From the NCBI RefSeq assembly GCF_001194135.2, contig NC_069003.1, positions 16,922,255 to 16,980,520 on the forward strand: a stretch of 58,266 nucleotides of DNA, given 5' to 3'. The DNA comes from Octopus bimaculoides (taxonomy: Eukaryota). Within the stretch, counting starts at the first letter, position 1, and each line of letters starts with the position of its first letter. Under the pieces are notes generated by a model. That model did no database searches. It was not told the origin of the DNA and was given only the letters and a program-made list of their open reading frames with translations. The position numbers were made by a program, and so were the translations under genes. Of this stretch, positions 1 to 58,266 are shown one piece after another.

Positions 1-1413
1 CCCCCCCCCCTCTGCTTACTGTGTCTCTTTCGATATCTGCATCACTCTGCCTCTCTCGATCATCACTCTCCCTCTATATCTCTCTTTTCCCCCGCTCTCG
101 ATTTCCTTCACTTGTTCATAGAAACTTTGACGAATCAATAAGACGACAGAACTATGTCGAGATAAGTCCAGACTTTCTTGCCTAAGCGTGTACTTTTCTA
201 TGTATTTCGCCCTGATTCGTAATATGTTATTTAGTGCTCAAATTCATTTTCAGTTGTCCTTAACGATGCCGTCAAACCCAATCATTTATTCAAGTTTTTC
301 AGTTTTTATTTCCTACATAGTCACCTATTTCTATAATTCTGTCTTAGACTTAGCTGGCCGAAAACCCCTTATTTCTCAATTCTATTTCTATTTCTACCAT
401 TCAATATTTACTATGTCTACGCGACAGAAATCCCCAAAATATCTCTAAATATTCTGCCTCGTGCATCGGCCTAACCCCCGCCTCTGCATACTGTGTCTTT
501 TTCGATATCTGCTTCATTCTGCCTCTCTCGATCATCACTCTCCCTCTATATCTCTCTTTTCCCCCCTCTCTCGATTGTCCACTAGGTCTACAAATACTAG
601 CAGGCGCGCTCGATTTCCTTCACTTGTTCATAGAAACTTTGACGAATCAATACGACCACAGAACTGTAGAGATAAGTCCTGACTTTCTTGCCTAAGTGTG
701 TACTTTTCTATGTATTTTGCCCTGATTCGTAATATCTTATTTAGTGCTCAAATTCATTTTCAGTTGTCCGTACCGATGCCGTCAAACCCAATCATGTATT
801 CAAGTTTTTTCAGTTTTTATTTCCTACATAGTCACCTATTTCTATAATTCTGTCTTAGATTTAGCTGGCCGAAAACCCCTTATTTCTCAATTCTATTTCT
901 ATTTCCATCATTCAATATTTACTGTGTCTACGCGACAGAAATCCCCAAAATATCTCTCTAACTATTCTGTCTCGTACATCGGCCTTACCCCGCCTCTGCT
1001 TACTGTGTCTCTTTCGATATCTGCTTCACTCTGCCTCTCTCGATCATCACTCTCCCTCTATATCTCTCTTTTCTCCCTCTCTCGATTGTCCACTAGGTCT
1101 ACAAATACTAGCATGCGCGCCCAATTCCCACACTCCACAGAAGTCCCTTGCAGCAATAGGATATCTGCTTCACTCTGCCTCTCTCCATCATCACTCTCTC
1201 TCTAAATCTCTCTTTTCCCCCATCTCTCGATTGGCCACTAGGTCTACAAATACTTGCAGGCGCGCTCGATTTCCTTCACTTGTTTGTAGAAACTTTGACG
1301 AATCAATACGACCACAGAACTATGTCGAGATAAGTCCTGACTTTCTTGCCTAAGCGTGTACTTTTCTATGTATTTTGCCCTGATTCGTAATATCTTATTT
1401 CGTGCTCAAATTC
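1..1413. repeat. Tandem repeat (satellite-like), ~512-bp monomer, ~2.7 copies visible
   Basis: Anchor gaaactttgacgaatcaata recurs at 121, 633 and 1289. The second unit is 656 bp because of an internal ~95-bp sub-repeat duplication plus extra sequence. Confidence 0.9.
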
Positions 1414-1859
1414 AGTGATGGAATAGTAAGACTCAAAGATTATTGCCTGAAAAAACCCAGATTATTCTTTCTATTATAATTCTGTTCATATATATCATAA
1501 AAATATAATGAATCCTAGTATTTTAATGGTATTTTAATTCATCAGTGTCCCTAGAAAAGCAATGTTGATCTCAGCAGAATTTGAACTCAGAACATAAAGT
1601 GAAATCACTAAATACCACTACTAGGTACCTTTGCCTGACATTCTAACAATTCCACCAGTCCACCACCAGAGATGGTCATGATTGGAATGTCTTAGTGAAT
1701 TTAGTATCGAATGATGAAATCCTCCAGTAAGGCTTCTGCACAGTTTTTGTCTACAAAATTCCATTGACACGGTATTTTATTGGTCAAGCTCATTGCTATC
1801 TGAAATGTTTTTTCAGTGATGTTTTTTTGTGAAGAGATGAATTTTCTGTTTATCTAGAT

Positions 1860-2101
1860 CAGTGGTTCTTGGTCAATGTTTCACTATGGATCCCTTTAAT
1901 TCCTATCTTACTCAACTGGACACCAAGGCCATTCATTGTTTTAAAAAATCCTATTATACTTTTATAATTAAATATTATCAGGAATTGTATAAATAAAGTT
2001 GTGTATTGTTGAAGTATAGCTAATTTACTGTGCATAAACTTTAACAATAAAATCTTATATGAACCCCAAAGGATCATATGGACCCTGGCTGAGACCCACT
2101 G
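1860..2101. mobile_element. hAT (Charlie-type) MITE, 242 bp
   Basis: Termini cagtggttct...agacccactg. Flanks atctagat / atctaaag fit an 8-bp NTCTAGAN-type TSD (6/8 match). Confidence 0.75.
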
Positions 2102-3169
2102 ATCTAAAGGAAAGACCTGATCCATGGTCCTTTATAGAGCCTTTGAGACTTGAGACTGGCAGGAGGGAGGTATCTTTAAACTAGAGATTTAGCTTGAATG
2201 CTTGTAACACAGTAAACCCCCACTAACAGTACCAAGGTGCCACATGATGGTGTTAAACTGGATAGCTGGTTAAGTCTTTCAGCCAAATAAACCCCGATGA
2301 GATTGGAACTTGGAATGCAAAAATTCAGAACTAATATTGCAAAGAATCCAATTTAGCATTAGCCCAAGACTATAGTAGAAGACATTTTCCCAAGGTGCTG
2401 TGCAGTAGGACTGGACCTGGGACCATGTGGTTGCAAAGAAAACTTCTTGCCACACAGCCATGCTTGTGCCTATATATGTATATGTATGTATGTAAACATA
2501 TATATATGTGCATGCATGTGTGTGTGTGTGATGGTATATGAATATTAAATGGTGATGATGATATATGTATATTTATAGTTTGTGCAATCATCCATCCATC
2601 CATTATAATATACATATAATGAAGATATGAGTTATTTCCCCTCTTCATAATATTTATTTAGAGTACTCCACACCTGGAAAAGATAAAAGCTAAGAGTGCA
2701 CAGATGCAGATATGTGCACTCGAGTGCATGTGCCTTTGTACCATGTATGTTTCTTTTTCATACTGCAATTTATTCAATGAAAACCACCCTCTTACCAGGA
2801 TAGATTGGTGGATTTGCCAGAGGACAGATGAACTCAATAGAATCAGTGGCTGTCCCTTTGCTCGCTTATTTTTTACCTTTCTCTTACTTTGTTCCATATT
2901 GTTCTGGCCACCACTTGATTTCAGGTTCGCCTGGGGAAAGTATCTTCTACTGTACTCCAGACTGACCAAAGCCTTGTAAGTGGATTTGATGGACAGAAAC
3001 TGAAAGAAGCACATCTGTGTGTGTGCTTTGTGCTTGTTTGGCCCACACCACTGCTTGACTAATAGTTTTAGCTTGTTTACATCTCTGTAGCTTAGCAGTT
3101 TTAAGTAAGAGCCTGAGGGTAAGTATCAAACATTATAAAGAATAAATACTGGGGTTGATTTCATCATCA

Positions 3170-4500
3170 TCATCATCATCATCATCGTTTAACGTCCGCT
3201 TTCCATGCTAGCATGGGTTGGACGATTTGACTGAGGACTGGTGAAACCGGATGGCAACACCAGGGTCCAATCTAATTTGGCAGAGTTTCTACAGCTGGAT
3301 GCCCTTCCTAACGCCAACCACTCAGAGAGTGTAGTGGGTGCTTTTACGAGTCACCCGCACGAGGGCCAGTCAGGCAGTACTGGCAACGGCCACGCTCAAA
3401 ATGGTGCATCTTATGTGCCNNNNNNNNNNNNNNNNNNNNNNNNNNNNNNNNNNNNNNNNNNNNNNNNNNNNNNNNNNNNNNNNNNNNNNNNNNNNNNNNN
3501 NNNNNNNNNNNNNNNNNNNNNNNNNNNNNNNNNNNCCTCTTCCATGGGTTCCCTCAACTGTTAGGGTGTGGCACTTTTTCATGCAGCTATCCTCATCCAT
3601 TCTCACCACATGTCCATACCAGCGCAATCGTCTCTCTTGCACACCACAACTGATGCTTCTTATGTTCAGCTTTTCTCTCAAGATACTTACACTCTGATGG
3701 GTATGCACACTGACATTACACATCCAACGGAGCATACTGGCTTCATTCCTTGCGAGCTTACGCATGTCCTCAGCAGTCACAGCCCATGTTTCATTGCCAT
3801 GTAGCATGGCTGTTCGTACACATGCGTCATACAGTCATACAGTCCCTTTGTCGCCAGCAGAGGTACGAGCTCTCTAAACTTTGCCCAGGCGATTCTTATT
3901 CTAGCAGCTACACTTTCAGCGCATATCGACTACCTCTAGTTTTTCTCCCTGGGATGAGATAGTTGTTTCCCGTTTGTTTACAGTGTTTATTGCACCTGAA
4001 CATCTGCCACATACAAAAACTAACTTCCTAGTTAACCTGCCTTTGATATTGCTGCACCTTTTATGTGTCTATAGCTTGCACTGGGTACATCTTATAGAGT
4101 TACTACCTACACCTTTTCTACATACTGAGCAGGGCCATCTACCTGAAAGGGTTTGTGTTTTATCTACCTTCCTACTTATTAGGATTTTGGTTTTAGCTAG
4201 GTTGACTCTAAGGCCCTTCGATTCTAGTCCTTGCTTCCACACCTGAAACTTCTCTAGTTCTGATAGTGACTCCGCAATTAGTGCAAGGTCATCAGCATAG
4301 AGGAGCTCCCAGCGGCAACCTGTCTTGAATTCCTCTGTGATCGCCTGGAGGACTATGATAAATAGGAGGGGGCTGAGGACGGAACCTTGGTGGACCCCTA
4401 CCTCTACCCGGAATTCATTGCTGTACTCATTTCCAACCCTCACCTTACTGGCAGCATCTCTGTACATGGCTCGCACAGCTCTCACTAACCATTCTTCTAA
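3170..4500 (-). mobile_element. 5'-truncated RTE-clade LINE with N gap
   Basis: RT motifs GVHQGSVLSPLLF and LLYADDL, then CSVCRKGVGSNSIRCTQCKL. C-terminal RRLRWYGHV and a (GAT)n tail at ~3170-3190. Confidence 0.9.
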
Positions 4501-5269
4501 AACCATTGAAGGGTTTTAGTTGAACAAATCAACATGGCCAGTCTAATGACTGAAACAAGTAAAAGATGAAAAGATTATATCTGGACATTTTTTGCAGTGT
4601 TTCCCTTTTTCATATACCTGAAAGTAAACTTTGGGTTGCAGAAATTTCTTTTGAGGTCAGCTTTGTATATACCCTTGAAGGTTGCTTTAAAAGATTGCTT
4701 CCTCAACCAAAAGTCAAGATCTTTTGGAGTGGCACATACATTGAAGTTTTGCCTACATTGAGGTTTCATCAAGATTGGGACTTTCCCTTTACAATGGTGC
4801 CTCACCTAATCCAATGAGAGGTATAGGAGAGAAATTAAATTCCTTGTTTTTCTTCATTTCAAAATATTTTTTCAGAGTAGTGGTTGTTCTTGACAATAAT
4901 ATCCTGAGGAAAGTCCTCTACTGTCAACTCCAGCTAACCTCAAATGACTCCAGCTAACCTCGTACTCCAAGAAAAACCAAACTATCCTTAATGATTCAGG
5001 ACCTACTCAAACACACCCTGCTATATTATCTGCAGATAATTTGATCTAATTGGTTATTTTCCTGTCCATGTATTTACTTGTCTGACTGTCTGTGTGTTCA
5101 ACTGTTTTGGTGAATATCTGAAGTTAAATTAACAGAACCACTAAAAACTGGATTTTGTTTGCAATCACAAGTACAATGTACTTATCATACACACACACAC
5201 GTACATACATACATACATGAATGAATGTATGTATGTATGTCAAGTCACTTATGAGGCTCTCATAAGTGC

Positions 5270-8200
5270 TTACTGGTAACATGGAATCCAGTATAACCTG
5301 TTGCATGGTTGGGTTGTCAGCGACTAAACCAGCACCCTAACCAGGCTACCCTGGTGAGAGGGGTTGCTAGAAACCCAGCAGGATTAAAAACAAGACCTGC
5401 TGAAAGGTCGGATGAACTTTGTGCAGACTAAACAGCTATCAAGCAATAGCATGGGTACGCAGAAATTCTTGGATAGTGTCTGGTGTGCTGAAAGACCACT
5501 GGGAGTGAGGCACCCCTCAGCTTCTATTGAAGCATGTCTCTAGGAGAAGGTCATGCTAATATAAAACCAGATATGAGGGGAATAGTATTGGATATTTTGG
5601 GGATCTCTGGTTTGTGCTAGAGATCATGGTTTTTCCACATCCCTGAGCTTGTGACTCATATTGGCACCAGACATCTTGCTCTGGCTTGTCTCTGGATAAT
5701 GTCAATAAAGTGGAGAGGGTCTATGAGGTGTCGTGCAAGCCTTATTGGACCTAAAACTCTGCACAGGCATTGCTGACCTCTACTTGATATGTGTTGCTTT
5801 TTTTTTTCCTATATATATTTATTTTATTTTCAGTATATATGTATCTTTATTTTTAGCATATATTTATATATTTTTCTTTTTTCTTTTATTTTATTTGTTT
5901 CAGTCATTTGACTGCGGCCATGCTGGAGCACCGCCTTTAGTCGAGCAAATCAACCCCAGTACTTATTCTATCGGTCTCTCTTGCCGAACTGCTAAGTTAC
6001 GGGGATGTAAACACACCAGCATCGGTTGTCAAGCGATGTTGGGTGGGGGACAAACACACACATATATATATATACATATATATGACAGGCTTCTTTCAGT
6101 TTCCGTCTACCAAATCCACTCACAAGGCTTTGGTCGGCCCGAGGCTATAGTAGAAAACACTTGCTCAAGGTGCCACGCAGTGGGACTGAACCGGAACCAT
6201 GTGGTTGGTAAGCAAGCTACTTACCACAAAGCCACTCCTGCGCTTATTTATTTTTAGTATATATTTATTTCATTTTTATTTGGAAGTCCTGCGGTAATGG
6301 GAAAGTGGTGAAGCATGCAGATCTGATGGGTTGGAAGCATGTAGTCAGCAACCTGCATGTAGGTGGCCCATGCTAGATATAAAGTTGTCTCCGTGTTGCC
6401 CAAGACAGCGGTAGGACTCGGTTGCTGCATGGGTACCTAAGCAGTCTCATTTAGAGAGGGCACTGCTCATCTGAAGGCCAGGATATCCACTCAGTGCTCA
6501 AAAAACAAAGAGACTTATTTACAAAATCTGGATGGAACTTGAACATTTCATGTTGGAATGTACACACTCTGTTGGATAATAAAAGTGATTGTAGGCCTGA
6601 AAGATGCACTGTACTTGTTGCTTGTGAGCTGAACCACTACAACATTGATATGGCTGCACTTTCAGAGACTCATATAGAATGTGATGGTCAGCTTGAGGAA
6701 GGAGGAGGTGGATACACCTTTTTTTGGAAGGGGATGCAGAAGGAAGAGCTCAGAGAGGCTGGTGTTGGCTTTGCAATTCAATCTGATATCCTTAAGAAGT
6801 TGGGGGAGCTTCCTGTTCCTATAAATGAATGTCTAATGACTTTACAATTGCACCTGAAAGGTAGGTGGTTTGCTACTCTAATAAGTGCCTATGCACCTAC
6901 TTTGACTGAGAGCCATATGTAGGAAAATCCCCAATTCTGATAAAGTCATTTCAATGCCAGGGTTGGAGCAGACTGGCAAATAATGAATTCTCTAGGATAT
7001 TTTGGTGTAGGGAAAATGAATAGCAATGGTCACATGCTGCTGGAGCTTTGCGATGAACATGGACTTTACATTGCAAGCACTCATTTTATGCACACAGGTG
7101 ATCACACAACAACGTGGATGCGTCCAAGGTCTAAAGTTTAGCACTTGCTGGATTATGTCATCATCTGCAAGCATGACATTTGTAATGTCAAGTCTTTTCT
7201 TGGATCAGAATGCTGGACAGACCACAGTGGTGCAAGCAAAATTTCGGGTGATGATTAGAGTGAAAGAGAGAAGAGGACCAGTCAGCATTCCTCGCCGTCT
7301 GAATATCTACAAGATTTATGATGCTGTGTTGAGCTTCAGACTTGCTTGTCCAGCATTGAAAATACTACAGCATGGGAAGATTTTCAAGACCAGGTTCTTC
7401 AATGTGCTGCTGAAACACTGGGATATGCTACTGCCAGATACAGAGACTGGTTTGATGAAAATGACGCTGAAGTTCAGTGACTATTGACTGTAAAGTGCCA
7501 TGCTCACAATATATTGCTGCACAGAGGACTTTCAGCTGTGCTGCGAAATCTAGCACTTGCCCACTATAGCAGTGTAAAATTACTACTCCAGCGATCTCTC
7601 AGGAAGATGCAGAACACTTGGTGGGAGGATCTTGCTTGTGATGTTCATGCTGCTGCTGATGCAAATGACAGCAAGAAGCTTTACCATCTTACGAAGCAAG
7701 TTTATGGGCCTAAGAGCTCTGCATCAAGGAGTCTTCTACTCTATTTAGTAAATCAAAGGTCGCTGGATTGAACACTTCTTTGAACTCCTAAACCATGAGT
7801 CACTTGTGGATGAAACAGTGATTGATACTATGCAACAAAGACCTATCATTGGCTCCTTCAATTCCATGCCCTCAATAGATGAGGTAATGACATCAATAAG
7901 TAAATTGAATCTTTGTAGGGCACCTGGAAGGGATGGAATTTGTGCTGAGGTCTTGCGATTTGGTGGTGATTACATCATACAATCCCTTCATGAACTTATT
8001 AGTGTAGTCTGGAGGGATGGTGCAATGCCTAAGGACTGGAAAGATTCATTTATTCTTCCTCTCAATAAAGAAAAAGGAGCCAGAACAATGTGTGGTAACT
8101 ACAGTGGTATTGCTCTATTATTAGCTGCTGGCAAGGTTCTGGCAAATATTCTTCTTACCCACCTGAATGAGTGTCTCGTAAATGATATCCTATCTGAATC

Positions 8201-9667
8201 TCAATGTGGCTTCTGATCTGGTAGAGGGACAATGGATATAATTTTCATAGCAAGATAGATGCAGGAGAAGTGCTATGAGCAGAATATGGATCTTGTCCAG
8301 GTATTTATTGATTTAATAAATAGGACCTTGGCAAACTTGGTTGTCTGGATCACTTTGTGTATCCATTGTCCCTCTACCAGATCAGAAGCCACATTTCATG
8401 ATGGGATGGAGGCTTAGGTCAATGTTGGTGGTAGCATGATGGGACCCATTCCAGTAGAGAATGGTGTGAAGTAGGGTGACATCCTTGCCTCAACTCTCTT
8501 TTCTTCGTATTTTTCTGCTGCTTTTACTCATGCTTTTTCTAAGGTTAGCTCTCTGGGAATATATGTCAGGTATTGATCTTCTGACCACCTCTTTAATCTG
8601 CACCAATTTGCTGCCAATTCAAAGGTTCTCCAGTCTATTATTCCTGACCTCCTTTGTGCAGATGACTGTGTCTTAGTCACTCATACAGTGGATGACATGC
8701 AAATACTTATGAATCATATTTCTGCTTCTTGCAAGGCATTTGGACTCAGCATTAGCCTGAACAAGACCGTTGTAATGTTCCAGCCTTCACCTGGAAATCC
8801 ATATGTGGAACCAGCTATCTTGGTTGAAGGAACAATTCTGAAAGTGGTAGACAAGTTTGTCTACCTGAGCAGCACACTCAGCTGTTCTTGCTTCCTGGAT
8901 GATGAAATATCTTTCAGGCTTCAGAGAGCAACTGATTCCTTCCGGTCTCTTCAGTCTCGTGTCTGGTCCCAGCATGGCATCACAAAGCAAACAAAAATTG
9001 TTGTGTACCGTGCATGTGTACTGACATCGCACTTTTATTCATGTGAGACATAGACTATTTACAAATGTCATGTAAAGGTTCTTGAACGCTTTCATCAGAG
9101 ATGCCTCAGACACATTCTGAATGTTGGCTGGACCTTAAAAACTCCGGACACATAGGTCCTGAGGACAGCTGATATCTTGAGTATTGAGGTGATGGTGCAC
9201 AAGCACTGGTTACATTGAACAGGACACATTATTAGAATGAAAGAGCAGGATCCCTAAGCAGATGCTATATGGGGAACATGTTAATGGAAAGCAACCCTAG
9301 CAGAAACCGAGGCTGCGATTTAAGGACTGTATCAAGTCCTCATTAAAGGCTTGTGATATGCAGGAGACTGACTGGGAGAGCAATGCCAGTCATCACCACA
9401 GATGGAGGAAGCAGGTTAAGGAGGGGGTCAGCACCTTTGAGAGAGCATGTATTCTGCATGAAGAACTTAGGCATGCTGCTCGAAAGTGCACTGTTAGTGT
9501 AGTGAATGGGGAAAGCTTGGTCTGCAATGTTTGCAGTTGTGTATGCTTGTCAAGAGCAGGGCTCATTAGGCACCAATGAAACAAAGTATAAGTTAATCCT
9601 AGAGCACACAATGTTCCTAAAGGTCAGCAGTGGTCTTCTTCGGTCATGTGTGGACAGACATCATCAT
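5270..9667 (+). mobile_element. Near full-length decayed RTE (BovB-like) LINE, interrupted by a SINE in its 5' region
   Basis: APE endonuclease start LNISCWNVHTLLD...ALSETH (~6540). RT fragments GRDGICAEVL, NYSGIALL..AGKVLA, CADD, FVYLSS. Many stops and frameshifts; (CAT)n tail at ~9660. The 5' boundary is approximate. Confidence 0.85.
5880..6243 (-). mobile_element. tRNA-derived SINE (octopus-type, family A), full length
   Basis: Head gcgcaggagtggct...ggttccggttcagtccc (A/B-box like) and tail tgactgaaacaa. TSD-like tttatttttag(c/t)atatatttat at 5846-5867 and 6247-6268. Confidence 0.85.
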
Positions 9668-9697
9668 GTATGTATGTATGAATACATGTATGTGTGT

Positions 9698-12600
9698 CAT
9701 TATTCAGTTTTATTTCAAGATTTCTTGCCAATAGAGAAAGAGCTGGTTTCTAACCTAGATCCAAGACTTCTTCATTGGAATTTCAACATCAAGGACAGGG
9801 TAGTTTTGTATGTATGTATGTATTGGGTCATCCCATAAATAATGTAGTTTTTTAATACTTCTTTTGCCTGGCGTGCCAGTGTTTCTCCTTTCCCTATCCA
9901 CTGTCTTCAGTGCTTGACATTTTTATAGAGAACCCATTTCTCATCACCAGTCACTATTTGGTCCAAAAAAGGTTCATTTGTGAGACGTGACAGCAAAGAA
10001 GAGTACACATTCACTCTCTGCATGCAATTAAACTTGGAAACTTTGTGAGGAACCTATTGACCCAATTTACTGACTTTTCTGATGACATGCACAAACCAAT
10101 GAATTGTTGAATGATCAAATCCAAGCTTCTTTGCTAGTTCTTCAACAGTTACAATGGGATTTTGTTCAACCAGGGTTTGTAGGACATCCTTGTCGAGCTC
10201 TACAGATCTTCCAGGACAAGGCTCATCTTCTAGGCTGCAGTTTCCAGTTCAGAATTTCTGGAACTACCGTTATTTAACTCATAAAGCAAAATATGTTGAA
10301 TATGCTCCTCTTTCACTTCCATTATAGCTTTGAAAAAATAACTGTTAAAATTAGACTGCACTCTTCAAAACTTGCACTAAGAATAAGTACAAGGTAAAAT
10401 TACTACCTGCTTTTAAAGCAAGTTGATGCAAGTAGTTTATCCCATCCCCCTCTGACTTCTAGTTCATGCAATTAAAAAAACCCACATTATTTATGGGATG
10501 ACCCAATATATGTGCAGATTTGTATGTTTTGTTTTATGTATGTATTCTCATGCATATAGTTGCATATCTAGACATGCTCATATACATCTAAATGATAAAC
10601 CTCTGAAAAGTTTTACAGATTTTTACAGCTCCAGTGATGGATTCAATTTGTAGTCTTCGAATTAGCTTTCTCCTTTCTGGTTTTGAGAAGTATAATTTCT
10701 CAAGATTGGTATTTAGGCAGTGTGTTACATATCTCATGACCCAATAATTGCAGGTATAAACCTGAACTTGTAATCTGGATAGAGTAACTGCAGATTTCTC
10801 AATAGTTCAGCATAGGTATTCTCGTTTACACTGATCTTCAGCTTTATATTAACATCCACTGGACAGCTGATTTCCACAACTGGATACAGTTTCTCTTCTC
10901 TGTCCCAAATCATTATATTAGGTCTGTTGTGCTTACATTTTATTAAGGTTTTCACTGGGACATTCTACCATACTGTGAGTTCTTATTTCTTTGTCCTCGG
11001 GTTATCCTTCCGACATATTTCATTATATAGTGTCCTAGCTACAACATCATGTCTCATTGGTAGATAATACTATGATGACGTTTTCAGACAACTGCTTATG
11101 ATGTGAGTGATATCTTCAGTGTTAACTCCACAAAATCTGCATCAGTCGTCACATTTTATTGATTTTCCTGCATCTTTATCCCTTTTGTGCATCAAGTATT
11201 TGGTTAATATTTCCTGTTCTTTGATTGCAAACGCATACCCTTCAAAGTGGGAGGCAGTAATCTGGTTATTGGTCCATGATAGACTGCTTTGATAATCAAT
11301 GTTACTATCATCTCAGAGCTTTCTACTAACATATCCATGCATTGTCTTCTGCTCATATATGCTCATCCTTTCATCTGATGATTTGTTGCAATGGAGTCGT
11401 GTGACTTCTTTGGGCATGTATTTAATGTTATCAGACAAGGAATGTTGCTCAAGGAGCTACCTGACAAGTCTTATATTGTTATCAGCCTCAGGTGTGCAGA
11501 CTTGGTCAAGGGATGCACTTCGACACTTGGTGGTTAAAAGATGTTGCTGAAGGGATATCATATGACATTCAAAGGCATTTTTGATCAATGTTAAGCCTCT
11601 ACTGCCTTGTTTTCGTTTTAGGTAGAGGTGGTCTGTGTTACTGTATATGTGGAATTTATTTGTGCTTGTTAGTATTTTCCAAGTTTTCACATCAATGGCT
11701 TGGATTTCATCAAGCATCAAATCAAGCAACCCAAATGTTGGTATGAGTACTGGCAAACACATTGTGGGCCACTGTTTTATTGGATGCAGAGAGTTCTGAG
11801 GTCCAAATTTTCTTTATTCAGCTGTAAAATTCTTTAGAGACATGTGTTTTGTTACAGGTGCCATTGTAAGATATGTTTTCATCCACCCCTAGACACCTGT
11901 AACATTCCTCATCAGATATAGAAGAAACAGTCAAGTCATTGATGGAGATGTTGCTAGTCTGGTTTACAATTTTCCCCCTTCACAACTATATAACATTTAT
12001 CCTGATCAAACTCCAACCCTACAGCCTTTGAGAATGTTGTAACTAGGTCAAGGCTCTTTTTCATCTCGTGCATATTCTTTGCATAAAGTTTCAAGTCATC
12101 CACAAAGAAACAGTATGTAATTTTGGTGTTCCTGTTTCCTTGTGAACCAATGAGATATCTTTCAGACTTCCTTAACATGAATGACATAGGGTTTACAGAA
12201 AGTATAAATAACATCACAGAGAGGCTGTTCCCCTGGAATATGCCTTGTGATACTGTACTCTATCAGTGATAATACAATCACTCTTTGTGTTTAATTTGAA
12301 GATGTTGGCCCACGATGAGGTCAGATCAGCTATGGCTTTGACTATGCTCACTGGAACTTTAGCAAGTTGAAGGGCTTCTAGCATCCATGAGTGGGGAACA
12401 GTCAAAGGCTTTCTTGTAGTCTAGTCACATTAAAACTAGATTCCTCCTATGCTCTCACCCCTCTGATATCACAGTTTTGTTGATTAACAGTTGCTCGGCA
12501 CATTTCCAGACTCCCTTCTTCCCAGCTGCTTGTTCTGCTGTGATAATGTTATTAGTTTCACAGTGGTCCTGGAGGAAGAGGTTTAAGCGTGCTGTATATA

Positions 12601-13600
12601 TCTTATACATTAAGTTCTGGTATGAAATTGGCTGGTAGGTTTTTGCCATGTGAGTGGTTCTGCATTTGGGTATTAATTTTGTCTCTGCCAGAGCTAACCA
12701 GTGTGGTATGCTACTGTTCCCATTGAGAGCTTACTGGTACAGATTGATAAAATATGGTTGGTAGAAGGTTAGCTTCTACAATCAAATCTCTTCCAGGTGC
12801 TTTTCCATCCTGGAGTTTCTGGATCACAGTTGCAAGGGTATCACTATTAATGCTGTGTGTATTGAGTGTAATGCAGGAGCAATAACTTTTTTTGATTTCT
12901 TCCAGCCGCAGAGCAACATGGTGAAGCTCCTTCTCTTCACTCCAGATTTTCCTCCAGAAGGAGTCTATGTCTTCTTGTGAAGGAGCTTCTGTGATGTTCA
13001 CTGCTTCTCCTCTCATGTCTCTATATACTGCTGCCTGGTTCTGGTTAAATTTTTTATTTAGTGTTTTTCTCTTGGTTAGTCTCTTCTGATGTCAGAGTTT
13101 CTCACTGACAGCTTTTAGCTCCTGCTTGAGGGTAATCAGTTTGCAAGTGAGTGTCCACTTTTTGCTGTCTCCAGACATCATTTCTATCTCCTTCTTTACT
13201 TTCTGTTGGTGCAATCTATAGTGATTTGATTGTTTGCATGCAATAAGCATCATCACATGGCTGATGGTCTTCCGTAAACCAGTTATCTTTTTCTCTGTCT
13301 TTGAAACCCATGGTGGTACTTTCTTTGTTGTTTCAGTTTTGTTCACTTTTAGAATGTCATTCATGTACTGTTTTGCAGTAGTAATAGCCAGAGCATACAG
13401 ACAGGCATTAATCTGCCAGAAAGTGGGTTCATCACACTGCTGTAAATACTAATCACCACTTTCGTTAACAGCTTTTAATACTGTATCTGGTGGTTTTTTA
13501 CTTACTTTGGTAGAGAATACTCTCACCTTAACAGAGTACTTCAAAGTCAAAGTTTTTTTCCTCAGAAAATTTCAGTAAGGGCACATTTCACCGGTATATA
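9698..13600 (-). mobile_element. R4/Dong-clade non-LTR retrotransposon (RT + restriction-like endonuclease), decayed, near full length
   Basis: YQPISYQNLMYKI, EQAAGKKG, FFVDDLKLYAK, CCHC region ...RHDVVAR, REL motif RPNIMIWD..VVEISCP. ORF ends ...KICKTFQRFII* at ~10590; the 3' UTR appears to continue left of a nested mariner to aataaaactgaataat. Confidence 0.8.
9823..10506 (-). mobile_element. Internally deleted mariner transposon nested in the R4/Dong 3' UTR
   Basis: TIRs ttgggtcatcccataaataatg / cattatttatgggatgacccaa with TA TSD. Transposase remnant Q*VPHK...FLDQIVTGDEKWVLY. Confidence 0.9.
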
Positions 13601-13734
13601 ATCCTGACTACCACTACTACTACAGTAATCATTGCGGTATGTATGTATGTGTCTATGCATGCATGTGTGTGTGTGTGCATGTATATATGTATGACTGACT
13701 AATGTATATATTATATACATACATGTGTGCGTGT

Positions 13735-13945
13735 ATCTTTTATCTTTTACTTGTTTCAGTCATCTTTGACTGTAGTCATGCTGGGGCACCACCTTGAAAG
13801 ATCCCAGTCAAACAATTTATTATTTAAAGCCTGGTAATTATTCTATCAGTCTCTTTTGCTGAACCACTAGGTTACAGGGACGTAAACACACAAACACTGG
13901 CTTCTCGAATGGTGGTGGAGGATAAACACAGACACAAGGACACAC
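13735..13945 (-). mobile_element. SINE family A 3' half
   Basis: Same tail and body as the 5880-6243 copy (cttgtttcagtc..., gtaaacacac). Confidence 0.7.
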
Positions 13946-13947
13946 AA

Positions 13948-14400
13948 GAAGTTGCTTATTGAGCTGTGTACATAGAGATGATGTTGACGATATTAAGAAG
14001 ATGATGGTGGTGATGAAGACGGAGGTTGCCTTAATGCTGTTGGATGGGTGTTGTTGTCACTGGAACTGGCTGTGTCTTGTATGTGGTCAGTGGCTAGACC
14101 TTAACAGGTCTGGAACCAAAAATGTCAAGATGAGGAGTAGCTGGGTTTTTATAAGGAGCTGTAGGCTCAAAGCTAGGTTGAGAACAGGCTGTCTCATGTG
14201 ATTTTATTTAGGGTTCCAATTGGTTATACGCTGCAGATCAGTGCGACAGAATAAGAGACAAATTGTGCCAATACTAACCAATCATAGTGGTGGACAAAAC
14301 AGGGTTCAAATAGCAGCCAAAGGCTAGCTGTTACCTGCTATGTTCGAATGCACGTATATAATAAAGGGGAGAGAGGAATTTCACTTGAGTGTATGCTACA
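13948..14400 (-). mobile_element. Partial LTR (copy 1)
   Basis: ~450-bp diverged copy of 15090-15549; the minus-strand start is TGTAGCATAC. Confidence 0.7.
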
Positions 14401-14459
14401 GTAGCCCCTTACCAATCATTTTGTGGGAGAGAAAATAGACAATAAAAGAAAGATATTTG

Positions 14460-15549
14460 TGTAGCGAAGAGGTGAAGTTAGAAAGAACAATTGGTCATTA
14501 AAGTAAAATGAAATCTGGCACTAAACTACAGAAAGGAATGCGTGTTCTAAGTTGGGTCACCAATTTGTAACAACTGTGTAATGCGAGGTGACAAGAATAG
14601 CTCTTTAATACATCACATGGTCGATACAATAAATATAAAAAGATATAATACAGATATCTGCAAGAGGGAAAAGAGAGACACAACTAAGTAGAATGTTTAA
14701 GAGAAAATTTATTGGTATGTTAACATGTGTGTCTGTGTGTGCATCATGTATACAGAATAATAAACAGGCTGTCATGAGAACAAAGTGTATGTGTGTTAAG
14801 TACATATAAGAAAAGCAATGCAGAAGACTGTGAAAGAGCCTATAATGAGAAGTTAGAAGATTGTTCCTAGACAGAAGAATGAGAATACCAGTTTGTAGTC
14901 AATTGGACATGGTAGTTGAAATACTGTATCAAGACATTGTGGCCAAGATGTGGAGCCAGTTGCAGTACATGTTGCATGTGAAACTGTGGCTGTAATGCTG
15001 CTGCCAGGATCACAGGTTGTATATTCGCTTGCGATTCATGGTGAAGTAATTCACGAACAGTGCAGTGTTGTAAACTGTGTGAGTTGTTTATTGTTTATTG
15101 AGCTGTGTACATAGAGATGATGTTGACTACATTGAGAAGATGATGGTGGCAACGAAGACAGAGGTTGCTGTAATGTTGTTGGATGGGTGTTGTCATCTGA
15201 CATTGTCGCTGGAACTGGCTGTGTCTTGTATGTGGTCAGTGGCTAGACCTTAACAGGTCTGGAACCAAAGACGTCAAGATGAGGAGTAGCTGGGTTTTTA
15301 TAAGGAGTTGTAGGCTCAAAACGGTTGAGAACAGGCTGTCTCATGTGATTTTATTTAGAGCACCAATTGGTTATATGCTGCAGATTGGCTCTACAGAATA
15401 AGAGACAAATTATGCCAATACTAACCAATCATAGTAGTGGACACAACGGGGTCCAAATAGCCGCCAAAGGCTAGCTGTTACCTGCTACGTTCCAATGCTT
15501 GTATATATTTTAAAGGGGAGAGAGGAATTTCACTCAAGTGTATGCTACA
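14460..15549 (-). mobile_element. Solo-LTR-like element (copy 2), ~1090 bp
   Basis: TGTAGC...GCTACA terminal inverted repeat. No TSD is recognisable and there is no coding sequence. Confidence 0.6.
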
Positions 15550-17545
15550 AATCAATAAAAAGAGCGTAAAACAAAACAAAGTACAAATAAAAATTTGAAA
15601 TTGAAAATGCACAGAGGGAAAGATTTTTGGGAGAAAATTCAAGGAATAAATTTACGCTTCTTAGTGCACCGTGAATGTTAAGCAACAGTAGTATCTCATT
15701 TTAAACACCAGCAATACCTGCCATCATCACAGCATCCCAACGACCTTGGTATCGAGTTTCCATCTCCTTGGTGTCCTGATGGAGTCGTTCACCTTGTTCA
15801 TCATTGACATCTCCGAGATTTTCAGGAAAACTATCAAGATGACTAAAAGATAATGCATTTTGATGCTCATATTTGTGCCAATATCATGAAAAGTTGATAT
15901 CAAGTTGGTAACAAGGTCTTAATAGTTTTCACTTTTGTGTTTTCCAAGGAAATTTTGCACTATTTCTGCAAAGGTTAACCAAACTGATGCTTCATTTTTG
16001 CACATTTTCATGAAATTTGTGTCCTTCAAGAGCTTACGGGTCTGTGGTCCATCAAAAATCCCTGCTTTAAGTTTTTCAATCATCAAGTCTAGAAATATAC
16101 TTAAAGTACTTCCCATTTTTGTCAAGAGCTTTGACGAATTGCTTGATCAATCTGAGTTTGATGTGCAAAGTGGGGTAGAGAAATGATCTTATCTCACTCA
16201 GCTAAAGGTTCTTCCAATATATTGGCAGCTCTACATGGAGCTATATTTGTTCAAGGCAGCCAGTCCCTCTTAACACTGGTTTACTTGATCTCTACTGTAC
16301 GACAGGCAAAGAAAGCATGGGTATTTGGTATAACCAGATTGCTATCCCATCAAAAAATTCACCATCTTTAAGTCAATGCAGATGACCCATTTATGATCAT
16401 GATACAGTATCTTTAAAACCAACTTAATTTCTTCATCGTTGTTGAGTGGAACAGAGCCACACACATTTCTGTTGTGCAACAATACACATTTTAAACTATG
16501 CTTAGAGCTGTCTATGAAAAGATGCCATTCCTCTGGTTTGTATTCCTCAATGCCAAGTTTATTAAGAAGCCTACTGACATCTCTGCAGTAAACCAGCACT
16601 TCCTCTTTTGCGAAGAAAGAAAGGAACTCTTCATGTTGACTCCAATAAAAGGTTATACAGACACCATTCTCTAGAAGATTCTTCCCTTTTAGCTGGGAAG
16701 CCAACAGTTCTGCAGAATTTTTTGGGAAGTTCAAGTCACAAACTAGATCATTCAGCTCTACCTGGGAGAATAGCTGAGATAAAGTCTCAACTCAAAAGTC
16801 TTGATCTCTAGTGTCATCTTTAGGTGGTGAATCTTCTTTGGTTGAGGGTAAAATTATCTGAGGCAAGACATTGAAGACAGGAACAGGAAGCTCTTCACTG
16901 TGTGGAACCGGTCTAACAGTAGAAGCAAGATTAGGATAGACAAGCACTTGTTGATTTTTTTCCAGTTAATACCCTTCAAATTTAGGTTACAAAAATAGCA
17001 GTCATCCATGTGATTATATGGCTCCTGCCATACCATTGGTATAGCAAACCTCATACTTTTCCTTGTCTCTTTAGTCCATTGTCACAAATGTTCTGTACAT
17101 GGTTTTCAGACACTATGCAGTGCCCAATATTTATCTTGGTCTCCCAGCTTGACCCCAAAATATGCTATATACGCTCTTTCAACAAAATCAGTGATGTTTT
17201 TTCGATTTTCAGTTAATGTGTATTCTCCACAAAGATAAAACACATTTGGAGAATTAACACAACACTTTCTTGAAGAAGGCATCTTGCTCATTTTCTATTG
17301 CTTAATTCACTACAGCATCTAAAAAGTATAGAAAAAGAAAACAAAACTTAGAATTAGAATAAGGTAACGAATACTGCGTAATGGACGTACACACACACAT
17401 AGTGACTACAGGGATGTTAAATAACTTAAAAATTAGATCTGATAGGTTAAAAAGAAGGTTATATTTAGATTCAGGAGACTGATTTTGTATAAGAATAGTG
17501 TTGTCAATCCACTTAAAAAAGTAAAAACAAAACTATTTTTAATAC
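15550..17545 (-). mobile_element. Decayed DNA transposon, CMC/Chapaev3-like transposase
   Basis: Fragments KCCVNSPNVFYLCGEY...YFGVKLGDQDK, IPMVWQEPYNHMDDCYFC, LFIDSSKHSLKCVLLH, KLKAGIFDGPQ, FLGKHKSENY. The family label is from motif recall and the termini are not resolved. Confidence 0.65.
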
Positions 17546-18397
17546 ACCAAATGCAAATTAATCAACTTCAAAATCAGGGCCTGTTTACTGCATGATATTG
17601 CGGAGCATTCCTGGATATCTAGAAATTCCAGATTCCTGGAAGCCAGATAAGTATAAAAATCCTGGTACTCTCAAAAATTTTCAGTTGACTTGAAACTATG
17701 GGAAAATTTTTATGGACCCACAACCTGGCATGATCAAGAAAAGAACTTGTAAATCATATATCTATACCCATCCCCATCACATAAAATAAATGACAACATC
17801 AATATTTGTGCAAGTTCTTGTATGTGTGGCCTCCAGCACCTTTCCCCCAAAACTTCTCTGCCGTCATACAAAGTGTGGTCAGACACCTTATCTTTGTATG
17901 TAGCGTATGCTCCATAAAATAGGTTATCAGTTATTTGTTGATACAAACTGTTCAACATTTCAAGCAAGAGGTCTATTACCCATTTTTGATAATAATTTAC
18001 CAGGAGACAATCTGACTCACCTAGATATCACCTTTCACAAAGAATACTTAGTTCATAGCATGTCTTATCACTGAGAACAAAGACAAAGATGACAACAACA
18101 ATGATATCAACAATATGGGAGGAGAAGGCCTTGATGTCATCGGTCCACTTACTAGAATAGTCAAATCTCCTTCAAATTATAAAACCCTATTGTGTTAAGA
18201 AAAGGACACCTTGGAAAATTTGAGTTTCTTAGAGGAGGAGATCCCTGCTAGCAGGTTATAAATCATTTTATTCCAGGTAGCATAAAAATAATAAATTTTA
18301 AAATTTCATTTCTATTTTATTGACTATTGCAGTCTGCAGAGTGTTTTTGCATTATATATGTAATATATATATATATACATAATGTAATGTATATGTA

Positions 18398-18612
18398 AAG
18401 GTGGTGAGCTGGCAGAATCTTTAGCATGCCGGGTGAAATGCTTTAGCAGTATTTTGTCTGTTGCAATGTTCTGAGTTCAAATATCGCTGTGGTTGACTTA
18501 GCCTTTCATCCTTTCGGGGTCAATTAAATACCAGAGAAACACTGGGGTTGATGCAATCGACTAGTCCCCTCCCCACAAATTTCAAGCCTTGTGTCTATAG
18601 AAGAAAGGATTA
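18398..18612 (+). mobile_element. tRNA-derived SINE (family B)
   Basis: ggtggtgagctggcagaa...gttctgagttcaaat...gcctttcatcctttcgggg. Related copies at ~24600-24830 (+) and ~38880-39055 (-). Confidence 0.75.
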
Positions 18613-19017
18613 TATATGTAATATATATGGCTTTTGCATTTGGTTTGTAAGATTCTTGATGTGAAAATCATGTGTTGAAATAAATAAATGACCAAAAACA
18701 AAAAAGACAAAGGAATGACCCCTTAAAGAGGACATAGACGGTTAGTGCACACACATCCACAAACACACATACAAGCAGTCACATGAATGCACACACATAC
18801 ACAGCCCCTTCATTTAGTCCCATCTTAACCTCCTCTTCTAAACAAACATGTCTATACATACAAACATCCATACACACACACCATAAGACCAATTCTCAGA
18901 ATTCTGAGACATATGAAAGCAGGCCTTGGAGGGAGTCATGGGTCACTGAAAAGGTTGCAAACAACGACGAAAGAACTTTGATGGACAAACAAACCACCAA
19001 TCAAGTTCCAACACATT

Positions 19018-19919
19018 TGTAGTGAAACCTCTCTTGGCCATTCAATCACAAATGATAACGTAGCTGCTAACATCTAGCCTTCGGCTGCCTTGGACCTTTC
19101 TGTCCACCATCCTGATTGGTTCTTATTTTTTGCGCGGCAATTGTCCCCATATTCTGCTTGCTAAGGGGGCATTACATCCAATCGTGACTTTGGGATAAAG
19201 TCACGTGAGATAGAGTTTTTCTGGGTTTCCAGTGAGCCCTTTTTTGCCTATAAGCAAGCCTGATCCAACGACGGCAGTCGTCTTCGATTTCAGATCTCTC
19301 ACAGGTCTGGTCGTTGACCACTCATACAGAACACAGCTACAGCCAGTTCCTGCGCCAACGTCTTCACCACCAATGCACTGTCTACCATTGTCGTCGCCAG
19401 CAACACCAACATCAACAAGCTCGGTTTTATCTTCACTGTTTGAGTGGAGTTTCCACTCACGATCAACAGTCAGAACTAACCAGCGAGAATATTCTGTACC
19501 AGGTAACACAGGTCGCAGCATTCGACACTCAATACACATAGTGTGATACTACAGCTCTGCTCCTTGACCACAACTTCCTGCGTATGAACATGCTAAATCT
19601 TGAGTAACTTTAATACGAACTGGTTTTTCTCTATAGACACTCTTTCTATGTTCTGTGTTACTCTCACACTTGTACACTCACATATTGTATACACACTATT
19701 GCTTATATGACTGTCCGTCACTTCACATTGTTGTATACCTTCTCTTGTACACAAAGGCCTGATTTATCTACTGTCTTAATTTTATATGTCGCATGCACAG
19801 ACAAACAGTTTCACTTTGTAAATAAATGTATTCTCATTATATATCTAACGGTTGAGTTTGTCCTAAGTTCTTTACTGGCACTATGGCTCATATCTTATTT
19901 TGTGTTCGACTGTGTGACA
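19018..19919 (+). mobile_element. Solo-LTR-like element with rearranged 3' end
   Basis: Starts TGTAGTG and ends ...GTGACA. Short internal segments resemble the reverse complement of the 14-15 kb LTRs; non-coding. Confidence 0.5.
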
Positions 19920-20528
19920 TGGTAAAAAGGAGCCTTTTCCCATCTCCTTTGGTTCCCACAGTCGAACACAAAATAAGATATATATATATAAGACAGAAGG
20001 CTCGTCGTAAGAGATACGAGCCATAGTGCCAGTAAAGAACTTAGGACAAACTCAACCGTTAGATATATAATGCGTGTGTGTTGTTATTATTAATGTAATA
20101 ACACAACAAAATTACATTATATATTATACATTTTATTGAGTTTATTTTGTGCACCATGCACATAATAGAAAAACTGTCTTTCATGAAACCAGTTTGGGTT
20201 GAAAAATAGTTGGGGACCACTGATTTAGACAATATACATGTAACTGCTGTTACAGTGGCTCACAGTAACACCCTTCAATGTATCAGTGTTGTGACAATTC
20301 TAGCCAACTGCTATGAGGAAAGAAGCATCATTTACGTGGTTACATACCCTACTAGAAATAAGAACTAAGTCTCTCTCAAATCCTAAAATCCTACTATATT
20401 AAAGTGCACGCTTTTAGTTAAATATCTGTAGAGAGAAAGAAATAGATTATAGGGAGAACTAGTTAGCAAACTAGAAGAGGTTATTAGTAATGGCATTTTA
20501 GTAGAGTGTAGGTTATCGCAGCTCAGCG

Positions 20529-20561
20529 GGCTGCGTGTTCGAATCACGTCGGGGGTCACCA
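20529..20561 (-). promoter_or_regulatory. Primer-binding site complementary to tRNA-Trp 3' end (extended)
   Basis: The plus strand reads ggctgcgtgttcgaatcacgtcgggggtcacca, matching the recalled tRNA-Trp(CCA) 3' end including CCA, with one extra G. Confidence 0.75.
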
Positions 20562-20562
20562 G

Positions 20563-20939
20563 TATAGTTGAAAGTGGGTTATACATCTTTAGATGTATAC
20601 CTGACTTTCCTACTATAAACTTAGAATATAACGGAACGCTGAACTCCAGACTATCAACTTAAGCAACATTTATTCAGGTGGTAAATATATACATCTTTAG
20701 TTCTTGTTGTTACAGCTTCTGTTGTTGGGACGTTGTTATGTAGGTGTGAGCGAGCTGTCGAGCGTAAGTCCGAAAGATGTAGAGAGACCGCCTAACACGT
20801 AAAGAGGCTGTCTCCAGAGTTCGAATGTTAGAGACACTCTTGACACGTCCATTGCTCTATGCTGGCCAGCAAGAAAGAGAATGAATTGAGCGGGAACGCT
20901 TGGTTGTTTAATTCTACGCATGCGCACGGCGTTACTACA
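20563..20939 (-). mobile_element. LTR (377 bp) of a Gypsy-like element, followed by PBS
   Basis: Minus strand TGTAGT...ACTATA (one transition from ACTACA), internal AATAAA, then a 1-nt spacer and TGGTGACCCCCGACGTGA. Confidence 0.75.
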
Positions 20940-20949
20940 GCATCATGAC

Positions 20950-22716
20950 CAACATGTTAGCAGTGAGAATGTCTCTTGACCATTTCTTTGGGGCAAAACA
21001 CAAAGGATGCGTTGTCAGAGGTAAAGCATGGGGGAACTAAAGCCATCTACTGGAGACAATGTGGCAACAGAACCATGATTGGGTCTTTGATGGATTAGAA
21101 TGGGCATATACTACTTAGTTCTGAGATGTGTGTGGTTTTCCAGCAGCACATTGTGCAACTGTTTGGGAAGGGTCAACAAAATGTTGTTGAACAGCCCGGT
21201 GTAGCACTTGGCAGAGGATGCGAGGTTCTGTGAAAAGCTGATAACGACCAGTGAAATATGGGAGGCAATGAGCGATTGCACAAGTCACAAATAGCTCACT
21301 TTAGATGGTTTGCCCTATGAATTCTATATATTCATGCTAGATTCGTTTGGCAGCCTCTTGACAGATGTCTACCGCAACAGACAGCAAGATGGGAGAATTC
21401 CTAGTGCTATTAGCTGGGGTCCGGTGACACTGCTGAGGAAGGATGTCAACAGTGGAGATGTGCTAGGGAGTTTTCAGCCCATACCTCTGCTAAACACAGA
21501 GTTTAAGATTTTGGCCGAAGTGTTAGCAAAAACGTTGGCACTTGATGTTGGTAACCTGGTCAGAGAAGTGCAAATGTGCGAGTACTAAAACAACCTCCAC
21601 CTTATGCTGAGGGCTGTGACTAAAGCTGGCTTCGATGGGGCCCTGATCAATTTGGATCAGTCGAAAGCTCTCAATAGGGTCGACCTTCGCTACTTGGAAG
21701 CTATCCTAAGAGTGACCAGTTATGGACCTGTTTTCAGAGGTGGGATTGTTGCAATGCACAGTAGTAACTACTCAGTGGTCAAAGTAAACAGCTAGCTATC
21801 GGAACCATTTAGCATCACACATGCAATCCACCAGGGCTACCCGTTGTCACCTCTTCTGCACATGCAAGCTCTCAAGTCACTGCTGTGGAAGTTGGAACAG
21901 TTCAGGGGTGTCCCATTTAACTGGAACACAGGAGGATAGTATCAGCATACACAGACAATGTCACCATCATGGTGTCAGATGGCTCCATTGTAAAAGAATA
22001 TAAGTGGGTTGCAGGGACCAAAATCAATGCCGACAAGTCAATGGGCTTGTGACAGAGCATCTGGAGAGACAGATTGATGCCATTGGACAGTGTCATCAGA
22101 TGCTGGACTGATGGACCGGTTAAACTGCTCAGGGTCTGGTTTGGTCCTAACCTCCAGGTGGATAAGAACTGGAATAAGTGATGAACAGAGTGGTCAAACT
22201 TACCCAGAAATGGGTAGAGAGGAAGCTGTCCTTGGAAGGTTGGGCATCATCATTTATTGTCTGACCGTCATGCCTTACCCCAGTTACTTTTGAACAAGGA
22301 CAGAGACATTCCTTTATGGTAGAGCCTTCATCAATTTTTTCAAGTTGTCCTTGAGCGAATTTATTGAAAGGTGGGAGAAAGTTGTGAAAATGGCAAGAGT
22401 GGATGGTGCCGCTCTAAGTGTAGATCTGTGAGTCAGAGGAAAGGAGTTGGAAAGGGCACTTGTCATTGGTATTCAGTGAGATCTTGGACAGTGAGGTTCC
22501 TAAAGGTCCTCCTGTATCAGGACCCCATTACTATCATCTTTATTTCTTTCTCTTACTGTCATATACTATATGTACTTCCCTTCTTTTAATGTATGCCATG
22601 TATACTTTTCTTTTTTTCTCTTCTCTTTTTTTTATCATTCCATTGTAAACCCTGACACTTTATCTTTGTATTGTCCCGCTCATCCTTCGCCTTGGTGGCA
22701 AAAGAAAAAAAAAAAG
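20950..22716 (+). mobile_element. L1/Tx1-clade LINE 3' fragment, decayed
   Basis: FQPIPLLNTEFKILAEVLA and GALINLDQSKALNRVD RT motifs; A-rich tail at ~22700-22716. Confidence 0.8.
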
Positions 22717-22750
22717 AAATCATCACCATCATCATTATTATTATATAAGG

Positions 22751-24420
22751 CAGGGGTTTTCAAACTGTGGTCCGTGGACAGCAAATAGTTTTTATGGACA
22801 ATTTGATTTTATATGTTTTTTAATCGAAATCTTTTTTCTTATATTTTGTAAGCGCATGAAATAACAGGTAAATAATTTTGTAATATATCCTAAAAGTCCC
22901 ATCGATTAAAACAATTAAGTTATCACTTGAGCATTGATCGCGTGTCAGGAATTCCATTCACATTAATTATGGTTCGTGACATAAGAAAAGTGGGAATTTA
23001 TATTTTTTTGTGTTAAAGTATTTGCTGAGTTAAGACTGTTTAGTCAGATCCAAAGAAGCACACAGGTACTGTCACGTAATTGTTAAATACATTTTGTTAA
23101 TTTACACATCCAGTGAAGTTCAAATTATAAATTTTCAGTGTCTGAATATCTGATTTTTATTTATTAATGTTCATAAATGGCATAAGACCTACATTATTGC
23201 CCATTATACATCAACGTTATTTATATGAAAATTATTTTACACATGCAAGAGCTTCACGTTCAAATTTTCAGGGTGCAAGCGTTACCCATGGATAAATTTT
23301 GGAAACGGAAAGCTCATGATGAAATCAACTCAGAATCTGATACAGAGACAGAAGAGATTGTTCAGAAAAATAAATTAAGAAAATACGACGTGGAGTATAT
23401 TTGATTTGGATTCATTGAAAGTGTGTCTAATGCTGACAGACCACAGTGTTTACTTTGTCATAAGCTGTTGTCGAATAACGCCTTGAAACCAGCTAAATTG
23501 CAGCGACATTTAACAACACTACATCCTCAATTTGCCACAAAACCAAAAGATTTTTTGAAAGAAAAAAAGGATGCATATTTAAAAGAGACAACAACTTTTA
23601 AAATGTCAATAACATCAAATTATAAACTACTACGGGCATCTTATTTAGTGGCACTGAGAGTGGCTCGTGCTAAGAAGGCCCATAATATTGCTGAAGGACT
23701 TGTGCAATAGACATGTGTGAGGCAGTTTTGGATGGAAAATGTGCTGCGAAATTGAAAGCTGTGCCACTGTCAGACAACACAATTGCTCGAAGAATAGAAG
23801 ATATGTCAAAAGATATAAAATCTCAGTTAATTGACAGTGAAAACAAGCTTTTTTGCATTACAACTTGAAAGCACAGATATTACCAGTGAATCTCAGCTTA
23901 TGGTGTATGTGCGATATTGTTGGGAAAGTGAAATGCTTGAAGATTTTCGATTTTGCTATCCTATGCCCACTAGAACAACTGGGGAGGAAGTTTTCAAAGT
24001 ATTGAANNNNNNNNNNCTAGAACAACTGGGGAGGAAGTTTTCAAAGTATTGAACTCTTTTCTTTTTCAATCAGGCTTGTTATGGAGCCAGTGTATTGGCA
24101 TATGTACAGATGGGGCGGCATCAATGATCAATATTCACTCTGGTGTTGTGGGATATATTAAGAAAGTAGCACCTAACATCACTGCAACACATTGCATGAT
24201 TCATCGAGAAGTTCTGGTTGCCAAAAAAATGAATGCTTCTTTGTCTGAAGTCTTGTCATGTTGTATTAAAGTGATAAATTTCATTAAAACAAGACCACTG
24301 TATAGTCGTTTCTTTGCAATACTCTGTGGTGAGATGGGGGCTGAACATTCAAGTCTGTTGCTTCATACAGAGGTAAGATGGCTTTCACGAGGTAAAACAA
24401 TTCAGCGTTTATTTGAGCTA
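22751..24420 (+). mobile_element. hAT Buster/Charlie transposon, 3'-truncated, pseudogenised
   Basis: 5' TIR caggggttttcaaactg. BED finger PQCLLCHKLLSNNALKPAKLQRHL; CTDGAASM, THCMIHRE and LHTEVRWLSRG motifs. Confidence 0.88.
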
Positions 24421-25742
24421 GCAGAATTGTTAGCATGCTGGGCAAAATGCTTCATGGCATTTCATCTGTCATTACGTTCTGAGTTGAAATTCCACTGAGG
24501 TCAACTTTGCCTTTCGTCCTTTTAGGGTTGATAAATTAAGTACCAGTCAAGTACTTAATTTATCGACCTTGTGCCTATAGTATAAAGGATTATTATTATT
24601 ATTACAGTGGTGAGATGGCAAAATCACTAGTGTGTCAGATAAAATGCTTGGTGGTATTTTTTCCAGTCCTTTACATTCCAAGTTTAAATTCCACTGAGGC
24701 TGACTTTACCTTTCAACCTTTTAGGGTTGATGGATTAAGTACCAGCTGAGAACTGTGGTTGATGTAGTCAACTTACCCCCACCCTTCAAATTGGTTTTGT
24801 GCCAAAACTTGAAACCATTATTATTACCATTATTAATTAATATTTTCACTTTATCACAATACCCTAACCCTACAAAATACACTTCAAATTAATCTCTCCA
24901 TTTCCTCAGCTGATCCCCACTGACTGGATAAACACATAGGTCAACATGTATTGTCATTTGACTGATTAGACACAGAGATGCTGAACTGCTGACTTCATTC
25001 AGTGATTTTCCTCTATGTTCTTGCTTTCTCCAAGACCCAATTGCTCCCCTCTCTCCTCCCCAACCTTCTTACTAACACCATTTTGTCTTCTCTCACCCAC
25101 TCCTATATCTTCTCCAAACAACCCCCCCCCCGGCCATATCTATCTGTTTTTACTCTGCTAGAATTTGCCTCTCCTCTCCCAAAGAATTGCTTCCAAATCT
25201 CTTCAGTGTTTCTTTTCATCCTCTCCTATCCATTCTCTTTTTGCTATCCTCCTTTTGTCTATCATTTCTACCTTCTCCACTCCATTGAAACTATTCTTTA
25301 ACTCTTTCTATTTAATTATACACACACACATATATAAGCCCAAGCTCAATTTGGAACTATGTGGTTTCAGAGTTCAGTTGTCCCATTGCATGGCACCTGG
25401 CAACAGGTGCTGGTTTGTTTGTTTCTATAGCTTAGCAGTTCAGCAAAACTGACCAATAGAATATGTACCAGACTTTACAAATAACTATTGTGGTCAATTT
25501 GTTCAACTAAAATCCTTGAAGGTGGTGATGCAGCAAGGCCAATGTCCAATGACTGAAGTAGCTAAATGATACACACACACACACACACACACACATTCTT
25601 AGGAGACTGACTTTCTTTTATCATCACAAAAATGGTAGGTTGGCAGAAAAGACAAGTTCTATAAAAATAAACAATTACCTCAGAAAATATGAAAAAATCA
25701 AAAAGAATTAAGATAAACAAGTAAAAATAATAAAATAAATAT

Positions 25743-25748
25743 TTTATT
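25743..25748 (-). promoter_or_regulatory. Candidate polyadenylation signal of SLC25A38
   Basis: AATAAA on the minus strand ~290 nt after the stop codon, followed by a T-rich tract. Confidence 0.45.
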
Positions 25749-26037
25749 TCATTTTGGTGAGGGACTTTTTGTTATTTTTTTTCTCTTTATAGATAATGAC
25801 AAATTTCTTTCGTGCAGACTTTTAGAATCTCGAAGTAGGACATAAACAATCCTCACCCAATTTACTGCTGTTCAGCTGATCCATGCAAATTGGAAAATGA
25901 TGTTGATTTGGGTTTGGTGCAGAGTTCAGAGTTCAGAGTTTCAAGAAAAAAGGACTTGAAAAGGATATGTCTACTACTGAATGCTTACACCAGATTTTGG
26001 CTTGAAAATTGAAAGATAATTGGCTGCAGGTCAACCA

Positions 26038-26067
26038 TCAAGTTTCTAAACCAAATTTCTTCATCAT
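26038..26067 (-). CDS. SLC25A38: SLC25A38-like, terminal coding exon (MMKKFGLET*)
   Basis: Acceptor cttttcttttttacag, phase 0. Resembles the recalled human C-terminus MMAKMGLKS*. Confidence 0.85.
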   Translation of the reverse strand: MMKKFGLET

Positions 26068-27330
26068 CTGTAAAAAAGAAAAGAGGAGAAATTCTTTCAG
26101 GCATGGCTGTGTGATAAAGGAGTTTGCTTCCCAACCATATGGTTCCACATTCAGTCCTACACACACACACACTTATGTATCATCATCATCATTGTTTAAC
26201 GTCTGCCTTCCATGCTAGCATGGGTACATATATAAATGTATATTTGAAAAAATAAATAAAAATGGCTTTTCTGATAATTTTTCCACTATAATAATGTTCA
26301 TAAGTTTATAAAAGGTGACTCCAAGATCTTAGATCTCGTTTCCTCTCTGATAGCGTCAGTTTTCCACATGTCTGAAAGTTTTTTCTGGATACGTCCACTG
26401 CTTCTTTTTATTAATTTCTTCATATATATAGGTTTTATATTTTTCAAATTTTCCTTTGGAAGTTTGTTACTATAAGGCAAAGCAGTATGATTTTGGCCCA
26501 AAATTTCTGTAGTGCTAAATTGAGGTGAAGGTTTGTTTCTTCATTTGGTTCCAACATAATTTCTTTGATACTAAATTTTCTTGGGAGTATTACTTTTCTG
26601 CTCCTCCACTGTTCATATGTGTTGGCTAAGTTTTCATTTTTTAGTGCTCTCCAATATACCTGTTTTCTTTTATTTAATAGACTATTCCAGATGGTTTTCA
26701 TTTGACTTCTCTTTTCGTATGCCTCCTTTTCCAAGTTGAGTTCATTCCATTCTTTTAATATGTTTTGTGTTGTTGAATTTTGGTTGTGGGTATCTGTTTC
26801 AGGAGTTACGTTTTGGTTTCCATGTCGATAATGGTCTGTAATAAGGGAATGAATCATTTCTCTACAAATCCATGTTTCTTCTTCCATTTCATGGAAAGCA
26901 TTAGTAAGAAATTTGTATTTATTTATTTATCATGATTAAAAGTTTAGGTGAGATATAGCAGTTCAGACTTAGGCGATTTGGCTGCTGTGTAAGCCATCCT
27001 GTCTTGCCCCAATAATAGAATAAGAAATAGAAAGTCTTATATAATAATAAGTAAAAGGGACTAAAAAATCCAGGCAGATATCTATAAAGCACTCAGTGAT
27101 AAATGAATTTAGTTAACTATATCAAACAGATACCAATAAATGCAAGCTAAGTAAACTTCCAAGGTAATTCCTCAGGTGTGACAAGTAAATCCAAATATCA
27201 TTTAGAAAAATTTCAAGAAATTTGGTGTGTAAGATAATAAAAAATAAGAATGAAGAAATCACAACAAAATTTGTTGAAAAAAAGCTGCAATAATTATGCA
27301 TCAACCCTATATATATATATATATATTTAT

Positions 27331-27447
27331 ATATAGCCTGAATGGGATAAAATACCCCTATTTTGCAGGAAAAAAATGTGTAGGTGGTTTAACCACCTAC
27401 ACATTTTTTCTGCAAAATAGGGGTAGTTTATCCTGTTCAGGCTATAT
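27331..27447. repeat. 117-bp near-perfect palindrome, probable hairpin MITE next to (TA)n
   Basis: Arms atatagcctgaatgggataaaatacccc...gtaggtggtt and aaccacctac...ttcaggctatat, centre at 27390; 3 substitutions and a 2-nt indel. Confidence 0.9.
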
Positions 27448-27572
27448 TATTAGCATTATCCTGCGATTGAGAATTTAAAATCACTTCTTTAACTTTCTAA
27501 GACATCTCAACGCTTCTAAAAGCAAACTTCATTCGTTTGTTTGTTTACGTTTATCATAATTTGAATTTAATG

Positions 27573-27606
<34 letters not shown>

Positions 27607-28021
27607 CGGGTTAAAGCAGTATGAAGGAAGGCAGTCTGAACATTTGCGAACACGCAGGAATGAGAGAGAACATTAAATAATTCTAAATGACAATAAATAA
27701 TCGTTTCTACAACAATTTATTTTCCTGAATTTAACTTTTTAAGATTGTATGTATATCAATAAACATCTACTTGAACACAAAATACATGAGTACTGGGAAT
27801 TCAAAGAGTGAGTACATCTTTTTGGGACACCCTATATGTGTATATATACATACACACACATACTAACACATACACACATGATGGGCTTCTTTCAGTGGAA
27901 ACTGAAAGAAGCCTGTTTGTGAGTGTGTGCACATCTGTATGTATGTATGTGTGTGTTACTGTCTCCTCATCTTGCAAATGGTGTCTTTCTTTTCCAATCT
28001 TCCATGGAAACATGTCTGGCA

Positions 28022-28915
28022 ATCATCATCATCATCATCATCGTTTAACGTCCGCTTTCCATGCTAGCATGGGTTGGACGATTTGACTGAGGACTGGTGA
28101 AACCGGATGGCAACACCAGGCTCCAGTCTGATTTGGCAGAGTTTCTACAGCTGGATGCCCTTCCTAACGCCAACCACTCAGAGAGTGTAGTGGGTGCTTT
28201 TACGTGTCACCCGCACGAAAACGGCCACGCTCGAAATGGTGTCTTTTATGNNNNNNNNNNNNNNNNNNNNNNNNNNNNNNNNNNNNNNNNNNNNNNNNNN
28301 NNNNNNNNNNNNNNNNNNNNNNNNNNNNNNNNNNNNNNNNNNNNNNNNNNNNNNNNNNNNNNNNNNNNNNNNNNNNNNNNNNNNNNNNNNNNNNNNNNNN
28401 NNNNNNNNNNNNNNNNNNNNNNNNNNNNNNNNNNNNNNNNNNNNNNNNNNNNNNNNNNNNNNNNNNNNNNNNNNNNNNNNNNNNNNNNNNNNNNNNNNNN
28501 NNNNNNNNNNNNNNNNNNNNNNNNNNNNNNNNNNNNNNNNNNNNNNNNNNNNNNNNNNNNNNNNNNNNNNNNNNNNNNNNNNNNNNNNNNNNNNNNNTAA
28601 TGTTCAGCTTTTCTCTCAAGATACTTACACTCTGACGGGTATTCACATTGACATTACACATCCAACGGAGCATACTGGCTTCATTCCTTGCGAGCTTACG
28701 TATGTCCTCAGCAGTTACAGCCCATGTTTCACTGCCATGTAGCATGGTTGTTCGTACGCATGCGTCATACAGTCTGCCTTTTACTCTGAGTGAGAGTCCC
28801 TTTGTCGCCAGCAGGGGTAAGAGCTCTCTAAACTTTGCCCAGGCTATTCTTATTCTAGCAGCTACACTTTCAGCGCACCCACCCCCACTACTAACTTGGT
28901 CGCCCAGATAGCGGA
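28022..28915 (-). mobile_element. RTE LINE 3' fragment with N gap
   Basis: MLHGSETWAVTAEDIRKLARNEASMLRWMC; the 3' tail is nearly identical to the 3.2 kb copy. Confidence 0.88.
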
Positions 28916-29649
28916 AGCTATCGACGGAAATATAATCTTATTCGGAAATGGGAAGGACATGCAGCTAAAGAAAATCAATGAGGAGAACCACCATGTACAT
29001 ACAGTTTGATCCCATGTTTCCTAGAAGTGTGATGAGTATCTTAGGTACACTATACTTAAAAATAGAGATGGTCACAGCTGGAATGCCTTTGATCATAGGT
29101 TTGTTATAGTCCTGGGTATGACTTTAAGCTACATCTAATGGTGGGGCCCTGGTTCAGGAGTTCCATGGTTTTGAGGAGTGGAGAACCACCTCTTAGCCAT
29201 ATTGATCCCAAGTCTACTTTGTCAAGGTCCCAGCTTATGGGTTAGATAGCATATAAATAGAGGTCAGCTGGGAATAAACAGTCCCAGACCAAATTACAGG
29301 TAGCCCCTTGGCAAGAGTTATTCTTGGGTAAGCACCCAAACCAAAGTTACATTGAACTCATGGGTTGCAGCATGGTGGATGTGAACTATTTAGGCAAATA
29401 TACTTACCAAATCAATGGCAAAAATCTCTTGGTGCTGAGCAGATCAACAGTCAACAAACTGTCAATAGCCAGGCTAAACCAGTTCAGTTAGTGAACTACT
29501 TACTATCTCATCTGTAGTTGTGGCATGCACAGATGAAATATGACTTAAGTTCAAGGCAAGCCACCTGACCAAATAATGATGATGGAGTTATTCACTCAGT
29601 ACTAACCTGGGGCTAAACAACACACAAACAAATATAAGAAATGACTTAC

Positions 29650-29742
29650 ATGTTCATAAACTGTCCAAGCCATAGCAGCCATGAGGCAGCGACGTAAGGC
29701 ACGAGGGACAAAACCTCTTTGGAACCCAATTAAACCTTCTTT
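29650..29742 (-). CDS. SLC25A38: SLC25A38-like exon ([31 protein letters not shown]), 93 nt, phase 0/0
   Basis: Acceptor cttttccag and donor gtaagt. [18 protein letters not shown] is diagnostic of SLC25A38. Confidence 0.95.
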
Positions 29743-30329
29743 CTGGAAAAGAAGACAGAAAAATAAGACAATCAGTATCGGTTTACCTTCCATTCCCCTT
29801 GCTAACCAGCATGAAATTGTCAAAAGTGAAGCCAGAAGTAACTAACTACAAAAACTTAAATTTTTAGAGTGGAAACATCATCATTATTTTTTTAATGTTC
29901 ACTTTTCCCTGCTCGCAAGGAATTTGTTGAGGCAGGTTTTTCTATGGCCAGATGCCTTTCCTGTTGTCAACCCTCACCTATTTTCACAGATGCAATCTCT
30001 GCCCACATCTCAATACTGTTTCTGCCATCTGTAAAGATGAGCATTCTTGGATCTGACTTTACAACTTTGCCCTATGTCTTTTTTTGTCTACCTTCTCCTA
30101 CCATACAACAAACAAACAAGTAAGAGTCAATGACAGACCCTTTATACTAGTGCTTGTTTCATTTAAAAGTAGAAGAACAGATAAGAAAAACTGATTAATG
30201 AAGCGCAAAAACATCACAGCTGGAACACTTTTGTTCAAAATTGTATTCAATCAGGACTGACCTGGGGCTAAACAACAACAACAACAAACAAATACAGGTA
30301 TTTTTTACTCTTTTGTTGGTTTTGGAAAC

Positions 30330-30545
30330 ATGTGGTCTCGTAGTTAGGGTGTTGCACTAAAAATCACAAGATCATAGTTTCAATTCTTGGACTAGGCAGT
30401 GCATTTTATTCTTGAAAAAAACACTTCATTTCATGTTGCTCCAGTTTACTCAGTTGTAAATGAGTAACCCTGTGATAGACTAGCTTCCTGTTCAGGGAAA
30501 ATGTGATCTCACTCACTTATACACCATGGAAACCAGTTCTATGAG
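30330..30545 (+). mobile_element. tRNA-headed SINE (family C), decayed
   Basis: A-box-like tggtctcgtagttagg, B-box-like gtttcaattc, body cactcagttgtaaatgagtaaccctgtgatagactag. Confidence 0.5.
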
Positions 30546-31800
30546 TCCTAGGACTCAGGCAGTACTTGTTGGTTTCAATGTGGTGAAGCTGGGGCAATGT
30601 CTCCAAAATTTGAAGACAATTTTTATCACCAACACTATTTTTCATTGTTACTCATTGAACTCAGAATGTCATAACTTAATGCCACAAGATATTTTGACAG
30701 ATGCTCTGCTGATTCTGCCATATACTATACTAAAGATGTGTATGGTGTTATGTAATAGTACAGTGGTGATTGTAGTTGTAACCCTGACTGAGCACACCTA
30801 TGATCAGAAACATTCAAACCATGACCATCATCCCTCTCTTTTTTCCAGGTATAGTATATCTAGGACTACATTATTCATTGCCTCTTTCCAGTCTTAAAAG
30901 ACTGTAAGGATGTCATATGAGGGATATTTAACTGCAATTTCTGGCAAGTCAAACAACTAGCTGTGTCATATAACACTTTTGCTCTTTAGCCCCAGGTCAG
31001 CCCTGATCCAGCAGACCTATGCTGAAAAGTATTTTAGCCATGACCATACTCACAGTGGAGCTAGAATTACAGTATTCTACGTAGCCTAAAATATTAACCT
31101 TTTAGCATTCAGATTACTCCATCAAATGTAATGTTTATTCATTTACATTGTTTTGAATTAATCATACATTTTCTCAGAATCTCATAGCTTCAAGATTTCA
31201 ATGATGATGATCATTATCTTGTTTGATTTAACACCCACTTTTCATGCCTGCACAGAGTTTTGTTAAAGCAGATTTTCTTCAGCCAGATGCTATTACTAGT
31301 ATCAACCCTCTCTTGTTTCCATTTAAGGTAATAATTCCACAAGAGATACTTTCATGGAAGATGAATGAAGGATACCACTTGCATGACGGTAACATCTGTT
31401 TACAACTATTACATGATGTCAAGGAAAGGAGACCGTAACACAAAGACATACACATACATATGTGTATATACATTACAAGTGTCTTTCAGTTCCCATCTAC
31501 CAAATCCACTCACAAGGTTTTGATTGACCTGGGACTAGAGCAGAAGGCACTAGCCCAAAGTACCAAACAGACCTCTCACATCTACCCTACAATATCATTC
31601 TAAAAATAAGCAATCACAAGTGTAGGCATGGCTGCGTGATAAGAAGTTTGCTTCTGAACCTCATGGTTCTGGGTTCAGTCCCACTGTTTGGTACCTTGGG
31701 CTAGGTGTGATTTCAAAGTTAACTTGGTTATTATTTCTAGCAATGTTGACTGGCCACATGTGGGCTCTTCTTCTTGTTATTTGTAAATTGTATTACTCAC

Positions 31801-31967
31801 CTGATAGATATAAAGTGTAGCATCTTGGATAGTTGGATAAGTCTTGGGGTGTAGCTGCATGTGTGTCTTAATGACATCTGCTGGTTGAGTGAGTATTGAA
31901 GCCAGCACACCAGCAAGAATTCCACAGTTGAAATGTAGCAGGGGTAGATAAGATTCATTGACAATGT
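31801..31967 (-). CDS. SLC25A38: SLC25A38-like exon (D-IVNESYLPLLHFNCGILAGVLASILTQPADVIKTHMQLHPKTYPTIQDATLYIYQ), 167 nt, phase 1/0
   Basis: Acceptor ctgtcttacag and donor gtgagt; carrier signature PADVIKTH. Confidence 0.95.
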
Positions 31968-32326
31968 CTGTAAGACAGAAAGTTAATATTCAATTCAGTA
32001 GTGGAACCAATAAATTGTTAACAGTTTTTGTCATACTGGAGCACTAATAGGATAGCTTATCATCATTATCATTTAACATCCACTTTTTTATGCCTGCATT
32101 GATCAGATGAAGTTTGTTGAGGCAGATTTTCTACAGCCTAATATCCATCATGGTGCCAACTCTCACTTGTTTCCAAGCAAGATAATATTTCCCCCATGGC
32201 CAGACATGTTTTCTACAGAAGACTGGAAATGAAAGCCATTGAACATATGATGGTAATGCTTGTTTACAACATTACATGATATCAAGGTAAGACAACAGCA
32301 AAACACATACATTCATTTTATTATCT

Positions 32327-32362
<36 letters not shown>

Positions 32363-32374
32363 CACTATGAGTTT

Positions 32375-32690
32375 CTTCCAGTTTCTGCCTACCAGATCCA
32401 CTTACAAGCTTTTTATTGGCCTGAGAGTATAAAAGAAGACACTTGTCTATGGTGCCATGCAAAGATATTGAACCCAAAACCATATGATTGAGAAGCAGGC
32501 TTACCACACAACTATGTTTGCAACTTATATATATTACATACAGGAGTAACAGTGTGGTTAAGTAGTTTGCTTCCTGACCACATAGTTTTGGATTCAGTTC
32601 CACTGCATAGCACCTTGAGCAAGTGTCTTCCAATATAGTTCCAGGATGACCAAAGACTTGTGAATGGATTTGATAGATGGAAACTGAAAT
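32375..32690. mobile_element. Two family-A SINE 5' halves, head-to-head
   Basis: Minus copy ~32375-32520 and plus copy ~32545-32690, separated by ~25 nt. Confidence 0.7.
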
Positions 32691-32744
32691 CAGCCTATTG
32701 TGTATATGTGTACGTGTATGTGTATATTTTTGTATATATGAGAC

Positions 32745-33134
32745 AGTGACAGGAAAAGTAGACTATATGATGCTTGTGTACGAACAGCTGTACTCCATGG
32801 AAGTGAGACATGGATTGTGAATGCTGAAGACATGTGTAGACTGGAGAGAAACGAAGGTAGTATGCTCTGTTGGATGTGCAACATCAGTGCACATGTGCTA
32901 CAAAGTGCAAATGTATTGAGAGAAAAGTTGGGCATTAGAGGAATCAAATGTAGCATGCAAGAGAGAAGACTACAATGGTTTGGACATGTGATGCATATGA
33001 ATGAAGACAGCTGCATAAAGAAGTGCCAATCACTGAAAGTGGATGGTACCCACGGAAGGAGACATGGAATGAAGTGTTAAGGACCACGAAACTGAGTTCT
33101 AGAAGCGCTGTGTACCACAACAAACCAAACTACA
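32745..33134 (+). mobile_element. RTE LINE 3' fragment (host of the PLE insertion; probably resumes after 35461)
   Basis: LERNEGSMLCWMC...RRLQWFGHVMHM. Confidence 0.8.
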
Positions 33135-33292
33135 GTTCTATATTTAAGAGATCAGGAATTATGTACATTATTTACATTTGATGGATATTTGTCCTCATCT
33201 TGTTTGTCGTTTCAGCTGATATACCCTCTTGGGGAAATTTCGAACCTGGGTTCTCATTCCTAAGGTATTTTTCGATATTATTATTATTATTA

Positions 33293-34736
33293 TCTATATA
33301 TATAAAAATGAGAATGTGTGCCTGTCTGTCTGTCTGTCTGTGTGAATCCCTAAAACTCGAAAACTACGCAACCAATTTCATTCAAATTTTACACATGCCT
33401 TACTTAGGGTTCCAGTTGTGTTTTAGTCAAAAAAAATTATTAACTTCTTGCAGAGTTCGAGCACACAGCAACATAATATCTCCTCCACTATTTAAGTATT
33501 ACGTGTCAAAAGTGAAACAAAAACACTCATGTCAAATACTTTCACTTTAAAAATGAAACTATTCCACTAACTGNNNNNNNNNNNNNNNNNNNNNNNNNNN
33601 NNNNNNNNNNNNNNNNNNNNNNNNNNNNNNNNNNNNNNNNNNNNNNNNNNNNNNNNNNNNNNNNNNNNNNNNNNNNNNNNNNNNNNNNNNNNNNNNNNNN
33701 NNNNNNNNNNNNNNNNNNNNNNNNNNNNNNNNNNNNNNNNNNNNNNNNNNNNNNNNNNNNNNNNNNNNNNNNNNNNNNNNNNNNNNNNNNNNNNNNNNNN
33801 NNNNNNNNNNNNNNNNNNNNNNNNNNNNNNNNNNNNNNNNNNNNNNNNNNNNNNNNNNNNNNNNNNNNNNNNNNNNNNNNNNNNNNNNNNNNNNNNNNNN
33901 NNNNNNNNNNNNNNNNNNNNNNNNNNNNNNNNNNNNNNNNNNNNNNNNNNNNNNNNNNNNNNNNNNNNNNNNNNNNNNNNNNNNNNNNNNNNNNNNNNNN
34001 NNNNNNNNNNNNNNNNNNNNNNNNNNNNNNNNNNNNNNNNNNNNNNNNNNNNNNNNNNNNNNNNNNNNNNNNNNNNNNNNNNNNNNNNNNNNNNNNNNNN
34101 NNNNNNNNNNNNNNNNNNNNNNNNNNNNNNNNNNNNNNNNNNNNNNNNNNNNNNNNNNNNNNNNNNNNNNNNNNNNNNNNNNNNNNNNNNNNNNNNNNNN
34201 NNNNNNNNNNNNNNNNNNNNNNNNNNNNNNNNNNNNNNNNNNNNNNNNNNNNNNNNNNNNNNNNNNNNNNNNNNNNNNNNNNNNNNNNNNNNNNNNNNNN
34301 NNNNNNNNNNNNNNNNNNNNNNNNNNNNNNNNNNNNNNNNNNNNNNNNNNNNNNNNNNNNNNNNNNNNNNNNNNNNNNNNNNNNNNNTCTTCTCTTGGAA
34401 GAGCCCTGCTTCTCACATGGACAACTGTATGTTGGCTGCTCAAGAGTGGGCAGCAACAAAAAACCTATTTGTATATGCTCCACAAGGGAAAACAAGGAAC
34501 ATAGTTTACAATGAGGTGTTATAATCACAACAGCAAGAAAGTATGTACATGATCACCTTCTTTTACGAAACTTCATTGACTTTCATATATTTATATTGAT
34601 ATACATATATATATACGTGTGTTTGGGTGCGTGTGTGTATATACATCTCTATATATAAAGATGATGCGTAGTCTAGACGGCGTTTTTAGATTTCATTATT
34701 CTCTTTAACCCGGGCAACGCCGGGTATTTCTGCTAG
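33293..34736 (+). mobile_element. Helitron (non-autonomous or gap-obscured) inserted at A|T within (ATT)n
   Basis: 5' TC-TATATATAAAA; helicase C-terminus CFSHGQLYVGCSRVG (34390-34524, one frameshift); hairpin acccgg-gcaacg-ccgggt (34708-34725); CTAG|T end. Confidence 0.9.
33574..34387. other. Assembly gap (others: 3420-3535, 24007-24016, 28251-28597, 37011-38000, 46482-46491, 54656-54870)
   Basis: Runs of N. Most interrupt repeats; the long X-filled ORFs in the track are artefacts. Confidence 1.
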
Positions 34737-36419
34737 TTATTAATATTATTCAGGTCACTGCTTGGAATCGAACTCGGAATCTTAACCGCTACCCCATATG
34801 CCTGTGGGCAATTATGAAGTGAATTTTAGGGCTTATAAATCTAATATTTTCCTATCCTTCTTTAATACCGGTTCCCATATGCTGCTCATATCTGCACTCG
34901 GTCTGCTTAGGAGGTTGCTGTGTTCTAGCATATGTGCTGCTTCTTTTAGTTTTCATATTTGCCAGTGGTGTTCTATGTCTATTATTTTAACTTCATCCCA
35001 CAGGAGGAGATGGTCTCCATTTTCCCATACATGATCAGCGAAACTCAATTTATCAATATATCCTCGTGTCGCAGCTTTGCGATGTTCCTGTACCCTCATT
35101 TTGAGGGGGCAGTATGTTTCGCCTTTGTATAACCTACCACAGCTGCATGGGATGGAGTACACACAGTCTTTGGTCATATTCTCTTCTATTGGTGGTTTTA
35201 CTCGAAGGAGATATTTGCAAAGTGTTGTATTACTCTTGAATACTGTCCTGATGTCATTTGGGCCGCATATCTTTTGTACAACAACAACAGCGGCGGTGAC
35301 GACGACGACAACGAAAAATACTTTAGGAATAAGAACTCAGGTTTGAAATTTCCCTGATGAAGGTTGGAGGGTATATCAGCTGAAATGTTGTGTTAACAAC
35401 AAACAAGATGAGGACAAATATCCGTCAAATGTAAATAATGTAATTAATAAACCAAACTACATCTCTACATCCTTTCTCTTCTTCGCATTCCCACTTCATG
35501 TACTATGATTACCTCTTGGTCCGGTGCCACTGCATCATTGCTTTCTGTTTGCCCTAACCTGTGCGTTCTACCCACATCCCTTGTTTCACCCTATTGTTGC
35601 CATCTGCTAGCCCCGATCTGGGTGTTCTACCTACCCATAACAAGAAACCTTTTCCCTCGCCCTACCCCAACAAACCAATTTACATCTCTTTCTTGCATTT
35701 CCTCCTTCATTCATTATACCTAGCTCTTACTCCCCAATCCTGTCCTCACACCTCTGTATCATTGCTATCCAGTAGCCCCTCCAACTCTATGCATATCCAG
35801 GTCTTTCGCCACTTACTCGCACTCCCTTCACAATATCCTGTCACTTATATTATGACATTTGAACCTCAAAGGTATGCTCTGGCACTTGCCACTATCTATA
35901 TCTCTCTCTTCCTTTACTCAACCACCTCATTTATACTCTGATCCCCGTTCCATGTGAGCATGCCTGGCATTTTGCTACCATTTCCATCCTACATTTTCTC
36001 CTTCTTGTGGTCTCTCCACTCTCTCTCCTTCTCCTGCACTTCCCTCAAGCTGGGCAACTGTGTATTCTCTTTGCAGTAACACACCTATTTCTGTCTTCAT
36101 CCCTGATCTTTCTCTTTCCAGTCGGGTAACCTTGTACTTCCTCTTCAGCAAGACACCTCTATCTGTCTCACTATAACCTTTTCCTCATCACCTCCTCCAA
36201 TGCTGCTTCCCCGCTTCAAAGTTTTTGTCTTGCAAGTACTTGGTGACCTTGTCAGTGCAGGTGTCACTTAAAAGCACCCAGTCCACACTGTAAAGTGGTT
36301 GGTGTTTGGAAGGACATCCAGCTGTAAAAGCCTTGCCAAAACTGACCCACCTTTCCTTGTGCCACATAAAAAGCACTAAGTCCACTCTGCTGAGTGATTG
36401 CTGTTAGGAAGGGCATCCA

Positions 36420-38365
36420 GCTGTAAAAATTGACAGAGTCTAAGTACCTTGAAAAAAAAGTTAGACCTAAGAAGCATCAGTTGTGGTGTGCAAGAGAGAA
36501 GATTGCGCTGGTATGGTGCAACAAGTACAGTGAAGAATTCCGGGTAGAGGTAGAGGTCCACCAAGGTTCAGTCCTCAGCCTCCCCCTATTTATCATAGTC
36601 CTCCACACAGGAATTCAAGACGGGATGCCCCTGGGAACTCCTCTATGCTGATAACCTTGCCCTAATTGCTGAGTCACTATCAGAACTAGAGGAGAAGTTT
36701 CAGGTGTGGAAGCGAGGACTAGAATCAACCTTAGAGCCAACTTAGGGCCTTAGAGTCAACCTAGCTAAAACCAAAGTCCTAATAAGTAGGAAGGTAGACA
36801 AAACACAAACCCCTTCAGGTAGATGGCCCTACTCGATCTGCAGAAAAGGCATAGGTAGGAACTCCATAAGTTGTACCCAGTGTAAGCTATGGACACATAA
36901 GAGGTGCAGCAATATCAAAGGAAGGCTAACTAGCAAGATAGTTTTTGTATGTGGCAGATGCTCAGGAGCAATAAACACTGAAAATGTGCAGAGAACAACT
37001 TCTGCCACATNNNNNNNNNNNNNNNNNNNNNNNNNNNNNNNNNNNNNNNNNNNNNNNNNNNNNNNNNNNNNNNNNNNNNNNNNNNNNNNNNNNNNNNNNN
37101 NNNNNNNNNNNNNNNNNNNNNNNNNNNNNNNNNNNNNNNNNNNNNNNNNNNNNNNNNNNNNNNNNNNNNNNNNNNNNNNNNNNNNNNNNNNNNNNNNNNN
37201 NNNNNNNNNNNNNNNNNNNNNNNNNNNNNNNNNNNNNNNNNNNNNNNNNNNNNNNNNNNNNNNNNNNNNNNNNNNNNNNNNNNNNNNNNNNNNNNNNNNN
37301 NNNNNNNNNNNNNNNNNNNNNNNNNNNNNNNNNNNNNNNNNNNNNNNNNNNNNNNNNNNNNNNNNNNNNNNNNNNNNNNNNNNNNNNNNNNNNNNNNNNN
37401 NNNNNNNNNNNNNNNNNNNNNNNNNNNNNNNNNNNNNNNNNNNNNNNNNNNNNNNNNNNNNNNNNNNNNNNNNNNNNNNNNNNNNNNNNNNNNNNNNNNN
37501 NNNNNNNNNNNNNNNNNNNNNNNNNNNNNNNNNNNNNNNNNNNNNNNNNNNNNNNNNNNNNNNNNNNNNNNNNNNNNNNNNNNNNNNNNNNNNNNNNNNN
37601 NNNNNNNNNNNNNNNNNNNNNNNNNNNNNNNNNNNNNNNNNNNNNNNNNNNNNNNNNNNNNNNNNNNNNNNNNNNNNNNNNNNNNNNNNNNNNNNNNNNN
37701 NNNNNNNNNNNNNNNNNNNNNNNNNNNNNNNNNNNNNNNNNNNNNNNNNNNNNNNNNNNNNNNNNNNNNNNNNNNNNNNNNNNNNNNNNNNNNNNNNNNN
37801 NNNNNNNNNNNNNNNNNNNNNNNNNNNNNNNNNNNNNNNNNNNNNNNNNNNNNNNNNNNNNNNNNNNNNNNNNNNNNNNNNNNNNNNNNNNNNNNNNNNN
37901 NNNNNNNNNNNNNNNNNNNNNNNNNNNNNNNNNNNNNNNNNNNNNNNNNNNNNNNNNNNNNNNNNNNNNNNNNNNNNNNNNNNNNNNNNNNNNNNNNNNN
38001 GCACTAACAGCACCGTCCGAGCGTGATCATTGCCAGAGCAGCTGTCTGGCTTCCGTGCTAGTGGCACGTAAATAGCACCATTTGAGTGTGTTCGTTACCA
38101 GCGTCGCTTTACTGGCACTTGTGCCGGTGGCACATTAGAAAATCATTCGAGTGAGGTTGTTGCCAGTGCCACGTGACTGGCCCTCATGCCGGTGGCACGT
38201 AAAAGCACCCACTACACTCTCAGAGTGGTTGGCATTAGGAAGGGCATCCAGCTGTAGAAACTCTGCCAGATCAGATTGGAGCCTGGTGCAGCCATCCAGT
38301 TCACCAGTTCTCAGTCAAATCGTCCAACCCATGCTAGCAGGGAAAGCGGTCGTTAAACGATGATG
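36420..38365 (+). mobile_element. RTE LINE 3' fragment spanning N gap
   Basis: EVHQGSVLSLPLFII, PHD-like CRKGIGRNSISCTQCKLWTHKRC, and (GAT)n tail at ~38360. Confidence 0.85.
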
Positions 38366-38633
38366 GTGATCATGATATATATATATCTGTCTCCTTCTCT
38401 TGACATTGTGTGATGGTTGTAAATGAGTGTCACTGTGTCAAACAAACAATGTCACTGATTTCGAAGTGTAGTAATGATGAAATAGTGATGTAGAACTGAC
38501 TAAGAGTTGCAAAAAGGTGACAAAGTTAGCTTAGCCAGGGTATATACCTAGAGGGAGGAAGTATGTAGGTCACTATCTCTACACAACCCAGAAAGGTCAC
38601 AAAAGCCATAACAATGGCAAAGAAGTCACTTAC

Positions 38634-38732
38634 CAGAGGACAGAAATAATTTTGTTTTGGTATAAAATGCAAAGTAAAGAGCTGAAAATGGGATGTCTCG
38701 GGCCATTGTAGGAAGCAGACCACTGTATAAAC
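38634..38732 (-). CDS. SLC25A38: SLC25A38-like exon (G-LYSGLLPTMARDIPFSALYFAFYTKTKLFLSS-D), 99 nt, phase 1/1
   Basis: Acceptor ttccttttttcag and donor gtaagt; the RDxPFS motif of carrier repeat 2. Confidence 0.95.
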
Positions 38733-39464
38733 CTGAAAAAAGGAAAGTCAGAGGTAAACATGTGAACATGAATAACACAAGGAGCATAGTTTAGTTAATC
38801 TGTTCATGTTTAGTGCCATTCACCAACAAAACAGGACATCAAATTTTGATGCAAGGCCAGAGATTTTAAGTGAGTGAGAAAGTTGGTTACATCAACACTG
38901 GTGTTCAACTGGAACTTATTTTATTGACCCCAAAAAGATGACAGGCAAAATCAACCATGGCATAATTTGAACACAGAATGAAAAGAACCAGAAGAAATGC
39001 TGCTAAGAATTTTCATGAACTTGTTTATGATTCTACTGGCCTACCACCTTACTGACTTTTACAATAATACAAAATATTTATTTCAAATTTAAATTGTGTT
39101 TACATTGTTATTAATTTCTTGTGAATGAAAAACCTTCGTTTCAATACTGAAATCATTCTGCCATCTACAACATAGATTTGTTAATGTAGCTTAGTTAACA
39201 TATAAATATAAGTTATGATTTTTTGGTTTCCATCAATTTAGTTAACATGTTTTGTTAACATAGATTTCATGTGATTTTGTAAATGTAATTTAGTTGGTCT
39301 AGATATAACAGGTTATATTTACAATGTCAATCTCTGTATCTCATCACCTGAAATACATAGCTATAATGTATATAGACCTGTATATACATATATACAGACA
39401 TGCATAACATATACACAGAAACACATTATATACATATATGTCCAACTCACACCAACATGGAACA

Positions 39465-39640
39465 TAGACATTAAGCGATGATGTGGCAGTGTGGTAAGAA
39501 GTTTGCTTCCCAAGCACATGATTCTGGATTCAATCCTACTGCTTGGCACCTTGGCAAGTATCTTCTGCTATAGCCCTTGGCTGACCAAAGCCTTGTGAGT
39601 AGATTTAGTAAATGGAAACTGAAAGAAGTTTGTCACATAT
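39465..39640 (+). mobile_element. SINE family A 5' half
   Basis: gtggtaagaagtttgcttccc...ggcaccttggcaagt...aatggaaactgaaagaag. Confidence 0.75.
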
Positions 39641-39659
39641 GCATACATACATATATATA

Positions 39660-39875
39660 GGAGGGGGTGCTGAAAAGTTACTGGTTTTAAAGGTATTGAA
39701 AAAGGCCTGGTTAGTGGCCCAACCTTCCAAGTTGTTTATAGGGATTAGGAAAACTGAAGGACTACTGCAATAAATGTGTGAATCTGAGAGGGGAATATGT
39801 TGAATAAAATCATAATTAACTGATCCTCCTGTATTTTCTTTTACTCAAAGCCAAGAACTTTTCAGCACCCCCTTG
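39660..39875. mobile_element. Mariner-derived MITE, ~215 bp
   Basis: TIRs gagggggtgctgaaaagtt / aacttttcagcaccccctt, preceded by TA. Confidence 0.75.
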
Positions 39876-39899
39876 AATATATAATCTTATCATAAAAAA

Positions 39900-40740
39900 A
39901 AAACAAAAGTTTTGATAATACAGCTACCGAGGGTTTCCTGGTCAAAATAACAATTTATTCTGCCATTTATCAAGCTGAGAACGAGGCCGTTTGTCAGCTG
40001 TCTTTTAAGGTGATAACATTTAAACAAGAAATGCTGGTAAAGAAGACGAAAAGGAAAAACACATGGGAGACAATAATTTGATGTCAAGCAGATGTAAACA
40101 AGATGTTGATGGTTCACTAAGTGTCTGGTGGCCTACTTATAAATTCTGACAAGATGTATTTCTTGAAATGTGGACATACAGAAAACATCTCATTCCTCAA
40201 ATTTATGTATTCTATTGAGGTCCTCAAGTTTTTTTAAGAGATACAGTTTTTCAAGACAACATGCTGAATACTTTTTGGACCCCATAGGGTCTGAATTTGG
40301 AGAGGATTTTCCATTTGATGTTGAAACTGGTCCCTTCTTTTTTCAGTTTCTAGATTAAAGCCGAAAGAGTTGTTGAATGTCTCTTATCAAGTACTTAAAA
40401 GTTTTAAGATAGTTGTAATATTTGCGTTTAAATATTCCTTCCATAGCTCTGATATGTTTGATATCTGTATGGCCATAGTTCGCTGAAACCTGTGCTTCAT
40501 AATCAATGGAAGAGATATCACACCCCTGTCTTTGAGGACATTTAGATTTGTCTCTACATGTGCATCCGGGGGGGGGGGGCAGGCTTCAGTTGTCTGCTGC
40601 TTATTGATATATAACTCAACATTCGAGGGACAAGAAAAGGTAACTTTTATCATTTGTCTGTTAAATATTTTATTGTATTCATGTGTTCTAGGGCAGTGGA
40701 TAACCACTAAGTGCAAGAATCTTCTACTTACAGTTGTCCA
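39900..40740 (-). mobile_element. Penelope-like element 3' fragment, decayed
   Basis: Frame at ~40170-40350 reads LKKEGTSFNIKWKILSKFRPY...CLEKLYLLK...LRNEMFSVCPH, a typical PLE GIY-YIG C-terminus. Confidence 0.7.
39921..39977 (-). ncRNA. Putative type-I hammerhead ribozyme, imperfect
   Basis: CAGC-UUGAUAA-A-[bulged helix II]-GAAA-CCCUCGG-UA/GCUG; helix I only 4 bp. Confidence 0.45.
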
Positions 40741-41085
40741 GACATTAAGGGAGAAGGAAGTGGGGATTGAACCATAACATTTTGAGACCTATTCTTGTGA
40801 GTAGATGATAGTGGAGGTGGAGGTTGTAGAAGATTTTATCAGTAACATTGCTATCCTGTAAGGCCTTATAATATAAACACTTATTGTATTTAAAAACTTA
40901 ATTACAAATATTAGCCATATTATATGGGGCAGCCTTTTTGAATATTTCTTTAGAAGAAGAAAGGCATGTGATCCTATGGGTAATATTTGGAATTAAGTTT
41001 CATTAATTATAAATTAATTATAAGGTTATCTTACTCTCTTAGCTGATTGAGTGTTTTTCAACAAGTTAAAGTATTACCATATAAT

Positions 41086-41122
<37 letters not shown>

Positions 41123-41902
41123 GATAGATAGATATAGATTCTCAGCCAAAACTGTCTGATAAATAGGTATGTGAAACTCTGAGTAACAGTTTTTGTGATG
41201 TCTTAGCTGCTATTTCTGGTGCTTAGGTTACCCTCCCTGATACTTATCCCATGTCTTTCCCTGTTTTGCAATGATTTCTCTAGTGGTCAAGTTTCTCTGT
41301 CCTTGTTTCTATCTGTCTTGGCTGCTATTTCCAGCAGTTAAGGTGTCCACTTCCAGTTCCTGACTAATAAAAACCCTCTCGTCCGTGTGGGAACTTAATC
41401 TTCACACTGCTTGTTGTTATTGCTATTATCCATACATAACATATCCAACTAAGCTAAGTAACTTTTCTCTTGTCTTAATCAGACATCATTCATCTATTTT
41501 GTGTCGCTACATAAAATACTAACCTACCTGTAATTTAATTTAAACTAACTTTCATAATTTGTAATTCTAGATGCTCCATGCTTGCTTTAATTTTTACAAT
41601 ATTTCCTCCCTGATTCCCACCCCATGTCTTTCCTTATTTTGTGATGATTTCTCTGGCGGTCAAGTTGTCCCCTTTATTTATTTGCAATGCGCCCACCCAA
41701 TCCCCCAAATCTCTTCATGGCTCTGGCCCTGCACCACCACCAGTACTGGAAGTCTCTCCTCTGTACCAGAAGGCTCGCATAGCTCCCCCACCAGTAATCT
41801 CATCCACATTACTGCATGCACAAAAAAGAGACTGCATTACCTATTTAGTAAATTAACAAACCACCTACTCCTATCTTCGACTTATAATGAATTAAACAAC
41901 AG

Positions 41903-42351
41903 CTCTTTTACTCTTTTACTTGTTTCAGTCATTTGACTGCGGCCATGCCGGAGCACTGCCTTTAGTTGAGCAAATTGCCCCCAGGACTTATTCTTTGTAA
42001 GCCTAGTACTTATTCTATCGGTATCTTTTGCCGAAGCACTAAGTTATGGGGACGTAAACACACCAGCATCGGTTGTCAAGCGATGTTGGGGAGACAAACA
42101 CAGACACACAAACATCTACACACACATACATATATATATACACACACACACATATATATATATAGATATATAGATATATACATATATACGAAGGGCTTCT
42201 TTCAGTTTCCATCTACCAAATTCACTCACGAGGCTTTAGTCGACCTGAGGCAATAGTAGAAGACACTTGCCCAAGGTGCCATGCAGTAGGAATGAACCCG
42301 GAACCATGTGGTTGGTAAACAAGCTACTTACCACATAGCCACTCCTGCGCC
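41903..42351 (-). mobile_element. SINE family A, full length
   Basis: Head ggcgcaggagtggctatgtggtaag to tail gaaacaagtaaaagagtaaaagag. Confidence 0.88.
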
Positions 42352-42559
42352 TGTGTTTATTTAATCAACCCATTTATGTTTGAATCAATAATGCTTACAT
42401 TAACAATTCTTGTATTACACTCACTTCCAATAGAGGCAGCAACTTTAACATGATTGAATGATGGTAGATTAAAACGAAAACAATTCATATGATATGTCTG
42501 TTATCAAACACTCTGAAACCTTCTTTTCAGATGCTGAATACCATCCCCACTTTCCATGT

Positions 42560-43975
42560 TCCCTCCCATGTCCCTTTCCAGTTGTCAAATTTGCATAGTC
42601 AATGTAGGTCTGGTGAGAGTGTTGAGATGCTTGAATGGAGGCATGCTATTGTGTGTTACATTCAAGAAGTAAAGTGGCGGGGAGCTTCCACAGGCAAGAC
42701 ACATAGGTATAAAATCTTCTGGGAAGGTAACAGTGACGGATTAGGTAGTGTGAGTATATTTCTTGCAGAGAAGGTCATAGAAGGAGTCAGATTGTACAAT
42801 AGAGTACTTAAGTTCAGGTTAGTTTTGCAGAATAGTACAGCAGCAATTATCTCTGCCTATGTAGCCCCAGGTGAGTCTACCAAATGAACAAAAGGACTGC
42901 TTTTATGATATTCTTCTGCAGGTTACATCAAAGATGGATGACAATCCTTGTGACTGGTGATTTCAATGGACATGTTTGGCAGTAGCCAAGTATCTTCCAT
43001 GGATGTAGTTCCTGAAACAAAGAGGGAAATAGGCTACTGGAGTTCTGTGATGCAAATAACCTATTGATCTACAACACCAACTTCAGGAAGCCAGCCAGTC
43101 ACCTGATAACCTATCAATCATGTGATCACACTAGCCACATTGATTATATTCTCACCAGACAGTGAGATACATGATTGTTCGTAAATGCTAAGACCCTCTC
43201 TGGTGAAGAATGTATCACTAGCATAGAGTAGTCATTAGTGACTTTAGACTTCAGGTCAGCAAGAAGCAGACCAATCTGGAAAAGATAGATTTGGAAGCTT
43301 AAGGATCCTTTGTACGGTCAGAGATTTAGGCACACCTAATTAAGAAATTTGACAAGAAGGAGGCAGAACTACAACTTGTAACATAGAGAGCAACTGGGAA
43401 TTCCTGCGGGACAGCTTGCTGAGAGCCACAGACCAGATCTGTGGATGGTTCAAAGTTCTAATCAGACCTAGGGCAGCGTGGTGGTGGAATGATGACGTAG
43501 ACAAAACCATTAGAACAAAGAAACAGGCCTGGAAAGACTGGTGGTAACAGATAGCTAGGAGAAAGGTGTACTTAGCCAGGGCAGAAGCAGGAAGTTTGCC
43601 AATGTTTTGCATCATGAGGATCAGAGAGGCTTGAAGTGAATCAGATTGCTAGACAGTATGTCAGAGAAAATCGTAATGTGGTAGGAGAGAAATGTGTTTG
43701 TATAGATGATGGCTCACTTGTAGTTAGTAATTCTACAAAGAAGGATGCTTGAAAGGCTACTTAATGCATGGGAGGAGAGCCTTCCTAATGTGGATCCAAC
43801 AGAAGGATCAGCTATTCAAATCGACAGTAGCTTAGTAGATAAAGCAGTTAAGGATATGAAGACAGGAAAAGCCTCTGGCCCAACAGGAATCACCACTGAG
43901 ATGCTTAAAATCTCTGGTGGAGTGGGATATACCTGGTCACCTGTATAGTTAATCAGGTAGTCCACAAAGGAGTCA
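42560..43975 (+). mobile_element. RTE LINE endonuclease/linker fragment
   Basis: IQEVKWRG, YKIFWEGN..G.GSV.IF, IISAYVA, GDFNGHV-like, MKTGKASGPTGITTEMLK. Confidence 0.8.
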
Positions 43976-45110
43976 TAACCCTTCTCTTTCCTTCTCCTTT
44001 GCATCCTTCCATCTGGTTCTGAGTTTTCTCTTTTCTTCTCGTATCTTTGCAATCAGTCTTTCTCTCCTCAATGGTGCGCCCTTTGCCAATGATTCTCTAT
44101 TCTCTGTTGTTTCAAGTTCAAATCTTTTCTCTCCTTCCAGATAGATTATATTAGCCAAGTTCTTGAGATTTTGTTCATTGTCCCCTTTGAATTTGGTGGT
44201 CATTCTTGCTACCTTGTCGTCAAATTTCTTATAGCTAGCTGCACCATTTGCTTTCAGCCACTTAATCTTTGGCTTTTTCATGCCTATCTCTTTTTTTGGC
44301 TGTTCCGATTTAACTGTGGAATGACTTTCGCTGTGTTTTCAACCAGCGCTGTTGAATCAGTTTCTTCTGACACACTTTCCTTTGGTGAAATCTAAGCCCG
44401 ATGTAACTAGAAAACACCTTTCTGAAGCAACTGAATTCCTCATCTATTTTTCCCTTACCACTTGTCCATTTCCAGTTTGAGCCTATTCCTTTTTCTATTC
44501 CTGTTTGATCCTTTATTCTCATCCATGTTCCAGGATCATGGGGGTTTAGTTCATCATGATTACTTGTTGCAACTTTACCCTGGATCAGGCTGCAAGCCTA
44601 TTTGATCCTTCATTACACTGTTGTACTGTCAAGCATCTCTCCATTTTGTCATCCTGCTTTCTGGATTATCAGCAAGTCATTTCCTGCAGTCAGTATCTGA
44701 AGAATTCCAACTACGTTTCGTGGTTCACTACCTCAACAGTTCCTTTATAGGATCCAGTGGCTAAAGACATCAGGAAGAACCATGTCCAGTTTCCTCTACC
44801 ATTTTCGACATGGCGCCCCTCCCCCACTTTTGGAGGTGCCTTCAGCCCTGGTGTTGAGTGTTTTTTTTCTTTCTCGTTTTTTTTCTTTGGCCTTCTGTTC
44901 TTTGGCTTCTTCAATGCAGCATCAACGAATGTCAGCGGGTGAATGACCATCCAGCCAAATTTCCCTTTAAATCCTTACTGGTAGTCTCCAGCAGCCAGCA
45001 CCAGCTAACAGTCACATGACACTCTCTTAGCTTCAACTGACCAATGGAGGGGAAGGGTGCGTAATTTTGGCTCGCACCCTCACTAAACCTATCTTCCAAC
45101 AGCTCTCTCT
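43976..45110 (-). mobile_element. R2/Hero-like non-LTR element 5' fragment
   Basis: C2H2 remnant CFRKVFSSYIGLRFHQRKVC and KKPKIKWLKAN...LANIIYLEGEKRF, recalled as an N-terminal R2-Hero region. Confidence 0.55.
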
Positions 45111-45243
45111 TTCCAAACAGGGAAACCAACAGAGTGTAAGTAATTTGAGAGAAAAACTGGATATAAGTAGCAAGAGAGAAGACTGTGCCGGTATGACCAT
45201 GTAATGTATATGAATGAGGATGTTAGTTGATGATATATATATA

Positions 45244-46490
45244 CAGGGGTTGAACAAAATAATGGAAACACCTAGCATCATTGCTTCATAATTTTGAAAT
45301 ATCTATAAAACCATCAAAGGCTTGTTTATTTTTATGTTCTTTAATTTATTATTAGTGTTGCTTAATATGTTTTGCTAAAAATTGCTGTTTCTTTTCAAAT
45401 ATCATCAGAAAAAGGTAATTAAAATTTATTAAAATGACAGATCTATCAGACTTTCAAAGAGGTCAAATTGTTGGTGCTCGTATGGCAGGCACCAGAGTAA
45501 TGAAAACAGCCGAAATGTTTGGTGTATCAAGAAGTACTGTCTCAAAAGTAATGACAGCCTTTGAGAAAGTGGGAAAAACCTCCTTGTCGAAACAAAACTC
45601 CAGAAGAAAACCCAAACTTTCAGATAGGGACTGTTGGACTCTTACTTGAATTGTTAGAAAGGATCACAAAAGTACAGCTCCCAAAATTACTGCAGAGTTT
45701 AATGACCACCTCGAGAACCCAGTTTCCACAAAAACTGTTTGCCAGCAGTTGCATAAAACCAGATTTCTCGGGAGGGCTGCAATCAGAAAACCACTACTTT
45801 CAAAAACAAATGTTGCAAAGCATTTAGAGTGGAGTAAAAGCTGGTCCCTAGAGCAGTGGAAGAATGTTATTTTCTCAGACAAGTCATCCTTTACCTTATT
45901 TCTGACCACCAGCCAAGTATACGTGTGGAGACAGATAAAAGAAGCATTTGACCCAGACTGCCTTCTTCCAACTGTTAAACATAGAGGAGGATCTGTGATG
46001 ATCTAGGGGGACTATATCTTGGAAATCTGCCAGCCCAATGGTTTCCCTTCATGGCAGAATTGATAGTCAAGACTATTTTAGCATTTTATCTGATCAAATT
46101 GATCCTCTGGTTGCGGAACTGTTTCCGAAGGGAAACGCAATCTTTCAGGATGACAATGCACCAATTCACACAGCTAAAGTGGTCACTGAATGGCATGAGG
46201 AACATTCTAGTGAAGTTGAGCATCTTATCTGGCCACCATAGTCCCCAGATCTCAATATTATTGAACATTTATGATGCATTTTAGAAAAACAAGTAAAGAG
46301 TCAATATCCTCCACCATCATCACTACAAGAACTGGAGACTGTTTTAGCTGAAGAATGGACAAAAATTCCTTTGGAAACAATTCAAACTTTGTACAAGTCC
46401 ATACCTCATAGAATTCAAGCTGTCCTACCCCATATTAAAATAAATTTGTTTGAAATTTTAAGGTACTTCCATTATTTTGTCNNNNNNNNN
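45244..46490 (+). mobile_element. Tc1-family transposon, DD36E type, near full length, pseudogenised
   Basis: TA|caggggttgaacaaaataatggaaacacc TIR; the right TIR runs into the N gap. MTDLSDFQRGQIVGARM...FQDDNAPIH...SPDLNIIE with 36 residues between D and E; stops plus a frameshift. Confidence 0.9.
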
Positions 46491-47632
46491 NATATATATA
46501 TATATAATGTTGTGTATGTGTGTGTCTGTCTGTCCTTGTCATCACATGATTGATGTAAATGAATGTCATTCATTTCTAATATTCTGTTAAAAGATTTCTG
46601 ATCATGGGGTAATATTACATTGCTTGGAAACAGGTGAGGGTTGGCAACAGCATGGACATCTGGTTATAAAAAATCTGCTTTGACAAACTTCATCCAACTC
46701 ATACAACCATAGAAAAGTGGGCATTAAAAGTATGATGATGGAGGAAGAAAGAGTTAGGTCATTAAGCTCATGTTGCTCTTTCCATGCTGATGAGGTTTAG
46801 ACCAATATATTAACGAGGTATTATTTTCACAGCCAGATACCTTTCCTGTTACTAACCCATACCTGTTTTTCAAGTAAGGGATCTCTTATTTCATACACAC
46901 ACACATATACTTATAAATATCACCTACAAAATTCATTCACAATGCTTTGGTCAGCCAAGAGCTATAGCAGTAGACACTTGCTCAAGTTGCTGTGGAACTT
47001 AAACCAAAACTATGTGAGTTGGGAAGTGAAAATAACCACAAAGCACGCAGGCACCTATCTACCTACCTACCCGCCTACCTACTTACCAACCTACCTACCT
47101 ATCTTCATGTATCAATCTATACACACAAATATTTACATTTATCATCATTTAATGTCCCCTTTTTCATGCTGGCATGGGTTGAACAGTTCAACAGAAACGG
47201 ATCAGCCAAATGTCTGCTTTGGCATTACAAAGGGCATCTATACTTGGATGCCTTTCCCTAACATCAACCACATCACAGAGTGTACTGGGTGTGTTTCTCT
47301 TATTTTCATGGCACCAGCATTAGTGAGGTCACCAAGTACTTGCAAGACAAGAGCCTTCAACTGTGTGGGGTATAGTATTGATGGATATTAAAGTATGATA
47401 GAGGAATGGAAGCAGGTCTCTGGCTTCCTGTTTGGAAAGAAAGAGATGTAGAAGATTCATATATAGAAATTGATATGTCACATGTTTAAAGACACTTTGC
47501 TCAACAGGGTAAACAAAACATGAAAATTTGAGCACAGTACATGTGCAGGATGTTTCCACATGAAGTGGCTGCTATATGAATGGTGGTGCTGACTGACAGC
47601 AAACACTGATGAATAAATACACAGGTACTTAC

Positions 47633-47702
47633 CAAACAGGCCCTCAGTAACATATATCTTTCTTAAACCATCAGGAACACTTCTATAATGATAAATACCA
47701 CT
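47633..47702 (-). CDS. SLC25A38: SLC25A38-like exon (SGIYHYRSVPDGLRKIYVTEGLF-G), 70 nt, phase 0/1
   Basis: Acceptor ttctgttttcag and donor gtaagt; frame is continuous with both neighbours. Confidence 0.93.
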
Positions 47703-49927
47703 CTGAAAACAGAACAAAGAGTGCTGACACTGAAAAACTGTCTCTCATCTCCCCATCCATCATCATTATCATCATTTTAACATCTACTTTTCCATGTTTG
47801 CATGAATTGGATGGAATTTGTTGAAGCAGAAGCCAACCCTCACCTGTCCTTGTGTGACAGTAACAATCATTTACAACTATCACACAATGTCAAAACAAGG
47901 AGACACAAATGGACACATACACACACACACATACATATATATATACATATATACCACAGGCTTCTTTCAGTTTCTGTTTACCAAATCCACTCGCAATGTT
48001 TTGATCAGCCTGGGTCAAAGTGCCACACAATGTAACTGAACCCAGAACTATATGGTTGGGAAATAAACTTCTTAATGCAGCCATATCTATTCATTAATTA
48101 TAAATGAAGGGTGACTGTACCTTTTATTCATTTTATAACTACATTAAGTACCAGTAAAATTATTGCACTCCATTCTGCTGCCCATAGCCACTCCCCTACA
48201 AAAACTGACTATCAATTAACTTAAAAGGAAACTTATTATTTGTACTGCCACATAGTTGAAGACTGTGTCTTTGAATTTACTCATATTATTCCACTTAATA
48301 ACAGCTGCTAACACTCTTCAGGTACTCATCTATATGTTGTTATTGAAAGTCAGGTCAACTCCAACCAAGCATGTTTATGATCAAAGACATTCCAACCATG
48401 ACCAGCCCTACCTTTCCTTTGCATGGTACATCTGAATCTAGAAAAACATTAACTGTTGTGTCCTTCCAAATTTTTTTTAAATGGTAGGATATGATGTGAG
48501 AGATTTAGCTGCTATTTCTAGCAGGTCAACGATATAGAGTCGCCACAGTTGGTTGAAGTAATTAAAATTGTATATGATTCTTGGAGGAGAGAAACAACAA
48601 ACTGAAACACACACATATAGTAGAAGCAGCACCATAATGGTACTACAGTAGTTGTTATAAGTACTGATATTGCATTATACTTTGGGGAGCATGGGTTAAG
48701 GCACCAGACACACCCCTTTGCTTTAGTGGTTAGGGTCAGTTTAGTCATCATTGCCATCATCATTGACACCATCATTTAATGTCCAGGTTACATGCTGGCA
48801 TGGGTTGGACAATTTGACAAGATCCAATGGGTCCAATGACTGCATCGCACTGAAATGTTTGCTTCAGCGCAGTTTACCACTTTACAGTGTGTAGTTGTGC
48901 TTTTCTTATGCCACCAGCACTAGTAAGGTTGCTATGCAGCTCACAAGACTATGAAGCTTGAGAAAGCAGGTCAGCTTTATGCAAGGAGATGAGGTTTAAT
49001 GTATGAAATAAGGGGCTGGGGCAGAGCAGGATCTAGTTATAGAGAAGCTAAGTGGTTATTCACAGTTAGAGGAGAGTGACAATGAATCAGTAGTAGCTGT
49101 AAAGAAATAGAAGTACCCAGGTGGCCCCTAAAAGTACAAGGCAAGTAGAAGTGAGTGAGAACAAAGAAACTGGGTATGTGAATGGGTAAGTGGGGATTGC
49201 AAGAGTGTATGGGGAGGGGCAAGAGATAGAAGAAATGGGAACAAGGGAAGTTAATATTAACATATTTAATGCAGAGAGACCGGTGAAGCATCTGGCTCAA
49301 TATAATTAACTGATACTGTATTGTCTCTCATATCCCAAGTAAAAGACTACAGCTAATCCTAAACAAATCTTTGTGAGAAGACAAAGAAGAGCTAATTAGA
49401 AATAATTGTGATGTAGAGAATCGTTGTTGTTGCTATCTTTATTTGACATCCACTCTTTCATGCTTGCATGGGTTGGCTGGAATTAGCAGAGGGAGATTTT
49501 CTACAACTGGATGTCCTTACCTGTTTCCAAGCCAGATAATATCTCTCCATGACCAGACATGCTTCCATGGAAGATTGGAAATAAAAGATACCACCTGCAT
49601 GATGGTGACATCACATGAAATCAAGACAAGGAGACAGTAACACACATATGTATGTATAACAAGAAAAGAGATTCTATTCTCTTACTTCACTTCCCTTATC
49701 TGATCAATGCATGTGCATGTGTGTGTGCATGTGATGGACTTCTTTCACTTTCCATCTACCAAATCCACTCACAAGGCTTTGGTTAACCTGAGGCTATAGT
49801 AGATTACACTTGCTCAAGATGCCATGCAGTAGGAGTGAATCTGAGATCATGTCATTGGGAAATAAACTTATTTGAAAATCTACAAAACACAATTGAGAAA
49901 AGAACAAACTGTGGCAGCAACACTTAC

Positions 49928-50033
49928 CTCATACCTTGTCTTTAGAACACTGATTGGGTGCATGATGGCTACTGTGAGGGTACGAGCAGCAGCACCAATT
50001 GACAAAGATTCTATAATTGTTGGGGCATCAGAC
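49928..50033 (-). CDS. SLC25A38: SLC25A38-like exon (G-SDAPTIIESLSIGAAARTLTVAIMHPISVLKTRYE), 106 nt, phase 2/0
   Basis: Acceptor tttcttgaaatgcag and donor gtaagt; PxxVxKTRYE as in SLC25A38 repeat 2. Confidence 0.95.
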
Positions 50034-51329
50034 CTGCATTTCAAGAAAGACAAAAAAAAAACACCTATTGAATACAGGCCTGCCCTAACAGGGCTAACCT
50101 GGGTTTAAATAACACCAATTTATTAATGGGAAGAGAGGATTGAAACTGAGAGATGCTGACCAAAATGACAAAACAGATATATGGTGTTGTTGTCTAGTCC
50201 TTGAGTTAACTTTCAGGTCAAGCAGAATCTATGACCAAAGATGTTCCAGCCATGTCCATCCAATCAGTTTTACCACATACACCTTTCCTGTTCCTTATTC
50301 CATTTCTTTCTCTTTTCAAATGGAGAAGCCATGTATTCATCTCTTCAGCAAGACACCTGCTTCTGTCCCTCTATCATACTTTCATATCCATCAATACTAT
50401 ACCCCACTCAGTAGGGGATGGGGGTCTTGTCTTGAGAGCACTTGGTGACCTCACTAGTGCTGGTGCTATGAAAAAAAGCACCCAGTACACTCCATGAAAT
50501 GGTTGACATTGGGAAGAGTACCAAGGTGTAGAAACCAAGCTAAAACAGACATTGGAGCTTGGTAGAGCCCTCTGTCCAACCCATGCCAGCATGGAAAAGG
50601 GGATGTTAAATGATAATCATGATGATGATAGTATAACTGGGGCTGTATTTTGTAATGTGTCCTTCCACTTTTTAAAGAACTAGATTGTATGATTTGAGGA
50701 ACATTTGGTTGCTATTTCTAGGAGGTTGAACAAACACTTAGATGTAGCCTTGCTGGCTGTTATGTTGAGATCATATCATTAGAGAGAGAAAGATAGAGGG
50801 GATTTAAAAAGTTGCCAAGACACATGGAATATAAGTAGGAAGAATAAAAAAGAAAACAGTTTCAAATATAAACACAACTATACAGATCAAATGGTTTCTA
50901 AATGTGCCAGTGCCACATAAGAAGCACCCATACCAGTGCCATGTAAAAAGCATCCATGCTGGTTTCATGTAAAAAACACCTGTGCTGGTGCCATGTACAA
51001 AGTACTGGTACTGGTGCCCAGTACATTGTAAAATGGTTGGCATTATGAAGGGCATCCAGCTGTAGAAATCATGCCAAAACAGACAATTGGAGCCTGGTGT
51101 AGTCAGTTCAACAAACTGTCAAACTCATGCCAGCATGGAAAATGGATGCTAAATGATGATGATGATGATGATATACACACATACATGTAAACTGAGAAAG
51201 TTTGTATGTGCAAGTGTATATTCATATAGAGCCATACATCCATATTCTCATACACAGACAACAGTTTGGACAAGTGTCATCTACAACAGCCCCAGACAAA
51301 CAGAAACTGCACGGAAACCCAAAGTATAT

Positions 51330-53040
51330 CATCATCATTTAACGTCCATTTTCCAAGCTGGCATGGGTTGGATGGTTTGACTGAAAACTGGTAAGCTGGA
51401 GAGGTGCACTAGGTTTCAATCTGATCTGGCAGATCAGATTGACATTCAATCTAATGTCAACCACTCCAAGAGTAGTATAGTGGATACTTCTTATGTGCCA
51501 ATAGCATGGGTGCCAGTTACATAGCACCGGCATTGGCCATGATTACAATCTCGCTTGGCTTGACAGGTCATCTCAAGCACGGTAGATTGCCAAAGGTCTT
51601 GGTCACTTTTCACTGCCTCTGTGAGGCCCAACATTCAAATGATGCTTCGTATGTACCACCAGCATGGGTACCAGTTACACAACACTGGCATTGGTCACAA
51701 CTACAATTTCACTTTGCTTGACGAGTCTTAAGCACAGCATATTGCTCAAAATTCAAGGATGCTTTTTATGTGCTAGTTACACGTCACTGGCATCGGCCAT
51801 GACTACAATCTCACTTGGCTTGATGGCTCTTCTCAAGCATGGCATATCACCAAAGGTCTTGGTTATTTGTCATTGCTTCCATGAGGCCCAACATTTGAAG
51901 ATAATGCTTCACCTTGTCCCATGTCTTCCTAGGTCTACCTCTTCCACAGGTTCTCTCCACCATTAGAGTTCAGCACTTCTTCACGCAACTGCCCTCATCC
52001 ATACACATCACATGATCATACCAGCACAGTCATCTCTCTTGCACACCACAATTCATGCCTCTTATGTTCAACTTTTCTCTCAAGACACTTATATTCTGTT
52101 GTGCATGCACACTGATATTACACATCTAGTGAAGCATACTAGCTTCATTTCTTTCAAGCCTAAGCATGTCCTCAGCAGTCACAGACTGTGTTTCACTACC
52201 GTGTAGCATGGCTGTTTGTACACAGGCATCATATAATCTGCCTTTCACTCTGAGGGAGAGGCTCTTAGTTACCAACTGAGTTAGGAGCCCTCTGAACTTT
52301 GCCAAGCCTATTCTTATTCTAGCAGCTATGCTCTTGGAGCATTCATCCCCACAACTGGCTTCGTCATTTAGGTAACGGAAGCTATCAACTACTTCTAGTT
52401 TCTTCCCATGGCATTTGATGGAGTCTATTTTCTATACATTTTTAGTGTTAACTGTACCTGTGCACCTTCCACACACAAAAACTAGTTTCCATATTAACCT
52501 TCCTCTGATATTGCAGCACCTCTTATGTGTCCATAACTTACACTGGGTACGTCTTATAGAGTTTCTACCTACGCATTTTCTACAGATTGAGCAGAGCCAT
52601 CTACCTGAAGGGATTTGTGATTTGTCTGCTCTTCTACATACTAAGACTTTGGATTTTGCTAGATTAACCCTAAGGCCCTTTGATTCTAGACCTTGCTTCC
52701 ATATCTGAAATTTCTTCTCTAGTTCTGGTAATGATTCGGCTAAAAGAACAAGGTCATCAGCATAGAGAAGCTGCCAGGGGCAGCCCATCTTAAATCCCTC
52801 TGTCATTGCCTGGAGGGTTATGATGAACAAGAGGGGGCTGAGGACTGATCCTTGGCGAACCCCTACTTATACCCTAAATTCATCACTATACTTGTTGCTA
52901 ATCTTCACTTGTCTAACAGCATCCCTGTACATGGCTTGTAAAGCCCTCACCAACCACTTGCCTATCCCTAGCTTCCCCATTAACCACCAGATCAGGAGTG
53001 GGAGACTCTGTCCAAGGCTTTCTCCATGTCAACAAAAGCT
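51330..53040 (-). mobile_element. RTE LINE RT-to-3' fragment
   Basis: LLYADDLVLLAES, PHD-like CSICRKCVGRNSIRRTQCKLWTHKRC, and (GAT)n tail at ~51330. Confidence 0.85.
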
Positions 53041-53994
53041 AGGTATAGGGGTGTAGTGAAATGTGTTGTTGATGGATCAATTTAAGTTGTCAGGTGTAGT
53101 AGATGATGCAAAGTGTGTTGGAACGACATTGAAGGAAAACAATAAAGAAAGATTAGGAATGTAGTCTACATTATTTATTTGGTCACAGTTGCATTTACTT
53201 TGTTGGATACTTGAAACAAATATGCCGCTACATAATGTAGCCAACTACTTTGAGTTGGTGAAGTAAAAAGCAGAGGAAAGAGAATGTTGATGGGACAAGA
53301 TATACAAAGACATATTTTGTGTGTGTTCATCATTCGGTTGTGTTATGTTGTTTCTTTATCTTCTCTGTTTTGTGGTCTGCAACTGCTAACTGTTGTGTCC
53401 TTAGCTCACTCTGCTAGCTGTCTGGTCACTGCTGGTTAACTGGCGTGCGTCTACAGGATATCATATTTATAATGGCCTCTTCTAGCTAGAAGGATGGATA
53501 TACTATTATAAGAGTGGCTTGTACCTATTTAGGTCACTTGTTGTCCATCTGAACTTTCTGAGACAGAGCCAAGGTTGGAGGCCAAATGGAAACTCATCCA
53601 TCAATTTTTGACAGGACAATGAAATTTTTAATGTCTGGTTAGCAGTGGATCAGGCAAGTGAAAATCTTTAGGATTGGTTTCAAATCTCAGCCTTGAAAAT
53701 AAAATGTAGTTTCCACAGGGGTACATTTTTGGCTAGATATTTCTCCTGCAGTTACCTGCCTACATGTGGTAGATGAAATTCACTGAGGCAGACAATTTCT
53801 ATGGCCAGATACCCTTCCTGTCACCAACCTTAAATTGTTTACAAGTATAGTAATATTTCTCTTTGACCAGATCTGTTTTCATGGAAAATTAGGAACAAAT
53901 AAGTGATACTTATTTACAACTATCGGGTTATGTCAAGTCAAATACAGACACACACATAGACATGTGTGTATGTGGAGGGGTGGGTCTGTATCTT

Positions 53995-54285
53995 TCTTTT
54001 ATCTTTTGCTTGTTTCAATCAATTGACTGCAGCCATGCTGGGGCACCACCAAGAAGAATTTCAGTTGAGTGAAACTTCTAAGTTATGAGAACATAAACAC
54101 ACCAAGACTGGTGGGGGAAAACACAAAGACACAAACATACATATATGATGGGCTTCTTTCAGTTTCCATCTACTAAACCTCCTTGCAAGGTTTTGGTCAT
54201 CCCTCAAGGCTATAGTAAAAACACTTGCCCAAGGTCGCACACAATAGGACTGAACCCAGAACTGAGATTGGAAAGCACAGCCATA
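53995..54285 (-). mobile_element. SINE family A, decayed
   Basis: gggcttctttcagtttccatctac...cacttgcccaagg body shared with other copies. Confidence 0.7.
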
Positions 54286-54341
54286 ACCCAAAGAAAACTA
54301 ATTTCAGTCAAACAAAATGGAATAAGTGAAAATATACTTAC

Positions 54342-54412
54342 CCCAGGTAGGTTTTAAATGAATAGAGCAGTGAGAAATAGATACCAATGCCAGGCACACA
54401 TCTTGTAACAGT
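54342..54412 (-). CDS. SLC25A38: SLC25A38-like exon (TVTRCVPGIGIYFSLLYSFKTYL-G), 71 nt, phase 0/2; most 5' exon found in the window
   Basis: Acceptor (att)n-tttcag and donor gtaagt; RCVPGxGIYF is diagnostic. Confidence 0.95.
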
Positions 54413-54444
54413 CTGAAATAATAATAATAATAATAATAATAATA

Positions 54445-55785
54445 TTTTAAAAAGGATTGACGAAGGTAAATAGTCAAGATGAAGAGCGCGATTCGATTGT
54501 ATAAATGTTTTATTCGTTGAACAATATTTCGACAGTACGTCTGTCTTTGTCAAGTTCAAAACAAAAGGTGATTAAAAATTCAAAATTTCAGAAATCTAAA
54601 CGTAAAATATGAACGAGAGCAACCAGCGTCCATACGTTGATGGAATGACATCATCNNNNNNNNNNNNNNNNNNNNNNNNNNNNNNNNNNNNNNNNNNNNN
54701 NNNNNNNNNNNNNNNNNNNNNNNNNNNNNNNNNNNNNNNNNNNNNNNNNNNNNNNNNNNNNNNNNNNNNNNNNNNNNNNNNNNNNNNNNNNNNNNNNNNN
54801 NNNNNNNNNNNNNNNNNNNNNNNNNNNNNNNNNNNNNNNNNNNNNNNNNNNNNNNNNNNNNNNNNNNNNAAATTGCAGTCGCTTGAAATGAAATGTTCAG
54901 CACATTCTGTTGAACTACTGTTCTTGTGCCTGACGTCGAATTTGTGCCCATTAAACCTTTTGTTTAATTGTTCTGTTGTACAACCAACATAAATCCAGTT
55001 GTGTTTCGTGCATTCTGCAGCGTACACTAAATGGGAATCTTTACAGGTTCCCCCTTCTGTATAAATCATAACATTTCTGTTATGATTTCTGATGGAATTC
55101 ACTTCACTCATGTTGTTGCACAATGAACAGGGCTTACTTCTCTTGCGGCTATTCTTTAAGGTACAGCGTGCAGATACTCCAATGTTTGTTTCCTTGGAGT
55201 CAGATATAGAGGTCAATAATTCTTTTATGCTCTTATTCCGTCAAAAGGCTACAATGGGCGGCTGAGGAAATATCTGTTTTAAACTGGGATATTTTTTCGC
55301 CACATGCTGGTAACTTTCATGCAACACTTTTGAAATGCCAGCGAAACGTCAGTGCCAGCTAATCACTAAAGGAATTCTATCATCTATTGTATTTTGTTTG
55401 CTAAGATTATGCGTGTAGGTTTGACTATCTTTGCTAATCTTAGCTATTTCATTTGCTATTTCCATTAAACGTGATTCACTGTAACCTCGTTTGACATAAT
55501 GACATACAAAAGCATTTGCATGTTTCCAGTAATCCCCTATGTCAGTACAAATCTGTTATCCTCAAAAATTGGGATTTTGGATATGACCGAATAAGATGAT
55601 GTGGATGATCGGAGCGGTGGTGGAGATAAAAAAATCAGATATAGAGGTCAATAATTCTCTAAAAAAAAAAAAGAAATGGAGGAAAACAATTTTGTTGGTA
55701 AGGCTGAATCTAGGATTTTAAGGTCAGAAAGAAGAACACCTGTATTTTATGGTCTCCCTAAAATACACAAAAAGTTCGAAAGACA
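54445..55785 (-). mobile_element. Penelope-like element (3' portion, N gap) with an inverted RT-N-terminal piece at 55660-55785
   Basis: Minus: RIPLVISW...IFPQPPIVAF, CSLC, GIY-YIG LVYAAECTKHNWIYVGCT..LNKRFNGH. Plus: PVFYGLPKIHK. Boundaries are approximate. Confidence 0.85.
54517..54559 (-). ncRNA. Putative minimal type-I hammerhead ribozyme (U3-A8 core variant) in PLE pseudo-LTR
   Basis: UUGAAC-UUGACAA-A-GACAG(ACGUA)CUGUC-GAAA-UA-UU/GUUCAA: 6-bp helix I, 5-bp helix II, minimal palindromic helix III. Confidence 0.75.
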
Positions 55786-55789
55786 TGGA

Positions 55790-57590
55790 AGGAGGACATT
55801 AAACAATGATGATGATGAAGACTATCAGGGAAAATTGTGATGTTGGAGAGAAGTGTGTTTGCATGGACGAAAGTTCACTTGCAGTTAGTGACTCTGTCAG
55901 GAAAGAGGCTTGGAAGTGCCACTATGAAAGGCTACTAAATGTGCAGAACTCATGGGAGAAGGAGAGTCTGCCTATGGTGAATCCAACAGAGGCACAAACA
56001 ATCCAAATAGACAGTAGCTTGATAGATAAAGCCAAGAAGGATATGAAGACTGGGAAAACCCTCAGCCCATCGGGAGTCACCGCTGAGATGCTTAAAACAT
56101 TTGGCAGTGTGGGTTATGGTCTAGTCAAGTGTACAGTTAATCAGGTTGTACACTAGGAAGTCATAACCAATGATTGATGTAGCAGCACCATAGTCAACTG
56201 CTACAAAAGTAAAGGTGATAGAGAGATGATGGCCTTCGACAGGGACCCCCACTCCCTCATTTGGTGGTCAATGTGGAAACTAGGGATAGATTGGTGGTTG
56301 GTGAGAGCTGTACAAGCCATGTAAAGGGATGCTATCAGTAAGGTGAGGGTTGGCAACAAATATAGTGATGAATTCTGAGGACAAGTAGAGGTTCACTAAA
56401 GATCAGTCCTTAGCCTCCTCTTGTTCATCATAGTCCCCCAGGCAATATCAGGAATTTAAGTCAGGCTGCCTCTGGAAGCTCCTCAATGATAATGATCTTG
56501 TTCTTATAACTGAATTAATACAAGAACTAAAGAAATTTCAGGTGTAGAAACAAGGTCTAGAATCAAAGGGCCTTAGATTTAATTTAGCAAAAACCAAAGT
56601 CTTAGTAAGTAGGACAGCGGACAAATCACAAATAGCTTCAGGTAGATGGCCCTAGAAAAGGCATAGGTAGAAACTCTATAACATGCACCTGGTTCAAGCT
56701 ATGGACATATAAGAGATGCATCAATATCAGAGGAATATAGTCTTTGTGTGTATCAGATGCACAGGTACAATAAACACTAGAAATGTAAAGAAAACAGATT
56801 TCATCAAATGCCAGGCGGGGAAAACTAGAAGTAGTTGATAGCTTCTGTTATCTGGGTGACCAAATCAGCAGCAGAGATGGATGCTCAGATAGTGTAGCTG
56901 TTAGAATAAGAATAGGCTGGGCAAAGTTCAGAGAGCTTTTACCTTTGTTGGTAACTAAGGGTCTCTCCCTCAGAGTGAAAGGCTGACTGTATGATGCCTG
57001 TGTGTTAACAGCCATGCTACACAGCAGTAAAACATGGGCTGTGATCACTGAGGATGTGCGTAAGCTTGAAAGAAATGAAGCTAGTATGCTTCGCTAGATG
57101 TGCAATGTCAGTGTGCATGTATGACAGAGTGTAAACATCTCAAGGCATCAGATGTGGTGTGCAAGAGAGATGACTGCACTGGTATGGTCATGGATGAGGT
57201 GGCTGTGTAAAAAAGTGCTGATCTCTAACCGTGGAAGTGATAGACCCAGAAAGACATGGGACAAGGTTGTGAAGCATGATCTTCAAATGTTGGGCCTCAT
57301 GGAGGCAATGACAAGTGACCAAGACCTTTTGTGATATGCTGTGCTTGAGAAAACTCATCAAGCCAAGTGAAATCATAATCATGCCCGATGATGGTGAAAC
57401 ATAACTGGACTTGTGCTAGTGGAACATAAAAAGCACCTATTACACTCTTGGAGTGGTTAGCATTAAGAAGGACATCGAGCCATAGAAACGATGCCAAATC
57501 AGACTGGAACCTGGTGCAGTTCTCTGGCTTACCAGTTCCAGTCAAACTATCTAACCCATGCCAACATGGAAAGCAGATGCTAAACAATGA
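55790..57590 (+). mobile_element. RTE LINE RT region to 3' tail, decayed with deletions
   Basis: RKEAWKCHYERLLNV, DMKTGK..PSGVTAEMLK, FCYLGDQIS, (GAT)n tail at ~57590. Confidence 0.85.
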
Positions 57591-57814
57591 TGATGAAGAG
57601 ATGAGTGTGTGCATATCACCATCATCGTTTAATGTCTGCTTTCCATGCTGGCATGGGTTAGATGGTTAGACATGGAGCTGGCCAGCTGAAAGTTGTCAGA
57701 TTCCAATTGTCAGTTCTGGCATGATTTCTATGGCTGGGTGCCCTTCCTAATGCCAACCACTTAACAGAATGTACTGGGTGCTTTTTACAAGCCACCAGCA
57801 CAATATATTCTGTT

Positions 57815-58010
57815 ATTCTTTTACTTGTTTCAGTCATTTGACTGTGGCCTTAAAGGGTTTTAGTTGAAGAAATTGATCCCAGGACTTGTTCTTTGTAAGC
57901 CTAGTACTTATTCTATCGTACTCTTTTTGCCGCGAACCGCTAATTTATGGGAACCGAAACACATCAGCATCAGTTGTCAAGTGATGGCAGGAGGATAAAC
58001 ACAGACACAT
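57815..58010 (-). mobile_element. SINE family A 3' half
   Basis: ttttacttgtttcagtcatttgactg...aagcctagtacttattctatcg. Confidence 0.75.
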
Positions 58011-58019
58011 AAATATATA

Positions 58020-58266
58020 TATGTAGAAACTCTATAAGATGTACCCAGTGTAAGCTATGGACACATAAGAGGTGCAGCAATATCAAAGGCAGGTTAAGTA
58101 GGAAGTTAGTTTTTGTATGTGGCAGATGTTCAGGTGCAATAAACACTGTACATGTGCAGAAAACAACTTCTGTCTCATTCCAGGGAGAAAAACTAGAAGT
58201 AGTTGATAGCTTCCGCTATCTGGGTGACCAAGTTAGTAGTGGGAGTGGGTGCACTGAAAGTGTAGC
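58020..58266 (+). mobile_element. RTE LINE fragment running off the window edge
   Basis: CTQCKLWTHKRCSNIKG...KLEVVDSFRYLGDQVS. Confidence 0.85.

What the first reader, a model, noticed from the sequence alone, without database searches (positions are those of the whole stretch)
54517..54559. Intact-looking hammerhead ribozyme ~110 nt upstream of an SLC25A38 exon, on the pre-mRNA strand
Seen: perfect helix I (UUGAAC/GUUCAA), core UUGACAA in which the canonical C3-G8 pair is replaced by compensatory U3-A8, an extra A, perfect helix II (GACAG/CUGUC), GAAA, and a palindromic AAUAUU helix III. Predicted cleavage is between 54523 and 54522 (AUU triplet). Established: PLE pseudo-LTRs encode minimal type-I hammerheads, which typically cleave as dimers (Cervera and de la Pena 2014). 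Inference: a retroelement ribozyme placed to cut host pre-mRNA just 5' of the branch region, which could affect splicing or output of a mitochondrial glycine carrier. A monomer may be only weakly active.
Basis: partly seen in the sequence, partly recalled or inferred. Interest (0 to 1): 0.78.

Follow-up and report, generated by a model that had tools for sequence, protein, structure and literature searches.

The report
Retrotransposon hammerhead relic in octopus intron
The 43-base hammerhead ribozyme motif is real, but it is the standard minimal ribozyme at the tail of a dead Penelope-like retrotransposon in an intron of the Octopus bimaculoides SLC25A38 gene, and nothing suggests that it cuts the host transcript.

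Summary
The motif is exactly where and as described: minus strand, 54559-54517. It is far beyond chance: about 2e-4 expected per window for a relaxed descriptor, and 0 hits in 400 random windows. The window is Octopus bimaculoides. The SLC25A38-like gene runs on the minus strand, and its 71-nt exon (54412-54342) starts 110 nt downstream of the predicted cleavage site. Just upstream on the same strand lies a degenerate, 5'-truncated Penelope-like element (PLE): linker plus GIY-YIG endonuclease at 55634-54872, then a 214-N gap, then the tail with the motif. Each "odd" feature is a published hallmark of PLE minimal hammerheads (Cervera and de la Pena 2014): the U3-A8 core, the extra A after A9, G10.1-C11.1, and a loop-less palindromic AUAU helix III. 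A related PLE locus (L005) carries the same U3-A8 architecture with different helix sequences. The functional inference does not. This is a lone monomer with no partner anywhere in the 58.7-kb gene. Published single minimal hammerheads show no detectable cleavage. The element is dead, the sequence is absent from the orthologous intron of O. sinensis, O. vulgaris and Argonauta, and the RefSeq protein models include the exon. This is an ordinary member of a known class, of low interest.

The parts
54517..54559 (-). Minimal type-I hammerhead motif (PLE min-HHR, U3-A8 variant). Helix I 54559-54554 with 54522-54517; core UUGACAA 54553-54547; bulged A 54546; helix II 54545-54541 with 54535-54531; loop 54540-54536; GAAA 54530-54527; UA 54526-54525; U16.1 54524; U17 54523. 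Predicted cleavage between 54523 and 54522.
   Evidence: published consensus in PMC4209133.
54444..54655 (-). PLE 3' untranslated tail, from the assembly gap to the microsatellite. It contains the hammerhead and is specific to O. bimaculoides.
   Evidence: Not alignable with the O. sinensis or O. vulgaris intron. It follows the GIY-YIG fragment across the gap.
54656..54869 (.). Assembly gap of 214 N. It should hide the last ~70 codons of the PLE ORF and the start of the 3' UTR.
   Evidence: The related proteins continue for about 60-70 residues beyond the last aligned residue.
54870..55634 (-). Degenerate, 5'-truncated PLE ORF fragment: the RT-to-EN linker, a CxxC motif and the GIY-YIG endonuclease. 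It carries two in-frame stops and one frameshift.
   Evidence: Pfam GIY-YIG 24.3 bits against a cut-off of 22.6. tblastn with 24 PLE proteins, best E 3e-52. Three-frame translation.
55635..55658 (-). A 24-nt exact copy of internal PLE sequence (the same as 55200-55223). It sits at the head-to-head junction of the two PLE pieces, next to a T12 run.
   Evidence: family D10.
55676..55783 (+). Short inverted PLE piece encoding the RT N-terminal motif (...RTPVFYGLPKIHKKFER). It forms the inverted 5' structure typical of PLE insertions.
   Evidence: tblastn against the L005 PLE ORF, E 7e-8. Structure described in PMC8557442.
54417..54443 (-). (AUU)9 microsatellite between the PLE tail and the 3' splice site. 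It is the probable AT-rich insertion target and part of the U-rich tract of the intron.
   Evidence: PLE preference for AT-rich or microsatellite targets: PMC8557442 and PMC11167929.
54342..54412 (-). Exon of the SLC25A38-like mitochondrial glycine transporter (residues 97-120 of XP_052831839.1).

Best explanation
The motif is the minimal hammerhead ribozyme that Penelope-like retrotransposons carry near their 3' end.

A PLE inserted in the sense orientation into an AT-rich (ATT)n tract just upstream of the 3' splice site of an SLC25A38 intron, in the O. bimaculoides lineage. The copy is 5'-truncated, is joined head-to-head to a small inverted PLE piece, and has since picked up stop codons and a frameshift.

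In an active element, such hammerheads are thought to process tandem PLE transcripts. They act as dimers through an intermolecular helix III, or with help from the PLE protein.

Here the motif is transcribed only as a lone monomer inside the host intron. It has no partner and no working helix III. It is most likely catalytically silent, is removed with the intron, and has no measurable effect on the host gene.

Shown: the motif, its significance, the PLE context, the lack of conservation and the lack of a partner. Inferred: catalytic silence in vivo, and the order of insertion events.
For: - Exact motif, well beyond chance.
- GIY-YIG and PLE linker directly upstream on the same strand, plus an inverted RT N-terminal piece.
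- All the defining min-HHR features are present: a nucleotide between 9 and 10.1, G10.1-C11.1, palindromic 15.2-16.2, no loop 3, and the U3-A8 covariant core. All are described for PLEs in PMC4209133.
- A PLE locus with 41% amino-acid identity (L005) has a hammerhead of the same architecture and U3-A8 core 276 nt after its ORF stop, with different but still paired helices. A third locus (L011) has the C3-G8 form.
- A covariance model built from these three finds only this one site in the window (55 bits, next best 14) and none in the upstream part of the gene.
- The PLE is absent from the O. sinensis, O. vulgaris and Argonauta loci.
- Published single min-HHRs are inactive in vitro. The Anolis PLE hammerhead needs PLE protein and leaves no RNA-seq ends.
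- The exon is present in the RefSeq protein models.
Against: - No experiment or RNA data could be examined, so catalytic silence is inferred.
- The link between the GIY-YIG fragment and the tail runs across a 214-N scaffold gap.
- The gap, and the 3800-N gap further upstream in the intron, could hide a second hammerhead.
- No same-family octopus copies could be retrieved. The age of the copy and true within-family covariation are therefore unknown.
- The three aligned hammerheads were found with a descriptor that demands pairing, so their pair statistics are biased by how they were found.
- There is no clean empty site. O. sinensis and O. vulgaris have their own lineage-specific sequence between the shared LINE and the exon, so loss in that lineage rather than gain in O. 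bimaculoides cannot be excluded.
Confidence: 0.85

Rival explanations
1. The hammerhead is active in the SLC25A38 pre-mRNA, either as a weak monomer, in trans with another PLE transcript, or assisted by PLE protein made by other copies. It cuts the intron 110 nt upstream of the exon and so lowers or modulates output of the glycine carrier.
For: - The motif is intact and on the transcribed strand.
- The core keeps all catalytic residues with a compensated 3-8 pair.
- Protein-assisted cleavage has been shown for one PLE hammerhead (PMC11167929).
Against: - No partner motif was found in the gene.
- The 4-bp all-AU helix III is unstable.
- Single min-HHRs show no detectable cleavage and dimers cleave weakly.
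- No RNA-seq ends were seen even for an active PLE.
- The local PLE ORF is dead.
- The site is not conserved in congeners, which argues against a selected host function.
- The exon is present in the RefSeq protein models.
- From established knowledge, not tested here: slow ribozymes placed in introns generally do not prevent splicing, because the exons stay tethered to the polymerase.
Confidence: 0.04
2. The motif is a chance look-alike in AT-rich intron sequence and has nothing to do with ribozymes.
For: - Rfam hammerhead models give no hit.
- The motif departs from the canonical core at three points.
Against: - The expectation is 2e-4 per window even for a relaxed descriptor, and 1e-7 for a hit this good.
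- It sits in the sense orientation downstream of a PLE endonuclease ORF.
- The three 'departures' are exactly the published PLE min-HHR traits.
- Rfam also misses the control PLE min-HHRs.
Confidence: 0.01
3. [quoted passage not shown] It supplies the branch site and part of the pyrimidine tract for this exon in O. bimaculoides, and the two stable hairpin helices act at most as RNA structure near the branch point. This is compatible with the best explanation and adds a host-side consequence.
For: - Similarity to O. sinensis and O. vulgaris resumes only about 12 nt upstream of the 3' splice site, so any branch point must lie in O. bimaculoides-specific sequence.
- Candidate yUnAy sites (cuugAc, ucaAu) lie between the motif and the (AUU)9 tract.
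- The exon is present in the RefSeq protein models.
Against: - No branch-point mapping or RNA data is available.
- This would be a passive consequence of where the element landed, not evidence of selection.
Confidence: 0.3

Closest known systems
Minimal hammerheads (min-HHRs) of metazoan Penelope-like elements (Cervera and de la Pena 2014, PMC4209133), including the U3-A8 variant of Schistosoma Cercyon elements
   Same: - Type-I topology and the catalytic boxes.
- An unpaired nucleotide between A9 and 10.1.
- The G10.1-C11.1 pair.
- Helix I of 4-6 bp.
- No loop 3, with palindromic 15.2-16.2.
- The U3-A8 covariant core.
- Location near the 3' end of a PLE with a GIY-YIG endonuclease.
- Mostly found as single motifs attached to truncated PLEs.
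   Different: - The host is a cephalopod, and I found no mention of cephalopod PLE hammerheads in the papers read.
- Helix II has 5 bp, against 7-8 bp in the main Schistosoma families.
- The PLE family is only 33-44% identical in protein to anything retrieved.
Poseidon PLE hammerhead of Anolis carolinensis (PAc; PMC11167929)
   Same: A PLE-borne hammerhead with no activity on its own. The element targets AT-rich DNA.
   Different: - The PAc motif overlaps the ORF start in the pLTR and has the C3-G8 core.
- Its cleavage was shown biochemically, and only with PLE protein. Nothing was tested here.
Conserved intronic hammerheads of amniotes (HH9, HH10; Rfam RF02275, RF02277)
   Same: They lie in the sense orientation inside introns of protein-coding genes.
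   Different: - Those are canonical hammerheads with a stable helix III and loop-loop contacts.
- They are active as monomers and ultraconserved across species.
- This one is minimal, lacks helix III, gives no Rfam match and is absent from congeners.
Viroid hammerhead with an extra nucleotide after A9 (De la Pena and Flores 2001, as cited in PMC4209133)
   Same: An extra unpaired residue between A9 and G10.1 that is tolerated by an active hammerhead.
   Different: It is a type-III viroid ribozyme with full helices and is unrelated to retroelements.

Membership tests
PLE minimal hammerhead (min-HHR) | Catalytic boxes: (C/U)3 U4 G5 A6 N7 (G/A)8 A9, then G12 A13 A14, with positions 3 and 8 able to pair | tested here: met
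   UUGACAA ... GAAA. The U3-A8 form is the variant documented in PMC4209133.
PLE minimal hammerhead (min-HHR) | [quoted passage not shown] | tested here: met
   A at 54546. The same A is present in L005 and L011.
PLE minimal hammerhead (min-HHR) | G10.1-C11.1 closing pair, helix II of at least 4 bp, and helix I of about 4-6 bp open at its ends (type I) | tested here: met
   GACAG/CUGUC and UUGAAC/GUUCAA, all Watson-Crick.
PLE minimal hammerhead (min-HHR) | No loop 3; positions 15.1-15.2 and 16.2-16.1 palindromic so that two copies can build helix III; U16.1 and H17 at the cleavage site | tested here: met
   GAA-AUAU-U then G; the triplet is AUU. The duplex alone is +1.6 kcal/mol.
PLE minimal hammerhead (min-HHR) | Lies in the pLTR or 3' end of a Penelope-like element, on the sense strand | tested here: met
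   It lies 313 nt (including the 214-N gap) downstream of the GIY-YIG fragment on the same strand. The L005 counterpart lies 276 nt after its ORF stop. Caveat: the link crosses a scaffold gap.
PLE minimal hammerhead (min-HHR) | Compensatory changes across copies of the family | tested here: inconclusive
   Across three PLE-linked motifs, 8 of 11 pairs change on both sides and 94% of cells are paired. However, there are only three sequences, they come from different PLE families, and they were found with a descriptor that requires pairing. No same-family octopus copies were obtainable.
PLE minimal hammerhead (min-HHR) | Self-cleavage, as a dimer or with protein assistance | not testable with these tools
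   Needs in vitro transcription and cleavage assays, or mapping of RNA ends.
Canonical type-I hammerhead (Rfam Hammerhead_1 RF00163; intronic HH9/HH10) | Match to the curated covariance models; a stable helix III; loop-loop tertiary contacts | tested here: not met
   No hammerhead family hit even at E<=10. Helix III is absent. Helix I has no loop or bulge to dock on loop 2.
Penelope-like element (canonical, C-terminal EN) | GIY-YIG endonuclease C-terminal to a PLE-type RT, joined by the conserved linker | tested here: met
   GIY-YIG scores above Pfam's cut-off. Linker and EN align to 24 PLE proteins. Of the RT, only a short inverted N-terminal piece is present, because the copy is 5'-truncated. 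The clade (Penelope/Poseidon, Neptune or Nematis) was not determined.
SLC25A38 (mitochondrial glycine transporter) host gene | Orthology of the flanking exon | tested here: met
   100% match to O. bimaculoides XP_052831839.1 residues 97-120. Best hits are all annotated as mitochondrial glycine transporter, Pfam Mito_carr.

The most novel reading that the evidence does not exclude
A lone PLE min-HHR in the sense orientation, 110 nt upstream of an exon, is cleaved in vivo. This could happen with help from PLE protein made by other copies, or by pairing with other PLE transcripts. It would make expression of the O. bimaculoides mitochondrial glycine carrier depend on retrotransposon activity. That would be a lineage-specific, ribozyme-based coupling between transposon load and a host metabolic gene.
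Probability: 0.03. Interest if true: 0.6.

Novelty: new member of a known kind. Interest (0 to 1): 0.15.

Why it matters
It matters little for biology at large. It is one more of the thousands of minimal hammerheads that Penelope-like elements scatter through invertebrate genomes.

It has three modest uses:
- It shows that the U3-A8 core variant, first described in Schistosoma Cercyon elements, also occurs in a cephalopod PLE and in a related PLE from a marine assembly. That argues the variant is inherited and functional at the element level, and is not decay of a C3-G8 core.
- It shows that the Rfam hammerhead models miss this whole class.
- It documents a PLE tail that now forms the last ~200 nt of a host intron, right up to the splice acceptor.

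If the ribozyme did cut in vivo, it would be a natural test case for what an intronic self-cleaver does to splicing.

Tried and rejected
- Rfam scans of the window at gathering threshold, and of 54200-54660 at E<=10, found no hammerhead. I rejected this as evidence against the motif, because Rfam also misses the L005 and L011 PLE min-HHRs.
- I looked for other copies of the 43-mer or its 356-nt surroundings in the window and in four cephalopod loci. There were none, so no within-genome family alignment was possible.
- I tried to align the orthologous introns of O. sinensis and O. vulgaris. Only the last ~12 nt and the exon align. There is no clean empty site, because those species carry different sequence between the shared LINE and the exon.
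- Protein searches for close relatives of the PLE found at best 44% identity, mostly on contigs of 1-4 kb.
- The JGI metagenome scan gave 8 loci, and only one had a descriptor hit.
- Three further loci (L015-L017) gave no hammerhead with either the descriptor or the covariance model. Their tails may be too short, or their motifs too different.
- A MAFFT alignment of the window tail against the L005 tail misregistered the two hammerheads and showed no flank homology.
- A weak model hit at 26048-26009 (E 1.1) shares the L005 helix II sequence, but no PLE lies nearby. I treated it as chance.
- A second PLE in the same gene (L003 12428-13900, outside the window) was checked as a possible dimer partner. 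No hammerhead was found in its tail.

Full report
**What is there.** On the minus strand, 54559-54517 reads UUGAAC-UUGACAA-A-GACAG-ACGUA-CUGUC-GAAA-UA-U-U-GUUCAA. In standard hammerhead numbering this gives:
- a 6-bp helix I;
- a core U3 U4 G5 A6 C7 A8 A9;
- one extra A;
- a 5-bp helix II that opens with G10.1-C11.1 and closes a 5-nt loop;
- G12 A13 A14, then A15.1 U15.2 A16.2 U16.1, then U17;
- the 3' strand of helix I.

The only correction is that the palindrome available for an intermolecular helix III is AUAU, not AAUAUU. The minimum-free-energy fold forms helices I and II, with pair probabilities near 1.

**Is it more than chance?** I wrote a relaxed descriptor:
- either the C3-G8 or the U3-A8 core;
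- 0-1 extra nucleotide;
- helix II of at least 4 bp, with G·U allowed;
- a loop of 3-9 nt;
- a palindromic helix III insert of 0-6 nt;
- helix I of at least 4 bp.

It hits only this site in the window and in four cephalopod loci. It gave no hit in 400 random windows of the same dinucleotide make-up. The analytic expectation is 2.2e-4 per window for the relaxed descriptor and 1e-7 for a hit as good as this one, or 0.005 per 2.7-Gb genome. Chance is excluded.

**Where the window comes from, and the host gene.**
- The region is 100% identical to Octopus bimaculoides chromosome CM046623.1 (locus L003).
- tblastn and a protein search identify an SLC25A38-type mitochondrial glycine transporter on the minus strand.
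- The O. bimaculoides RefSeq protein contains ...GLWKGLAP|TVTRCVPGIGIYFSLLYSFKTYLG|SDAPT.... The middle segment is encoded at 54412-54342.
- The exon therefore starts 110 nt downstream of the predicted cleavage site, on the same strand.

**What surrounds the motif.**
- Upstream on the minus strand, across a 214-N assembly gap (54656-54869), lies an ORF fragment with a GIY-YIG domain. It scores 24.3 bits in Pfam, above the 22.6 cut-off.
- Before that lies the linker typical of Penelope-like elements (...RIPLVISWH*RFAGISKVLHESYQHVAKKYPSLKQIFPQPPIVAF*RNKSIKELL...).
- Twenty-four PLE proteins from public assemblies align to 55634-54872, with E down to 3e-52.
- The fragment has two in-frame stops and a frameshift near 55556. 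It starts in the linker, so the copy is 5'-truncated and dead.
- A short inverted piece encoding the PLE RT N-terminal motif (RTPVFYGLPKIHKKFER) abuts it on the plus strand at 55676-55783.
- A 24-nt exact copy of internal PLE sequence sits at the junction.
- Such inverted 5'-truncated partners, hammerheads near the 3' end, and a bias for AT-rich or microsatellite targets are all described for PLEs (PMC8557442; PMC11167929).
- The tail here runs into an (AUU)9 tract (54443-54417) that ends 4 nt from the splice acceptor.

**Comparison with the published class.** Cervera and de la Pena 2014 (PMC4209133) define the metazoan PLE min-HHR by:
- the catalytic boxes;
- a highly conserved G10.1-C11.1;
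- palindromic 15.2-16.2 with no loop 3;
- a short helix I.

They also report a U3-A8 covariant core in Schistosoma Cercyon elements, with about 1,300 hits.

Rfam has no model for it. The window gives no hammerhead hit even at E<=10, and neither do two control PLE min-HHRs.

**Related copies.** No nucleotide collection of eukaryotic genomes was available, so same-family octopus copies could not be collected. I used the PLE protein to fetch related loci.
- L005 carries a PLE whose EN region is 41% identical. 276 nt after its ORF stop, on the sense strand, it has UUAUGA-UUGAUAA-A-GGUUG-AAUUG-CAGCC-GAAA-UA-U-U-UCAUGA. That is the same architecture, the same U3-A8 core and the same bulged A, with entirely different but still paired helices. 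About 130 nt further on comes a (TA)n tract.
- L011 has a C3-G8 version. It lies about 1.9 kb downstream of the protein match, so its link to that ORF is looser.
- Across the three, 8 of 11 pairs change on both sides and 94% of cells pair. I give this little weight, because the motifs were found with a descriptor that demands pairing.
- The recurrence of U3-A8 in two PLEs that are only ~41% identical in protein argues that this core is an inherited, element-level feature. It does not look like C-to-U and G-to-A decay.
- A covariance model built from the three scores the candidate at 55 bits. Nothing else in the window exceeds 14 bits, and nothing in the upstream part of the gene exceeds 12 bits.

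**Conservation.**
- In O. sinensis (L002) and O. vulgaris (L004), the exon and the last ~12 nt of the intron are 97.5% identical to O. bimaculoides.
- The ~230 nt that hold the motif cannot be aligned.
- No PLE is detectable in those loci or in Argonauta hians (L001).
- The intron is about 10 kb in O. bimaculoides, including gaps, against about 1 kb in O. sinensis.
- The simplest reading is a lineage-specific insertion. A clean empty site is not available, because the other species carry their own sequence between a shared LINE fragment and the exon. Loss in their lineage therefore cannot be strictly excluded.

**How it most likely works, or does not.**
- In an active PLE, the hammerhead is proposed to process multimeric element transcripts, acting as a dimer. 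In vitro, single min-HHRs gave no detectable cleavage and dimers gave low activity.
- The Anolis Poseidon hammerhead cleaved only when PLE protein was present, was dispensable for insertion in vitro, and left no RNA-seq ends at its site.
- Here the motif is a lone monomer. No partner exists in the window or the rest of the gene, although two assembly gaps could hide one.
- The four A-U pairs of a dimeric helix III are unstable on their own (+1.6 kcal/mol).
- The local ORF is dead, and the RefSeq protein models include the exon.

I conclude that the motif is a structurally intact but functionally silent relic that leaves with the intron. The confidence of 0.85 that I report applies to this combined statement. 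Within it, I rate the PLE origin at about 0.95 and in situ silence at about 0.85.

A passive consequence is worth noting. Homology to congeners resumes only ~12 nt before the acceptor, so the branch site of this exon in O. bimaculoides must lie inside the PLE tail, downstream of the motif.

**Verdict.** The identification as a PLE minimal type-I hammerhead is confirmed. The proposed effect on SLC25A38 pre-mRNA is unsupported and unlikely. This is a new member of a well-described kind, of low interest.

Noticed in passing
window 54412-58266 and L003 22297-32362, against L002 7570-8586: The intron that holds the motif is about 10 kb in O. bimaculoides (including 3800 and 214 N) but only about 1 kb in O. 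sinensis. The difference is a pile-up of LINE, PLE and SINE sequence.
   Followed up: partly
window 54417-54520: Similarity to O. sinensis and O. vulgaris resumes only ~12 nt upstream of the 3' splice site. The branch site and most of the U-rich tract of this exon in O. bimaculoides must therefore be supplied by the PLE tail and the (AUU)9 microsatellite.
   Followed up: no
window 55200-55223 and 55635-55658: An exact 24-nt direct repeat. An internal PLE sequence (encoding KELLTSISD) is duplicated at the head-to-head junction of the sense and inverted PLE pieces, next to a T12 run. It may be a template-switch scar from insertion.
   Followed up: partly
window 52000-53000 and 56200-57200 (also 58020-58266): Inverted copies, 77-88% identical, of a non-LTR retrotransposon encoding RVT_1 and a C-terminal PHD-like cysteine-rich finger. 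The 56651-56994 part is 92-93% identical to the O. sinensis and O. vulgaris intron, so it is probably orthologous.
   Followed up: partly
L003 12428-13900 (outside the window, same gene, sense strand): A second, unrelated PLE with RT and EN (24-32% identity to the same protein set). No hammerhead was detectable in its tail with the descriptor or the covariance model.
   Followed up: partly
window 26009-26048 (-): A weak covariance-model hit (14 bits, E 1.1) whose helix II (GGUUG...CAGCC) is identical to that of the L005 hammerhead. The core is broken and no PLE coding sequence lies nearby. It is probably chance, or possibly a decayed relic.
   Followed up: partly
window 57541-57671 and 55783-55818: Octopus SINE-like sequence (...CATGGAAAGCAGATGCTAAACAATGATGATGA...) arranged as a 56-nt inverted repeat with a 19-nt spacer. 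Related pieces occur at several other places in the window.
   Followed up: no
L005 4020-4062 and L011 2386-2428: The Rfam release 15 hammerhead models detect neither of these PLE min-HHRs even at E<=10. The whole min-HHR class appears to be invisible to Rfam-based annotation.
   Followed up: yes
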